This document shows positions 1-64,000 of a stretch of 64,000 bases of DNA, piece by piece. The stretch's first letter is position 1. Each line of letters begins with the position of its first letter. Position numbers and translations under genes: made by a program. A model generated the notes under the pieces. It ran no database searches and was not told where the DNA came from. It saw nothing but the letters and a program-made list of their open reading frames with translations. This stretch comes from Alphaproteobacteria bacterium (GTDB lineage: Bacteria > Pseudomonadota > Alphaproteobacteria > UBA6615). The stretch covers positions 2,401 to 66,400 of the forward strand of contig SHVS01000012.1 of assembly GCA_009694135.1 (NCBI GenBank). The letters are read 5' to 3'.

Positions 1-266
1 GTCGGGCTTCGATCCGCCGGGCTTAGTTTTGCGAGCGGCCATGCATAGCTCCTAGCGCTTTGATTTGTAATGATTCTAGGCGACTCACGTTCCACAATCA
101 AGCACGCAGCCCCGACCAGCCTCGCCGGCCACGCTCCCGCTGGAGCCAATGCCGACCATGCACTAACATTCGCCGCGGACCACCTACTGGGGGCCGGTCA
201 ACACCACAGATCGGATCGTTATTATCTCGTGGAATCCTGCACTTATGTGAGCATGAATGGCCTTGA

Positions 267-2276
267 ATGTCCGGTGATGGCGCTATGGAAAGCATCGGTT
301 TTTTCGTTGGCGCTCTGGTTCCGACGGCAATTTTGATGATGATATTTCATCGTCTATTGCGACCGCATTGCGCGCCATTGGCTTGCATTGTGATCGCAAA
401 CGGGTTGTCTCTATTCCTCATTTCGGTGCTTGCAGGTTTCGGACTGGCGAATGGAGATCGGCCAGATTTCGTCGGCGCATTTGCTCAAAATGTGCTTCCC
501 CAAACTGTCTGGCTCGTTGTCGGCCTCTTCCGACTCACGCGCGTAGGTCCGCCCTCACTGGCCATTTCACCTACGCCCTTGGATTCTTCGCCAAGAGAAG
601 CTTCGCCTACAGCTATCTCGTTTCCGGGTGGACCAAACATAGCGGCCGCGCCCACTATCTACGATTCGGACGGCGACGAGAAAAGTCACACGACAACCGA
701 AGCTTTGGCACCGCCAACACCCCGGCGCTTTTATAATTTTATTGCAATGCACTGGCGGGGGGAATTTTCCTTAGGCCTGTCTTACTGGGGCATTTCTTTT
801 CTCGGCGGCATCGTCGCGGCCGCGTTGGTTGCACTATTGCCTAGCGCCCTTTCAATCATGTTCAACACTGATCGCATTTACGACCCACAACAGTTGTTCT
901 GGGCGCTTTTCCTGAGCTGGTCGGTCTTGGCTTTTATCACGCTATGGCAACTCGTCGGCGTATGGCGATCAGCGACGCGTCATTTCGACCGACGGATGAA
1001 ACAGGGCAAAAGCACGGGCTGGGCTACTGCAGCGAAGTTCGCTGTTGCAATCGGTTTTCTGAGTTCTATCGGACAGTTCATAAGTACCGGCGCGCCTCAG
1101 ATTTCTGAAACTTACAACATGGCTTATCTAGGCGATCCTGACATTCCAGAATATGCGCTTCGCATAATGCGGAATGGCACTGAGATTGAGCTTACAGGAG
1201 GGTTCAAGTTTGGATTAGCCGATGACTTTGCAAAGGCTCTGAAGACTTCACCGCAGATTCGGGTGGTCCATCTAAACAGCCTTGGCGGCCGCACCGGGGA
1301 GGCTGAGAAGCTTTACTTGCTCATTCGGAAAAATGGCCTGATTACGTACGTATCCTCACGCTGCGCGTCAGTTTGCACCCTGGCATATTCGGCCAGGCGC
1401 GAGCGCTGGATTGATCGCAATGGCCGACTAGGTTTTCACGGATTAGCGTTTCCGGGCATGGATGCGGCTTTAATAGAGAAAGCCACGTTTCACTTTAAGG
1501 AACTCGTGATCGCCGCTGGGTATGACCGCTTATTTGTTGAACGAGCCTTGGCTGTCCCGAACAACGAAATCTGGACTCCTTCATTAGAAGACCTAGCCGA
1601 CAGCAGGGTCGTAACGAATTTCTCAGACGGTGGTCAATTTGCCGCGTCAGGATATGCAACCGGCATTACTTCCGATCAGATGGGCAGTGTTCTCGCCGCA
1701 GCGATACCGGCGATTGCCTCGCTGCAGAAGCGTTTTCCTCAGAACTTTCAGTTGATTGCGAGAGCCTATTATGACGGCTATGTCGCCGGACAAACGCATG
1801 AAGGTCTTTGGGCGGAACTCCGGGAGACGTTAACACCGCTGATTGCGAAACACATTGCACTCGCCGACGACGCCGTGCTTATTGAACTGGCAGGATTGAC
1901 GATTGATATGTTATTGGCACTGAATCAGCGTGACCCGAAACTTTGTTATGAATATGCAGTAGGAGGAAACAGGAATATTTCAAAGGAGTTACCGGAGGCG
2001 CTCAACCAACGCGATCTCGCGCTTGGCGGACGTGTCATCGCCACTTCTGCACCCAGACCTCCGGTAAATGAGCAGGCTACGAACCTGCTGCAAACTCGGA
2101 TCGACGCATCGCTATCGAAGCGCTTCCCACAAAACAAAATTGCACTTCTGCGGGCGAGCACCGTCAGACCGGCGCAATACAGTGACTATTGCATTTTGGT
2201 GATCTCGACGTTCCAGGAAATCATTGCGATGAAGCCCGCAGAGGCTGCGTCGCTGCTTCGAAGGTATTATTCATAA
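267..2276 (+). CDS. hypothetical polytopic membrane protein with ClpP/SppA-like (COG3904-like) domain
   Basis: 669-codon ORF in a lower-GC stretch. Hydrophobic helices are present (FFVGALVPTAILMMIF, GIVAAALVALLPSAL). The segment VHLNSLGGRTGEAEKLYLLIRKNGLITYVSSRCASVCTLAY resembles the ClpP/SppA-fold periplasmic protein family from memory. No precise family assignment is possible. Confidence 0.5.
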   Translation: MSGDGAMESIGFFVGALVPTAILMMIFHRLLRPHCAPLACIVIANGLSLFLISVLAGFGLANGDRPDFVGAFAQNVLPQTVWLVVGLFRLTRVGPPSLAISPTPLDSSPREASPTAISFPGGPNIAAAPTIYDSDGDEKSHTTTEALAPPTPRRFYNFIAMHWRGEFSLGLSYWGISFLGGIVAAALVALLPSALSIMFNTDRIYDPQQLFWALFLSWSVLAFITLWQLVGVWRSATRHFDRRMKQGKSTGWATAAKFAVAIGFLSSIGQFISTGAPQISETYNMAYLGDPDIPEYALRIMRNGTEIELTGGFKFGLADDFAKALKTSPQIRVVHLNSLGGRTGEAEKLYLLIRKNGLITYVSSRCASVCTLAYSARRERWIDRNGRLGFHGLAFPGMDAALIEKATFHFKELVIAAGYDRLFVERALAVPNNEIWTPSLEDLADSRVVTNFSDGGQFAASGYATGITSDQMGSVLAAAIPAIASLQKRFPQNFQLIARAYYDGYVAGQTHEGLWAELRETLTPLIAKHIALADDAVLIELAGLTIDMLLALNQRDPKLCYEYAVGGNRNISKELPEALNQRDLALGGRVIATSAPRPPVNEQATNLLQTRIDASLSKRFPQNKIALLRASTVRPAQYSDYCILVISTFQEIIAMKPAEAASLLRRYYS

Positions 2277-2597
2277 TACTAGGCTACGGACCCATAAATC
2301 GCTTGAGCCAACGCGATTTTCTGTGATTTGCGCTCGCAAACTGCGTCAGAGACGTTCAGTACCGTCAGTGTCCAACCCCCATTGAACTGGTCCGACTGGA
2401 TGAGGGGTTCTTCGCATCGAAGAGGGCTGCCATTGAATGCGCGACGTGATTGCAATCCGGAACCAAATAAGGGGATCAGAGACAACTTCGGACTTAGGCG
2501 GATGGAACTAGGCTCCGGACTCACAACCAGTAGCTGACGGTGGCGGCGGTCTCGGTGGCCATCACCGGGACGCGGTTGAAACGGTGCAAGTCGCTTA

Positions 2598-2621
2598 TTT
2601 CGTTACTTTCGTTTGTTTCGT
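2598..2621. repeat. three direct TTTCGT copies at 9-bp phasing
   Basis: TTTCGT occurs at 2598-2603, 2607-2612 and 2616-2621 in an AT-richer non-coding patch. Confidence 0.6.
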
Positions 2622-2635
2622 AGTCCCGGTGCGCG

Positions 2636-2748
2636 CTAAGGCCGCCAACCATCTGTCGCAGGAGTTGGCGGTCTTAGTCAGAAGTGGCGGATTTCTGCGC
2701 CTCTCAGCTAAGGCCGCCAAGTCTGTGGGACGGGGTTGGCGGCCTTAG
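2636..2748. repeat. two copies of a ~41-nt palindromic (hairpin) repeat unit
   Basis: Unit 1 (2636-2677) is CTAAGGCCGCCAAC...GTTGGCGGTCTTAG. Unit 2 (2708-2748) is CTAAGGCCGCCAA...TTGGCGGCCTTAG. Both share the same 13-14 nt arms and lie 72 bp apart. Unit 2 overlaps the stop codon of the 2745-3431 ORF. Confidence 0.75.
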
Positions 2749-3431
2749 GCTTGTAGCCAGTGCCACTCACCTTCCTCGCCGATGCCGCCAATCCGCTTGG
2801 CCGCAACGCCCAACTTGACCTTGGCGCGCTCGACCGTCCGCCACGAGAACCCTTTGGTGGAGGCTTCGGCCTGCAGCAGCGTGACTGCGGCCGGGCCAGC
2901 AACAAGCCTCGGGGACAACCATGCGGCTGCTGCCGCTTCCTTGGTCCCGCGTTCCTCTGACCCTGACGCCAGCGCTTCATCCGCAGTCATGAACACCGGG
3001 CCGTCGTCCCAAACGATGCGTGGAGCAGGTCCCGCGCCGTCGATTTTGAAGCTCAAGCCTCCCTTGTCAGGACTGAGATTGTTTTTGAGCGGCAAGAATA
3101 GCCGGCGCTCATCATCCTTGGGATCGCGGCAGACAAAATGCGCGGCGCGCGCGGCTGCCACGAAACCGATACTGCCGATTACGCGATAGAGCGCGGTTGT
3201 GCCGGTGGCTTTTGACGGATGCGTGATACAGACGATTGCCACGCGCCGCAGCGAGGCAAGGTCTGCAAGCGGCGTGAGCAATCCGCGCAGCGCCGAGTTG
3301 TTGTGGCTGTCAGTGTTGCCGAGATAGGCCGGGATGGGATGCGATGGCCGAACAAGCGGGACCAGCTCAGTTCGTGGCCTCGGCGCGCTGCAACGACCGG
3401 CGCGTCCGGTACACCTTGACAGTGAAGCCAC
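2745..3431 (-). pseudogene. 5'-truncated AAA_25/RepA-like ATPase of integrative or plasmid elements (C-terminal two thirds only)
   Basis: VAIVCITHPSKATGTTALYRVIGSIGFVAAARAAHFVC and LFLPLKNNLSPDKGGLSFKI match the sensor/H-x-x-K region of AAA_25-type ATPases. A C-terminal wHTH-like tail follows. No Walker A region is present upstream before the next gene. Confidence 0.55.
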
Positions 3432-3548
3432 ACAGGCAGAGGTTTATGTCTCTAAGTCTGGCCATCTGGGGCATCCAGGTTAAAAGGTACCCACCAGAGG
3501 TGCGGGTCAGTGCAAATTCGTTATCTCGCTGCAACAGTGGAGGATAGA

Positions 3549-5351
3549 ATGCGGCACTCATCACCAATATGCCGGCGAACGCTGAAACTGGCGTTGCTTG
3601 GCGGAGCCTTGTCGCTGCTCGCGACTTGGCCTGGATACGCGGCCGACGTGACTAAGGCGCGCCTCGAGGGCGCAGCTGCCGAACCACAAAACTGGCTGCT
3701 GCCCTATGGCAACTACGAAGGCCACATGTTCTCGAGGCTCGACCAGATCAATCGCGGCAACGTCGCCAACCTCAAGGTTGCCTTCACCCTTCCGCTTGCT
3801 TCGGCGCTGACCGGCAATCCCGACCTCAACCTCATGAACCACGGCATCGCCGACGACGGTTTCCTGTACATCGATGACGGCCGCGGTGGCATCTACAAGG
3901 TCGACCTGAACTCCAACGACAAGGCACAGATCGTGTGGAAGGCGGACGCAGCGGTGTCGGCCGATGAATCGAACCGCTCGCGCGGCATCGCCGTCTGGGG
4001 CAACGCCGTGTTCCACAACCTGACCGACGGCCGCGTCGTCAAGGTCAACCGCGACACCGGCGAGATTATGTTCGACAAGCTGGTTGCGCGCACCGACCAC
4101 CCGAAAGGTTCGGGAGTTAATATCAAGGGCGAGTATTTCTCCGCGGCGCCGCTGGTCGTAAACGGCAAGATCATGGTCGCCAACAGCTACGGCGACGGCC
4201 TGACCCGCGGCTGGCTGCACGCCATGAATCCGGATACCGGCGCCGAGCTGTGGCGCACCTACATGGTGCCCGCCCCGGGCGAGCCCGGCCACGAGACCTG
4301 GAAGGACAACAACGAGGCCTGGCGTATCGGCGGCGCGGGGCTGTGGACGACCGGGACCTACGATCCGGCGTTGAACCTGACCTACTGGGGCACGGGCAAC
4401 GCGCAGCCGATGTTCGACGTGCAGTATCGGCCGGGCGACAACTTGTACTCGGCCTCGATCGTCGCGATGAACGTCGACGACGGCAAGATCAAATGGCACT
4501 TCCAGTACACGCCGAACGAGGGCTGGGACTACGACGAGAACGGCGTGCACCAGATCTACAACGTCAACGTCGGCGGCGCCCCGCGCAAGATCATCGGCCA
4601 TTGGGGCCGCAACGGGTTTTTCTATCGCCTCGACGGCGTGAACGGCGCCTTCATGGACGCGACCCAGTACGTGGCCAAGGTGACCTGGACCAAGGGCATC
4701 GACCCCAAGACCGGCAAGCCGGTGGAATACGATCCGAGCAAGGCGGTGCAGACATACATCCCGGAAACGCGCATGCTGCGCGGCGACGCTCCAGAAACCT
4801 ACTGCCCGACCATCACCGGCGGCGTGCGCTGGCAGTCGGTCGCGTTCAATCCGACCAAGAACCGTTCCTATTCGGCGGCAATCGACGGCTGCACGACGAT
4901 CCAGGTCGGCGAGTCGAAGCGCTTGGCGGGAACGGCCATGTTGGACCCGAAGGCGCCAGGCGGCATTCGTGGCCGCATCGACGCCGCGACCAAGAACCTC
5001 GGCTATACTGGCCTGGTTCGGTCGGTCGACGTGCTGACCAACAAGATGGTCGCGAGCTTCTCCTACCCCTATGAGAGCCAGTCGGGCGCATTTGCGACCG
5101 CCGGCGGTCTGATCTTCACGGCTTTCCTCGACGGCCGCGTCGTCGCGCTCGACGACGAGACGCTCAAGGAACTGTGGCACTTCAACACCGGCGTCATCAC
5201 CAAGGCGCCGCCATTCTCCTTCTCCGCGAAGGGCAAGCAGTATATCGCCATCCTTGCCGGCGGCGGGCGCAAGGGAAGCGGCTACACGGCGGCGTGGCCG
5301 GAGGCGAAGAACTGGGTCAACGGTCCGGTGGTATTCTTCTTCGCGCTTTAG
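3549..5351 (+). CDS. PQQ-dependent dehydrogenase, methanol/ethanol family (8-bladed propeller), secreted
   Basis: GGAGGA lies 4 nt before ATG 3549. Signal peptide is MRHSSPICRRTLKLALLGGALSLLATWPGYA. Family blocks include NWLLPYGNYEGHMFS, LWRTYMVPAPGEPGHETWK, WGTGNAQP and KWHFQYTPNEGWDYDENG. Confidence 0.85.
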   Translation: MRHSSPICRRTLKLALLGGALSLLATWPGYAADVTKARLEGAAAEPQNWLLPYGNYEGHMFSRLDQINRGNVANLKVAFTLPLASALTGNPDLNLMNHGIADDGFLYIDDGRGGIYKVDLNSNDKAQIVWKADAAVSADESNRSRGIAVWGNAVFHNLTDGRVVKVNRDTGEIMFDKLVARTDHPKGSGVNIKGEYFSAAPLVVNGKIMVANSYGDGLTRGWLHAMNPDTGAELWRTYMVPAPGEPGHETWKDNNEAWRIGGAGLWTTGTYDPALNLTYWGTGNAQPMFDVQYRPGDNLYSASIVAMNVDDGKIKWHFQYTPNEGWDYDENGVHQIYNVNVGGAPRKIIGHWGRNGFFYRLDGVNGAFMDATQYVAKVTWTKGIDPKTGKPVEYDPSKAVQTYIPETRMLRGDAPETYCPTITGGVRWQSVAFNPTKNRSYSAAIDGCTTIQVGESKRLAGTAMLDPKAPGGIRGRIDAATKNLGYTGLVRSVDVLTNKMVASFSYPYESQSGAFATAGGLIFTAFLDGRVVALDDETLKELWHFNTGVITKAPPFSFSAKGKQYIAILAGGGRKGSGYTAAWPEAKNWVNGPVVFFFAL

Positions 5352-5513
5352 TGCTCGACGAGAGTAAGTCACGGGCCATCGTGAGGGTGGGGTCGGATCG
5401 CAGCGCGGTCCGGCCCCTCCTCCCGCAAGAGGCCTTCGACTGGCGTGGCCCGCGCTAGGCCGGTAACGCGACGGCGGTGCAAGCTAAATGGACCTCCGAC
5501 CGGGATTATTTCA

Positions 5514-7013
5514 ATGATGCGAAATACGCGTGCCGGAACAATTGCGGTCCTTGCCGCTGTTACTCTTCTGCTATCGAACGCAGCCGTCGCGCAAGCCCCA
5601 GTGAGCGTGGCCCCTGGCGGTGCTGAAAGTCGACCGCGCCGCGATACCATCTGGGACCTGCCGCTCGGCGCGCATGCGAAGGAGTTGCGGCGCGACGTTT
5701 ATTCAGGTTTCGCCTGCGGCAGCGATGGCGGGCCGCCTGGCATTCCGCTCAAGTCCTGGGCCGAATTCGCCCGCTGTCGCGCCGAGCCGAAGACCGGTTT
5801 TCACGAAGTCTACTTCCGCTACGACGAAGAGCTTGAATATCGCAGCAAGGCGCTCGACCCAATGGGCGAGACCGGCGTGCGCCACGAGGGCACGTCCGAA
5901 TTTCAGCAACCGATCATTGTCTCCGCGCTATTCGACGATTTCGGCTTTTTGAGCGGAGTTCGCCTCGTCACCGATCCGCGAACGACGTCGGATCTGCGTG
6001 AGCGCGGCGTCCGTCTGGCGGACGCGCTGCAAAGCCGCTTCGGCTTTGCAGGTTGGGCGTGCGAGGACCTGGAACCGGCCGAGGGCGAAACGCCCTACCG
6101 CAATTCCCTGATCAAGTCGCGCTGCACCAAGGACAATCCCGCGGGCGGCGTGCGCATGGTGATCGAGCGGCACTTCTACCGCAAGAAGGGCCAGGTGATG
6201 GTTGACGCGGTCACCCGCGCTGTGACCGAGGGCGCCTTCGCCAGCGAGACTCGTTTTCATAGCATTCTGACCAAGCCGGTCCCGGATGCTGCCGCGCGCC
6301 ATGCCACTATTGCCGAGCCGACGCCCACCGCGGTCGAGCGCCTGGCGGAGCGAGTGCGAAATTGCCGTGGCTGCGATCTGCGCGGGCTCGACCTTAAATC
6401 GGCTGACCTGCGCGACGCGAAGCTCGCCGGCGCCGATCTGTCGGGTGCGATCCTGCACGCCGCCGACCTGACCGGCGCGGACCTGACTGGGGCCAATCTC
6501 GGCGGCGCCAATCTTAACCGCGCCAATCTCCGTCGCGCCCGCCTCTCGGGCGCCAACCTGAGTAGCGCGATGCTGTACGAGGCTCGGCTCGATGGCGCCG
6601 ACCTTACCGACGCGAATATGTCACAGGCCAATGCGGCGCGGGCGGAAATGACCAGCGCGGTCGCGCCGCGGCTGATCGCTTTCGACGCCGATCTGCGTTT
6701 CGCGCGCATGCTCGGCATCGATCTTTCGGGCGCGGACTTAAGCGGGTCGTGGCTCAACGACGCTCAGCTCGCGCGCTCGAACCTGGAGCGGATCAGCCTG
6801 GTCGATGCCCGCCTGTGGAGCACGTCGCTGATCGAGGTCAATCTGCGCCAGGCCAACGCGCTCCGGGCAGACCTCACCCATGCCGACCTACGCGGCGCAG
6901 ATCTATCGTCGGCGAATTTCTCTTCGGCGCGGATGTCTTTTGCGGTGGTTGCCAACATGATCACGGCAAACACGGTTTTCGAGGACGCGGAACTGCCCGC
7001 CGGCCTGCGCTAA
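5514..7013 (+). CDS. secreted pentapeptide-repeat protein with unknown ~270-aa N-terminal domain
   Basis: Signal peptide is MMRNTRAGTIAVLAAVTLLLSNAAVAQA. The C-terminal ~200 aa are uninterrupted A(D/N)LxG-type pentapeptide repeats (DLRGLDLKSADLRDAKLAGADLSGAILHAADLTGADLTGANLGGANL...). Confidence 0.8.
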   Translation: MMRNTRAGTIAVLAAVTLLLSNAAVAQAPVSVAPGGAESRPRRDTIWDLPLGAHAKELRRDVYSGFACGSDGGPPGIPLKSWAEFARCRAEPKTGFHEVYFRYDEELEYRSKALDPMGETGVRHEGTSEFQQPIIVSALFDDFGFLSGVRLVTDPRTTSDLRERGVRLADALQSRFGFAGWACEDLEPAEGETPYRNSLIKSRCTKDNPAGGVRMVIERHFYRKKGQVMVDAVTRAVTEGAFASETRFHSILTKPVPDAAARHATIAEPTPTAVERLAERVRNCRGCDLRGLDLKSADLRDAKLAGADLSGAILHAADLTGADLTGANLGGANLNRANLRRARLSGANLSSAMLYEARLDGADLTDANMSQANAARAEMTSAVAPRLIAFDADLRFARMLGIDLSGADLSGSWLNDAQLARSNLERISLVDARLWSTSLIEVNLRQANALRADLTHADLRGADLSSANFSSARMSFAVVANMITANTVFEDAELPAGLR

Positions 7014-7102
7014 CGTTGCGGGGGCCGCTGCAGGGGCTGTGCCGATCGCGCGGCGCGGGCAGCTGAACGGCGGTTGAAGGGCAGTAGCATGGAGGGCGCC
7101 GA

Positions 7103-7612
7103 ATGCGCGGCTTGTTGACGATCGGACGCACGATTGTGATGTTTGGCCTGTTGCTAGGCGCCCTGCCGGTACTCGCGCAGGACGCTAAGCCGGACCCCGC
7201 GATGGTGACGCTGGGCGAGGGGTTCTGGAAGCGGTCAGAATGCCGCAACTGCCATGGCGGCCTTGCCAACGGCATTCCGGACATGCCGCAAGATCCGCAA
7301 GGCGCCAACCTGCGCAAGGCACAGCTCAGCCTGCCGCAGATCGCCGAAGTGATAAAGTGCGGCCGACCGGGCACCGAGATGCCGTATTTCGATAGTCTCG
7401 CCTACACCGACAAGCGCTGCTACGGTGCAACTGCAGCGGATCTGGGCAACGCCATGCCGCCGGGTGGCAGTGCCATGAGCCAGCGACAAATTGATGCACT
7501 GGCCGCGTTTGTCGCGGCCACCTTCGTCGGCAAACCGGACCCAACCTTCGAGGATTGCGTCGCGCTCTGGGGCGAGGCGGCGACGACCTGCGCGCGCTTC
7601 CCCAAGAAATAA
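7103..7612 (+). CDS. periplasmic c-type cytochrome
   Basis: GGAGGG RBS and a signal peptide. There is a single CxxCH heme motif (SECRNCHGG), and a distal Met (GTEMPYF) could be the axial ligand. Confidence 0.75.
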   Translation: MRGLLTIGRTIVMFGLLLGALPVLAQDAKPDPAMVTLGEGFWKRSECRNCHGGLANGIPDMPQDPQGANLRKAQLSLPQIAEVIKCGRPGTEMPYFDSLAYTDKRCYGATAADLGNAMPPGGSAMSQRQIDALAAFVAATFVGKPDPTFEDCVALWGEAATTCARFPKK

Positions 7613-7765
7613 GCCAGGCGAACGGACCCTGGTGATCGACGTCGGGTGGTGGGTGATCGAGGCGGAATGTCAGTGCATGACCGGCTTTAGCTCCAGCGAG
7701 AGCGTGACCGGCGAAGCGGGTTGAGGGCGCGCAACCGGCCGCGCGGGCTACCGCCCTGCGGAACG

Positions 7766-7850
7766 CAGATCGCCGTTCACCGAGCGCGGGTTACCGTCCA
7801 CGGCGCGCAGGTTGCTGTCCACGAAGAGCGGGTTGCAGTCCACCGGGGCA
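7766..7850. repeat. four tandem 21-bp direct repeats (consensus GTTRCNGTCCACNNNGNGCGG)
   Basis: The GT(T/C)CAC cores sit at 7775, 7796, 7817 and 7838, exactly 21 bp apart, about 100 bp from the tRNA-Thr 3' end. Confidence 0.75.
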
Positions 7851-7949
7851 GCCCGCAATGGGAGGGCTGCAATGGCTCCTGGTGTTTGCCCGGTGCTTGC
7901 CAGGGCCTCGGACGAGGCCGCGCACTAGCGGCTAAGTCTTTGATAAATA

Positions 7950-8025
7950 TGGTGCCGCCTGGGTGACTCGAACACCCGACCCCCGCATTACGAATGCGAT
8001 GCTCTACCGGCTGAGCTAAGGCGGC
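7950..8025 (-). tRNA. tRNA-Thr (anticodon CGU)
   Basis: The reverse complement folds by hand into a cloverleaf. Acceptor GCCGCCT pairs with AGGCGGC, D arm is GCTC/GAGC, anticodon stem is TCGCA/TGCGG with loop TTCGTAA, and T arm is GGGTG/CACCC. CCA is encoded. Length 76 nt. Confidence 0.92.
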
Positions 8026-8073
8026 AACCGGGCGGGAAGATAGGGTGCAGCCGGTTCCCTTGGCAAGGCGTGA

Positions 8074-9411
8074 TCAGACCGGCGTGGGCGCCTTGAGCGC
8101 CGCGCCCGGTCCCGCGAGTCGAGCGGGCCCGGGCAAAGCCGCGCCAAAGACCAGCGTACCGACGGCGCCGCAGCGCTCACAGACCGCCCGCCAGGGCGCC
8201 GCCTCTACGCCACAGCCGCTGCAATGCCATGCCGGCTCGGGCCCCGCCACCGCCGCGCGCGCGACCCATTGGCGCGCCCGCGGCGCATCCCCGGTCTCGC
8301 CTTCCTCGACCCGCGCCAGCAAGCGACAGGCGCGCCCATGGCCGGACTCGGCGAGCGGCAGCAAATGCCGGCGCGCCTCGCCCCACAAACCAGCGGCCAG
8401 CGCCGCTTCCGCCAGCACGAGCGCGCTTTCAGCATGGCCGGGCTTGGCGGCGGCGAGTGATGCCCAACCACGCGCCCGCGCAAGCGCATCACCGGGCAGA
8501 CTTGCGCCATAAAGCTCCGCCAGCTCGGCCGCCGGCGCAATGGCCCAGGCGGCGCGCAGCAGCTTTTGCGCCTTGCGGATGGACCCGGCGGCGATCAGTC
8601 CGCGCGCCAGCTCGGCCGTCGCCGGAACCAACGCCGGGTCGAGATCATGCGCGCGGCGGGCCTGCGCCAACGCCTCATCCTTGCGGCCGGCGGCGGACGC
8701 CAACCGGCTGCGCTCGACCAACAGCGCCGCGCGCCGCGACCGCGCGACCGAAGGGGCAAGCAAGCCCCGATCGGCAAGCCGGTCGAGCGCCGCTTGTGCC
8801 TCCACCCAATGCCCGGCCTGCGCGTGCAGCGTCACCAGCGCGTCGAGCACCGAGGCGGCGTTAGGCCGGAGGCCGCGCGCGCGTTCGGCCAATTCCAGCG
8901 CGCGCGTCTGCTGGCCGGCGCGCAGCGCCTGCATGAGCAACCCGCGCAAGCCCAGGAACTCGGTCTCCGGCCGCGCGAGCATGCTTTCGAAATAGCGCCG
9001 CGCCGCGCCTTCGTCGCCGCCGAGCTGGGCCGCTTGCGCCGCCAGCAATAGCGACAACGGCGGTTCGCCGAGCAGGACATCGGCTTTGCGCGCTTGCCGC
9101 CGCGCCTCCTCGGCATCGCCGGCGGCAACCGCGACCATGCCTTGGGTAAGCGCCTTGTAGCCGGCGGCGCGCCGCCGCTCATGGCGGAGATCGCGCGCCT
9201 GGCTGGGCGCGCGGCGCACAAAGCGCCATAGGCGATAGAGCAACGCCGTCACGACCGCGGCCAGCAGCACGAAGGCCGCCAGCATGCCGACACTGCTGTC
9301 GACGCGCCAGCCCTGCCATTCGATGACGACCGCGCCCGGGCGCTCGGCCAGCCACACCGCCGCGACGATAGCGACGGCCAGTTCGATCGCGTACCAGAGG
9401 AAGCGCCGCAC
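8074..9411 (-). CDS. hemY: HemY-like heme biosynthesis-associated TPR membrane protein
   Basis: N-terminal membrane segment is MRRFLWYAIELAVAIVAAVWLAERPGAVVIEWQGWRV. TPR-like Ala/Leu repeats follow, with a C-terminal CSGCG...CERCG ribbon. It lies downstream of hemC-hemD. Confidence 0.8.
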   Translation of the reverse strand: MRRFLWYAIELAVAIVAAVWLAERPGAVVIEWQGWRVDSSVGMLAAFVLLAAVVTALLYRLWRFVRRAPSQARDLRHERRRAAGYKALTQGMVAVAAGDAEEARRQARKADVLLGEPPLSLLLAAQAAQLGGDEGAARRYFESMLARPETEFLGLRGLLMQALRAGQQTRALELAERARGLRPNAASVLDALVTLHAQAGHWVEAQAALDRLADRGLLAPSVARSRRAALLVERSRLASAAGRKDEALAQARRAHDLDPALVPATAELARGLIAAGSIRKAQKLLRAAWAIAPAAELAELYGASLPGDALARARGWASLAAAKPGHAESALVLAEAALAAGLWGEARRHLLPLAESGHGRACRLLARVEEGETGDAPRARQWVARAAVAGPEPAWHCSGCGVEAAPWRAVCERCGAVGTLVFGAALPGPARLAGPGAALKAPTPV

Positions 9412-9425
9412 GGCGCGCGCCCGCG

Positions 9426-10703
9426 CTACGGTTGCGGACGCGGGGCCGCGCGCGCGGCGGCCGCAAGCGCCGTGGCCGCCTCGGCATCGAGCGCGGACAG
9501 CGCCGCTTCGGCCGCCAGCCGCTGGCGCGCGCCGGCCAGCCAGGACGCAAATTCAGCCAGCGCCGGCGACGGCAGGCGCGCCAGCTCCTCGGTGGCCAGC
9601 GCAAGCGCGCCAAGCTTAAGCTGCGCTTCGGCGCGCGCGATCCGCGCCTCGGCCCCCTCGCCCGGCACTTCGGCCCCGACCCGGCGCACGCTGATCACCC
9701 CCGCCAGGCGCGCGAGGGAGCGTTCGGTCCAGGTTTCACCGGCCTGCGTCCGCACGGCCGCCAGCGCCGCGCTGGCGCGCGCGGGAAACGCCTCCAGCAA
9801 CTGCGCGCGATCGGCGATCGGTGCGCCCTCCCCAAGCGGCGCCAATGCCGCCAGCAACGCCGGCGTCCCGGCGGCCGCCTGGCGCGCGGCCGCGAGTTCT
9901 TCGGCGATGCTGCGCCCGGAAGCGACCGCGGCGCGCAACCGCCCGGCGGCGCCAGCGAGCGCGAGCGCGCGCACCACCGCCGCATCGGCGCGCGGGCCGG
10001 TCGTATCCAGGCGGACAATCTCGGCTTTCAACGCCGTCAGCGCCGCGGTGGCGGCCTCCGTCTGCGCCTGCACATGGTCGAGCCGGGCCGTGAGCTCCGC
10101 CAGCGCCGCACCATCGGCCGGCGCGGCGCGCTCGCGCGCCAACGCCTCGATGCGCGTCCTGAGGCTCGCGAGTTCGGTGGCACTCGCGCCCAAAGACGGC
10201 GCGGCCTCCAGCCGTGATTTGAGCGCGGCGGCGGTGTCTTCGAGTGCCGCCAAACGGCGTGCGACTTGCGGATCGCGCGCGGCCCCAGGGGACGCGCTCG
10301 GCGGGGCCGCGGACGGGCGCAGGCCCCAAACGCCGTACCCAATTCCGGCGGCGAGCAAAACGACCATCACGCCGGCCAAGACCACGCCGCGCGAATCCCG
10401 GTGCGCCGCCGGTGCTTTCACTCGCCGCTCCGGCGCGGGCTGTGCGCGCGGTGGGCCACTCGCGGCCGCGGCCGTTTTCGCTGCATCCGCCTTGGGCTCC
10501 GACGCAAAGGAAGCGGGCGTTTCCGGCGCGGGCGCAGCCAAATCGATGCTGGCCATGGCCGCGGCCGCGCGGATCTGCGCTAGGCGCGAGACGGGAATAG
10601 CATCGCGCTGTTTCCAGCCCTGCACGGTCGAAACCGCGATGCCGAGCTTGCTCGCCATCGGTCGAATGCCGCCGAAGCGGGCAATCAAATCGGCGGCCGG
10701 CAC
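9426..10703 (-). CDS. mitofilin (Mic60)-like membrane protein of the heme cluster
   Basis: Single TM (VVLAGVMVVLLAAGIGYGVWGL), a long Ala-rich coiled-coil-like region and a conserved C-terminal block. It occupies the slot between hemD and hemY, which I recall as the usual position of alphaproteobacterial Mic60 homologues. Confidence 0.55.
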   Translation of the reverse strand: MPAADLIARFGGIRPMASKLGIAVSTVQGWKQRDAIPVSRLAQIRAAAAMASIDLAAPAPETPASFASEPKADAAKTAAAASGPPRAQPAPERRVKAPAAHRDSRGVVLAGVMVVLLAAGIGYGVWGLRPSAAPPSASPGAARDPQVARRLAALEDTAAALKSRLEAAPSLGASATELASLRTRIEALARERAAPADGAALAELTARLDHVQAQTEAATAALTALKAEIVRLDTTGPRADAAVVRALALAGAAGRLRAAVASGRSIAEELAAARQAAAGTPALLAALAPLGEGAPIADRAQLLEAFPARASAALAAVRTQAGETWTERSLARLAGVISVRRVGAEVPGEGAEARIARAEAQLKLGALALATEELARLPSPALAEFASWLAGARQRLAAEAALSALDAEAATALAAAARAAPRPQP

Positions 10704-10813
10704 ATGGCCTGTGGGTGTCGCTTCCGGCGCGTGATCCGATGGCGCGATGGGAACCTCCGAGCTTTCGCTGCGGAATCTAGCAAAGCGGCGCGCGTCTAGT
10801 CCAAGAGCGTGAT

Positions 10814-11521
10814 CTAGTCCAAGAGCGCAAGCAGCGCGGACTCGGTGGGCACCTGGGCGACGCGCCGGCGGCGGAATGGCAGCACCGACGCGGCCTCGGC
10901 CACGCGCGCCGACAAGCAGAGCGCATCAATGCCGGCGCAGGCGTTCGTGAGTCCCTCGGCCTTTAGCAGTGCAACCAAGATCGCGGTCGTGCGTGGAGAA
11001 AACAGCAGGACGGCATCGAGCTCGCGCTGGGCGAGCGCATCATGCGCCTCGAGCGATAGCGCCGACGCCGCATTGGCCTGGTAAAGCGCATCGCGCCGCG
11101 CGGCGAAGCCGGCCGCCGCCAGCAATCCGGCGAGATCGCCGGCGAGGGTGGTCCCGGCGACGTGCAGCACGCTGCCGGCGGAAGGATCGAGCCACGCACC
11201 GATCAGTTTCGCCAGGCCGGCGACGTCTTCCGTCCCGGCCTCGACGCTGGTGAAGCCGGCGGCGCGCGCGGCGGTCGCGCTCGCCGGCCCGACGGCGAAT
11301 ATCGGCAAGCGCGGCGCGCCCGCGGGCCAGGCGCGGCCAAGCGCGCGCGCTCCATTGGCGCTGGTGACGGCGATCGCCTGCACGCCGGCGAGTTCGAGCG
11401 GAGGAGTTGCTAGCATTTGGATCGACAGCAGCGGCTCGACCAGCGCCTCGATTCCGCGCGCGGCGAGCACGGTCGCCAGCGCGGCCCCCTCCTCCGCCGG
11501 GCGCGTGATCAAAACCTTCAT
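10814..11521 (-). CDS. hemD: uroporphyrinogen-III synthase
   Basis: 235 aa with a HemD-like MKVLITRP start. ATGA overlap with the hemC stop. Confidence 0.8.
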   Translation of the reverse strand: MKVLITRPAEEGAALATVLAARGIEALVEPLLSIQMLATPPLELAGVQAIAVTSANGARALGRAWPAGAPRLPIFAVGPASATAARAAGFTSVEAGTEDVAGLAKLIGAWLDPSAGSVLHVAGTTLAGDLAGLLAAAGFAARRDALYQANAASALSLEAHDALAQRELDAVLLFSPRTTAILVALLKAEGLTNACAGIDALCLSARVAEAASVLPFRRRRVAQVPTESALLALLD

Positions 11522-12426
11522 GACGCGCCGCGCAGCGCCTCGCCTGCGGCGCGGCCGATGGCGACGGAGTCGGCGACACTGCCGGCGCGCGCGCTTCGAC
11601 GCAGCCCGCTGCCATCCGGATTGACCAGCAAACCGTCGAGCGCGATCCGGTCGCCGGTGACGCGCGCCAGCGCCGCGATCGGCGTGCGGCAGGAGCCGCC
11701 GAGCGCCGCCAGAAAGGCGCGCTCGGCGGTGACCTCCGCCCGGCTCGGCGCGTGATCGAGCGGCGCCAGGATTGAGTTGATGCGCGCGTCATCCGCCCGC
11801 CGCTCGATCCCGATCGCCCCTTGCGCGACCGCCGGGAGCATCTCCGCAACCGGCAACAGCGCGGCGCCGGGCGGATCGAGCGCGAGACGCCTGAGTCCGG
11901 CACAAGCGAGCAGCGTGGCCGTGGCCTCTCCGCGTTCGAGCTTCACCAGCCGCGTACCGACGTTGCCGCGCAAGGGCACGATCATCAGGTCAGGCCTCAG
12001 GGCGAGCGCCTGCGCCGAGCGACGCAGCGACGAGGTGCCGAGCGACGCGCCCTTCGGCAGTGCCGCGATGCTCGCAGCCTTGACCGAAGGCGCGCACAGC
12101 AGCACGTCGCGCGGGTCTTCGCGTTCGAGAATACAATCGATGACCAGCCCGTCCGGCAGGCGGGTCTCCACGTCCTTCATCGAATGCACGGCGAGGTCGA
12201 TCGTGCCGGCCAGCAACGCCTGTTCGATCTCCTTGGTGAACAGGCCCTTGCCGCCGATTTCCGCCAGGGCGCGGTCCTGGACCGCATCGCCGGTGGTCTT
12301 GATGATGACGATCTCGGCCGGCGCCATTCCCGGATGGGCCTTGGCCAAAAGCCGCGCCACCAGCCGCGCCTGAGCCAGCGCCAGCGGACTGCCGCGTGTC
12401 CCGATTCGTAACTGCGTGTCGTTCAT
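11518..12426 (-). CDS. hemC: hydroxymethylbilane synthase (porphobilinogen deaminase)
   Basis: Family blocks LRIGTRGSPLALAQA, DLAVHSMKDV and RGNVGTRL. A cofactor Cys is present (GGSCRTPIAA). Confidence 0.92.
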   Translation of the reverse strand: MNDTQLRIGTRGSPLALAQARLVARLLAKAHPGMAPAEIVIIKTTGDAVQDRALAEIGGKGLFTKEIEQALLAGTIDLAVHSMKDVETRLPDGLVIDCILEREDPRDVLLCAPSVKAASIAALPKGASLGTSSLRRSAQALALRPDLMIVPLRGNVGTRLVKLERGEATATLLACAGLRRLALDPPGAALLPVAEMLPAVAQGAIGIERRADDARINSILAPLDHAPSRAEVTAERAFLAALGGSCRTPIAALARVTGDRIALDGLLVNPDGSGLRRSARAGSVADSVAIGRAAGEALRGAS

Positions 12427-12511
12427 GCCGCCTGTCTAGCCGGGACGGGCGCGGGGTGAAAGCATCGCTCGCTCTCTGGCGCCCAGCGTGCCGTGCCGGT
12501 ATATCGCGGCA

Positions 12512-13543
12512 ATGATCGTGCTGGGGCTGGAAACGAGCTGCGACGAGACGGCGGCGGCGGTGGTGCGCGACGACCGCCGGATTCTGTCCAACCTCGTTCT
12601 GAGCCAGCTCGACGAGCATCGCCCCTTCGGCGGGGTGGTGCCGGAGGTGGCGGCGCGCGCGCATCTGGCCTATCTGCCGAAGCTGATCGAGCGGGCGCTC
12701 GGCGACGCCGGCATTGCCGCCAGCGACCTCGACGGGGTGGCCGCCACCGCCGGTCCGGGGCTGATTGGCGCCCTGCTGGTCGGGCTGACCGCCGGCAAGG
12801 CGTTGGCCTATGCCGCCGGCAAGCCCTTCGTCGCCGTGAATCACCTCGAAGCGCATGCCCTGACCGCGCGGCTGACGGAGGGGATCGCTTTCCCCTATCT
12901 GCTGCTGCTGGTGTCGGGCGGCCATTGCCAGCTGGTCGAGGTCGAAGGCGTCGGGAAAAACAAGCTGCTCGGCACCACGCTCGACGACGCGGTCGGCGAA
13001 GCCTTCGACAAGGCGGCGCGGCTCTTGGGCCTGGCCTATCCCGGCGGGCCGGCGGTGGAACAAGCCGCGCGTTCCGGGGACGCGCGCCGCTTCGCCCTGC
13101 CGCGGCCCATGCACGGCCGGTCGGGCGCGGATTTTTCCTTCGCCGGGCTCAAGACCGCGCTGCGCCACGCGGTTGCCGCTCTGCCCGCGCCGCCGGATGA
13201 GCAAACTCGCGCCGATCTGGCGGCCAGTTTCCAGGCGGCGGTCGCGGACTCCCTTGCCGACCGCGCCGGCCACGCGCTGGCGCGTTTTGCCGCGACGCAT
13301 CAAGGAATCGCTCCGGTCCTGGTGCTGGCCGGGGGCGTGGCCGCCAATATGACGATCCGCGCCGCGCTTGCCCTGCGCGCCGAAGTCCATGGCGCGAAGC
13401 TGGTGGCACCGCCGCCCGCGCTGTGCACCGATAATGCCGCCATGATCGCCTGGGCCGGGATCGAACGGCTGCAACTTGGCCTCGTCGATGGGTTCGACGC
13501 CCCGGCGCGCCCGCGCTGGCCCTTGGCCGGGGCGGCGGGTTAA
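12512..13543 (+). CDS. tsaD: tRNA N6-adenosine threonylcarbamoyltransferase
   Basis: Family blocks [36 protein letters not shown] and LAGGVAAN. Confidence 0.92.
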
Positions 13544-13551
13544 ACTGAGGC

Positions 13552-14193
13552 ATGAGCACACAAGATTCGGGCGTCAAGGTCGACATCCGCGGGCTGTTCG
13601 CCACCCCCGTCGTCGTCGCCACCCATCCCGAGGCGGCGGCGCTCAACGCCGCGCTCGGCCCGCTGATTCTTGCCCACGCCGAGCAGACGCCTTCGACGCG
13701 GCATTCCAACCTCGGCGGCTGGCAATCGAGCTGGGACTTCGACAGATGGGGCGGCGAGCACGGCGCGCGGCTCATTGGCTTCGCGCTGGCGCTCGCCACG
13801 CGCATGACCATGACCCGCGAGGGCAAGCCGACGCGGCCGGCCTGGAGCACCAATTCCTGGGCCAACGTCAACCGGCGCGGCCACGGCAATGAATTTCACA
13901 CCCACCCCGGCTGCTTCTGGTCGGGCGTCTATTACGTCGATGACGGCTATGGCGGCGCCGAGGCTGATCTCGGCGGCGAGTTCGAAGTCGCCGATCCGCG
14001 CGGCCCGGCCCCGGCGATGTATCGGCCTGAGCTGGTGCCCAATCTGCCAGGAGCGGAGTCGATGGGCGCCAGCGTGACCATTCGGCCGATCGCGGGGAAT
14101 GTGATGCTGTTCCCGGCGTGGCTCAGCCACGCGGTTCGGCCCTATTCCGGCGACGGCGTGCGCATTTCCATCGCCTTCAACTTGAGTCTGTAG
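13552..14193 (+). CDS. TIGR02466-like 2OG-Fe(II) oxygenase-fold protein
   Basis: EFHTHPGCFWSGVYYV and NVMLFPAWLSHAVRPY match that family from memory. Confidence 0.6.
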   Translation: MSTQDSGVKVDIRGLFATPVVVATHPEAAALNAALGPLILAHAEQTPSTRHSNLGGWQSSWDFDRWGGEHGARLIGFALALATRMTMTREGKPTRPAWSTNSWANVNRRGHGNEFHTHPGCFWSGVYYVDDGYGGAEADLGGEFEVADPRGPAPAMYRPELVPNLPGAESMGASVTIRPIAGNVMLFPAWLSHAVRPYSGDGVRISIAFNLSL

Positions 14194-14195
14194 CG

Positions 14196-15194
14196 ATGCA
14201 GCGGGTCGTGGTCTATGGCGCCGGCGCCTTTGGGACGGCGCTGGCGATCGCCGCGCGGCGTGCCGGACGCGAGGTGGCGCTGCTCGCGCGCGATGCGGCG
14301 GCGGCCGCGGCGATCGCGCAGGCGGGTGAAAATCGCGCCTATCTTCCGGGTATTCGCATCGACAAGGCCATCCGCGTGACCGGTGACGCGGCGGTATTGG
14401 CCGCGGCCGAGATCGTGATCCTGGCGACACCGGCCCAGTCCGTGCGCGCCGCCGCCGCGGCGCTCGCGCCCCGGATTCAGCCCCGCACGCCGGTCGTGTT
14501 GGCGACCAAGGGCATCGAGCAAGCGACCGGCCTGCTCGCCGGCGAAGTGCTCGCCGAGTCCTTGCCGCAGGCGCGCGTCGCGATGCTGTCCGGCCCCTCC
14601 TTCGCGCATGAGATCGGTCAGGGTTTGCCCACGGCAGTGACCGTTGCGGCCGGCGCGGAAGCGCTCGCCCTCGCGCTTGTCCAGGCGCTCGGATCGGTAT
14701 CTTTCCGGCCCTATGCCTCGACCGATCTGATCGGCGTCGAACTGGGCGGTGTGGTCAAGAACGTGATCGCCATCGCCTGTGGAATCGCGCTCGGCCGCGG
14801 CTTTGGCGAAAATGCGCGCGCCGCGCTGATGACGCGCGGGCTGGCGGAGATGGCGCGCCTCGGCCACGCGCTCGGCGCCGATGCGCGCACCTTCATCGGC
14901 CTCGCCGGGATCGGCGATCTGGCGCTGACCGCCACCTCGACCGCCTCGCGCAATTATTCGCTCGGCCTCGCGCTCGGGCGCGGCAAGAGCTTTTCCGAGG
15001 CGACCGGCGGCGGCAAGGTTTTGGCCGAGGGCGCCTTCACCGCCCCGGCCTTGCTCGCCCGCGCCAAACGCGAAGGCGTCGAGATGCCGATCGCGGCCGC
15101 GGTCGACGCCGTGCTGCATCGCGGCGCGGCGGTCGATGCCACCATCAAGGAATTACTCGCCCGGCCCTTCCGCGCCGAACAGGCCGCGTATTGA
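14196..15194 (+). CDS. gpsA: NAD(P)H-dependent glycerol-3-phosphate dehydrogenase
   Basis: Rossmann motif MQRVVVYGAGAFGTALA, followed by LATKGIE, GPSFAHE and VVKNVIAIA. Confidence 0.92.
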   Translation: MQRVVVYGAGAFGTALAIAARRAGREVALLARDAAAAAAIAQAGENRAYLPGIRIDKAIRVTGDAAVLAAAEIVILATPAQSVRAAAAALAPRIQPRTPVVLATKGIEQATGLLAGEVLAESLPQARVAMLSGPSFAHEIGQGLPTAVTVAAGAEALALALVQALGSVSFRPYASTDLIGVELGGVVKNVIAIACGIALGRGFGENARAALMTRGLAEMARLGHALGADARTFIGLAGIGDLALTATSTASRNYSLGLALGRGKSFSEATGGGKVLAEGAFTAPALLARAKREGVEMPIAAAVDAVLHRGAAVDATIKELLARPFRAEQAAY

Positions 15195-15244
15195 CCAGGC
15201 TATCGCCTACAGCCAAGCTGAAAACATAACACATCGAGGATCCC

Positions 15245-15544
15245 ATGCTGTGGAGCATCCACTGCCTTGACCGCCCGAATGGCCTTGAGCTGCGCATGCA
15301 GACTCGTCCCAAGCACCTCGAATATCTCGCGGCGGTCAAAGACAAGATCATGTTCTGCGGCCCGATGATGAGCGAAAACAGCCAGGAGATGCTCGGCAGT
15401 CTGCTGATCGTCAATGTTGCCAGCCGCGCCGCGGCCGAGTCATTTTCCGAGAACGATCCCTATGCCGCCGCCGGCCTGTTCGAAAGCGTCGTCATCCGCC
15501 GGTTGCGCAAATTCATGCTCGATCCCGCGCTCGCCCAGGATTGA
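15245..15544 (+). CDS. YciI family protein
   Basis: 99 aa with a GAGGA RBS. YciI-like pattern (RPKHLEYL...GPMMSE...SLLIV...FSENDPY). Confidence 0.7.
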   Translation: MLWSIHCLDRPNGLELRMQTRPKHLEYLAAVKDKIMFCGPMMSENSQEMLGSLLIVNVASRAAAESFSENDPYAAAGLFESVVIRRLRKFMLDPALAQD

Positions 15545-15549
15545 CGCGC

Positions 15550-15963
15550 ATGGCGTTCTGGCATCTTAAATCCGAGCCGGAAACCTGGTCCTGGGAACAG
15601 CAGCTGCGCGCCAAGACCGAGAATTGGGACGGGGTGCGCAACGCCCAGGCGATGAACAACATGAAGGCGATGTGCGTCGGCGACCGCGCCTTCTTCTATC
15701 ACTCGGGCGAACAACGCGCGGTCGTCGGCATCGTCGAGATCAGCAAGCCGTGGTTCCCCGATCCCAAAGATGCGACCGGCAAATACGGGCAGGTCGAGGT
15801 GCGCACCGTCGCGGGGCTGCCGCGACCGGTAACGCTGCGCGCGATCAAGGCCAATCCGCAATTGGCGCAGATGTGGCTTGTGCGCCATTCGCGCCTGTCG
15901 GTCGCGCCCATAACCGAAGAACACTGGCACGCAATCTGCCGCATGGGCGGATATGACGGCTAA
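15550..15963 (+). CDS. EVE (PUA-like) domain protein
   Basis: MAFWHLKSEPETWSWEQQ...WDGVRNAQAMNNMKAMCVGDRAFFYHS is the typical EVE domain N-terminus. Confidence 0.75.
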   Translation: MAFWHLKSEPETWSWEQQLRAKTENWDGVRNAQAMNNMKAMCVGDRAFFYHSGEQRAVVGIVEISKPWFPDPKDATGKYGQVEVRTVAGLPRPVTLRAIKANPQLAQMWLVRHSRLSVAPITEEHWHAICRMGGYDG

Positions 15964-16285
15964 GGCCTTGTGCCGCGCCGACGCGCTCGCCGACGGTGGC
16001 GGGATGAGCGTCGAACTTGCGCCTGGAAAGCCTGGACTCCTGCTCCTGCGCGACGGGGAGACCGTGCGCGCCTATATCAATTCCTGCCCGCATCAGGGCA
16101 CGCCGCTGGATTTGATCCCCGATCGGCTGCGCGACGAGAGCGGACGATTTCTCGTTTGCTCCACGCATGGCGCGCATTTCCGCGTCGAAGACGGGTACTG
16201 CGTCTCGGGGCCGTGCACCGGCGCGTCGCTTCGCCCGGCCCCGATCAAGCTGAGCCAAGGCTGGGTCACAATCGAGGACGGTTAA
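15953..16285 (+). CDS. Rieske (2Fe-2S) protein
   Basis: CPHQG...(x18)...CSTHGAHF gives the CxH...CxxH Rieske motif. Confidence 0.8.
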   Translation: MTAKALCRADALADGGGMSVELAPGKPGLLLLRDGETVRAYINSCPHQGTPLDLIPDRLRDESGRFLVCSTHGAHFRVEDGYCVSGPCTGASLRPAPIKLSQGWVTIEDG

Positions 16286-16345
16286 CGATTTATTGCATTC
16301 TTCGCGGGAGGGTGGGCCGGCATCTTCCCCGCGCCCGGAGGAATC

Positions 16346-17983
16346 ATGAATCGCCCATCCAATGTCCGGCCCCTGCATCTTCGTCCGGCGGCAACGCCCA
16401 CCACGCGTGACCGCTTGCAGACGATGCCGAGCGCGAGCCCGGTTCGCTTCTACGCCGGGCTGTTGCTGACCACGGCGACGACGCTTGCGCTGCAAATCCT
16501 GTTCACGCGGATTCTGTCGCTGGTCGCCTGGTATCACCTTGCCTTCTTCGCCATCAGCATGGCGATGTTCGGCCTGACCGCCGGGGCGGTGTGGGTCTAT
16601 CGCGGCGGGAAGCGCTATTCCACGAATTCGCTGGCGCGCGATCTGCCGTATTATACTTTGCTGTTCGCGCTTTCGAGCGCATTGGCGCTGGTCGCGCTGC
16701 TGTCGCTCGCTCCGGCCGGAACCTCCACCCTGACTTCGGCCGTGATCTGGCTCGAAATGGCGCTGGCGCTGGCGACGCCGTTCTTCTTTTCCGGCATGGT
16801 GGTGAGCCTGGCGCTCACCCGCAGCCCCTATCCGGTGGGGCGCGTTTACGGCGTCGATCTGGTCGGCGCGGGCTTCGGCTGTCTTGGCGTGCTCGTCTTG
16901 TTGAATCTGACCGATGGCCCGTCCGCGGTGTTGTGGACCTCGGCGGCGGCGGCGCTGGCGGCCTATCTGTTCCTGCCGACGAAATCCGGCGCGGGCATTG
17001 CGCGCAGCGCGCTGCTGATCGCCGGCGTACTGGCGGGCGTGGCGGCGCTCAATGGTTTATCGCTGCGCGGGTTGCAGCCGATCATTGTCAAGGGCGATGT
17101 CGCCAAGCGTGGGCCAGAGCTCGACTTCGAGCATTGGAATACTTTTTCGCGCGTGGCCGGAACCCAGTCATCCGTGCATTCGCCCTTCATGTGGGGACCC
17201 TCGCCGAAAATGGACCGCGGTCTCACTTTCGAACAGCGCGGGCTCGACATCGACGGCGCGGCCTATACGGCGATGTATCGCTTCAATGGCGAGCGCGCGA
17301 GCGTCGCGTTCCTGCAAGACGATCTGACCAACCTGGTTTACGCCTTGCCCGGCCGCAAGCGTGCGGCGGTGATCGGCGTCGGCGGCGGCCGCGATGTGTT
17401 GTCGGCCTGGGCGAATGGCGCGGAATCGGTGACCGGCGTCGAGATCAATCCGGTGTTCATTCGCTTGCTGACGCGCGACCTGGCCGATTACGCCGGCCTG
17501 GCGCGCCTGCCCGGCATGCATTTCGAGGTCGACGAGGCGCGCAGCTGGTTCGCCGCCAGCCGCGAACGCTTCGACACCATCCAGATGAGCATGATCGACA
17601 CCTGGGCCGCGACCGGCGCCGGCGCCTTCACCCTGTCGGAAAACGGGTTGTACACGGTCGAAGCCTGGCGCGTGTTCCTCGACCATCTGACACCGCAGGG
17701 CGCGTTCAATGTCAGCCGCTGGTTCGCGCCGGGCGAGGTCAACGAGACCGGGCGCATGATCAGCCTGGCCATGGCCGTGCTGCTGGAAGAGGGCGCGCCA
17801 GATCCGGCGCGACACATTTTCCTCGCCTCGGCCAAACGCATCGCCACGCTGGTGCTGGCGCGCAATCCGCTGTCGCCCGAAGACCTGGATGCGCTCACCC
17901 GCAGCGCCGAGACACGCGGCTTCGATGTGCTGCTGCACCCCGACCGCGCACCATGCTTTTGCCTGTTCCCGGGCCTGCAATAA
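16346..17983 (+). pseudogene. spermidine-synthase-like membrane protein, N-terminal part (interrupted by insertion)
   Basis: About 7 N-terminal TM helices followed by a class I MTase / spermidine synthase-like fold (VIGVGGGRDV, GVEINPVF, DTIQMSMIDTW, LSENGLYTVEAW). It ends at TAA 17981-17983, exactly where the composition turns AT-rich. Confidence 0.75.
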
Positions 17984-18036
17984 CATTGATAACTTTCATA
18001 TTATTATTATAGCAAAATACTTATAAGAAGTCAAGG

Positions 18037-18063
18037 AAACAGGGCAACCAATGTGCCCTGTTT
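18037..18063 (-). terminator. hairpin terminator downstream of the cassette operon
   Basis: AAACAGGGCA-N7-TGCCCTGTTT forms a perfect 10-bp stem. On the minus strand it is followed by TTTCCTT. It lies 80 nt after the lipoprotein stop codon. Confidence 0.6.
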
Positions 18064-18143
18064 AGCGGTACCATACGAAGCAATTTTTAAAACGGTACCA
18101 TATTTTTACGCTTTAAGTGTAGTGTTAACTGTCCAAATTACTG

Positions 18144-19292
18144 TTATTGGATTGGAATTTGAATCAATGCTCCAACGTCACTGGTAACGAAACCATCTTT
18201 TTCCACAATCCAGTCGATCCATTTATTACCAGGGCGTCCAGGTTCTGTCCATGTAGGATTTGCATACAGCACTGTGCTGATGCGGGTTGTAAGATCAAAC
18301 TTTTGCACCCACATGCCTTCATAAAATACAGTACCGTTTGCCTGCCCGTCGCCAGTTCGTGTAATGTATAAAGCATTAACGGATTTAACGTACAAGAAGT
18401 CTGTGATAACACCTGCGCCTGGCACAGCGGGAATTACTATCTCGGTGGGACGATTAAACAAACTTCCGCCAAAATCATTGTTACCCGGATTAATAATAAT
18501 GCGGGTAGCATCTTGCCATTCATGACTGCCTGCCACCATGTCATATTTGCCGTCACCATTCAAGTCCAGCAATTCAACATGAAATGCTCGGCGCTGTTGC
18601 GGAATAGTTAATGCAGTGGAACGTGTAAAACGTCCAGTCCGATCGTTAATAAAAACGTCAGGTTGATCTTTATTGGTCAGAATCAAATCAGGATAACCGT
18701 CATCATTGATGTCAGCACTGGCGCCACCGTGTTGAAAACCCACTGTGTCTGACAGATAATCCATTTTGTATTTGCCCGATGGCTGGCTTAGTAATACTCG
18801 ACTGCGTTCACCGGGAAAGGGGGCGGCGTCCCAGCCATGACATGCAATAGCAAAGTCGACGACCCCGTCTTGATTATAGTCGGCCATGATGGCCTTGCGT
18901 GGATGCTGGCATCCAGGAACACTATTAGCAGAATCAAATACCGTTTGTGTGTGTGGAAGCCATTGGCCATTTACTTGCTTGTAAAAATGAACAACGGACG
19001 GCAGCGCATTTTCTACTGTGGCATTCCAAGGCCCATTTGTTAGTTTAACTAAAACATATCCCAATGCGCCGTCGGGGTATTTAAAAATCGCTCGTGCGTT
19101 TCCAATTATGGGTAGGGTCGCTGTATATGAATATGCTTGATGTCGGTTTTCATAACTCAACTGAGAAACAACTGCAGGCGGGATTGGAACTGTTGGTGGA
19201 TCAACTGGAGCAGTGCTTGCTCCGCCGCCACCACATGCAGTCAATAGTCCCAATAAAAGAACTAAAGGGAGAAGAGATTTATGTAATTGCAT
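18144..19292 (-). CDS. FG-GAP/VCBS-repeat lipoprotein
   Basis: AAGGA RBS. Lipoprotein signal MQLHKSLLPLVLLLGLLTAC followed by GGGG and a Pro/Thr linker. Three Ca-binding-type repeats: DYNQDGVVDF, DINDDGYPDL and DLNGDGKYDM. Confidence 0.8.
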   Translation of the reverse strand: MQLHKSLLPLVLLLGLLTACGGGGASTAPVDPPTVPIPPAVVSQLSYENRHQAYSYTATLPIIGNARAIFKYPDGALGYVLVKLTNGPWNATVENALPSVVHFYKQVNGQWLPHTQTVFDSANSVPGCQHPRKAIMADYNQDGVVDFAIACHGWDAAPFPGERSRVLLSQPSGKYKMDYLSDTVGFQHGGASADINDDGYPDLILTNKDQPDVFINDRTGRFTRSTALTIPQQRRAFHVELLDLNGDGKYDMVAGSHEWQDATRIIINPGNNDFGGSLFNRPTEIVIPAVPGAGVITDFLYVKSVNALYITRTGDGQANGTVFYEGMWVQKFDLTTRISTVLYANPTWTEPGRPGNKWIDWIVEKDGFVTSDVGALIQIPIQ

Positions 19293-19306
19293 AATAGATC
19301 CTTAAA

Positions 19307-19633
19307 TTAAAGAGGCATGTGGTATTGAAAGCCCTGTGCAGACACTTTCTTGAAGATACCTTCTGCGGCCCAGTCTTGTTCAAGCAAACGCAGAGTCTTA
19401 CGATCTGCAATTAGTGCTCCGTCTTGCACCTTGACGCTGCCACTCTTTTTACCGTAAGATGGCTCGTAAACAGTGCCACGCAACACCAGCTCAAGGGCTA
19501 GTTTGATTCGGTCTAAACGAATTTGCTGAGCCTGAGTATACAGTGTTTTATTTGCATGATTGCGCATACGGCGATCTTGTAATGCAAAAAACTTGTTATT
19601 AGATTCTTTAGTGTTAAGAGACAATGTCAACAT
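19307..19633 (-). CDS. hypothetical 108-aa protein (no recognisable family)
   Basis: ATG 19633 is preceded by AAAGGA. The ORF matches the AT-rich cassette composition, and its stop lies 14 nt before the lipoprotein ATG. The longer track ORF 19307-20272 is a composition chimera. Confidence 0.6.
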   Translation of the reverse strand: MLTLSLNTKESNNKFFALQDRRMRNHANKTLYTQAQQIRLDRIKLALELVLRGTVYEPSYGKKSGSVKVQDGALIADRKTLRLLEQDWAAEGIFKKVSAQGFQYHMPL

Positions 19634-19699
19634 ACTAATCCTTTTTGCTGTGTATGTATGTACAGTGTATTGCGAAATTGATAGCTTCATTCCCACAGG

Positions 19700-20167
19700 G
19701 TCTATGCGCTCTCGATCACGCTGTTCTGCCTGATCCTTTCGACCGGCTTCGGCAGCCTGTTGAGCGAACGCCTGCGGCTTGATACGCAGGGCCGCCTTAC
19801 GCTTTGGGCGCTGGCGACGACCGCGTATCTGGCGCTGTTGCCGCTGTGGCTGCCGGCGCTGACCGCCGGCTTCGACGACCAGGGCCTGATCATCCGCGCG
19901 GCGGTCGCCATTGCCGCGATCGCTCCGGCCGGGCTGTTGATGGGCTTCGGCTTTCCCACCGGCATGCGCCTGATCAACGCCCAAGACCAACGGCCGACGC
20001 CGTGGTTCTGGGGCCCAAACGGCGCCGCCGGCGTGCTCGCCTCCGGCCTTGCCGTCGCGCTGTCGATGACCTTCGGCATCGGCGTAACCTTGGTCGCCGG
20101 AGCCGCCTGCTACCTTCTGCTGATCCCGGCCGCGCGCGTGATCGGCTTCCCGACGGCCGAGGACTGA
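19700..20167 (+). pseudogene. spermidine-synthase-like membrane protein, C-terminal TM part
   Basis: Same reading frame as 16346-17983. VYALSITLFCLILSTGFGSLLSERL...GFGFPTGMRLI...PWFWGPNGAAGVLASGLAV form C-terminal TM helices typical of the long membrane-bound family members. Confidence 0.7.
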
Positions 20168-20231
20168 TCCCCGCCCTTGCCTTGCGCCGCCGGTCCCCGA
20201 TAATCGCGGGACGAAACGCGGGAGGGGTGGC

Positions 20232-22169
<1,938 letters not shown>

Positions 22170-22440
22170 GACGGACTGCATGCTGGCTTGGTACAGGCCA
22201 TAGGCCGTGCCCTTGACGCTCGAAGAACCGCTACGAGCACTCATATCCGAAGCGTGCGACGCGGCATTGCCGGGCAAGCAGTACACAAGTGAAGTCAAGC
22301 GGTGGCAGAAAGATCCTGACGGGCTCTTCCGGCCTCTTGTCGCGCGGCAACGCGCGCGTTAGACACTGAAATTCAACTCGCTCTCGACCCATGACTCATG
22401 TCTTGAAACCGCCAAGGCCGTCCCAGCGCTCGGCTCACAA

Positions 22441-23541
22441 TTGGACACGATGGTCGGAACTTGGATGAGCCGTGAAAGGCTCCAATTCGACGGTATTCTT
22501 TGGTCACTACTTGCTGCGATGCCGTCGGAAGACAACCGCTTGAAGTTCGACGCGCGAAGCTTCCAGGACCAATGGAGCAAGATCGATTCACTCTTGCAAG
22601 CAACCTCGATTGAGATTGTAACCATCGCTCCGATTCCGGGACTATTCGGCAATTTTCCTATTCAGCTGGCTCCCGGTCTTGAGTTGGATTCCTTTACGAG
22701 TGACGAAGTAACGCGATGTGTAAATATGTCTCTCTTGCATTCATTCGTTCAGGGCCAAGAGCTTATTCGCGCGGAACAGGCCGTCGGAGTGAGATACAAA
22801 TTATCCGACCCTAAAGTTGCCGGAGACTCGCAGGCCGAGGTTCCTCGCGGTTGGTTTGGCCATCGCGCAACCTTCGAAAGCTTTCTCATTGTGGACGATG
22901 TGCTTGCCATGTTGAGACTATTCCAAAGTGGCACCGCGGAGTGTACAGGCTCACTGTCTTTTTTTGATCGCTGGCTGCTTCAGGGAAGCACACACACTCA
23001 CCATCGCAAGAGTCGACCACATTTGTTTGCCAGCTATCGAATAGCGAGTGACGCCACAGACACGCTCAAGCAGCTTTGGCAGTTATTGACTTCCGGCGTT
23101 CTCGAAAATCACAGCTTCATTGAAGTCGCCTTGCGTCGATTTAGTATGGCCTGGGAACGCAGCCTGATCGAAGACCGTATGATAGACCTCATGATCGCGG
23201 CGGAGGCGCTATTCCTAAGTGGGCCTGGGTCACGCAAGGATCGAGGAGAGATGCGATTTCGTCTCGCGCTTCGAGCCGCGTGTTTTGTCGAGACAGCGGG
23301 TATGAGTCGTAGAGAGACATTTGGGCTCATGCGGGATGCCTATGATGTACGAAGCAGCGTGGTTCATGGCGGTCACATGGAGGAGGTAAATATTATTAAG
23401 AAACGCTCTGTATCTGCCGACGTTTTTACTACGGCTGTTGGTGACGTAGTTCGGAGAGCCATACTAAAGGCTATTGCCACACCTGAAATCGGCCAGGATA
23501 ATTTCTGGGATGACTTAATATTTCCTTATACGATGACGTAA
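22441..23541 (+). CDS. hypothetical protein with C-terminal HEPN-like domain (Rx4H motif)
   Basis: 366-codon ORF in a ~52% G+C islet. The C-terminal helical region is DLMIAAEALFL...RFRLALRAACFV...MRDAYDVRSSVVHGG, with R-x4-H at nt 23350-23367. The start is uncertain (TTG 22441, ATG 22450 or ATG 22465). Confidence 0.55.
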   Translation: MDTMVGTWMSRERLQFDGILWSLLAAMPSEDNRLKFDARSFQDQWSKIDSLLQATSIEIVTIAPIPGLFGNFPIQLAPGLELDSFTSDEVTRCVNMSLLHSFVQGQELIRAEQAVGVRYKLSDPKVAGDSQAEVPRGWFGHRATFESFLIVDDVLAMLRLFQSGTAECTGSLSFFDRWLLQGSTHTHHRKSRPHLFASYRIASDATDTLKQLWQLLTSGVLENHSFIEVALRRFSMAWERSLIEDRMIDLMIAAEALFLSGPGSRKDRGEMRFRLALRAACFVETAGMSRRETFGLMRDAYDVRSSVVHGGHMEEVNIIKKRSVSADVFTTAVGDVVRRAILKAIATPEIGQDNFWDDLIFPYTMT

Positions 23542-23565
23542 GCGCGGCGCGAAAACGCATGCCGT

Positions 23566-24021
23566 CTAATCTCGATTGCACCAGCCCGCGCGAGCGGCGC
23601 CGAAATACGCGCGGGCAAAGCCGGTGGAGATGAGCAGATCGGCGAGGTCGGCGCCATCATTCGAGGCGACGCGGGCGCGCACGCGCTCGCCGTATTTGTC
23701 GGCGCGCACCTCGGTCAAGATCACCGGCCCGGCGCCGATCCGTTCGGTGAGGAACGCCTTCGCGTGCAGAGCCTGCGCGCGCTCGGTCGGGCATTTGCCA
23801 TGCAGCTCGGGCGCGTCCACGCCTTCGAGCCGCACCAGCGTCGTGACCTCCAGCCCCAGCCAGATGCGCGCCCTGACCTCGATCGTGTCGCCATCGACGA
23901 CGCGCAAGACCTGCGCCGGAATCGGCCCCGGCACGGGCTCCTCCCCCGCGCGCGCGGGCGCGATGATCAGCGCCAGGATCAGCGCGGCGATGAAGCGGAA
24001 GCGGTGCGTCGGATACGACAT
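23566..24021 (-). CDS. secreted thermonuclease (staphylococcal nuclease-like) family protein
   Basis: Signal peptide is followed by VVDGDTIEV...VRLEGVDAPE and later DKYGERV, the SNase-fold motifs. Confidence 0.8.
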   Translation of the reverse strand: MSYPTHRFRFIAALILALIIAPARAGEEPVPGPIPAQVLRVVDGDTIEVRARIWLGLEVTTLVRLEGVDAPELHGKCPTERAQALHAKAFLTERIGAGPVILTEVRADKYGERVRARVASNDGADLADLLISTGFARAYFGAARAGWCNRD

Positions 24022-24129
24022 CTTATGCGAGAATATAAATCACTATTACTACTGAAGGTAGTTACAGGGTCGCATAAGAACATAAAGCGAACGCAAAACG
24101 CAAGCGGCTTGTGGCGGGCGGCTTTCAGG

Positions 24130-26274
24130 CTAGGACGGCTTTCGGCCGCGCGGGCGGATCCGCCCCAGCTCCGCCGCGAGGCGCGCGAGACGCCCGTCGG
24201 CGAGCAGCTCGGCGACGCCGAGCGGCAGCCGGCGGCGCCAATTGGGATGCTCGTCCACCGTGCCGGGCAAATTCGCCTGCTCCTCGATCCCGAGCACATC
24301 CTCGACCTGCACCAGGCACAGCCGCGCGGGTGTGCGCGCGAGATAGGCGTGCACGGCGAGCGACAGGGCATCGAAGTCGAGCTGCTCGGGCGACGTGCCC
24401 TGCGGCAACAGCCCGGCCTCGATCAGCGCGTTCACCAAACGCCAGCGGTCGTCGGCGCGCGCGCGTTCCATCTGCTGGCGTAGTTCATTCGTCGGGAACA
24501 GGCCGAGCTCGGCGCGTAGCGCAATATCGTGCCCGGTCCAAAATCCGCGCAGAGTCGACAAATCATGCGTCGCCACCACGGCCGCCGCCGGACGCGTGTA
24601 GTGTTCCGGCGCTTTGAAACGCCCGTCGCCCGCGCGCTCGAAATACAGCACGCGATAGGACAGAAGCCCGGCGGCTTGCAGCTTTTCGGGCAAGCCGGGC
24701 GGGACCGTGCCCAGATCCTCCGCCACCACCAGGCATTTCGCCCGCTGGCTTTCCAGCGCGATGATGCCGAGCAAATCGTCGAGCGGCAGGGCCACATAAC
24801 CGCCGGCGTTCGCCTTCTCTCCCCGCGGCACCCAGAATTGCCGATTGAGGCCGAGCGCATGATCGATGCGCAGCGCGCCGGCGTGGCGCATGGTGGCGCG
24901 CAACACCTCGGCGAAGCCGCGATAGCCGTCGGCGGCGAGAGCGCGCGGATTCCACGGCGGGATGCCCCAATCCTGACCCAAGGGCCCGAGCGCATCCGGC
25001 GGCGCGCCCATGCTCACGCCAGACGCGAGCGTATCCTGAAAGCTCCATGCCTCGGCCCCGTCCCCCACCGCGCCGACGGCGAGATCGCGATACAGCCCGA
25101 TACGCATGCCCCCGGTGCGCGCCCGCTCCGCCGCCAACCCCAATTGCGTGTCGGCCAGATATTGCACATAGGCGAAGAACCCGACCCGCTTCGCCGCTTT
25201 GCGCGCGAAGGCAGCAACGGCGGGCGCCTCCGGGCGGCGATACGCCGCCGGCCATTCGCGCCACCAGCCATGGCCCTCGGCCTGCATCGCCTCGGCCAAC
25301 GCCTCGAAGATCGCGTGCCGGCGCAGCGTTTCGCTTTGTTTGCCGAGCCAGGCGCGGAACGGACCTGGGTCTTTCCGCTGGCGGAAGGCGGCGTACAGCG
25401 CCTCGAATAACGCGCGCTTCAGCGCGGCAACGGCGGGATAATCGATCAGCGCGCCCGCACGCGCCGCCGCGATTTGCGCCTGGAACTCCGGCGAAGATGT
25501 GAGCGCGCGCGCTTCCCCCGCCAATTCCCGTGGTGGATCGACGAACAGCCAATTGAGCGCGAGCCGACTCGACGCGGCATAGGGGCTGAACTTCTCCGAC
25601 CGGTGCGGAAATAGCGCCGTGAGCGGGCTGAGGCCCAGCACATCGGCCCCGTTGCGCCCCAGGCCTTCCGCCAAAGCGCCCACCTCCGAATATCCGCCGA
25701 CACCCCAATCGCGCGCCGAGCGCAACCCGTAAACTTGCGCGCTCAGGCCCCAGACGCGCCCATCGCCCGCCAGCGCCGGAGGCTGATACGCCATGCGCGG
25801 GGCGACAATCAGATGCATCGCCGCCCCGCCGTCGGGCGTCTCGAGCAGCAGCCGGTGATAGCCTTCGAGCGGCATCAGCGGCAGGGTGAAATCCCGCCGC
25901 TCGCGCAAGTCGCCGTCGATGGTCTGCGCCGCGACCAGCGGCAGATCCTGCGGTTTGAAACGGCCACGCGCGCGCGTGCCATCCTCGCATTCCAGCCGCC
26001 AGAGAAGGCTTTGCACATCCGGCGCCAGGATCAACGGCAGGGTGATCGCCTCGCCCAGGCGAACAACGCGCACGCTCGGCAAAGCCTGCCGCCAGGGCTC
26101 TTCTACGGCGGCGGCCAAGCTCTCCGCCAGCGCCGCATCGCTCTCGGCCGGATAGCCGAGCGCGGCGAGCAGCGCGCGCCGGGTCTGATCCGGCACGCGG
26201 CGCAATTGGCCGAGCCCATCCCGGTAATCGGGCTCGATGCCCGCCAGGGCGCACAGGCGATCCAGCGCGCTCAT
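24130..26274 (-). CDS. malQ: 4-alpha-glucanotransferase (amylomaltase)
   Basis: 714 aa with IGLYRDLAVG, GAPPDALGPLGQDWGIPPW, LRIDHALGL and VVATHDLSTLRGFW. Confidence 0.9.
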   Translation of the reverse strand: MSALDRLCALAGIEPDYRDGLGQLRRVPDQTRRALLAALGYPAESDAALAESLAAAVEEPWRQALPSVRVVRLGEAITLPLILAPDVQSLLWRLECEDGTRARGRFKPQDLPLVAAQTIDGDLRERRDFTLPLMPLEGYHRLLLETPDGGAAMHLIVAPRMAYQPPALAGDGRVWGLSAQVYGLRSARDWGVGGYSEVGALAEGLGRNGADVLGLSPLTALFPHRSEKFSPYAASSRLALNWLFVDPPRELAGEARALTSSPEFQAQIAAARAGALIDYPAVAALKRALFEALYAAFRQRKDPGPFRAWLGKQSETLRRHAIFEALAEAMQAEGHGWWREWPAAYRRPEAPAVAAFARKAAKRVGFFAYVQYLADTQLGLAAERARTGGMRIGLYRDLAVGAVGDGAEAWSFQDTLASGVSMGAPPDALGPLGQDWGIPPWNPRALAADGYRGFAEVLRATMRHAGALRIDHALGLNRQFWVPRGEKANAGGYVALPLDDLLGIIALESQRAKCLVVAEDLGTVPPGLPEKLQAAGLLSYRVLYFERAGDGRFKAPEHYTRPAAAVVATHDLSTLRGFWTGHDIALRAELGLFPTNELRQQMERARADDRWRLVNALIEAGLLPQGTSPEQLDFDALSLAVHAYLARTPARLCLVQVEDVLGIEEQANLPGTVDEHPNWRRRLPLGVAELLADGRLARLAAELGRIRPRGRKPS

Positions 26275-26275
26275 G

Positions 26276-28411
26276 TCAGTGTTCGGGTGAAGGCTTGCGG
26301 CGGCTGATCAACAGCACGCTCGAGCGGTCAAGCACGGCATAATCGCCATTGGGCGAGGAGAGATCATTCGGCCGCGCGGTGTCGAACATCACTTCCCACG
26401 GCCCGCCGCTATTTGTGCTCGGCAGGCGGAAATCGATCGCGGCCTCGCCGGCATTGAGGATCAACAGGAAGGTGTCGTCCGGCTCCGGCGCGCCATGCGC
26501 GGTAAGATGATACTGCCCCGCCTCGCCCGAGAGCAGGAACCAGAGGCAGCGCGCATGCACGACGCCCCAATCCTCCGGCGTTTTTTCCTGCCCGTCAGGG
26601 CGCAGCCAATGGATGTCCTTGACCGTCGTGCCGGGAATCACTTGTCCATGGAAAAAACGCGCGCGGCGGAAAACGATGTGCTGCTTGCGGATTTCGATCA
26701 GCCGGCGGACGAAGCTGATCAGCTCGCGCCCTTCGGCATCGATGGCGAACCACTCGATCCAGGAGAGTTCGTTGTCCTGGCAATAGGCGTTGTTGTTGCC
26801 CTTCTGACTGCGGGCGAATTCGTCGCCGGCGACCAGCATCGGCACGCCTTGCGACAGCAGCAGCGTGACCAGGAAGTTGCGCCGCTGGCGCGTGCGCAAG
26901 GCGCGTATGGTTGGATCGTCGCTCGGCCCCTCGATGCCAAAATTGGCGCTGTGATTGCCATCGCTGCCGTCGCGGTTTTCTTCAAGATTGGCTTCGTTGT
27001 GCTTGCGCTCGTAGCTGACCAGATCAGCGAGCGTGAAGCCGTCATGCGCGGTGACGAAGTTGATGCTCGCCCACGGCCGACGCCCCTGATGGCCGAAAAC
27101 ATCGGAAGAGCCGGTGAGCCTTGTCGCCAGCTCCGGCACCAAGCCGCTTTCGCCCTTCCAAAAGCGGCGCACGGTGTCGCGATAGCGGTCGTTCCATTCC
27201 GCCCAGCCGGGTGGAAATGCGCCGAGGCGATGACCGCCCGGCCCGACATCCCACGGCTCGGCGATCAGCTTGACGCGCGACAAAACCGGATCCTGGCGGA
27301 TGGCGTCAAGGAAGCCGGCGTGGCTATCGAACTCGCCGTTGCGGCGCGCGAGCGTGGTGGCGAGGTCGAAGCGGAAGCCGTCGACATGCATCTCGGTGAC
27401 CCAGTAGCGCAGCGAATCCATCACCAGCTGCAAGACGCGCGGATGGTGCAGATTGAACACATTGCCGCAGCCGGTGTAGTCGCGATACTCGCGCGGGCTC
27501 TTCTCGTCGAGCGCGTAATAGCTGGCGTTGTCGATGCCGCGGAAGGAGAGCGTCGGTCCAAGCCGGCCACCTTCCGCCGTATGGTTGTAGACCACGTCGA
27601 GGATCACCTCGATGCCGGCATCGTGCAGCGCGCGCACCATGGTGCGGAACTCGCCGAGCGGATCGCTGCCGACATAACGCGGATTGGGCGCGAAATAGCC
27701 GAGCGTATTGTAGCCCCAGTAGTTCACGAGCCCATTCTCGGCGAGAGCATGCTCGTCGATCGCGGCGTGTACGGGCAACAACTCGACCGAGGTAATGCCG
27801 AGCGCTTTCAGATAACCGACGGAGGCCGGCGCACCGAGCCCGGCGAAAGTCCCGCGCGCCGCCGGCAGCACATCGGCGTTACGCATGGAAAATCCACGTG
27901 GGTGCATCTCATATATGATCGCCTCCGACCAGGGGACACGGGGCCGCCGGTCGTCGCCCCAGGTGAAAGCCGGATCGACCACCCGCCCTTTGAAGGCGTA
28001 GCGCGCGTTGTCACGCCGGTCGAAGGATAGATCGCCATCGCGATCGCCCAGCGTGTAGCCAAAATGCGAATCATGCCAAACGAAGGTGCCGGCAAGAGCG
28101 CGGGCATAGGGATCGACGAGCAGCTTATTCGCGTTGAAGCGATGACCCTGCGCCGGATCATACGGCCCATGCACGCGATAGCCGTAAAGCTGTCCCGGCC
28201 GTACATCGGGCAAATATCCGTGCCAGATTTCATTGGTGTGCTCGGGGAGAGGCACGCGCTCGATCTCGCGTAAGCCCCCGGCATCGAACAGGCACAGCTC
28301 GACGCGTTCGGCATGACCCGAAAACAGCGCGAAATTCACCCCGCGCCCATCCCATGTGGCGCCGAGCGGATAAGGCTCGCCCGGCCAGACGCGCGACCCG
28401 GTGTTGCTCAT
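26276..28411 (-). CDS. glgX: glycogen debranching enzyme
   Basis: 711 aa with [35 protein letters not shown] and [11 protein letters not shown]. Confidence 0.92.
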
Positions 28412-30645
28412 CGCGCGCGCTCCGGCGCCAGCACCAGCGTCGCCAGCGGCGGCAGCGTGAGTGCAAGCGAATGCTCATGCCCATGCGCCGGCACGTCTTC
28501 GGACTCGATCCGGCCGAGATTTCCTTGGCCGCTGCCGCCATAAATCTCCGCATCGGTGTTGAGCAGTTCGCGCCACGCTTCGCCCGAGGGCACGCCGATG
28601 CGATAGAAATGCCGGGCGACCGGTGTGAAGTTGCACACCACCACGACCACATCGCCCGGACGCTTGCCGCGCCGCAAATAGGCGAGCAGGCTGTTTGCCG
28701 CGTCGCTGCAATCGATCCAGGCGAAGCCGGCGCCCGCGCAGTCAAGCTCATGCAAGGCCGGTGTCGCGCGATAGAGCCGGTTCAGGTCGCGCACCAAGCG
28801 CTGCACCCCTTGATGGGGGGCGTGCGCCAGCAAGTGCCAGTCGAGGCTGCGGTCGTGCGACCACTCATCCCATTGGGCGAATTCGCCGCCCTGGAACAGC
28901 AGCTTCTTGCCCGGATGCGTCCACATATAACCGAAATAGGCGCGCAGATTGGCGAACTTCTGCCACACATCGCCCGGCATCTTGCCCAGGAGCGAGCCCT
29001 TGCCATGCACCACCTCGTCATGCGACAGCGGCAGGATAAAGTTTTCGCTGAACGCATAGAGCAAGCCGAAAGTCAGCTTGTCCTGGTGATATTTGCGATG
29101 CACCGGCTCGTGCCGCATGTAAACCAGGGTGTCGTTCATCCACCCCATGTTCCATTTGAAGCCGAAGCCGAGCCCGCCGGCGTAAGCCGGCTGCGAGACG
29201 CCCGGCCAGGACGTCGATTCCTCCGCGAAGGTGACCGCGCCCGCGTCTTCGGCATAGACCAGTTCGTTGAGCCGGCGGAGGAACGCGACCGCCTCGAGAT
29301 TGACGTTGCCGCCATATTGATTGGGCACCCAATCGCCGGGCTTACGGCTGTAATCGAGATAGAGCATCGAGGCGACCGCATCGACCCTGAGCCCGTCGAT
29401 GGCGAAGCGGCGCAGCCAGAACAGCGCATTGGCGACCAGGTGATTGACCACTTCGCGCCGGCCGTAATTGTAGATCAGCGTATCCCAATCGCGGTGGCGG
29501 CCCTGGCGCGGGTCGTCGTGTTCATACAGCGCCGTGCCATCGAAACGCGCCAGGCCATGCGCGTCATCGGGGAAATGTCCCGGCACCCAATCGGCGATCA
29601 CGCCTAGCCCCGCCGCATGGCAACGATCGACGAAGGCGCGGAATTCCTCCGGCGTGCCATGCCGGCTGGTCGGCGCATAAAGCCCGATCGGCTGATAGCC
29701 CCAGGATCCATCGAACGGATGCTCGGCCACCGGCATCAGCTCGATATGCGTGAAGCCGAGGTCGAGCACATAGGGCACCAGCGCATCGGCCAGCTCGGCA
29801 TAAGTCATGAGCGTGTCGCCGCGCTCGCCCTTGCGCCGCCAGGAGCCCAGATGCACTTCGTAGATCGTAATCGGCGCATCGCGCCGGTTGAGCGCGGCGC
29901 GTTTCGCTCGCCACGGATCGCGCGCGTCTTCCTCGAGCGGGGTTTGGGCGACGATCGAGGCGGTGCGCGGCCGCAACTCGGCGCGGAACCCGACCGGATC
30001 GGATTTGGACGGCAGCAGCGCGCCATCGGGACCGAGTAGCTCGTATTTGTAGAGCGCGCCCGGTGCGATCCCGGGGATGAACAACTCCCACACGCCACGT
30101 TCCTGCCTAAGGCGCATTGGATGGCAGCGGCCGTCCCAACTATTCCAGGAACCGACGACGCTGACCCGGCGTGCATTCGGCGCCCAGACGGCGAAGGCGA
30201 CGCCATCGACGCCGTCGATGGTCAGCGGATGGGCGCCGAGCTTGTCGTACAGGCGCTGATTTCTGCCTTCGCCCAAGAGATACAGATCGAAATCGCTCAG
30301 CAGCGGTGGGAAGCGATACGGGTCTTCGATCTCGCTTGCCCGCCCGCCGGATTCGATCCGCAGCCGGTAGCGCTGGGGCGCATCGACGATCGCGCCGGCG
30401 AACAGCCCGGCGGGATGGACGCGGACAAGTTCGCCCGCGCTTGCGCCGCTCAAGGCGTCGATCACCTGCACGCGGCTGGAGCTGGGCTGCAACGTGCGGT
30501 ACACCGCGCCGGTGGCTATGTCATGCCGGCCGAGCAAGGAGAAGGGATCGCCGTGGCGCCCATCGGCGAGCGCGATCAGCTCCGGCGTCAGCGCATTGGT
30601 GTCGGGCGATGCGTCATGCGTGTTTGCGATCGAGCGCACGGTCAT
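28408..30645 (-). CDS. glgB: 1,4-alpha-glucan branching enzyme
   Basis: Start taken at ATG 30645 ([10 protein letters not shown]) to avoid overlap with the upstream gene. Family blocks [44 protein letters not shown] and [11 protein letters not shown]. Confidence 0.9.
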
Positions 30646-30704
30646 GTCCAGTTGCTGGTACTCGATCTTGCGGCGCTGTGCCACTGACAGCGAGCGCGCG
30701 CGGG

Positions 30705-31640
30705 TCACGCCGCCGCCATCTCCGGCACCAAATCGAAAAAGCGTATCGCCGCCAGCCGGGCGAACAGCGCGCGCTCGACGTCGGGCGCAAGCGGCTGCAA
30801 CGGGGGCAGCAGGTTGCGCCACGCCGCGTCGCCGCTGCGTCGCCGCGTGAGCGCCTTGAGCGCCGCCACCATCGGCGCAGCGTCCAGCGCAGCGCGCGAT
30901 GCCTCGACTTCGGCTTGCAGGCGATCGGCCTCCGGCGTGCGCCAGGCGCGATATTGCCGCTGCAACAGCGGCGCGAGCACATTGGCGGTGGAGGCGATGC
31001 AGCCGGCGCCGCCGGCGCGCAAAGTTTCAAGCAGGAACCGCTCCGGGCCGCAAAAGATCGCGTGATCGGGGAAATCGGCGATCAGCCGCTCGGTAGCAAG
31101 CCAATCACCGGCGGCGTCCTTGATGCCCTCGACCGTGCCTGGAAACGCGGTCACGAGGCGCGCGAACAGCTCGACCGTCACCGCTACGCCGGACAGTTTG
31201 GGGATATTGTACAAGAACAGCCGCAGCCGCGGATCGCCGATGCGTTCGATGACCTCCGCGAAAAATGCGAATAGCCCGTCTTCACTCGCCGTCTTGTAAT
31301 AGAACGGCGGCAGGGCAAGAAGGTTGGGACAGCCGGCGGCCAGCGAGGTGCGGCCCAGGGCAACGGCGTCGGCGAGCGACGAACTGCCGATACCGATCAT
31401 CAACCGATCGGCCTCAATCGTGGCGGCGGAGGCGCCGATCAAGTCCAGGCGTTCAGCGTAGGACAGGCTGTTCGCCTCGCCGGTGGTGCCGAGCAGCAGC
31501 ACGCCGTCGCAGCCATGGGCCAGCAGCCAACGCGCATGCGCGACGCTGCGCCCGATGTCGAGCGCAAGCTGGTCATCTGCGGCTGTAAGCGCGGCCGCCC
31601 AGACCCCCGCCAGCCGATGGCTCGGTCGATGCTCCTGCAT
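30705..31640 (-). CDS. dihydrodipicolinate synthase/N-acetylneuraminate lyase family protein
   Basis: [15 protein letters not shown] (GxxGE motif), YNIPKLSGV and a Schiff-base-type Lys in GIKDAAGDW. Confidence 0.75.
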
Positions 31641-31761
31641 GCTCGCAGTCTATGCCGAAATCGCTTAACCAAGCGATACTCGCCAAAGCCGCATCCGGGG
31701 AGTAGTCTCGCCGCTACACCGCGCCGGCCGCGGGTCGGCTGGCGCCCAAGGGGGAGGATTC

Positions 31762-32616
31762 ATGTCCCGGCCTCTTGCCGTCAAACTTTTGGCCGCCAGC
31801 CTTGCCGCCGCGGCCTTGGCCCTATCCGCCCCGGCGCAAGCCGAAATACCCGTCGATTTGGAGCTGGTGCTGGCGGTCGATGTCTCCGGCAGCATCGACA
31901 ACCAGGAAGCGACCCTGCAGCGCGACGGCTATGTCGCGGCGCTGGCGCACCCCAAGGTGATCGCCGCCATCAAGGCCGGCGCCTATGGGCGCATCGCCGT
32001 GACCTATGTCGAATGGGCCGGCGTGAACTTTCAGAATGTCATCATTCCTTGGCGGCTGATCAGCGACGAGGCCAGCGCTAGGCGCTTTTCCGCCGAGTTG
32101 TCGGACGCGGCCTTCACCCGCGAGCGCTACACCTCGATTTCGGGCGGGATTCAATTCGCCATGCCGCTGTTCGACCACAACGGCTATGAGGGCCTACGCC
32201 GGGTCATCGACGTGTCGGGCGACGGCCCCAACAACCGCGGCGGCTATGTCGATCTGGTGCGCGACGTCGCCGTCGGGCGCGGGATCATCATCAACGGGCT
32301 GCCGATCCTCAACGACCGCTTCGTCGGCTTCGGCGGCCAGAACCTGCCCGACCTTGACCTCTATTACGAAAAATGCGTGATCGGCGGCCCGGGCTCCTTC
32401 TTGATCGCGGCCAAGGATTTCGGCGATTTCTCCCAGGCGATCCTGAAGAAGCTTATTCTCGAGATCGCCGATCTTGGCCCGCCGACAGGGGTTATTCCGG
32501 TCGCCGAGCGGGTCGCCCCGCCCTGCGACATCGGCGAACGCCTGCAGCGCGCGCGATCTCGGGTTTCGCTGAGAGCAAAACATGCGCTCGCGGCGTCCGG
32601 TCGCATGGAACCTTGA
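31762..32616 (+). CDS. DUF1194 (vWA-like) domain protein, secreted
   Basis: Signal peptide, then LVLAVDVSGSIDNQEATLQRDGYVAAL...VTYVEWAG...RRVIDVSGDGPNN...INGLPIL. Confidence 0.7.
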   Translation: MSRPLAVKLLAASLAAAALALSAPAQAEIPVDLELVLAVDVSGSIDNQEATLQRDGYVAALAHPKVIAAIKAGAYGRIAVTYVEWAGVNFQNVIIPWRLISDEASARRFSAELSDAAFTRERYTSISGGIQFAMPLFDHNGYEGLRRVIDVSGDGPNNRGGYVDLVRDVAVGRGIIINGLPILNDRFVGFGGQNLPDLDLYYEKCVIGGPGSFLIAAKDFGDFSQAILKKLILEIADLGPPTGVIPVAERVAPPCDIGERLQRARSRVSLRAKHALAASGRMEP

Positions 32617-32718
32617 CGGGTTGCGTGGAACCTTGGTCAACTTGGAGCGGCGGGCGGTAATATACGCGCGCGCCTGAGAACAAGACCGGAACATCAGCGA
32701 GAACTTGGGGAGATCACT

Positions 32719-33753
32719 ATGGCGTCGAATGCGGCGGAGTTGGAGAAGATCGCACGGGCGATGGTCGCGCGCGGCAAGGGCATCCTCGCCGCCGACGAGT
32801 CGAGCGGCACGATGGGCAAGCGCCTGCAGAGCATCAAGGTGCAGGACTCGGTCGAGTTGCGCCGCGCCTATCGCGAGATGCTGTTCACGACCAAAGGCGC
32901 GGGCGAATACGTCAGCGGCGCGATCCTGTATGACGAGACCATCCGGCAAAGCACCTCCGCCGGGAAGTCCTTCGTCAATGCGCTCAAGGACGAAGGCATT
33001 CTTACCGGCATCAAGGTCGACACCGGCGCGAAGCCTTTGGCCGGCGGGCGCAAGGGCGAGACCATCACCGAAGGCCTCGACGGGCTGCGCGAACGGCTGA
33101 AGGAATATCACACCAACGGCGCACGTTTCGCCAAGTGGCGCGCGGTGATCACCATCGGCAACGGCCTGCCGTCGCGCGCGGCGATCGAAACCAACGCGCA
33201 TGCGCTCGCCCGTTACGCGTCGCTGTGCCAGGAAGCCGGCATCGTCCCGATCGTCGAGCCGGAAGTTTTGATGGACGGCGACCATTCGATCGAGCGCTGC
33301 CAGGAAGTGACCGAAGAGACGCTGAACGCCGTCTATGAGCAGCTGTTCGTGCAGAACGTGCTGCTCGAAGGCACTATCCTGAAGCCGAACATGATCATCG
33401 CCGGCGCGTCCTGTAAGACCCAGGCGACGATGCAGCAGGTGGCCGAGGCGACCATCAAGACGCTGCGCCGCTGCGTTCCGGGCGCCGTTCCGGGGATCGC
33501 GTTCCTCTCCGGCGGCCAGGAAGAGGAAGATTCGACAGCGCATCTGAACGCCATGAACGCGCTCGGGCCGCAACCATGGGAAGTGTCTTTCTCCTATGGC
33601 CGCGCGCTGCAGCATTCGGCGCTGAACAAATGGGCCGGCAAGGCGGAAAATGTGAAGGCGGCGCAGACAATTTACCTGCATCGCGCGAAGATGAACTCGC
33701 TCGCCCGCTCGGCCAAATACTCCGAGAAAGAGGAAAAGAAGCTCGCCGCCTAA
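32719..33753 (+). CDS. fba: class I fructose-bisphosphate aldolase
   Basis: GILAADESSGTMGKRL, GIKVDTG, FAKWRAV, IVEPEVL, LLEGTILKPNM and FLSGGQ. Confidence 0.92.
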   Translation: MASNAAELEKIARAMVARGKGILAADESSGTMGKRLQSIKVQDSVELRRAYREMLFTTKGAGEYVSGAILYDETIRQSTSAGKSFVNALKDEGILTGIKVDTGAKPLAGGRKGETITEGLDGLRERLKEYHTNGARFAKWRAVITIGNGLPSRAAIETNAHALARYASLCQEAGIVPIVEPEVLMDGDHSIERCQEVTEETLNAVYEQLFVQNVLLEGTILKPNMIIAGASCKTQATMQQVAEATIKTLRRCVPGAVPGIAFLSGGQEEEDSTAHLNAMNALGPQPWEVSFSYGRALQHSALNKWAGKAENVKAAQTIYLHRAKMNSLARSAKYSEKEEKKLAA

Positions 33754-33784
33754 GGCGTTCTTCCACAGCGGTCACCGCTCAAAA

Positions 33785-33816
33785 CCCCCTCCCCGCGCGG
33801 GAGGGGGTTGTTTTTT
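33785..33816. terminator. bidirectional rho-independent terminator between convergent genes
   Basis: AAAA-CCCCCTCCC-cgcgc-GGGAGGGGG-TTGTTTTTT. A 9-bp G/C stem is flanked by an A-run and a T-run, 32 nt after the fba stop codon. Confidence 0.8.
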
Positions 33817-33842
33817 GCGACCCGCGCGTCTCCGGCCAAGCC

Positions 33843-34439
33843 TTACTTCGGTTTCAGCGCCTTGGCCCAGCCGGTGAGGATATACTTCTCGTGCGTCTGG
33901 CTGATCTGGCTGCGGTGCGGATAGCAGAAATTGGCCGGGAACATCAGCACCTTCCCCTGTTTCGCCTCGCAGATGTATTTCCGATGCTGGAGCTCGGTGC
34001 CGCCGCCCGGCACATCGTTCAGATAGAGCAAGAAAACCAGGTGCCGCTCGATCTGATGGCCGGTCGCGTCGCAATGCCAGGCGTGATAACCGCCGCCCGG
34101 CTTGTAGTACTGGAAATGCTGCGGAGCCTCGAACTCGACCGGCTGCCGCCAGGGCGCTTCCGTATCCCGGTAGTATTTGGGAATGAAATCGACGAACTGC
34201 TTGAAGACGGACTGGTAGCCGCTTTCTTCCGGCGAAGGGAGGCCGTGGTTGCCCTTGGGAATGCTGAGAACGCTTAAGTCCTCGCTGTCCTTGACCTTCT
34301 TGTTGATCTCGAAATTGCCGGTGCGGCCCGGTCCGGTGAAGCCCAGTTTCTTCGCCTGATTGAAGAACGCGATCAGCCGGTCACAGACGGAAATATCGTC
34401 CAGGTAATACTCCCTGACGAAATGCATGCTCGCGTCCAT
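33843..34439 (-). CDS. 2OG-Fe(II) oxygenase superfamily protein
   Basis: HxD...H pattern (YHAWHCDA ... FPANFCYPHRS) and LVFLLYLNDVPGGGTEL. Start is at ATG 34439 or 34427. Confidence 0.6.
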   Translation of the reverse strand: MDASMHFVREYYLDDISVCDRLIAFFNQAKKLGFTGPGRTGNFEINKKVKDSEDLSVLSIPKGNHGLPSPEESGYQSVFKQFVDFIPKYYRDTEAPWRQPVEFEAPQHFQYYKPGGGYHAWHCDATGHQIERHLVFLLYLNDVPGGGTELQHRKYICEAKQGKVLMFPANFCYPHRSQISQTHEKYILTGWAKALKPK

Positions 34440-34544
34440 GCCGTCAGCTCCCGTGCAATCCGGCCGTCGAAAACCGCATCCGTGCGCGCCTCGGCCTTGG
34501 CCGCCAATTTCCACGACCGGCCGCGCGTACCCGCGCCAACCAGC

Positions 34545-35084
34545 CTAGCGCGGCGCGATCACCATGACCATCTGCCGGCCTTCGAAGCGCGGCGAGGATT
34601 CGACCTTGGCGATCACGTCGAGCTCGTCGCGCACGCGGTCGAGCACCTTCATCCCCAGCTCGGGATGGGCCATCTCGCGGCCGCGGAAGCGCAAGGTGAC
34701 CTTGACCTTGTCGCCTTCCTCGAGGAACCGCTTCGCGCTGCGCATCTTCACCTCGTAATCGTGGATGTCGATGTTCGGGCGCAGCTTGATTTCCTTGATC
34801 TCAATGACCTTCTGCTTGCGGCGCTGCTCGGCGCGCTGCTTCTGCTTCTGGTACTTGAGCTTGCCGACATCGACGATCTTGACCACGGGCGGTTCGGCGT
34901 CGGCCGCGATCTCGACCAGATCGAGCCCGGCGGAAGTGGCGCGCTCAAGCGCCGCTTCGCGAGTGACGATGCCGTGCGCTTCGCCATATTGGTCAATCAG
35001 GCGCACCTGCGGCGCGATGATGTCTTCATTAGTCCTTGGACCGGATTTATCGGGCGGGGCAAGGTCAGACGGACGTCTAGCGAT
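34545..35084 (-). CDS. infC: translation initiation factor IF-3 (non-canonical ATC start)
   Basis: [23 protein letters not shown]...EAALERA...[10 protein letters not shown]...[13 protein letters not shown]. The only plausible start after the in-frame thrS TAG is ATC 35084, 6 nt after GGAGA. Confidence 0.85.
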
Positions 35085-35114
35085 AGAGCTTCTCCATTCT
35101 TGGGCCGCCGCCGC

Positions 35115-37049
35115 CTATGAGCGGGCGGGTCCGGCGGCAGCGGCGCTAAGATCGGCGAGAGCCGCATCGAGCGCAACGGTTTCCTGACGGTCGGAGCCAA
35201 GCCGCCGCAGGGCGACCGAGCGCGTTTCGCCCTCGCGCTTGCCGACCACCAGCAGGACCGGCACCTTGGCCAATGAGTGCTCGCGCACCTTATAGCCGAT
35301 TTTCTCGTTGCGCAGGTCGAGCGCGACCCTGAGGCCATGGGCCTGGGCCGCCGCCGCGACCTCGCGGGCATAGTCGTCGCCGTCGTTGGTGATCGTCGCC
35401 ACCACGCCTTGGACCGGCGCCAGCCAAAACGGCAGGCTCCCCGCGTGATGTTCGATCAGAATGGCGAGGAACCGTTCAAAGGATCCCAGAATCGCCCGGT
35501 GCAGCATCACCGGCCGGTGTTTCTTGCCGTCTTCGGCGACGTAGCTGGCATCCAGACGTTCCGGCAGCACGAAATCGACCTGCAGCGTGCCGCATTGCCA
35601 GTCGCGGCCGATGGCGTCGCGCAGCACGAATTCGAGCTTCGGGCCATAGAACGCCCCCTCGCCCGGATTGAGGGTGTAGGTAAGCCCGGCCGCTTCGGTG
35701 GCGGTCTTGAGCGCCGCCTCGGCCCGGTCCCAGACCTCGTCCGTGCCGGCGCGAACCGCCGGGCGGGTGGAGAACTTCACCTTCACCTCGGTGAAACCGA
35801 AATCGCGATAGACGCTCTGCAACAGATCGCAGAAGGCGCGCGTTTCTGTCACGATCTGCGCCTCGGTGCAGAAGATATGCGCGTCGTCCTGGGTGAAGGC
35901 GCGCACGCGCATCATGCCGTGCAGCGCGCCCGAGGGCTCGTTGCGGTGACAGGCGCCGAATTCGGCCATGCGGATCGGCAGGTCGCGATAGGAGGTGATT
36001 CCCTGCTTGAAAATCTGCACATGGCCGGGGCAGTTCATCGGCTTGACCGCCAGCACTTTTTCGCCATCGGCCGCGACCGTGAACATGTGCTCGCGGAACT
36101 TCTCCCAATGGCCGGATTTCTCCCACAGGCTGCGGTCGATCAGCTGCGGGGTGCGCACCTCGACATAGCCCGCGACGGCCAGGCGGCCGCGAATGTAGTT
36201 CTCGACCGTGCGCCACAGGGTCCAGCCCTTGGGATGCCAGAACACGGCCCCGGCGGCTTCTTCCTGCTGGTGGAACAGTCCAAGCTCGCGCCCCAAGCGG
36301 CGGTGGTCGCGCTTTTCCGCCTCCTCGAGCAGGCGCAGGTAATCCTTGAGCTGCTGCTCGCTCGCCCAGGCGGTGCCGTAGATGCGTTGCAGCGGCGGTT
36401 TGTTCGAATCGCCGCGCCAATAGGCGCCGGACAGCTTGGTCAGCTTGAACGCAGTGCCGAGTTTCCCGGTCGAGGGCAGATGCGGGCCGACGCACAGGTC
36501 GAGCCATGCGCCCTGCCGATAGACCGAGATCTCCGCTTCGCGCGGGAGCGTCTCGATATGCTCGGCCTTGAAGTGCTCGCCCTTCCGTTTGAAGAACGCG
36601 ATCGCATCGTCGCGCTCCCAAACCTCGCGCGTGATTGCCTCATCGCGCGCCACGATCTCGCGCATGCGCGTCTCGATCTTGGCCAGATCCTCGGGCGTGA
36701 ACGGCGTCGAGCGATGAAAATCGTAATAGAAGCCGTTTTCGATCGCCGGGCCGAAGGTGACCTGGGCGTCTGGATAGAGCTCCTGCACCGCCTCGGCCAT
36801 GACATGCGCGGCGTCATGGCGCAGCAATTCGAGTGCATCCACGTCCTTGCCGGTGACGATGGCGATGGCGGCATCGCGCTTGAGCGGCGCGTTAAGGTCC
36901 TGCATCGAACCATCGACGCGGATCGCCAGCGCGGCGCGCGCCAAGCCCGGACCGATGGAGGCGGCGACCTGCGCGCCGGTCACCAGGCCGGGAAAGCGGC
37001 GCGTGCTGCCATCGGGCAGGGTCAGGCAAAGCTCGCCGGTTTCGGCCAT
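35115..37049 (-). CDS. thrS: threonine--tRNA ligase
   Basis: 644 aa with TGS, editing and class II core domains. Blocks include [48 protein letters not shown] and FYGPKLEF. Confidence 0.96.
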
Positions 37050-37134
37050 TATGTCCTCGAACCTACCGCATCAGGGGTCGCGCGAGTGTAGCGCAGCCCC
37101 GGCGTGGCTTCAACCTCGCCCGCCACCGCCGCGG

Positions 37135-38352
37135 TTATTGGCCGGGGGCCAGCTCCTCATAGACGGCGCAGGTGAGCGCCACCATGCGGGCCACGTCGTA
37201 GTTCATCCGCACATGCTCGCGGGCGATCGCCGCCAGCCGCAGGCGGGCCTCGCCGTTGAGCGCCAAAGCCTGGGCCAAGGCCGTGGCCAAGGCATTGGGA
37301 TCCTGCGGCGGGTAGGCCCAACCGGTTTGGCCGGGCAGGATCTGTTCGCGCGCTCCGCCATGGTCGGAAACGACGACCGGCCTCCCCATCGCTTGCGCCT
37401 CGGACACCGTGCGACCAAAGGATTCGGGCCGGACCGACGCCGACACCACGACATCGGCGAGCATATAGGCGGCCGGCATGTCATCGCAGTGGTCGACCAG
37501 CATCAGGCGGGCACCGAGGCCACGCTTGGCCGCCAACCGAACCAACCGGTCGCGATAACGCTGACTCTCGCCGACCGCGCCAACCAGCAGGCAGACGATG
37601 TTCTCCCGGCCGAGCCGCGCCATGGCTTCGATCAGCACCGCATGGCCTTTGCTGCGCGTCATGCGCGCCGGCAGCATGACCACCGGCTGCCCATCCGGCA
37701 GCCGCCAAGCGCGCGCGAGGCGGATCACGCGTTCGGCGCTGACGCGCGCGGGGTCATAGCGCTTCAGGTCGATCCCGCGCGGAATCACGCGCAGCCGCTC
37801 GGGCGCGATTCGATAGTGGCTCTGCAGATAATTGGCAATGAAATGCGAGTTGGCGATCACCCGCTCGCCACGGGTCATGATCGCATTGTAACGGCGCTTG
37901 AGCGGGCCGGTGAGTGCATAGGCGCCATGCACCGTAGTCACAAAGTGAGCGCCGGTGCGCTTGGCGGCATGGTAGGCGCTCCAGGCCGGGCCGCGCGCGC
38001 TGGCATGCACAATGTCGATCTTAAGTTCCGTGATCGCGCGCGTAAGCCGCCTGGCATTGCGCCACAACGTGAACGGATTGCGCGACGTGAGCGGAAGGGT
38101 GAGATGCGCGACATGCGCGCGCCCGAGTTCGCGCAGCATGTCACCGCCGGATGAGGCGACAAACGCCTCGACATCGGAGGCCGCAAGCACCGCCGCGACA
38201 TCGATCGCGCTGCGCTCGACACCTCCGCCGCCGCGCTCGAGCGCCGGCACAACCTGCAGCACGCGCGGATGTCCGTGCGGCCAGGCGGCCGCCTCTATCA
38301 ATTCACTGTTGGACATCGATGCGGGCATTGAGTCTGCGCAGCCGCCCCTCAA
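37135..38352 (-). CDS. glycosyltransferase family 4 (group 1)
   Basis: N-terminal VLQVVPALERGGGGVER and C-terminal SVRPESFGRTVSEAQAMGRPVVVSDHGGAREQI. The start may be an internal Met (38328 or 38316). Confidence 0.8.
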   Translation of the reverse strand: MRGGCADSMPASMSNSELIEAAAWPHGHPRVLQVVPALERGGGGVERSAIDVAAVLAASDVEAFVASSGGDMLRELGRAHVAHLTLPLTSRNPFTLWRNARRLTRAITELKIDIVHASARGPAWSAYHAAKRTGAHFVTTVHGAYALTGPLKRRYNAIMTRGERVIANSHFIANYLQSHYRIAPERLRVIPRGIDLKRYDPARVSAERVIRLARAWRLPDGQPVVMLPARMTRSKGHAVLIEAMARLGRENIVCLLVGAVGESQRYRDRLVRLAAKRGLGARLMLVDHCDDMPAAYMLADVVVSASVRPESFGRTVSEAQAMGRPVVVSDHGGAREQILPGQTGWAYPPQDPNALATALAQALALNGEARLRLAAIAREHVRMNYDVARMVALTCAVYEELAPGQ

Positions 38353-38399
38353 TCGGCGATGACACGGGCTAAAGCAACGGAATTAGGCGGCTAATATGC

Positions 38400-39278
38400 C
38401 TAGCCGAACATGAGCAATGCCTTAAGCCCGGCACGAAAATCAGGATAGGCGAGGCGCACGCCAAGCTCGCGCTTGATGCGCTCGTTCCGCACCCGCTTGC
38501 TCTCGGCATAAAAGCTGCGCGCGAACTCGGTCATCGGCGCGGTGGCAAAGGGCTCCTCCGGCGGTGGAGCGACGCCAAGCAGCGTACAGGCATGCTCGAC
38601 CATCGCCTGCGGCGGCGCCGGCTCGTCGTCGGCCAGATTATAGACCGCGCCGGGGTTGGGCTGCGCCATCGAGGCCAGCAGCACCTGCACTATATCGGCG
38701 ACATGAATGCGCGAGAACACCTGGCCCGGCTTGAGAATGCGCCGCGCGCTCCCCGCTCGCACCTGGTCGAGCGCGTTGCGCCCCGGGCCATAGATTCCGG
38801 CTAGGCGAAAGACATGCACCGGAAGACCTTGTTCGCGCCCCAGCCGGAGCCAACCGGCTTCCGCCTCGACCCGGCGACGGCCGCGCGCGCCCACCGGCCT
38901 TAACTCCGAGGATTCATCCACCCAGGCGCCGGCGCGGTCGCCATAAACCGCTGTGGTGGAGAGATAGCCGATCCAATGCAGGCGTGACGCCGCGCGCGCC
39001 AAATCCTCGGCATGCTCGGCCAGGACCGGGTCGCCTTCTCCATCGGGCGGGATCGAAACCAGGATATGCGTCGCCCGTTGGATCGTGTCGTGGCCGAGTT
39101 TTTGGCCCCGGGTGAAGACCTGCCCCGACACGCCCTCGCCCTCCAGCTTGGCCGCCTCGTCGGGCGCGCGCCGGGTCCCGATCACGCTCCAGCCCGCCTC
39201 CTGATCGGGCAAGACGCGCGCGAGCGCCCGCGCCGTGTAGCCATGGCCGAAGCAGAGCAGGACCGCTCCGTCAGCCAC
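38400..39278 (-). CDS. SDR family NAD(P)-dependent epimerase/dehydratase-like protein
   Basis: GTG 39278 start was chosen because the longer ORF would overlap the upstream GST gene. Rossmann motif LLCFGHGYTARALA, then YGDRAG and FRLAGIYGPGR. Confidence 0.65.
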   Translation of the reverse strand: MADGAVLLCFGHGYTARALARVLPDQEAGWSVIGTRRAPDEAAKLEGEGVSGQVFTRGQKLGHDTIQRATHILVSIPPDGEGDPVLAEHAEDLARAASRLHWIGYLSTTAVYGDRAGAWVDESSELRPVGARGRRRVEAEAGWLRLGREQGLPVHVFRLAGIYGPGRNALDQVRAGSARRILKPGQVFSRIHVADIVQVLLASMAQPNPGAVYNLADDEPAPPQAMVEHACTLLGVAPPPEEPFATAPMTEFARSFYAESKRVRNERIKRELGVRLAYPDFRAGLKALLMFG

Positions 39279-39301
39279 CCGATCGCATCCCCGCGCGCGG
39301 C

Positions 39302-39970
39302 TTAGAAATCGAGATTGGCATAATGCTTGGCCGGTCCCATGCCGGGGATGAAATCGGCCAGGAGCGGCCGGAAGCTCGGGCGCGACTTGATCCGGACGTA
39401 CCAGTCCTTCGCCCCCGGATATTCGTCCCAGGGAACATCGCCCAGATAGTCGATCGCCGACACCTGCCCGGCCGCCGCCAGATCGGCCAGCGACAGCTCC
39501 GCCCCACCGAGCCAGCGCCGGCGCTCGGCGAGCCAGCCGATATAGGCGAGGTGGCCATGGATCTGCGCCAACGCCTTGCGGATCGCGCCCGAGTCGGGCA
39601 CGCCGCCGCCGCGCAGGCGCTTGTCGGCCTTCTCGACAATCAGCGTGCGTGTCACTTCGCGATACATCTTGTGGTCGAACCAAGCGACCAGGCGGCGCGC
39701 TTCGGCGCGCGCCAGCGGATCATCCGGTAGCAGCTTCGGCGCGCGGAACGTATCTTCGAGATATTCGCAGATGGCAACGGAATCCGACAGCGCGGTCCCG
39801 TCCGGCTCGACCAACACCGGCACTTCGCCGGCCGGGTTGAGGGCGAGGAAATCGTCGCCCGCTTCCCACACCGGCTCTTCCTCCAGCTCGAAGTCGAGCT
39901 TCTTCTCCTTGAGCGCAAGCCGCACCTTGCGCGCGAAGGGACAGAGCCATTGGTGGTAGAGGGTGCGCAT
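39302..39970 (-). CDS. glutathione S-transferase family protein
   Basis: Thioredoxin-like N-terminus (LYHQWLCPFARKVRLAL...NPAGEVPVL...LSDSVAICEYL) and a helical C-terminal domain. Confidence 0.85.
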   Translation of the reverse strand: MRTLYHQWLCPFARKVRLALKEKKLDFELEEEPVWEAGDDFLALNPAGEVPVLVEPDGTALSDSVAICEYLEDTFRAPKLLPDDPLARAEARRLVAWFDHKMYREVTRTLIVEKADKRLRGGGVPDSGAIRKALAQIHGHLAYIGWLAERRRWLGGAELSLADLAAAGQVSAIDYLGDVPWDEYPGAKDWYVRIKSRPSFRPLLADFIPGMGPAKHYANLDF

Positions 39971-40425
39971 CGCAACGGATTAGCCCGGATGCGTTCCGGC
40001 GGCAATACGTTCGGCGCCGCGTGCGCTTTAACCAGAGGCGACATCTATGGCGCGATTAACGGCGCTGTATTCCGAGCAACCGACCCTTGAGCGAGGCAGG
40101 AATGGAGCCCGCCGGGGCCGCCGGGTGAAATTCATAGGGATTCTAGTTCGTCCTGTCGGCGGGAGTCGGCTTCGTCGCGCTGGTCTTCGATCCGCCCCTG
40201 GCCGAGCGCATAACAGCGATCGTCGAGGGCATCGGCGCGCATTAATTACTTGGGTCCGCGCAAGCTCCGTTCTCTGCGCCCGCGTGGATTAACCTTTTTC
40301 TCGGTATCCGAAGGCGCACAGGCGCGTGAAATTGAGCTATAAATCTGCGCTACGGGGCGTGCATCGGCGTTAGCGGCCCGCTATGGTGCGGGCGGTGTTT
40401 GTTGACGCAGGCGGGGGCGCCCCGA

Positions 40426-40697
40426 ATGAGCTTTTTCCCGGTCCGCGGCCTTGGCGCCGCCAGACGAATTTTTGCCGCTTGCGGAGCGCTCGCCGGCTTT
40501 GCCGTCGGCGCGTTCGGCCTCGCGACCGAGCCGCGCGCCGAGCCGCAGCCGGTGCCCGCGACCTCCATGCCCTGGGCGGCGATCGGCCGCGTGAACCTGG
40601 CCGGCACCGGGCATTGCAGCGGCGCGCTGATCGGCCCCAAGCTGGTCCTGACCGCGGCGCATTGCCTGTACAACGCGCGCGAAGGCCACTGGATCGC
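40426..40697 (+). pseudogene. trypsin-like serine protease, N-terminal fragment only
   Basis: Signal peptide plus the catalytic His block GHCSGALIGPKLVLTAAHCLYNAREGHWIA. Protease-like sequence stops there, and the Asp and Ser blocks are absent. Confidence 0.6.
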
Positions 40698-40699
40698 TG

Positions 40700-40888
40700 G
40701 CGTTGACACGCCAGCGCTTGGGCGAAGTGCTTCCCGGCAAGACGCTGATCCTGAACACGCATCGCAGCTCGCTCTTGGCGCTGGTCGATCGGCTGGTGGT
40801 GGTCGATGGTGGCCGCGCCGTCGCCGATGGACCGAAGGAAGAAGTTCTGCAGGCGCTCAAGGATGGCCGCATCCGCACGACGCGCTAG
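40700..40888 (+). pseudogene. type I secretion ABC transporter ATPase, last ~60 codons only
   Basis: RQRLGEVLPGKTLILNTHRSSLLALVDRLVVVDGGRAVADGPKEEVLQALKDG is the D-loop/H-switch tail of a T1SS permease/ATPase. It is in a different frame from the protease fragment. No Walker A/B motif or TMD lies upstream. Confidence 0.6.
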
Positions 40889-40940
40889 CGCGCACCGGCG
40901 GACCTGGGGCCCGACGACCAGATTGGAGCACGAGGCAGGT

Positions 40941-41459
40941 ATGGCTGTTAAGACGCAAGGGGACGGCGCGGCATTCGAGAGTTTCCGCCACGCGGGCAAG
41001 CCTGGTGCAGGGAGCTGGCGTTGGCTGGCGCTGGCCCTGTTCGTCGCCTGGGTCGCGCTGGGACTGGCGCTCGGCGGCGCGATGCTCGCGGGTGGCAGTT
41101 CGCCCTTCGATGCGACCGGCGACGCCTGGTACGCGGTCGACCGCAACAGCCTTATCCTGGCCCAGGCGGCGATAGCGCCGGCGATCTGGGATCAAGTCCT
41201 GGTCCCGCTGCTAACCGTCCCGCTGTGGCTCATGCTGCTCGTGCTCACCACGCCGGCACTGATGCTCGGGATCGCGCTCTGGGGTCGGCGTCAGCCGCCG
41301 CCGCCGAAAGAGCCGCAGAAAGCTACGCGCCACGCGTCGTCGCCAACTCCACCGACGCCGCCGACGCAGCATTGGCCGAGGATCTGGACTTCATGCCCGA
41401 TGTCGCGGCCGCCGCGCGCCGCGCCGGTCACCGCTTCGCCTATCTGCTCACCCTCGTGA
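40941..41459 (+). CDS. hypothetical small membrane protein (3' end uncertain; may be part of a frameshifted locus)
   Basis: ATG 40941 is followed by GC3-rich codons and hydrophobic helices (WLALALFVAWVALGLALGGAML, LLTVPLWLMLLVLTTPALMLGIALW). The last ~50 codons look like out-of-frame read-through over the HlyD start. Confidence 0.3.
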   Translation: MAVKTQGDGAAFESFRHAGKPGAGSWRWLALALFVAWVALGLALGGAMLAGGSSPFDATGDAWYAVDRNSLILAQAAIAPAIWDQVLVPLLTVPLWLMLLVLTTPALMLGIALWGRRQPPPPKEPQKATRHASSPTPPTPPTQHWPRIWTSCPMSRPPRAAPVTASPICSPS

Positions 41460-42688
41460 GTCTCGTATTCCTGGTGGTGTTCGTCGTCTGGTCCAATTTC
41501 GCCGTGCTCGATGAAGTCACCCGCGGCGAGGCCAAGATCATACCGTCCAGCCGCGTGCAGGTGATACAAAACCTGGAAGGCGGCATCGTCACCGAGATCC
41601 TGGTGCGCGAGGGTTCGATCGTCGACAAGGGCTACATCCTGCTGCGCATCGACAACTTCACCGCCGCCTCGAGCTATCGCGAGAACCGCCGCCGCTACCT
41701 CAACTTGCTCGCCAGCGTCGCCCGGTTAGAAACCGAGATTTCCCTGCGCGACGAAATCCTGTTCCCGCAGGAAGTTTTGACCGAGGCGCCCGACACGGTG
41801 ATCCAGCAGCGCCAATTGCTCGCTTCACGCCGCAGCCAGCTGGGCTCGCAGGTGGGCGTGCTTCAGGCGCAAGCCGATCAGCGCCGGCAGGAGATCGAGG
41901 AGATGCGCAGCCGCAGCCAGCAGCTCGAGCGCACGCTGGCCCTGTCGCGCGAAGAGCTGGCGATCACCGATCCCCTGGTCAAAGAAGGCGTGATGCCGCG
42001 CATCGACCTGATCCGTCTGCAGAGCCGCATCGCCGAAACCGAGGGCGAGCTGCGCACCATCCGGCTGTCTATCCCGCGCGCGCAAACGGCGCTCACCGAG
42101 GCCGACCAGCGCATCGGTGAGCTGCGCGCGACGCAGCGCGTCGAAGCCGGCAAGGAGCTCAACCAGCTGCGCTCCGATCTCGGATCCGTGAGGAAAATCA
42201 TGGCCGCCGGCGTCGATCGCGTCACCCGTTCGGAAGTGCGCTCGCCCGTCCGCGGCACGATCAAGAGTCTCAGCTTCAACACGGTCGGCGGCGTGGTGCA
42301 GCCCGGCCAGAATATTTTGGAGATCGTGCCGCTGGCTGATACGCTTCTAGTCGAAGCCAAGATTCGCCCGGCTGATATGGCTTTCCTGCGCCCCGGCCAA
42401 GTGGCCAAGGTCAAGATCACCGCCTATGAATTCTCGATCTATGGCGGGCTCGACGCCATCGTCGAGCAGATCAGCGCCGATACCATCATCGACGAGGCGA
42501 AGAAGGAAAACTTCTACCGGGTGCAGCTGCGCAGCGACACTGCCGAGCTGATGTACAACGGCAAACTTTTGCCGATCATCCCCGGCATGACCGCGACAGT
42601 CGATATTCTCACCGGCAAGAAGTCGGTGTTCACTTACATCATGAAGCCGATCCTGAAGGCGCGCGACAATGCGCTGCGGGAGAGATAG
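41393..42688 (+). CDS. HlyD-family type I secretion periplasmic adaptor
   Basis: DLDFMPDVAAAARR, TM (FAYLLTLVSLVFLVVFVVW), AVLDEVTRGEAKIIPSSRVQVIQNLEGGIV, coiled coil, and C-terminal ITAYEFSIYGGL...TGKKSVFTYIMKPI. The start is uncertain, and frame-2 coding may extend upstream of ATG 41393. Confidence 0.8.
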   Translation: MPDVAAAARRAGHRFAYLLTLVSLVFLVVFVVWSNFAVLDEVTRGEAKIIPSSRVQVIQNLEGGIVTEILVREGSIVDKGYILLRIDNFTAASSYRENRRRYLNLLASVARLETEISLRDEILFPQEVLTEAPDTVIQQRQLLASRRSQLGSQVGVLQAQADQRRQEIEEMRSRSQQLERTLALSREELAITDPLVKEGVMPRIDLIRLQSRIAETEGELRTIRLSIPRAQTALTEADQRIGELRATQRVEAGKELNQLRSDLGSVRKIMAAGVDRVTRSEVRSPVRGTIKSLSFNTVGGVVQPGQNILEIVPLADTLLVEAKIRPADMAFLRPGQVAKVKITAYEFSIYGGLDAIVEQISADTIIDEAKKENFYRVQLRSDTAELMYNGKLLPIIPGMTATVDILTGKKSVFTYIMKPILKARDNALRER

Positions 42689-42696
42689 GCTCCGTC

Positions 42697-44154
42697 TCAG
42701 GCCGCAGGCATGAACCCCTTGTCCAGGCGGCGCTGAACCGACGAGGGAATCCTCAACGCCTCGCGATATTTCGCCACCGTACGGCGGGCGATTTCGATCC
42801 CCTCGCGGCGCAGCATCTCGACCAGCGTGTCGTCGGATAGGACCGCACGCGGGTTTTCGGCGTCGATCAACGCCTTGATCCGGCTCTTCACCGCAGACGC
42901 CGAATGCGCCTCGCCGCCGCCGGAACTCGCGATCGAGCTGGTGAAGAAATATTTGAGCTCGAAGGTGCCGCGCGGCGTCGCGATCATCTTGTTCGCGGTC
43001 ACGCGCGACACCGTGCTTTCATGCATCTCGATCGCCGTCGCAATGTCGCGCAGCACGAGCGGCCGCAAACCGGCGACGCCTTCGGCGAAGAAGCGCTCCT
43101 GCTGCTTCACCAACTCGGTCGCCACCTTGAGGATGGTCTGCGCCCGCTGATCGAGCGCGCGCACCAGCCAGCTGGCGCTCTGCATCTTCTCGGCGATGAA
43201 CTCCTTCGCCGGCTTGTCGGCGGCATGCGCGCCAAGATCGACGGCATAACGATTGTTGACGATCACGCGCGGCAGCGAAGCCGCGTTGAGTTCAATCAGC
43301 CAGCCGCCCTTGCGCGTCGCGCGCATCAGGATATCCGGCGCCGGAATGTCCACCGCCACCGCGCCGAAAGCCTCGGCCGGCTTTGGGTTCAGGCATTTCA
43401 GCTCGGCGATCATGTCCTTGAGGTCGGCATCGTCGACCGCGCACAGCCGCTTGAGCGAGGCCCAGTCGCGTCGCGCCAGGAGCTCGAGATTATCGACCAG
43501 CGCCTGCATCGCCGGGTCGAGCCGGTTTTTCTCGGCCAATTGGAGCGCGAGACATTCCTTCAAGCTGCCGGCGAACAGCCCGGGCGGATCGAAGCGCTTC
43601 AGCCGCGCCAGGACCGCGGCCACCTGATCGAGCGCGGCTCCCAACTCGCCCGCGATCTTGGCCAGGGGCGGAACGAGATAGCCGGCGTCGTCGAGCCGGT
43701 CGATCAAGGCGAGGGCGATGATCCGCTCGGCCGAATCTTTCAGATCGATCGCGACCTGCTCGGCCAGATGCTCGCGCAGGGACTTCGGCCGCTCGGCCAG
43801 GCGGTCTGCGAACGCCTCGCCGCCGTCGCCGCCGCCGCGCGCGGCCGGCCAGTCGGACAGTCCGGCGCCGCCCGGCTCTTCGTCGAAAGCGAGCGCCGGA
43901 TCGATGTCGAGCGGCTCGTCGCTCGCGGCCTCGGGCGTTTCGGTATCGGCGGCCGGAGCGTCGGGAACGCTCTCGCCGCCATCACCGCCGTCGCCGTCGG
44001 CACGTTCGAGCAGCGGATTGTCGACCAGCTCCTGCTCGACATAGGCCATCAGCTCATGACTCGACATCTGCAGCAGCTTGATCGCTTGCTGCAACTGCGG
44101 GGTCATCACCAGGGCCTGGCCCTGGCGGAGCTCTAGGCGTGGCGTGATGGCCAT
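42697..44154 (-). CDS. rpoN: RNA polymerase sigma-54 factor
   Basis: N-terminal MTPQLQQAIKLLQMS, an acidic region, HTH, and the RpoN box ARRTVAKYRE. Confidence 0.96.
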   Translation of the reverse strand: MAITPRLELRQGQALVMTPQLQQAIKLLQMSSHELMAYVEQELVDNPLLERADGDGGDGGESVPDAPAADTETPEAASDEPLDIDPALAFDEEPGGAGLSDWPAARGGGDGGEAFADRLAERPKSLREHLAEQVAIDLKDSAERIIALALIDRLDDAGYLVPPLAKIAGELGAALDQVAAVLARLKRFDPPGLFAGSLKECLALQLAEKNRLDPAMQALVDNLELLARRDWASLKRLCAVDDADLKDMIAELKCLNPKPAEAFGAVAVDIPAPDILMRATRKGGWLIELNAASLPRVIVNNRYAVDLGAHAADKPAKEFIAEKMQSASWLVRALDQRAQTILKVATELVKQQERFFAEGVAGLRPLVLRDIATAIEMHESTVSRVTANKMIATPRGTFELKYFFTSSIASSGGGEAHSASAVKSRIKALIDAENPRAVLSDDTLVEMLRREGIEIARRTVAKYREALRIPSSVQRRLDKGFMPAA

Positions 44155-44166
44155 GGATGATGGTGG

Positions 44167-44967
44167 TTAGAGACTGAACCTTTCACCCAGGTAAACGCGC
44201 CGCACGCCTTCATGCGCGACGATCTCCTCGGGCCGCCCGCTCATCATCACCGTGCCGTCATGCAGGATGTAGGCGCGGTCAATGATCTCCAGCGTTTCAC
44301 GCACATTGTGGTCGGTGATCAGCACGCCGATGCCGCGCTCTTTCAAATGCCTGACCAGCTCACGAATTTCGCCGACCGCGATCGGATCGATGCCGGCCAG
44401 GGGCTCGTCCAGCAGCACGAAATGCGGATGCGCCGCGAGCGTGCGCGCGATCTCCACCCGTCGCCGCTCGCCGCCGGAGAGCGCCACCGACGGGGTGCGG
44501 CGCAGATGCGAGATCGAAAATTCGGCCAAAAGGTCTTCGAGCGTCGATTCGCGCCGGTCGCGATCCGGCTCGACTACTTCAAGCACGGCGCGGATATTCT
44601 GTTCGACATTGAGGCCGCGAAAGATCGAGGATTCCTGGGGCAGATAGCCGATGCCGAGCCGCGCCCGCCGATACATCGGCAGATGGGTAATGTCGTGGCC
44701 GTCGAGAAAAATCGCGCCGCTGTCGGGCGTCAACAGCCCGGTGATCATATAGAACGTCGTGGTCTTGCCAGCGCCATTGGGGCCGAGCAAGCCGACCGCC
44801 TCGCCGCGATCGAGCCGCAGACTCACGTCGCGCACCACCGGGCGGCTGCGGAAACGCTTGCCGAGGCTCTTCGCTTCGAGACCGCGATTGGCCAAAATCA
44901 AGCGTGGCCCCTCGGCCGACTCGCGGGCGGCGAGCTCACGCGGGTGTTGCACCTCGCGCCCGCTCAT
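44167..44967 (-). CDS. lptB: LPS export ABC transporter ATP-binding protein
   Basis: Walker [10 protein letters not shown], signature [13 protein letters not shown] and Walker B FVLLDEP. Lies immediately upstream of rpoN. Confidence 0.92.
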
Positions 44968-45887
44968 CGCGCCCCCGGCACTTGCGGCTTGGATTTTGGT
45001 GTGATCAGGGCGCGCACGCGCTGATCGCCCGCGGGCGGCACCGGTGCGGTCGCAACTCCGCCCGCCGGCGGCGCGACAGCTTTTCCGGCCAGCGCCACGC
45101 GCGCGGTGCCGATGATCTTGCTGACCCCGGTGTTGAGGTTCACCTCCGCCTCTTCGCCGTTGATCTGGGTTGTGTCGCGCGTGAGTTTCACCTGCCCGGT
45201 AAGATGGACCAGCCCCTTCGTCGGGTCATAGTCGCCGCGGGCGGCTTGCACCACCTCGGCCGGAGTGACGATCACGACATTGCCGATCGCCTCCACCCGC
45301 TCGATGTCCGAGGTCTTGCCGCCGGCGGCGCCGGTCGCGCGAAAATGCGCTTGCAGCTCATCGGCATAGAGATGCTGCGCGCCGCGCCCGGAATGGGCGC
45401 TGCCGCGCGCGATCGCCAGGTTGCGGCCGACATTGTATTCCAGGCTGTCGCGGGCGGTGACCGTCTCCTGCGGCGTCACCAATTCAATCTTCTCACCGGT
45501 CATGAGCAGGATCCCACCCTTCACATCGAAGGTAGCGCGGTCGCCGGTCGCTGTCTCGTTGGCCGAGGCGATCTTGACCTTGCCAACGGCGTCGATGCGG
45601 AAAATCTCGTTCCCACCGGTCGCCACCGTCCGGTAATAGGCGGTCAGGACGTCGGCCGTCACCGACAAGCCGCCCTGGGTGACGCGCGCCTTGCCGCGCG
45701 CGACATATTTCTGCGTCTCGCGATCCCATTCGACGCCATCGGTAGCCACGACTTCGATCGGCGCATTGCCTTGCGGCTGGAAGCCGAGCGCCTGGCCGCG
45801 CGCGGGCGCGGCGGCGGCGATGGTAAGCAGAGCGGCAAAACACGCGGGCAGCGCGCGGGCAAACAACATCGTGCGGCGCGGGGTCAT
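44964..45887 (-). CDS. lptA: LptA/OstA-family LPS transport periplasmic protein
   Basis: Signal peptide and OstA-like beta-jellyroll repeats. Start and stop codons overlap with lptC and lptB. Confidence 0.7.
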
Positions 45888-46606
45888 GGAGCGTCCTTCT
45901 GGGCGGTAAAGACAAGTCGGGTCCGCCCAATGAATTCGAAACGCTGGCCGTGATCTCCGATGCGAAAGCCTTCCGCCTCGACTTGGCCGAAAGGTCCGAC
46001 GCCGTGCACCGGCTGGTCGCCGGTGACGATGCGCTGCGCCAGATCGATGCGCGCGTTGGTGGTGGTGAACTCGTAGCCCTGATCCTGGTACAGGTTCACA
46101 TTATCGAACAATTCGAGCACCTGCTGATCGCGTTGGAACACGCCCGTGTCGGCGCTGAGCGCCAACCAGGTCCCGTCCTTCATCGTGATGTCGGCCTTGG
46201 GCTGGACCAGCTCATAGACTTCGCGCCCATCGGCGCTCGGTATGCGCGCGGCCGTCTTAGCGGTGACGGTGAACGGCTGCTCGCCACGGTCCATGCCCAA
46301 AAGCCGGGGCGCGATCATGCGTGGGTCGGCGGCGGCGATCGCCGCCCCATCGATCTTCAGCCGCACGACGTCCTCGATCTGGCGCAGCGACGGCCAGGCC
46401 GCGATCAGCGCCAAAAGCGCGAGCGCGACGCCCGGCAGCAGAAATTTCATTACTGTAACGAAACGGTTGCGACGCACATCAAGCGGCCGGGCGCGCAACC
46501 GCAGATCGGGCTTGCCCGCGCGCGGCTTCGCCGCTGCCCGCAAGATATCGCCCGCTTTGAGTCTGGCCATCGCCGGGCTGCCTAGCGCACGCCAGCGCGC
46601 AAGCAA
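45884..46606 (-). CDS. lptC: LPS export system protein LptC
   Basis: Single N-terminal TM (FLLPGVALALLALIAAW) and an LptC-like periplasmic domain, in the conserved kdsD-lptC-lptA-lptB order. The start may be ATG 46570. Confidence 0.7.
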   Translation of the reverse strand: MLARWRALGSPAMARLKAGDILRAAAKPRAGKPDLRLRARPLDVRRNRFVTVMKFLLPGVALALLALIAAWPSLRQIEDVVRLKIDGAAIAAADPRMIAPRLLGMDRGEQPFTVTAKTAARIPSADGREVYELVQPKADITMKDGTWLALSADTGVFQRDQQVLELFDNVNLYQDQGYEFTTTNARIDLAQRIVTGDQPVHGVGPFGQVEAEGFRIGDHGQRFEFIGRTRLVFTAQKDAP

Positions 46607-47583
46607 TCGTGCACATGCAGGATGCCGGTCGGGCGGCCACCCTCGACCGCGAACAAAACCGTCAGCGCCTGCGCGTTCATGAAACCGAGCGCCTCGGCGG
46701 CGAGAGCATTCGGCCGGATCGTGCGCGGGGCGCGCGTCATCACCATTTCCACCGCCGCCGACAGCAGCGCCGGCGACAAGTGGCGGCGCAGATCGCCGTC
46801 GGTGACGATGCCGGCGAGCTTGCCCTTGGCATCGACCACGCCGCAGCAGCCGAAGCGCTTCTCGGTCATGACTAGAATCGCCTCGGCCATGCTCGTCCCC
46901 GGCTTGACGAGCGGCAGGTCGGCGCCGGTGTGCATCAGATCGCGCACACGCAGCAGCTGCTGGCCGAGCTTGCCGCCCGGGTGCAGCACTTGGAAATCGG
47001 CGGCGGTGAAGCCGCGCCGCTCCAGCAGCGCGACGGCGATGGCGTCACCGAGGGCCAGCATGGCGGTGGTCGAGGTGGTCGGCGCGAGCCCCATCGGGCA
47101 GGCTTCGATCAACACCGGCAGCACCAGCGAACAATCCGCCTGTTCGGTCAGCGCGCTCGGCCGCCGCCCGACCATGGCGACGAGCGGCAGCGAAAACCGC
47201 CGCGCAAAGGCGATCAGATCGGCCAATTCGGTCGTTTCGCCGGAAAAGGACAGCGCCAGAACGGCGTCGTTCTTCGTCAGCATGCCGAGATCGCCGTGGC
47301 TGGCTTCGGCCGGATGGACGTAGAACGCCGGCGCGCCGGTCGAGGCGAGCGTCGCCGCGATCTTGCGCGCGATATGGCCGCTCTTGCCCATGCCGGTCGC
47401 GACAATGCGGCCGGTGACGGCGGCGAGAAGGTCGATGGCGCGCACGAATTCAGCATCGAGCGACGCGGCCAGCGCGGCAATCGCCTCGCCTTCGATCAGC
47501 AGCACCCGACGCGCGGCCTTCAAGTCGGCTGCGGGATCGGACGGGCGCGAGCGCGCGCTCGCGGGCTGCGAGGCGTGGGTCAT
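46582..47583 (-). CDS. kdsD: KpsF/GutQ-family arabinose-5-phosphate isomerase (SIS + 2 CBS)
   Basis: GRIVATGMGKSGHIARKIAATLASTG, HPAEASHGDLG, SFSGET, then tandem CBS domains. Confidence 0.85.
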   Translation of the reverse strand: MTHASQPASARSRPSDPAADLKAARRVLLIEGEAIAALAASLDAEFVRAIDLLAAVTGRIVATGMGKSGHIARKIAATLASTGAPAFYVHPAEASHGDLGMLTKNDAVLALSFSGETTELADLIAFARRFSLPLVAMVGRRPSALTEQADCSLVLPVLIEACPMGLAPTTSTTAMLALGDAIAVALLERRGFTAADFQVLHPGGKLGQQLLRVRDLMHTGADLPLVKPGTSMAEAILVMTEKRFGCCGVVDAKGKLAGIVTDGDLRRHLSPALLSAAVEMVMTRAPRTIRPNALAAEALGFMNAQALTVLFAVEGGRPTGILHVHDCLRAGVR

Positions 47584-47726
47584 GCGCACACGCTCCGGAA
47601 GCGCAGCTGAAAGCGTGAGGTGGGCCGTCGCGCCGGCAATGCCCCGATCTCCGTCTGGTCTCGACGCAAGAACTATGCCAGCCTTCGGCTTACGGGTCAA
47701 TAACGGTGACCGAAGCCGCGCCCGAC

Positions 47727-48377
47727 TCAGGAATGCGCAAAGATGTCTTCCTCGCCCCAGCCGGCGAGGTCGAGTGCCGCGCGCGCAGGCAAAAAGTCGA
47801 AGCAGGCGCGCGCGAGCGCCTGCCGTCCCTCGCGCTCCAGCATCGCCTCCAACCGGGCTTTCAGTTCATGCAGATAGAGCACATCGTCGGCCGCGTAGAT
47901 TTGCTGCTCGCGAGTCAATTCCGCCGCGCCCCAGTCGGACAGCTGCTGCTGCTTCGAGATCTCGATCCCGAGCAGATCCTTGGTCAGCTCCTTGAGCCCA
48001 TGCCGGTCGGAATAGGTGCGGCAAAGCCTTGATGCGATCTTGGTGCAGAACACCGGCCGCGTCTCGACCCCCAGGCTGCGCTGGAGCATGGCCAAATCGA
48101 AGCGCCCGAAGTGAAAGATCTTCAGCACCGACGGATTGGCCAGCAACGCGCGAAGATTGGGCGCCCGGATCTCGCCGCGCTCGAACTTGACCAAATGGGC
48201 GATGCCGTCGCCGGCCGAAAGTTGCACCAGGCACAGTCGGTCGCGGGCGAGGCTGAGCCCCATGGTCTCGGTATCGATCGCCACCGACCCGCTGGCGAAC
48301 AGACCCGCCGGCAGATCGCCGCGATGCAAATGAACGTGTTCGGCGCTGGCCATGGCTTCCCCCCGCGGCGTCATCAC
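47727..48377 (-). CDS. rnd: ribonuclease D (short alphaproteobacterial form, DEDD 3'-5' exonuclease)
   Basis: VAIDTETMGL, LCLVQLS, KIFHFGRFDL and YAADDVLYLHEL. Confidence 0.8.
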   Translation of the reverse strand: MMTPRGEAMASAEHVHLHRGDLPAGLFASGSVAIDTETMGLSLARDRLCLVQLSAGDGIAHLVKFERGEIRAPNLRALLANPSVLKIFHFGRFDLAMLQRSLGVETRPVFCTKIASRLCRTYSDRHGLKELTKDLLGIEISKQQQLSDWGAAELTREQQIYAADDVLYLHELKARLEAMLEREGRQALARACFDFLPARAALDLAGWGEEDIFAHS

Positions 48378-48471
48378 GGGCTATCGGACGGCGGCGCGGG
48401 TGTCAACGCGCGCACGGCGCTCTTGGCGCTCCGCCAGGCGCTGGTTTATGAAAGCTTCGGGCGGAGGGGAA

Positions 48472-49401
48472 ATGCAGCTCAAGCGCGTGACCATATTCGG
48501 CGGCTCCGGATTTATCGGGCGCTACATCGTGGAGCGGCTCGCCGATCAGGGCGTGGGCGTGATCGTCGCCGTGCGTTCGCCCGAGCGCGCCAAATTCCTC
48601 AAGCTCCTGGGAGATGTCGGCCAGGTCGTGCCGGTGCGCGCGTCGATCGAGGATGCGGATGCAATCGCGGCCGCGGTGCGCGGCTCAGGCGCGGTGATCA
48701 ATCTGGTCGGCATCCTCGCCGAGCGCGGCGCTCGCTCGTTCCGCGCCGTACATGTCGACGGCGCACGCAGGGTGGCGCAAGCCGCCGCCGACGCCGGTGT
48801 GCAATTCCTGGTCCAGGTCTCGGCCATAGGCGCGGCGACCGACGCCCTTTCGGCCTATGCGCGCTCCAAGGCCGCCGGCGAAGCGGCCGTGCGAAAGGCA
48901 TTCCCGCGCGCGACGATCTTGCGACCGTCGATCGTGTTCGGAACCGAGGACCAGTTCTTCAATCGTTTCGCCGCGCTCGCGCGCTGCACGCCGGCGCTGC
49001 TGCTGTTCGGCGGCGGGCGCGCGAGGTTCCAGCCGGTGTGGGTCGGCGACGTGGCGGCGGCGGCGGTGCGGGCGCTCGGCGATCCAACGGCCGCGGGCCG
49101 GACCTATGAGCTCGGCGGGCCGCGCATTCTTGATTTCGCCGCGCTGATGCGCCTGGTGCTGACCGAGACGGGACGCAGGCGCGCTCTGGTCCCGATCCCC
49201 TTCTGGCTGGGCGAAATCACCGGCGCGGTGTTGAGCCTTTTGCCCAACCCGCCGCTGACGCGCGATCAGGTGTTGAGTCTGCGCGGCGACTGCATAGTCG
49301 GGCGCAAGGCGCTGACTCTTGGTGACCTGGGCTTAGCGCCGACCCCGCTGGAAGCGATCGTGCCGAAAATGCTCGCGCGCTACCGCCGGCGCGGCGTTTA
49401 G
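48472..49401 (+). CDS. NDUFA9-like NAD(P)H-binding (complex I 39-kDa-like) SDR protein
   Basis: [11 protein letters not shown]. Rossmann motif VTIFGGSGFIGRYIV, then YARSKAAGE and RPSIVFG. Confidence 0.7.
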   Translation: MQLKRVTIFGGSGFIGRYIVERLADQGVGVIVAVRSPERAKFLKLLGDVGQVVPVRASIEDADAIAAAVRGSGAVINLVGILAERGARSFRAVHVDGARRVAQAAADAGVQFLVQVSAIGAATDALSAYARSKAAGEAAVRKAFPRATILRPSIVFGTEDQFFNRFAALARCTPALLLFGGGRARFQPVWVGDVAAAAVRALGDPTAAGRTYELGGPRILDFAALMRLVLTETGRRRALVPIPFWLGEITGAVLSLLPNPPLTRDQVLSLRGDCIVGRKALTLGDLGLAPTPLEAIVPKMLARYRRRGV

Positions 49402-50195
49402 CGATAGATCCAGACCATCAGCCCGATCCCCAGCGCCAGCCGATAGACGACGAAGGGCAGGAAGCTGCGCCGCTCCACCCAGCGCATGAGCACATTCATG
49501 CTCACCAGCGCGGCGACGAAAGCGATCAGCGCCCCGAGCGCCGCATCGGTCGCGGCGAAGCTGTGCGAGTTGGCCAGGATATCGCGCACCCCGAGCACGC
49601 AAGCCCCGCCAATGGTCGGGATCGACAGCAGAAACGAGAATCGCGCCGCCGCCGGGCGCTCGAAGCCAAGCACGCGCGCCGCGGTCATGGTGATGCCCGA
49701 GCGGCTGACACCCGGAAGCAGCGAAATGCACTGCGCCAAGCCGATGATAATCGCCGGCGGAATCGATATATCGCGCAATCGACGCAAGCGCGGGCCGACA
49801 CGATCCGCAACGTAAAGCGCCGCGCCGAAAAGCAGCGTGGTCCAGGCGATCAGTTCCGGCGAACGCAGAACGGTCTCGATATACGGCTTGGCGAAGTAAC
49901 CGGCGAAGACCGCCGGAACGGTCGCCACCGCCAACGCCGCCGCCAGCCGGCGATCTTCCTCTCCCGACCGGTCACGCGGATTGCATACGGCGACCGTCAT
50001 GCCGAACAAATCGTCGCGCAGATAGATCAGCACCGCCAGCAGCGTGCCAACATGCAGCGCCAGGTCGAAATCGAGCCCAGGATCCTTCCAGCCAGTCAGA
50101 ACCGGCACCAGGATCAGATGCCCGGTCGAGGAGACCGGCAGGAATTCGGTCAACCCCTGGACGATGGCGAAGACGATCAGCGGCAGCCAAGCCAT
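49398..50195 (-). CDS. uppP: undecaprenyl-diphosphate phosphatase
   Basis: MAWLPLIVFAIVQGLTEFLPVSSTGHL and PGVSRSGITM. Confidence 0.92.
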   Translation of the reverse strand: MAWLPLIVFAIVQGLTEFLPVSSTGHLILVPVLTGWKDPGLDFDLALHVGTLLAVLIYLRDDLFGMTVAVCNPRDRSGEEDRRLAAALAVATVPAVFAGYFAKPYIETVLRSPELIAWTTLLFGAALYVADRVGPRLRRLRDISIPPAIIIGLAQCISLLPGVSRSGITMTAARVLGFERPAAARFSFLLSIPTIGGACVLGVRDILANSHSFAATDAALGALIAFVAALVSMNVLMRWVERRSFLPFVVYRLALGIGLMVWIYR

Positions 50196-50659
50196 GCGCG
50201 ATAGCCTCCCCGAGCCACGCCTGCGCTCCCACGCGCCCGCTCCTACGTGAACCCCGCGCGTCGGGGCAAGCATTACTCGCTGCGTACCATAAGACCGCCA
50301 GCGGTAAGCATATGCTGGCGAGAGGCGTTTATTGACACCTGTACGGCCCCTCCCTAACGTGCGCCCGTTCGCGTTGCGCGGGGGTTGCACGACATCCGAG
50401 TCGCTTATTTCCCTGGCGCAGCCTAGCCAAGGACGTAGCAGGCCTGTTCACCGCCGCCGTCGATCGCCACATGCTCCAGGCTCCAGGCCGCGCGCGACGG
50501 TTCGTGCGTGTGGCTGGTCGAGTGTGTGGCGCGCGATCCAGCGCTTGCGCAGGATAGTACCGCCAGTCGGCCGACGGCCGGCCACCAGGGAGGAAGACAG
50601 TGGGATTCGAGCGCTTGAACCAGATCGAACGCCCGGCGCGAATCAGAACCGAGGTCCGC

Positions 50660-51139
50660 ATGGAAGTTCAGGAACTGTTGAGCCCGAACGCGGTCGTCCG
50701 CAGCCTGCGCACGACCAGCAAGAAGCACGCGTTGCAGGAGCTGGCCAAGGTCGCCGCGCGATTCATCACCGTGCCCGAGCGCGCCATTTTCGACGTGTTG
50801 CTGGAGCGCGAGCGCTTGGGAACGACCGGCGTCGGTCACGGCATTGCCATCCCGCATGTGCGGCTGGCCGGCGTCACGCGGGTGATGGCGATCTTCGCCC
50901 GGCTGGAAAAGCCGATCGCGTTCGATTCGGTCGACGACGAGCCGGTTGACCTGATTTTTATGCTGCTAGCGCCGAAGGACGCCGGCGCCGATCATTTGAA
51001 GGCGCTGGCGCTGGTCTCGCGCCTGATGCGCGACGGCGAGCTGTGCGCCAAGCTGCGTGGCACCGACAATGCCGATGCGCTTTATGCGCTGTTGACCCAC
51101 GCCTCGCCCGCCGCGACAGCCGCCAGCCCGGCGGCCTAA
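50660..51139 (+). CDS. ptsN: PTS IIA-like nitrogen regulatory protein
   Basis: MEVQELLSPNAVV...SKKHALQELA...RERLGTTGVGHGIAIPH, including the phospho-His. An alternative GTG 50600 start has a good GGAGGA RBS. Confidence 0.8.
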   Translation: MEVQELLSPNAVVRSLRTTSKKHALQELAKVAARFITVPERAIFDVLLERERLGTTGVGHGIAIPHVRLAGVTRVMAIFARLEKPIAFDSVDDEPVDLIFMLLAPKDAGADHLKALALVSRLMRDGELCAKLRGTDNADALYALLTHASPAATAASPAA

Positions 51140-51204
51140 ACCGCTAAGCAGCGCCTCCTTCCCCCTGCGCGGGGAGTGGAGAAGGCGGCGCGTATCAGCC
51201 CCGC

Positions 51205-51429
51205 TTAATGCAGCCAGACGGGCTCGAGTTCGTTCGCGCGCACCGCTTCGAGCGCTTCCTCGAAGCTATCCAAGACGGCGACTTCCGAGCCATCGGCGGT
51301 GTGTATGGCGAATTGCGCCGAGCCATCGACCTGCTTGGGCCGCACATAAGCCATTCCGGCCATGCCGAGCGCCAGGAATTCGCCCGCGGACAGGGGTAGA
51401 GAGGTCATTTCTTGCATCGGATTTTTCAT
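51205..51429 (-). CDS. DUF1150 family protein
   Basis: GAGGAAG RBS. The 74-aa acidic protein carries MAYVRP and lies directly downstream of hsp20, a pairing I recall as common in Hyphomicrobiales. Confidence 0.6.
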   Translation of the reverse strand: MKNPMQEMTSLPLSAGEFLALGMAGMAYVRPKQVDGSAQFAIHTADGSEVAVLDSFEEALEAVRANELEPVWLH

Positions 51430-51554
51430 GCCTGCTTCCTCTGTCGAGCCTGTGAACCAACTAAGTGGTTTGGGCCTCATCCTTCCGCAAGCTCAGGACG
51501 AAGCCCGCATGCTCAGCATCTCGCAACATGGGGCCGCGCAGCGCAGTCCCATGA

Positions 51555-52040
51555 CTATCCTCCCTTGCGATTGCCAAATCCTTGACCGCCCGAGCCTTGC
51601 CTAATCGAAAGCACATCGGCGCCCGACGTACTACCGTCTGCGATGCGCACTTTACGCACTTTTGCCTCCGCAGGCGGGCGGGAAAGCTCGATATGCAGCA
51701 GCCCGGCCGCTAGCGTCGCGCCTTTGACCTCCAACCCATCGGCCAGCACGAAGCGCCGCTGGAACTGCCGCCCGGCGATGCCGCGATGCAGGAAAATACG
51801 GCCTGGGTCTTCCTCCTGCCGGCCGCGGATGACCAGCTGTCCGTCCTCGACGGTAATTTCCAGCTCAGCGAGGGCGAAGCCGGCGACGGCCAGGGTCAGG
51901 CGCAACTGCGAATCGGCGATTTGTTCGACATTATAGGGCGGAAAACCATCGGCCGAAGCCTTGGCGATCCGCTCCAGCGTCCGCTCGAAATGCTCGAAGC
52001 CGAGCAACAGCGGGCTGCCAAGAAGTGTCGTGCGCGCCAT
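51555..52040 (-). CDS. Hsp20/alpha-crystallin family small heat-shock protein
   Basis: PPYNVEQIADSQLRLTLAVAGF...LVIRGRQ...FLHRGIAGRQFQRRFVLADGLEVKGATLAAGLLHIEL. Confidence 0.87.
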   Translation of the reverse strand: MARTTLLGSPLLLGFEHFERTLERIAKASADGFPPYNVEQIADSQLRLTLAVAGFALAELEITVEDGQLVIRGRQEEDPGRIFLHRGIAGRQFQRRFVLADGLEVKGATLAAGLLHIELSRPPAEAKVRKVRIADGSTSGADVLSIRQGSGGQGFGNRKGG

Positions 52041-52106
52041 GTCGTCCTCGCCCTAGTGGCCGAGTCGGGCGGCGGTCCCCGGCATGGGCAACCGCCACGC
52101 TTCCAT

Positions 52107-52135
52107 AGCTATGGTGTCGGCGAGGTATCTTCAAG
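52107..52135 (-). promoter_or_regulatory. candidate sigma-32 (RpoH)-type promoter of hsp20
   Basis: The minus strand reads CTTGAA-N15-CCATAGCT, about 67 nt upstream of the hsp20 ATG. It resembles CTTGAA...CCCCATNT, but the match is by eye only. Confidence 0.35.
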
Positions 52136-52240
52136 GCGCTTTTACCGCCGCGCGGTCGCCGGCAACCTTGTGGCGCGCATGGCAGCGATGCGATTCTTCG
52201 GCGGCAGCAGGCGGGTGCTGCTATTCCTTGGAAGAGCTCT

Positions 52241-53026
52241 GTGATCATCCATCGGCTGTGGGCCGCCAACGCGCTGCGCAATTTCAACTATCTGATCGCT
52301 TGCCCCGACACGGGCGAAGCGCTGGCGATCGATCCGCTCGAACACGCGGCCTGCTTGCGCGAGGCCAAGGCCAAGGGTTGGCGCATCACCCAGGTGCTCA
52401 ACACGCATGAGCATCACGATCACATCGGCGGCAACGCCGCGGTGATCGCCGCCACCGGCGCGCGGCTCCTGGCGCATCACAAAGCAAACATCGACGGGAT
52501 CGATCTCGGCCTCAAGGCCGGCGATGTCGTGCGCGTCGGCAAGCGGGTCGAACTCGAAGTGCTCGATACGCCCGGCCACACGCTGACCCACGTTTGCCTT
52601 CTGGCGCATGGCGAGGCTCCGGCCCTGTTCACCGGCGACACGCTGTTCAACGCCGGGGTCGGCAATTGCCGCCACGGCGGCGACCCGCATCTTCTGTACG
52701 ACACTTGCGCGCAGCAGATCGCCCGCCTTGGCGACGGCGTGCGCATCTATCCCGGCCATGATTACCTGGAGCGCAATCTCGCCTTCACCCTCGACCGCGA
52801 ACCGGACAATGCGGCGGCGGCCGCGCTGCTGCCGCGCATCGCGGGCCATGGCGGGGACGAGGCGCCGGTGACCTCCCTGGGCGAGGAACGCATGTTCAAC
52901 TCATTCTTTCGCCTCGACCGGCCGGTGCTGATCCGCCGGCTGCGCGAAGCCTTTCCCGACCTGCCCGCAAACCCGGACGAGCGCGCGGTGTTCTTGCACT
53001 TGCGGTCCTTACGCGATCGCTGGTGA
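52241..53026 (+). CDS. gloB: hydroxyacylglutathione hydrolase (glyoxalase II)
   Basis: MBL motif NTHEHHDHIGGN, then TPGHTLTHV, GDTLFNAGVG, PGHDY and NSFFR. Confidence 0.87.
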   Translation: MIIHRLWAANALRNFNYLIACPDTGEALAIDPLEHAACLREAKAKGWRITQVLNTHEHHDHIGGNAAVIAATGARLLAHHKANIDGIDLGLKAGDVVRVGKRVELEVLDTPGHTLTHVCLLAHGEAPALFTGDTLFNAGVGNCRHGGDPHLLYDTCAQQIARLGDGVRIYPGHDYLERNLAFTLDREPDNAAAAALLPRIAGHGGDEAPVTSLGEERMFNSFFRLDRPVLIRRLREAFPDLPANPDERAVFLHLRSLRDRW

Positions 53027-53078
53027 CGCGGGACGCGCGACACGCTATCTTCAGGCGGCCCGGGGGGAGTTCTGACGC

Positions 53079-53699
53079 ATGCGTATAGCCGAACGCGCCG
53101 ACGCCGCACTCGGTCGCCTGGATCGCTCGGCGCTCAAGTTCTTCCTGCTGTGGCTGCGTAAGCCGGTCGGGCTGGGCGCCGCCTTGCCCAGCGGCGGGCC
53201 GCTCGCCCGCGCCATGGCGCGCGAGATCGATACCGCCACCCCGGGCGCCGTGGTCGAGCTTGGCGGCGGAACGGGCGTCATCACCCAGGCGCTGCTCGAC
53301 GCCGGCATCGCGCCCGAGGATCTGATCGTGATCGAGCGCGAGCCGGAGCTGTTCACGATTCTGCGCAAACGCTTTCCGCAGCTCGCGGTGATCAAGGCGG
53401 ATGCGCGCGACTTGGCCGGCGTATTGCGGGCGCATGGCATCACGCGGGTGAAGGCGGTCGCCTCCGGCCTGCCGCTGTTGAATATTCCCGATCCGATTTG
53501 CCAGCAGATCGTCGCCCAAGCCTTCGCGGCGATGGGCAGCGACGGGATCTACCTGCAATACACCTACGGCCCCACTTCGCCGCTGCCGCTCCGGCTGCAA
53601 AAGCCGCTCGGGCTTGAAGGCAAGCGCGTGAGCTGGGTGCCGATGAACCTGCCGCCGGCCTCGGTCTGGCGCTACCGCAAGCGGGCGCTCGACACCTAG
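53079..53699 (+). CDS. class I SAM-dependent methyltransferase
   Basis: Motif I VVELGGGTGVITQALL; size and layout resemble small lipid/rRNA-type methyltransferases. Confidence 0.65.
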   Translation: MRIAERADAALGRLDRSALKFFLLWLRKPVGLGAALPSGGPLARAMAREIDTATPGAVVELGGGTGVITQALLDAGIAPEDLIVIEREPELFTILRKRFPQLAVIKADARDLAGVLRAHGITRVKAVASGLPLLNIPDPICQQIVAQAFAAMGSDGIYLQYTYGPTSPLPLRLQKPLGLEGKRVSWVPMNLPPASVWRYRKRALDT

Positions 53700-53918
53700 A
53701 GCTTTAGCCACCCCGCTTTCCTCCGTCCGGTCACTGTTCTCCGCTGACAGCCGCGCTTGCGAGCCGCTTAGGCGCGTCCGCATGTTGCTCCGACTCAATG
53801 CCGGACGGTACGCGCAACGCCACCTTTCCAAAAATTAAGGTGTCCGCCATGCGCTCGTGCGGCGGTGGACGCCAAAGTCGTCGCATCAAGTTCCGCAACC
53901 GAACCAGCGAGGCGAACC

Positions 53919-55259
53919 ATGTCAGCATTCATCCAGCGTCGGGCGGCGCTGTTAGCGGCCGCCGGCGGATTGATCCTGTGGCAGGGCCCGGTCTTGTCTC
54001 CAAGCCAAGCGCTCGCCGCCGACCCGCCGGCAAGCTTTTCCTCCATCGCCAAGGCCGTTAGCCCGGCCGTGGTCAATATCCAGGGCGAGCGGCAAGCGCG
54101 CGCCGGCGGCCAGGCGGTCGCACCGTTCGATTTCCCGCGCGGCACGCCGTTCGAGGAGCTGTTTCGCCGCTTCCGCGAGCAGCAGCCGGGCGCCCGCCAG
54201 GTTTCCCAAGGCACGGGCTTCATCATCGATCCGGCCGGCTACATCGTCACCAACAACCATGTCGTCGCCGAGGCGAGCAAGATTTCCGTCACGCTCGAAA
54301 ACGGCAAAAAATACACCGCGCGGGTCATCGGCATCGACGACCAGACCGATATCGCGCTGATCAAGGTCGATGCCGGCCAGCCTCTGCCCATTGTCGAGTT
54401 CGGCGACTCCGATAAATCCGAAGTCGGCGATTGGGTGCTGGCGGTCGGCAACCCGTTCGGCTTCGGCGGCACGGTCAACGCCGGGATCAACTCGGCGCGC
54501 GGCCGCAATCTGAATGCCGGCCCCTATGACGATTTCTTGCAGATCGATGCGCCGATCAACATGGGCAATTCGGGCGGGCCGTTGTTCGCGCTCGACGGCA
54601 AAGTGATCGGCATCAACTCCGCCATCGTCACACCCAACCAGGGCAGCGTCGGCATCGGCTTCGCCATCCCCTCCAACGAGGCGAAGCCGGTGATCGCCCA
54701 GCTCAAGGACAAGGGCGCGGTCGCGCGCGGCTGGCTGGGCGTGCAGATCCAGCCGGCGAGCGACGAGCTGGCCGAGGCTTTGGCTCTCGACCGGGTGCGC
54801 GGCGCGCTGGTGAGCCAAGTGGTTCCCGACGGCCCGGCGGCGGTGGCCGGCCTCAAGGACGGCGATGTCATCACCGGGTTCGACGGCCACGCGATTAACG
54901 CCCCGCGCGATCTGCTGCGCGTCGTGGCCGCGACCACAGCCGGGCGCTCGGTCCCGGTCGAATTGTGGCGCGACCGCGCCCGCGTGACGCAAACGGTCAC
55001 GCTCGCGGCGCGCCCCAAGGACAAGGAAGAGCTCGCCGCCCTGCCCGGCCCGGATGTCGGCGACGGCGTGCTGGCGCGCACCCTCGGCGCCTCGCTCAGC
55101 CCGATCACACGCGAGCTGCGCGAGCGCTATGCCATTCCCGGCACGATCACCGGCGTGGTGGTGACCGATCTGGCGCGCAATGGCGCCGCCGAAAACGGCG
55201 GGCTGCGCCCCGGCGACGTCATCCAAAAGGTCGGCCCGCGTCAGGTGGCCACGAGCGGG
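53919..55259 (+). pseudogene. DegP/HtrA-family periplasmic serine protease, 3'-truncated (fused in frame to next feature)
   Basis: Signal peptide, GTGFIIDPAGYIVTNNHVV, DIALIKV, NMGNSGGPLF, PDZ1, and the start of PDZ2 (GLRPGDVIQKVGPRQVATSG). DegP-like sequence then stops. Confidence 0.7.
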
Positions 55260-55808
55260 ACTTTCGACGCGCTGATCGTCGATCGCATGCAGCCCGGACT
55301 CGACGGGCTGGCGGTGGTCGAAGCGCTGCGCGCAGCCAAGCTCGCGACGCCGGTTTTGATCCTCTCCGCGCTCGGCCAAGTCGACGACCGCGTCAAGGGT
55401 CTCAAGGCCGGCGGCGACGATTACCTGGTGAAGCCCTTCGCCTTTTCCGAGCTTCTGGCGCGGCTGGAATCCATCGTCCGCCGCCACGCGGCGCCCACGG
55501 CGCTCACCAAGCTCAAGCTCGGCGATCTGGAAATGGATCTGCTGACGCGCCGCGTGACGCGCGCCGGCAATCCGATCGATCTCCAGCCGCGCGAGTTCAA
55601 GCTGCTCGAATTTCTGTTGCGCCACGCCGGCCAGGTCGTCATGCGCACGATGCTGCTGGAAGGCGTGTGGGACTATCACTTCGACCCACAGACCAACGTG
55701 ATCGACGTGCATGTGAGCCGGTTGCGGCAGAAGATCGACAAGGGCCACGCCACGCCGCTGCTGCACACCGTGCGCGGCGCCGGTTATGCGCTTCGTGCTG
55801 ACACCTAA
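55260..55808 (+). pseudogene. OmpR-family response regulator lacking the first ~45 residues of the receiver domain
   Basis: Begins at FDALIVDRMQPGLDGL (the phospho-acceptor Asp region), then DDYLVKPFAFSELLARL and the wHTH LQPREFKLLEFLLRHAGQVV...VHVSRLRQKI...VRGAGYAL. It has no start codon, RBS or beta1-alpha1 acidic pocket of its own. Confidence 0.7.
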
Positions 55809-56866
55809 CATCATCCGCACGTCGACGTTTCGTTTTGCACAGCTATACGCGGCGGTGTTCAGCGCGTCGGTCGCGGCGCTTTTGGCGTTCATCTATTGGT
55901 CGACGGTCGCCGTCATCGACCGGCAGATCGACGCCACCATCGAGGCCGAGCTGCGCGGCCTCGCCGAGCAATATCAAGACGAGGGGCTGCCCGGCCTTAT
56001 CGCCGTGATCCGCGCGCGCGCCGATGAGCCAGGCAACACCGACCGCATCTATCTGCTGGCCGATCCGGCGCTGCGTCCGCTCGGCGGCAATCTGTCGATC
56101 TGGCCGGCGGCTGCCGGTCTCCTCCGGCGGCGATGAGTTCGACCGGCTGTCGGCCGAGCTCAACGCCATGCTCGACCAGATCGAGCGGCTGATGACCGGC
56201 ATGCGCGCGGTGACCGATTCGCTCGCGTATGATCTGCGCAGCCCGCTCACGCGGCTGCAGGGACGCATCGAGCAGGCGCTGCGCGCGTCGCAACCGGCGG
56301 AGGAACGCCGGCGGTTGCTCGAACTTGCGCTCGCCGATCTCGACGGCGTGTTGCGCACCTTCAAGACGCTGATCGAAATCGCGCGCGCCGAAGCCGGCGC
56401 TTGGCGCGAGGCGATGGAAGACGTCGATCTGAGCGCGCTCGCCGAGGCGGTCACCGACCTTTATCGGCCGGTCGCCGAGGAAAAGGGGATCGCGCTCGCC
56501 GCCACGATCGCGCCCGGCCTGAGCGCCTATGGCCAGGGCCAGCTTCTTGCCCAGGCGCTGTCCAATTTGATCGACAACGCGGTCAAATTCACGCCGCCGG
56601 ACGGACGGGTCACGCTCACGGCCCACGGCGGGGCGAGCGGCGCGGAGTTCATCGTCACCGATACCGGCCCTGGCATTCCGGCGGCCGAGCGCGCGCATGT
56701 GCTGGAGCGCTTCGTCAGGCTGGACTCGAGCGCGGAAACTTCCGGCAGCGGGCTTGGCCTGTCGCTGGTTGCGGCCGTCGCCAAGCTGCACCATGGCCGG
56801 CTGCAGCTGGACGATAACGCGCCCGGCCTGCGCGCGACCCTGTCATTGCCAGCGAAGGGGCAGTGA
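55786..56866 (+). pseudogene. sensor histidine kinase with internal frameshifting deletion and His-to-Tyr at the H-box
   Basis: Frame 1 (55786-56136) gives TM1 and the start of the periplasmic domain, then stops. Frame 2 resumes mid-HAMP (RLPVSSGGDEFDRLSAELNAML). The H-box reads SLAYDLRSPLTRL. The N, G1 and G2 boxes are intact (NLIDNAVKFTP, DTGPGIP, GSGLGLSLV). Confidence 0.7.
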
Positions 56867-56998
56867 TTGCGCGCGTTTCCGGAGCATTCGAGGCAAGCTT
56901 TACCGGACTCCGATTCATCCATTAAGGTCCGGTTCAGGGGGAGCGGAACAAAATCCGCGCTCTAGCCTTGCATGGCTTCATTTGCCGGAGTGGCTCGC

Positions 56999-57712
56999 AT
57001 GAACAAGTCCGCGCTCGCAACGCTTCTCCTGCTTGCGGTGGCCACGCCGGCCTTCGGCGATGATTCGAGAAGCGACGACCGTCACGGGCGCGGCGATCGC
57101 GATCGAGGCCGCGCGGCCAAGAGCTTTCAGGTCCCGCCCGGCCACCTGCCGCCGCCCGGCATGTGTCGCATTTGGTATCCAGACCGCCCGCCCGGCCTGC
57201 AGCCGCCGCCGGGCCCCTGCAATGTGCTCTCCGTGCGCGTTCCGCGCGGGGCCGAGCTGATCCGCGGCGGCACCTATGCCCCACCGCGTCCGGACTACGA
57301 GACGGCCATCAATGGCGGAACCTGCAACCGCGCGCTGATCGGCGGTGCCCTTGGCGGCCTCGCCGGCGCCGTGCTTGGCAACCAGATCGGCAAGGGCGAC
57401 GGGCGCACGGCCGCGACCATCGGCGGCGCGGTGCTCGGCATGCTCATCGGCGGCACCATCGGCAATGCGATGGACCAGGCCGACCAAGGCTGCGGCGGGC
57501 AAACGCTCGACAACGCGCGCGACAACGAGCAGATCGTCTGGAACAACCCGTCGAACGGCGCGCGTTATCAGGTCATGCCGGTCAAGACGGTGGCCGAGGG
57601 CGAAGGCTACTGCCGCGAATACATCACCCGCGTCACGATCGGCGGCAAGCAGGAACAGGCCTATGGCCGCGCCTGCCGCCAGCCCGACGGCTCCTGGAAG
57701 ACGGTCAACTAG
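56999..57712 (+). CDS. surface antigen / glycine-zipper (17-kDa antigen-like) outer membrane protein
   Basis: Signal peptide MNKSALATLLLLAVATPAFG, a glycine zipper IGGALGGLAGAVLGNQIG...IGGAVLGMLIGGTIG, and a C-terminal YCREY...ACRQPDGSW block. Confidence 0.7.
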   Translation: MNKSALATLLLLAVATPAFGDDSRSDDRHGRGDRDRGRAAKSFQVPPGHLPPPGMCRIWYPDRPPGLQPPPGPCNVLSVRVPRGAELIRGGTYAPPRPDYETAINGGTCNRALIGGALGGLAGAVLGNQIGKGDGRTAATIGGAVLGMLIGGTIGNAMDQADQGCGGQTLDNARDNEQIVWNNPSNGARYQVMPVKTVAEGEGYCREYITRVTIGGKQEQAYGRACRQPDGSWKTVN

Positions 57713-57721
57713 CCGCTCTCG

Positions 57722-58081
57722 CTAGCCCGCGGAAACGGCGCGCGCGGCAAACGCCCGCGTGCTCGGCGCGGCGGCGGGCTGATCCGGCGCGTGCCACTCG
57801 GCCCGCTTCGCCAATTCGCGCTCAAGCGCCGCGCTGCGTTTTTCCGCCCGCGTCGCGCGATGCCGCCAGCGCGCCCGGCCGATCACCATGGCGCCGGCTC
57901 CGGCCAGCACGCCGAGCAAGATACCCCCGAGCAGCGGCAGGAACAGCGGCAGTGTCGCCGACCAGGGCAGCGGCCAGAGATCGATCGTGACCGTGGCGCG
58001 GTTGCTGACGGCAAAGACGATGATCGCCAGGGCGAAGGGCAGCGTCACCAGAATGGACAGCCGCCGCATCGCGCCGCTCAC
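57722..58081 (-). CDS. LapA/DUF1049-family inner membrane protein
   Basis: Two TM helices, IVFAVSNRATVTIDLWP, and a basic coiled C-terminus. Lies next to ihfB. Confidence 0.7.
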   Translation of the reverse strand: MSGAMRRLSILVTLPFALAIIVFAVSNRATVTIDLWPLPWSATLPLFLPLLGGILLGVLAGAGAMVIGRARWRHRATRAEKRSAALERELAKRAEWHAPDQPAAAPSTRAFAARAVSAG

Positions 58082-58098
58082 ACGGACGCCGGCCCGGA

Positions 58099-58383
58099 TC
58101 AGAGGCCGGAGTTGAGCCGCTCGCGCAGCTCCTTGCCGGTCTTGAAATAGGGAACGTGGCGTTCGGCGACGCTGACCGTCACGCCGGTGCGCGGGTTGCG
58201 GCCCTGGCGCGCGCCGCGCTGCTTGACGGAAAACGCGCCGAAGCCGCGCAGTTCGACCCGGCTGCCGTTGCAGAGGGCGGCGGTGATTTGTTCGAATATC
58301 GTGGCGACGATGCGCTCGATGTCGCGCTGATAAAGATGCGGGTTAAGTTCCGCCAGACGCGCGATCAGTTCGGACTTGGTCAT
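58099..58383 (-). CDS. ihfB: integration host factor subunit beta
   Basis: [11 protein letters not shown]...[49 protein letters not shown]. Confidence 0.92.
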
Positions 58384-58460
58384 GCCGCGCACATCCCTGG
58401 AAGACCCCTCGCGGCGAATACATCCCCTCGCCGGTTGGACCGCGCCACTCGTCCGCGTGC

Positions 58461-59387
58461 CTAATGCGGCAGGGCGAACGTCAGGTCAGGGTGCCAGACC
58501 GACACCAACCCGTCAAGGGTAAGTCCCTCGGACAGAAATGTTTTTCCGAATACCTGGCCCACCAGGCGGGAGAAGGGATCCACCTCGCGGCGGACTTCCA
58601 GCGGCTTGAGCGGCAGTCCGCGCGCCACGCCGCGCGCGCTCTCGAGCCACGCCTGCGCCGCGCGCTCGTCACCGATTTCGTCGATCAGCTTGGTGTCGAT
58701 CGCCTGCCGGCCGGTGAAAATGCGCCCATCGGCCAGCTGCGTCGCCGTAGCCGCATCGAACTTGCGCCGTTCCGCGACCATGCCGACAAACATGGCGTAG
58801 CTGTCCATGACCATGGCGCGGGTGGCAGCGCGCCCCTCCTCGGTCAGCGGCTCGAGCGGCGAGGGCTGCGCCTTGAGCGGGCTCGACTTGATCGATTCCG
58901 CGACGATGCCGAGCTTGGCCATGAGGCCGGTGAATTCGGTGGTTTGCAGAATTACGCCGATCGAGCCGGTGATCGAGCCTTCGCGGGCGAAAATCCGCTC
59001 CGCGGCGATCGCCGTCATATAGGCGGCGGAGGTCGCCATGGTGCCGAGCGAGGCCACCACCGGCTTTTTCTCGCCCACCTTGAGCAGCGTGCGATAGAGA
59101 TCCTCGCCGCCGACCACGGTTCCGCCGGGAGAATTGATCGCCACGAGAATGGCGGCGACTTTCGGATCCTCGGCGGCCGCGAGCAGGGCGCGATCGCGCT
59201 CGCGATCCTCGACGATCAGCCCTTCGACCGACAGCCGAACGATATGGCTGCGCTCGAAGGCGGCCGGCAACCGACCGAAGAGCGCGAGCACCGCCAACAA
59301 GCCGACGCCGATCGCAACCAGGCGCCAAACGCCTACTTCGCGCTTCAGGCGCCGCCGGTCGAAGAGGATGTCGGGCCCGAGCGCCAT
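58461..59387 (-). CDS. sppA: signal peptide peptidase SppA, 36K type
   Basis: N-terminal [27 protein letters not shown] and GSIGV. Confidence 0.85.
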
Positions 59388-59402
59388 GGTCCGCGCGGCG
59401 GT

Positions 59403-61142
59403 TTAGCTCTCGTCCTCGTCGTCGCCCTTGCCCTGCTTGCCCTTCTCGCGCAGGGCAGCGCCCAGGATGTCGCCCAGCGAGGCGCCGCTGTCGGCCGAGC
59501 CGAACTCGGCCAGCGCCTTCTTGTCCTCTTCCATCTCGCGCGCCTTGATCGAGAGCGAGACCTTGCGCGTGGCCTTGTCGAGCTGCGTGATCTTGGCATC
59601 GACCTTTTCGCCGACCGTGAAGCGGTCGGGGCGCTGCGCGTCGCGATCGCGCGACAGATCGGCGCGGCGGATGAAGCCGGTCAACCCTTCATCGGGCAGA
59701 GACACTTCCAGCCCGCCGTCCGTGACCGCCGTGACCGTGCAGGTGACCACGGAGCCCTTCTTCAAGGCCTTGGCGCTGCCTTCGAACGGATCGGCGGCGA
59801 GCTGCTTGATGCCGAGCGAGATGCGCTCCTTGGCGACATCGACGTCGAGCACCTTGGCCTTTACCCGGCTGCCGCGCTTGAATTCCTTGATCGCTTCCTC
59901 GCCCGGCTTGTCCCACGACATGTCGGACAAATGGACCATGCCGTCGATTTCGCCAACGAGACCGAGGAACAGGCCGAATTCGGTCGCGTTCTTGACCTCG
60001 CCCTCGATCTCGGTGCCGGACGGGTGCTTCTGGGCAAAGATCTCCCACGGGTTGGGCAGGCACTGCTTGAGGCCGAGGCTCACGCGGCGCTTGGTCGGAT
60101 CGACGTCGAGCACTTGCACTTCCACCTCTTGGCTGGTGGAAACGATCTTGCCCGGATGAACGTTTTTCTTCGTCCACGACATCTCGGAGACGTGCACCAA
60201 GCCCTCGATCCCCGGCTCCAGCTCGACGAAGGCGCCGTAGTCGGTGATGTTGGTGACGCGACCCTTGAAGCGCGTGCCGACCGGATACTTCGCCGCGACG
60301 CCTTCCCACGGATCGGCCTGCAGCTGCTTCATCCCCAGCGAGATGCGCTGCGTTTCCGGATTGAAGCGGATGACCTGGACGCTGATCGATTGGCCGATCT
60401 GCAGCGCTTCCGACGGATGGTTGATCCGCCGCCAGGCGATATCGGTGACGTGCAACAGCCCGTCCACCCCGCCCAGATCGACGAAAGCGCCGTAATCGGT
60501 GATGTTCTTGACCACGCCGGACAGGACTTGGCCTTCCTTCAGCCCGGCGATCAGGGTCGAACGCTCGGCCGAGCGGGTCACTTCGAGCACGGCGCGGCGC
60601 GAGACGACGATATTGCCGCGCGCGCGGTCCATCTTGAGGATGAAGAATTCGAGCGGATTGCCCATCAGCGGCGACACGTCGCGCACGGGACGAATATCGA
60701 CCTGGCTGCCCGGCAGGAAGGCGACCGCGCCCAAAAGATCGACGGTGAAGCCGCCCTTGACGCGGCCGAAGATCACGCCGCTGACGCGCAGATTGTCCTT
60801 GAAGCTGCGTTCGAGCTTTTCCCAGGATTCCTCGCGCTTGGCGCGCTCGCGCGACAGAACCGCCTCGCCGTTACGATCCTCGAACCGCTCGACGAACACC
60901 TCGACTTCGTCGCCGACGGCCAGCTCGGACGACTCACCGGGAACGAGGAACTCCTTGAGCGAAACTCTTCCCTCCGACTTGAGGCCCACATCGATCAGCG
61001 CGGAATCGCCTTCGATCGAGACGATACGGCCCTTGACCACCATGCGCTCAAAATCTTTGCGGCGCGTGAAGCTCTCGTCGAGGAGAGCCGCGAAATCATT
61101 GTCGGATATCGCGGAAGTGGTTTCGCTCATTCTGGCTGTCAT
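59403..61142 (-). CDS. rpsA: 30S ribosomal protein S1
   Basis: Six S1 repeats (GLVHVSEMSW, GMVHLSDMSW, etc.) and an acidic C-terminus. Confidence 0.96.
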   Translation of the reverse strand: MTARMSETTSAISDNDFAALLDESFTRRKDFERMVVKGRIVSIEGDSALIDVGLKSEGRVSLKEFLVPGESSELAVGDEVEVFVERFEDRNGEAVLSRERAKREESWEKLERSFKDNLRVSGVIFGRVKGGFTVDLLGAVAFLPGSQVDIRPVRDVSPLMGNPLEFFILKMDRARGNIVVSRRAVLEVTRSAERSTLIAGLKEGQVLSGVVKNITDYGAFVDLGGVDGLLHVTDIAWRRINHPSEALQIGQSISVQVIRFNPETQRISLGMKQLQADPWEGVAAKYPVGTRFKGRVTNITDYGAFVELEPGIEGLVHVSEMSWTKKNVHPGKIVSTSQEVEVQVLDVDPTKRRVSLGLKQCLPNPWEIFAQKHPSGTEIEGEVKNATEFGLFLGLVGEIDGMVHLSDMSWDKPGEEAIKEFKRGSRVKAKVLDVDVAKERISLGIKQLAADPFEGSAKALKKGSVVTCTVTAVTDGGLEVSLPDEGLTGFIRRADLSRDRDAQRPDRFTVGEKVDAKITQLDKATRKVSLSIKAREMEEDKKALAEFGSADSGASLGDILGAALREKGKQGKGDDEDES

Positions 61143-61394
61143 CGGCTCTCGGTCCTTCGCATTGCGCCTGTCGCCGGCGTGGTCGCATGGCCCCTGGCGC
61201 GCGTGCCGCTGGCGGTGCGCGTGCGCTAGGCTCTTTCCCCCAGGACCAGAGGCCTAAAGGCCTGGGAGTCGCCCGCCTTGGGGCGCAACGAGCGAAAGAC
61301 GCGCCAAGCGCGCCGATCAGCCCAAAACACAAACGCAAGTGGGCGGGCCCTGCCCCGCTGCTCCGCGCGCGCCGCCAGTTCGGCAACACCGCTG

Positions 61395-62069
61395 TCAGGC
61401 AACTGGGCTCCCGCGCGGTCCGGCCGGATACAATCCGCGTGCGCGCAGCACGACAAGCGCCGCCTCGAAAACTGCCGCGGCGTCGAGACGGGTGGTATCG
61501 ATCACCACCGCGTCCGACGCGGGTTCGAGCGGCGCCACCGCGCGCGTCCGATCACGCCGATCACGGGCAATGATCTCGACCAGAACGTCGGCGTATATAC
61601 TCGCCTCGCCCCGCCCCCGCAACTCGTCATGCCGGCGGCGGGCGCGCTCTTCCGCCGTGGCGGTGAGGAACAGCTTCACCTTGGCCTCTGGGCAGATGAC
61701 GGTGCCGGTATCCCGCCCGTCGAGAACAGCCCCTCTGGGCCCGGCGGCAAAGCGGCGCTGGAAGGCCAGCAAGGCGGCCCGCACACGCGGCATCGCCGCC
61801 ACCACCGAAGCCGCGCGCGCCGCGGCTTCGCTCGCTAACGCCGGATCGCCGAGCGCAGCCGGATCGAGCGCCAAAGCCGCCGCCTCGGCCGCCGCCGGGT
61901 CGGACGGATCCTGGCCGGCGGCAAGCAGCGCCACGCCGACCCCACGGTATATCCGCCCGGTGTCGAGATGCGGCAAGCCGAGCTCGGCCGCGAGCGTGCG
62001 CGCCAAAGTGCCCTTGCCCGAGGCCGCCGGTCCGTCGACGGTAATGACCAGCGGCGGCTTAGGCGGCAT
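61395..62069 (-). CDS. cmk: (d)CMP kinase
   Basis: P-loop [30 protein letters not shown] and RRH. Confidence 0.9.
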
Positions 62070-63420
62070 CGATCGTCGCGCCCAGGCCGCGCATCAGCGC
62101 GACAAAGCCGGGGAAGCTGGTATCGATGAACCGCCCGTCATCGACCACGACCGGACGCTCGGCGGCCAAGCCGAGCACGAGAAAGCTCATGGCGATGCGG
62201 TGGTCGAGGTCGGTGACGATATTCGCGCCACCCTTGGGCGGCCGGCCGAGGCCGTGGATCACCAGCTCCTCGGCGCTTTCCTCGACCTTGACGCCGCAGG
62301 CGGTCAGGCCGCGCGCGATCGCGGTCAGACGATCGCTTTCCTTGACGCGCAGCTCGGCCAGCCCGCGCAGCACCGTCACCCCCGTGGCGCAGGCGGCGGC
62401 CATGGCGAGGATCGGGTACTCGTCGATCATCGAGGGCGCGCGCGCGGCCGGGACTTCGACACCGTGCAGCTTGCCCGCAGTGACGGTCAGGTTGGACACC
62501 GGTTCGCCGGCAATATCCCGCGCCTTCGACCAGCTCAAGGAGGCGCCCATTTCCGCGAGAGTCGTATAGAGCCCGATGCGGCCGGGGTTCACGCAAATGC
62601 CGGTGAGCGTCACGGCAGAGCCGGGAATGATCGCCGCCGCGACCGCCGGAAACGCCGCCGAAGACGGATCGGCCGGCACGGTGATCGGCTTGGCGATCAA
62701 ATCGCGCTCGCCGACCAGCGTTACGCGCGCCCCGCCGCCGGGCAGAGGCGTCGAGCGCACCTCGGCGCCGAGATAACGCAGCATGCGCTCGCTGTGGTCG
62801 CGGGTCGCCGCGCGCTCGACCACCGTGGTTTCGCCCGGCGTATTGAGCGCCGCGAGCAGGATCGCGGACTTGACCTGGGCCGAGGGCGCCGGCGGCGCGT
62901 ATTCGATCGGCAGCGGATCGCGCGCCCCGATCAGCGCCAGCGGCAGCCTCCCGCCCGCGCGCGAGGTGAAGCGCGCGCCCATGCGTGTCAACGGCTCGAT
63001 CACGCGCATCATCGGACGGCGGCGGAGCGAGGCATCGCCGGTCACGAAGGCCGTGAACGGCTGGCTCGCCATCAGCCCGCACAGCAGCCGCGCCCCGGTG
63101 CCGGAATTGCCGCAGTCGATAATATCGAAGGGCTCGGCCTGACCGCCGACCCCCTGGCCGCGCACGCGCCAGGCGCCATCGTTCAGGCGCTCGACCGAGG
63201 CACCAAGGGCGCGCACGGCGGCGACCGTGGCCAGAACGTCGGCGCCTTCGAGCAGCCCTTCGATGCGCGTTTCGCCCAGCGCCGCCGCCGAAAGCAGCAA
63301 GGCGCGGTGCGAGATCGACTTGTCGCCGGGAACCCGCGCCGTGCCCTTAAGCGCCCCGCCCGCGCGTGCGCTGAGCGGCTGGAGCGCGCCCTGATCGACT
63401 CTCGCCGTTTCCTTGCCCAT
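62059..63420 (-). CDS. aroA: 3-phosphoshikimate 1-carboxyvinyltransferase
   Basis: Start taken at ATG 63420. [39 protein letters not shown] and DHRIAMSF. Confidence 0.92.
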
Positions 63421-63528
63421 CTGCCGTCCACCAACCCCTTGCGCCACCACTCGGGTAGCACGCGGGTTTTGACAGCGCCGGCAACTAGTGGCAAATGCGC
63501 GAACCGTCACCCGACATGGAGGCTACCG

Positions 63529-63882
63529 TTGGTCAAGCCGGAATGGGGTCAGAAGCGCGTCTGCGCGACCTGCGCGGCGCATTTCTATGACCTGCGTCGT
63601 TCTCCGATCCTCTGCCCGAAGTGCAAGGCCGAGTTCGATCCTGAAGCGATCCTGAAGTCGCGCCGCTCGCGCTCGAGCGCCGCCAAAGCCCCGCCGGTCG
63701 AGGTGCGCAAGCCGCGCGAGGAGCCGGAGGTTCCGGCCCTGGTCGAAGAGGCCGAGGAGGAGGTCGAGCCAGTCGAGGAGAAAGAAGCCGCCGAGGTTTT
63801 GGAGGATACCTCCGACCTGGCCGGCGACGAAGATCAGGTGGCCGAGGTGCGCGAGCAGATCGACGACCCGCAACGGGAATAG
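63529..63882 (+). CDS. TIGR02300 (FYDLN_acid) family zinc-ribbon protein
   Basis: GGAGG lies 6 nt before TTG 63529. KPEWGQKRVCATCAAHFYDLRRSPILCPKCKAEF, followed by an acidic tail. Confidence 0.75.
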   Translation: MVKPEWGQKRVCATCAAHFYDLRRSPILCPKCKAEFDPEAILKSRRSRSSAAKAPPVEVRKPREEPEVPALVEEAEEEVEPVEEKEAAEVLEDTSDLAGDEDQVAEVREQIDDPQRE

Positions 63883-64000
63883 GCGAGTCCGCAACGCGCG
63901 TAATTTTCAGCCAAGAGGGGCGGCGGGCGAAGACGGGCGGCAGATAGGTCTTGTTTTGGACCGCGCGCTCGCTCAGTTTCGCGCCAGCGCGTTTTTTGCC

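Follow-up and report, generated by a model that had tools for sequence, protein, structure and literature searches.

As reported by Dupuy et al. 2018 (PMC6379672), the alphaproteobacterium S. meliloti captures a heterologous linear fragment at an I-SceI break in an NHEJ-dependent manner, with end deletions. In yeast, linear fragments are captured at double-strand breaks (PMC1976456), and the NUMT-type insertions cited in PMC6379672 represent organelle DNA captured at breaks. Natural bacterial examples of fragment capture at base resolution are scarce. Here, we analysed a 64-kb window (the whole stretch of DNA under study) of the chromosome of a Lake Baikal alphaproteobacterium, in which a predicted membrane spermidine-synthase-like gene is interrupted by a short segment of foreign DNA. 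We consider an illegitimate, end-joining-type capture of a jumbo-phage fragment to be the probable origin of this locus.

The foreign segment is set off by its composition. The G+C content per 60-nt line drops from 0.68-0.72 in the host gene to 0.33-0.50 in the insert, and then returns to ~0.67-0.70; the GC content of the whole segment (Table 1) stands against 63-68% in the flanking host DNA and 0.65 window-wide. The GC3 of the two insert genes, g1 and g2, is 0.37-0.41 vs 0.83-0.88 in the host gene halves. Per-line GC and GC3 both confirm the abrupt switch noticed in the initial annotation, in which line 17821-17880 had been counted as 72% G+C (71.7% when recomputed). The same annotation set the limits of the insert at 17981-19690. 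These limits are corrected here to 17954 and about 19696, with the left boundary of the foreign DNA at 17953/17954 and the right boundary at about 19696/19697.

Table 1. Features of the interrupted host gene and of the foreign segment, in window coordinates.
Feature	Position	Strand	Remarks
Host gene, 5' part, 536 codons	16346..17953	+	Homology to intact homologues stops at ...VLLHPDRAP; GC3 0.83
Whole foreign segment	17954..19696	-	1,743 bp, 43.6% GC; 17954-19662 collinear with jumbo-phage genomes
Start of phage AAA_28 P-loop gene, initial 46 nt (MKVINVIAGPGTGKS, Walker A), cut off by the junction	17954..17999	-	46/46 nt identical to L009
Sigma-70-type promoter of phage AAA_28 gene (TTGACT-17-TGcTATAAT)	18006..18034	-	11/12; conserved in all phage relatives
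Hairpin, 10-bp stem, terminator-like, after g1	18037..18063	-	-14.5 kcal/mol; conserved in phage relatives
g1, 382-aa predicted lipoprotein, FG-GAP/VCBS repeats	18144..19292	-	PF13517 at 2.5e-17; lipobox LLTAC
g2, 108 aa, conserved jumbo-phage-clade gene, alpha/beta fold	19307..19633	-	115 homologues, contigs up to 365 kb
g2 leader and ribosome-binding site, last phage-homologous stretch	19634..19662	-	Collinear phage alignment
Junction stretch, ~34 nt, 41% GC	19663..19696		No match to host or any phage relative
Host gene, 3' part, ~156 codons	19697..20167	+	Homology resumes at VYALS...

The interruption of a GC-rich membrane spermidine-synthase-like gene by foreign low-GC DNA, as first proposed, is supported. 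The name of the gene follows the source annotations of its homologues, by which the product would be a membrane spermidine-synthase-like or class I SAM-methyltransferase-like protein. Its only Pfam match, Methyltransf_25, scored 17.5 bits, below the cut-off of 27, and the intact homologue P0006 had no match in NCBIfam. We confirmed that ORF 16346-17983 ends at TAA 17981 and that the downstream host part lies in the same reading frame. The final nine codons and the stop of this 545-aa ORF lie in antisense phage DNA, and the MAG annotation lists the 3' part of the host gene as an ORF of its own, 135 aa long and beginning at 19760. Annotators should read the 545-aa and 135-aa ORFs as the halves of a single broken gene.

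The deletion of 17981-19690, carried out in silico in the initial annotation, indeed results in an ORF of 703 codons, but this is not the ancestral gene. The intact homologues have about 815 aa, and the host gene here lacks 135-141 codons (~405-425 bp), including the conserved D-x-RPFFFNQL motif. Since this part was lost, the ORF restored by the exact 1710-bp deletion is a one-in-three frame coincidence; exact excision restoring the host gene is ruled out, and the event was not a simple insertion. The host gene is a pseudogene. We found no intact host allele with >58% identity among 5.8 billion protein clusters and no orthologous empty site in GTDB species representatives, where the best match was 57% aa. 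The collections hold no close relative of the host in which two natively separate genes could have been seen.

The origin of the insert had been left unexplained. Judged by collinear homology, the donor is a recognisable freshwater jumbo-phage lineage. A single blastn alignment of 1,739 nt, with 78.5% identity, joined the insert to phage contig L009, and identity to contigs L003, L018 and L102 was 80-84% at the nucleotide level. The native gene order on L009 is SNase-g2-g1-AAA_28, and in all ten relatives homology breaks off at 17954 and at 19662 of the window. Jumbo-phage genomes of the donor type come from freshwater and have about 240-365 kb, with a GC content of 0.42-0.43, matching that of the insert (0.436). 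The g2 gene is carried by 36 IMG/VR viral contigs, some of 240-354 kb, and by contigs of 306-365 kb; g1 or g2 is found on L005 and 36 further IMG/VR UViGs of up to 354 kb. Within about 10 kb on each side of g1/g2, the genes of the phage contigs include those for endolysin, S21, ClpX, HSP20, ClpS, ribonucleotide reductase and DNA ligase; virion hallmark genes (terminase, portal, major capsid) were not seen in this range. The g2/g1 pair of the donor phages is flanked upstream by a stem-loop-plus-promoter element and downstream by a hairpin-plus-promoter element, and the two genes are variably present among close phage relatives; g1 and g2 also occur independently of each other.

Searches of PLSDB plasmids and INPHARED phages (blastn, tblastn) with the insert, g1 and g2 gave no match, and no donor at least 95% identical was found in IMG/VR, JGI metagenomes and cluster members, where the closest candidates reached 84% nt identity for g1 and 97-99% aa identity for g2. 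We also considered the published Bacteroidetes-infecting S21 phages. Identity with them is unlikely, as the S21 gene lies in a different context and the promoters and ribosome-binding sites of the donor are of the canonical sigma-70 and AAGGA types. The GC contents of phage and recipient lie 22 points apart, which speaks against this bacterium as the normal host of the phage.

Within the insert, we found the two minus-strand genes that had been described, each with AAGGA before it, and the hairpin was present with its 10-bp stem. The hairpin contains one compensatory C-G to T-A change in the alignment with L003. The assignment of g1 to FG-GAP/VCBS proteins is based on scores above gathering for PF13517 (63.6 bits, cut-off 26.9) and PF01839 (40.2 bits, cut-off 22.1). 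Homologues of g1 in phage contigs share 75-91% aa identity, and g1 is a variable accessory gene in the donor phage lineage. There was no sequence match of g1 in the PDB, and a match to the XAC2610 family was only sub-threshold. The predicted structure of g2 (pLDDT 88) matched solely uncharacterised 'uncultured Caudovirales phage' proteins by fold, with TM 0.91; neither fold nor sequence of g2 had a match in the PDB, and Pfam, PHROG, NCBIfam and PADLOC gave none.

The insert had also been described as a self-contained transcription unit, which does not hold, as its ends cut the g2 promoter and, at nt 46, a third gene, AAA_28. The complete AAA_28 gene in relatives encodes 171-172 aa and matches PF13521 at 7.7e-16. 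In the L009 alignment, the 46/46 nt identity in the start of this gene gives way to abrupt divergence beyond the left junction. The AAA_28 promoter at 18006-18034 is now oriented antisense into the truncated host gene and, from its sequence, would be a strong phage promoter firing into the gene remnant. At the opposite end, the conserved phage g2 promoter (TTGACAAC...GTATAAT) is severed at or just upstream of the -10 box, and g2 has probably lost its promoter. The adjoining stretch 19663-19696 would be filler DNA or else what is left of the promoter after divergence. Meanwhile, g1 retains its ribosome-binding site, lipoprotein signal and terminator, and it may be expressed in, or useful to, the recipient.

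This anatomy fits illegitimate end-joining capture and offers a mechanism for an insertion that the initial annotation could not explain. The fragment ends are arbitrary and lack element-specific termini, and the junctions bear scars, namely the 135-141 deleted codons and the 34 unmatched nucleotides, as in end-joining capture. We propose that a double-strand break arose inside the membrane spermidine-synthase-like gene, and that resection of the break, or a loss of some other kind, removed about 405-425 bp from the host. A linear jumbo-phage fragment would then have been ligated in, with essentially no homology at the left and ~25-34 nt of unmatched filler at the right. The captured fragment would have been arbitrary with respect to gene boundaries, starting inside the g2 promoter and ending 46 nt into AAA_28. 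Repair may have proceeded by a Ku/LigD-type or other end-joining pathway, and the phage DNA may have entered the cell by abortive injection or by transformation with free DNA.

Homology-facilitated illegitimate recombination in Acinetobacter and Streptococcus typically results in replacement, that is, in a deletion plus an insertion, and the present locus shows this outcome. Homology-facilitated or microhomology-templated recombination after natural transformation, either with a homologous anchor on one side and an illegitimate join on the other or by replication template switching, would moreover be in line with a marginal similarity between the left host flank and the phage beyond the junction, which extends over 54 nt with gaps (score 13 vs null 9.2 +/- 1.4, p about 0.02). 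However, this similarity is only ~65% identical, lies 72-125 nt from the junction and is 8-10 nt out of register, whereas the right host flank has no significant similarity to the phage, and 43% vs 68% GC makes an anchor unlikely. We regard such recombination as very unlikely. A host SNase gene 4 kb away was also considered as an anchor with the g2-adjacent phage SNase and rejected, as the two share only 34% aa identity.

The junctions recur in independent assemblies. Both junctions are spanned by Logan contigs from each of SRR8561391 (1350 m) and SRR8561390 (1250 m), with SNPs among them at 14505 and 16944 in the host and at 18703 in the insert. The surroundings are also the same on another ENA contig, of 50 kb, whose g1 differs by two residues. 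The same junctions are present in the NCBI MAG, in two ENA contigs and in the per-run Logan assemblies of both water samples; the insertion occurs in two Lake Baikal water samples and in two strain variants. One could suspect an assembly or binning artefact, in which phage reads were joined into a bacterial contig, given the metagenomic data, the abrupt composition switch and a donor phage lineage that is common in freshwater metagenomes. This explanation is barely credible: the contig re-enters the same gene, strand and neighbourhood after the insert, the junctions recur across samples with sample-specific SNPs in host and insert, and no intact allele was recovered. An assembly chimera had been named at the outset as grounds for dismissal. 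Because the same junctions are found in independent assemblies and in a second strain variant, the insert is not one.

A second capture was found in a Dehalococcoidia MAG (GCA_009692935.1) from the same lake, where contig L101 carries a different g1-family fragment inside a lipoprotein gene. It is a clean 1.1-kb insertion with junctions at 6633/6634 and 7755/7756 of L101, fused in frame, and its empty site is recoverable. Relative to g1, its ends fall at about codon 30 and +46 nt, entirely unlike the present locus, and the fusion places a signal-less g1 domain behind the host lipoprotein signal peptide. The L101 capture hints at selection for g1. A second, independent g1-family capture in another phylum is unexpected under purely random capture from a ~350-kb genome and suggests that something more, be it selection or an ascertainment effect, lies behind the two events. 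It is possible, if rather unlikely, that unrelated bacteria which are not hosts of the jumbo phages repeatedly take up g1-family FG-GAP lipoprotein genes from them by recombinase-free end-joining capture, and do so selectively. If so, the captures would persist since exported g1 benefits the recipient, e.g. by changing the cell surface or blocking phage adsorption, and there would be a natural cross-phylum gene flow from phages to bacteria that needs neither homology nor mobile-element enzymes.

In agreement with the initial annotation, we detected no integrase or transposase domains in the insert; no integrase adjoins it, and none of the 30 inverted-repeat pairs forms terminal inverted repeats at its ends. 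There is no target-site duplication at the insert ends and no attC-like structure in the insert; the sole strong hairpin, 18037-18063, lies within the insert, with a further promoter and the start of a gene after it. The only tRNA in the window, tRNA-Thr at 7950-8025, lies 10 kb from the insert. The imperfect direct repeat that had been seen to bracket the insert is at chance level: at least two matches arose in 12 of 100 window shuffles and, in a separate test against the insert, 48% of shuffles matched just as well. The conserved region around the start codon of the phage AAA_28 gene accounts for one copy, and the other sits within the junction stretch 19663-19696; we rejected the repeat as a target duplication.

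These results bear on the model implied by the initial annotation, in which a cassette that mobilises itself or is mobilised by an enzyme would have inserted as a unit, whether as a MITE- or IS-like element, as another small mobile element or as an integron cassette at a secondary site. Two complete genes plus a hairpin, the 14-15-nt imperfect direct repeat near both ends, and the insertion of a g1-family gene in another genome could be read that way. Nevertheless, we hold it to be highly improbable: the insert is cut off within a promoter at one end and within a gene at the other, both part of a phage segment collinear with it; terminal inverted repeats, an attC-like structure and a target duplication are absent, and the repeat is not significant, with one copy belonging to the AAA_28 start. 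Furthermore, the L101 insert has entirely different end points, g2 and g1 are independent in phages, and the plasmid and phage records searched contained no similar DNA.

It is quite unlikely that the segment is the remnant of a larger integrated element of phage or other DNA, later trimmed to 1.7 kb with ~410 bp of host loss. Secondary deletions would fit the host deletion and the unmatched 34 nt, and the insert ends are arbitrary, but at least two extra events would be needed. The 64-kb window holds no other phage-related DNA and no further copies of the insert, none of the phage relatives shows an integrase or att-like features in the vicinity of g1/g2, and the clean 1.1-kb L101 insertion shows that short fragments can be captured directly.

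Transfer independent of homology and of mobile-element enzymes is often invoked and has laboratory proof in an alphaproteobacterium; base-resolved natural cases with an identifiable donor are rare. With end-joining capture as the preferred reading, the present locus is such a natural case at base level, with a jumbo-phage donor, a recipient 22 GC points apart and a defined deletion scar, and the capture persists at the population level across samples. Together with the L101 capture, it provides a template for scanning MAGs and for asking whether certain phage accessory genes are preferentially kept.

Among known systems, integron cassettes and IS/MITE elements resemble the insert in small size and in gene disruption, and integron cassettes and MITEs also in encoding no recombinase. 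They differ in that the insert lacks attC, terminal inverted repeats and target-site duplication, and breaks off within functional units of the donor genome with which it is collinear. Like the insert, cryptic prophage remnants and site-specific genomic islands place phage-derived genes of deviant composition in the chromosome, whereas the insert has no integrase, att/tRNA target or flanking repeats, is only 1.7 kb long and, compared with prophage remnants, stems from a jumbo, apparently non-temperate-type genome region. Phage 'morons', known from lambdoid phages, are autonomous promoter-gene-terminator units that are variably present in phage genomes. The position of g2/g1 between hairpin/promoter elements and their variable presence in the donor phages are reminiscent of morons; that concept, however, covers gain by phages, while here the transfer went from a phage to a bacterial chromosome and the unit was arbitrarily cut.

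The capture of filler or organelle DNA in eukaryotes is similar in that an arbitrary foreign fragment patches a break, often with short filler and a flanking deletion, although eukaryotic pathways are involved. The capture in S. meliloti (PMC6379672) shares with the present locus a non-homologous linear fragment in a chromosomal gene, the lack of a recombinase and, probably, of homology, end deletions and an alphaproteobacterial recipient. There, the I-SceI break was induced in the laboratory and the cassette introduced by electroporation, whereas the present locus is natural, contains phage DNA, and shows a host deletion of ~410 bp along with ~34 nt of filler.

The composition switch reported in the initial annotation was confirmed. 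GC content dropped from 0.68-0.72 to 0.33-0.50 at ~17950-19700 and then returned to ~0.67-0.70, while GC3 stood at 0.83-0.88 for both parts of the host gene, against 0.37-0.41 for the two internal genes, g1 (FG-GAP lipoprotein) and g2 (phage-clade gene). The plus-strand ORF 16346-17983 with its TAA at 17981, the same-frame downstream ORF reaching 20167, the two minus-strand genes, each preceded by AAGGA, and the hairpin were also found as described. Removal in silico of 17981-19690 indeed gave 703 uninterrupted codons. This description was sound; the anatomy (left edge, direct repeat and restored ORF) had to be corrected, as shown below.

Coordinates of the features (positions in the window unless another locus is named)
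Feature	Locus	Coordinates	Strand	Remarks
g1		18144-19292	minus	382 aa; lipobox LLTAC; Pfam FG-GAP_3 match at 2.5e-17
g2		19307-19633	minus	108 aa; no family match
Hairpin		18037-18063		10-bp stem, -14.5 kcal/mol
Left-edge promoter		18034-18006	minus	TTGACT-17 nt-TGcTATAAT; 11/12 consensus positions
Stem-loop/promoter element		18006-18063
Stem-loop/promoter elements	L003	9560-9660, 13458-13590
Stem-loop/promoter elements	L009	3552-3660, 5147-5314
Second g1-family insert	L101 (GCA_009692935.1, SHYE01000003.1, Lake Baikal)	6634-7755		1,122 bp, 45% GC; genome 65% GC
g1 homologue	L109 (GCA_974441935.1, 145.9-kb contig)	5494-6627		62% aa identity, ~50% GC
454-aa g1 variant	L106	3574-4938		77% identity
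Host SNase		23566-24021	minus	4 kb from insert
Phage SNase	L003	9108-9554		directly upstream of g2
358-aa ORF		22465-23541	plus	R-x4-H motif (RSSVVH)
669-aa predicted membrane protein		267-2276	plus	~52% GC stretch at window start
tRNA-Thr (CGT)		7950-8025	minus	sole RNA family match in window

The locus is not an assembly artefact. A chimera was rejected, as the contig exits and re-enters one and the same gene, and both junctions were spanned in the per-run Logan assemblies of SRR8561391 (99.99% identity) and SRR8561390 (99.95%), which derive from separate Lake Baikal samples taken at 1350 m and 1250 m, respectively (PMC7678222). The Logan contigs differed at 14505 and 16944 (host) and 18703 (insert). 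Another 50-kb ENA contig presented the same context, with g1 differing at two residues and another MalQ length. The protein-cluster homologue search recovered no intact host allele.

The 545-aa product of the interrupted ORF was identical to the hypothetical protein EXQ88_05160 of an Alphaproteobacteria MAG (68.8-kb contig); the next best of its 4,879 homologues shared only 58% identity. Full-length homologues, named membrane-bound spermidine synthase or class I SAM-dependent methyltransferase in their sources, are nearly all ~810-830 aa long. In the alignment with seven of them, homology ended at ...VLLHPDRAP (nt 17953) and restarted at VYALS... (~nt 19697). Between these two points, 135-141 residues of the homologues have no counterpart, among them the conserved D-x-RPFFFNQL motif and the hydrophobic, probably transmembrane, stretches after it. 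In consequence, the event was a replacement that cost ~405-425 bp and added ~1,743 bp. It left the host gene broken, and excision would not restore it; the 703-codon ORF is a coincidence of frame. Among GTDB species representatives no close host relative was found (best 57%), and hence no orthologous empty site.

Foreign DNA reaches 27 nt further left than the boundary originally placed at 17981. The left-edge promoter is followed by ATGAAAGTTATCAAT...GGCAAAAGC, translating as MKVINVIAGPGTGKS, a Walker A motif, after which the reading frame degenerates; the foreign DNA thus holds the beginning of a third gene, the phage P-loop gene AAA_28. From the AAA_28 ATG (17999) down to 17954, the phage contig L009 (44.6 kb) matched the window over 46 nt without a difference and diverged completely beyond, the window being host sequence from 17953. 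The final nine codons and stop of the "545-aa ORF" are, in fact, antisense phage sequence. The strong AAA_28 promoter is now directed antisense into the host gene remnant; this surviving near-consensus element could yield antisense RNA.

At the right junction, the 31 nt 5′ of the g2 ATG were identical to L009, and the conserved phage promoter (TTGACAAC...GTATAAT) was severed at or just upstream of the -10 box; g2 has probably lost its promoter. The homology of all phage relatives stopped at 19662, and the next 34 nt (41% GC) matched neither phage relatives nor the host. The ends of phage homology at 17954 and 19662 therefore place the fragment ends within a gene and within a promoter. The direct repeat said to bracket the insert was no better than chance. 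One copy is the AAA_28 start read in reverse complement, and the other belongs to the unmatched 34 nt. No terminal inverted repeats, target duplication or recombinase were found at the insert, and no usable phage homology in the host flanks. A gapped similarity of ~54 nt (~65% identity) was observed between window 17829-17881 and the phage AAA_28 coding sequence 82-133 nt past the left junction (L009, L003, L010, L018). It was marginal (p ~0.02), 72-125 nt from the junction, at a nearly equal offset in the two sequences and out of register; it was judged a chance match.

Only 123 relatives of g1 were detectable among 5.8 billion protein clusters. Many were 75-91% identical and lay on long contigs of 42-43% GC, whose neighbourhoods, read over ~10 kb around each match, were dense and co-directional. 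They comprised DNA ligase, two radical-SAM genes, SNase, sometimes g2, g1, zero to three variable genes and a 171-172-aa AAA_28, as well as endolysin, ClpX, ribosomal protein S21, HSP20, ClpS and SprT. L009 had exactly the order SNase-g2-g1-AAA_28, and one continuous alignment of 1,739 nt (78.5% identity) covered window 19662-17954. The 115 homologues of g2 included several on 306-365 kb contigs that also carried ribonucleotide reductase and DNA ligase, and g2 occurred in 36 IMG/VR viral contigs, some of 240-354 kb. Its confident structure model (pLDDT 88) resembled, at TM 0.91, solely proteins labelled "uncultured Caudovirales phage", all uncharacterised; the PDB gave no match. Neither the cultured and GenBank phages of INPHARED nor any plasmid searched had similar DNA or proteins. 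We conclude that the donor was an uncultured freshwater jumbo-phage lineage, in whose ~10-kb neighbourhoods, as read here, no virion genes appeared. That the promoters are canonical sigma-70 and the ribosome-binding sites AAGGA speaks for a proteobacterial phage host and not for Bacteroidetes, which the published S21 phages infect.

End-joining capture at a break fits the anatomy: the donor fragment is arbitrary, homology is not evident, recipient sequence was deleted and a short apparent filler is present. A putative chromosomal break within the host gene would have been joined to an arbitrary phage fragment by illegitimate end-joining, with recipient deletion and short filler as the outcome and no homology used. 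That a phage fragment was captured illegitimately, without a recombinase, we regard as probable, and the specific Ku/LigD version as roughly half as probable. In the alphaproteobacterium S. meliloti, an induced break was shown to capture a heterologous linear fragment in a Ku/LigD-dependent manner, with deletions at the ends (PMC6379672). The enzyme system acting here and the route by which 43% GC phage DNA entered a 65% GC bacterium are, like the break itself, inferences. The ribosome-binding site and signal peptide of g1 are retained, as is the hairpin downstream.

Unexpectedly, an apparent second capture was found through P0191, a g1 homologue (50% identity) that the same project's Dehalococcoidia MAG encodes. 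The L101 insert sits in a family-5 solute-binding lipoprotein gene, and its empty site was defined by intact 550-554-aa alleles (P0361, P0362; at least 90% identical) from other metagenomes; the interrupted allele is on record in the NCBI MAG only. Zero host sequence was lost, and no more than 2-3 nt were shared at the joints. The fragment begins at ~codon 30 of the g1 homologue, hence without the signal peptide, continues in frame from the N-terminus and signal peptide of the host lipoprotein, and ends 46 nt past the stop codon. The insert in the window has other end points, and this again speaks against a discrete element. Both captures retain a g1 predicted to be exportable, suggesting selection; the recurrence may reflect ascertainment, as the second capture turned up in a search with g1.

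Genes of the g1 family were present in ordinary bacterial neighbourhoods, too. In L109, and likewise L110, the neighbours were CoA-transferase, TctC, FolB, an MFS transporter and MlrC, with a phage-integrase and Prim-Pol island ~3 kb downstream. TctC also adjoins g1 in the closest phage relative, L102; the TctC proteins are just 31% identical. The 454-aa variant in L106, L107 and L108 (ENA ERZ272755xx-series contigs) has an N-terminal extension with an internal repeat, and, in contrast to the phage contexts, these contigs have genes on mixed strands and exceptionally long non-coding gaps.

Elsewhere in the window, the 358-aa ORF lies between acetyl-CoA synthetase and the host SNase gene, in an island (22300-23600) of ~52% GC, ~13 GC points under its surroundings. 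It had no match in Pfam, NCBIfam or PADLOC and may be another acquired gene. Host and phage SNase are just 34.5% identical, so that the occurrence of both was judged a coincidence, and the tRNA is unconnected with the insert.

In the phage relatives, every block of genes lying between SNase and AAA_28 has a stem-loop and then a sigma-70 promoter ahead of it. Which genes stand between the elements differs among close relatives (g2 present or absent, zero to three genes after g1), and the L003 hairpin carries one compensatory C-G to T-A change. This arrangement resembles the promoter-stem-loop modules by which, it has been proposed, genes are shuffled in T4-type phages. The insertion itself exemplifies in nature a process already known, gene transfer by illegitimate recombination, and does not represent a novel type of mobile element. 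It provides a base-resolved example involving a jumbo phage, which would gain in interest if the recurrence of g1 proves non-random.
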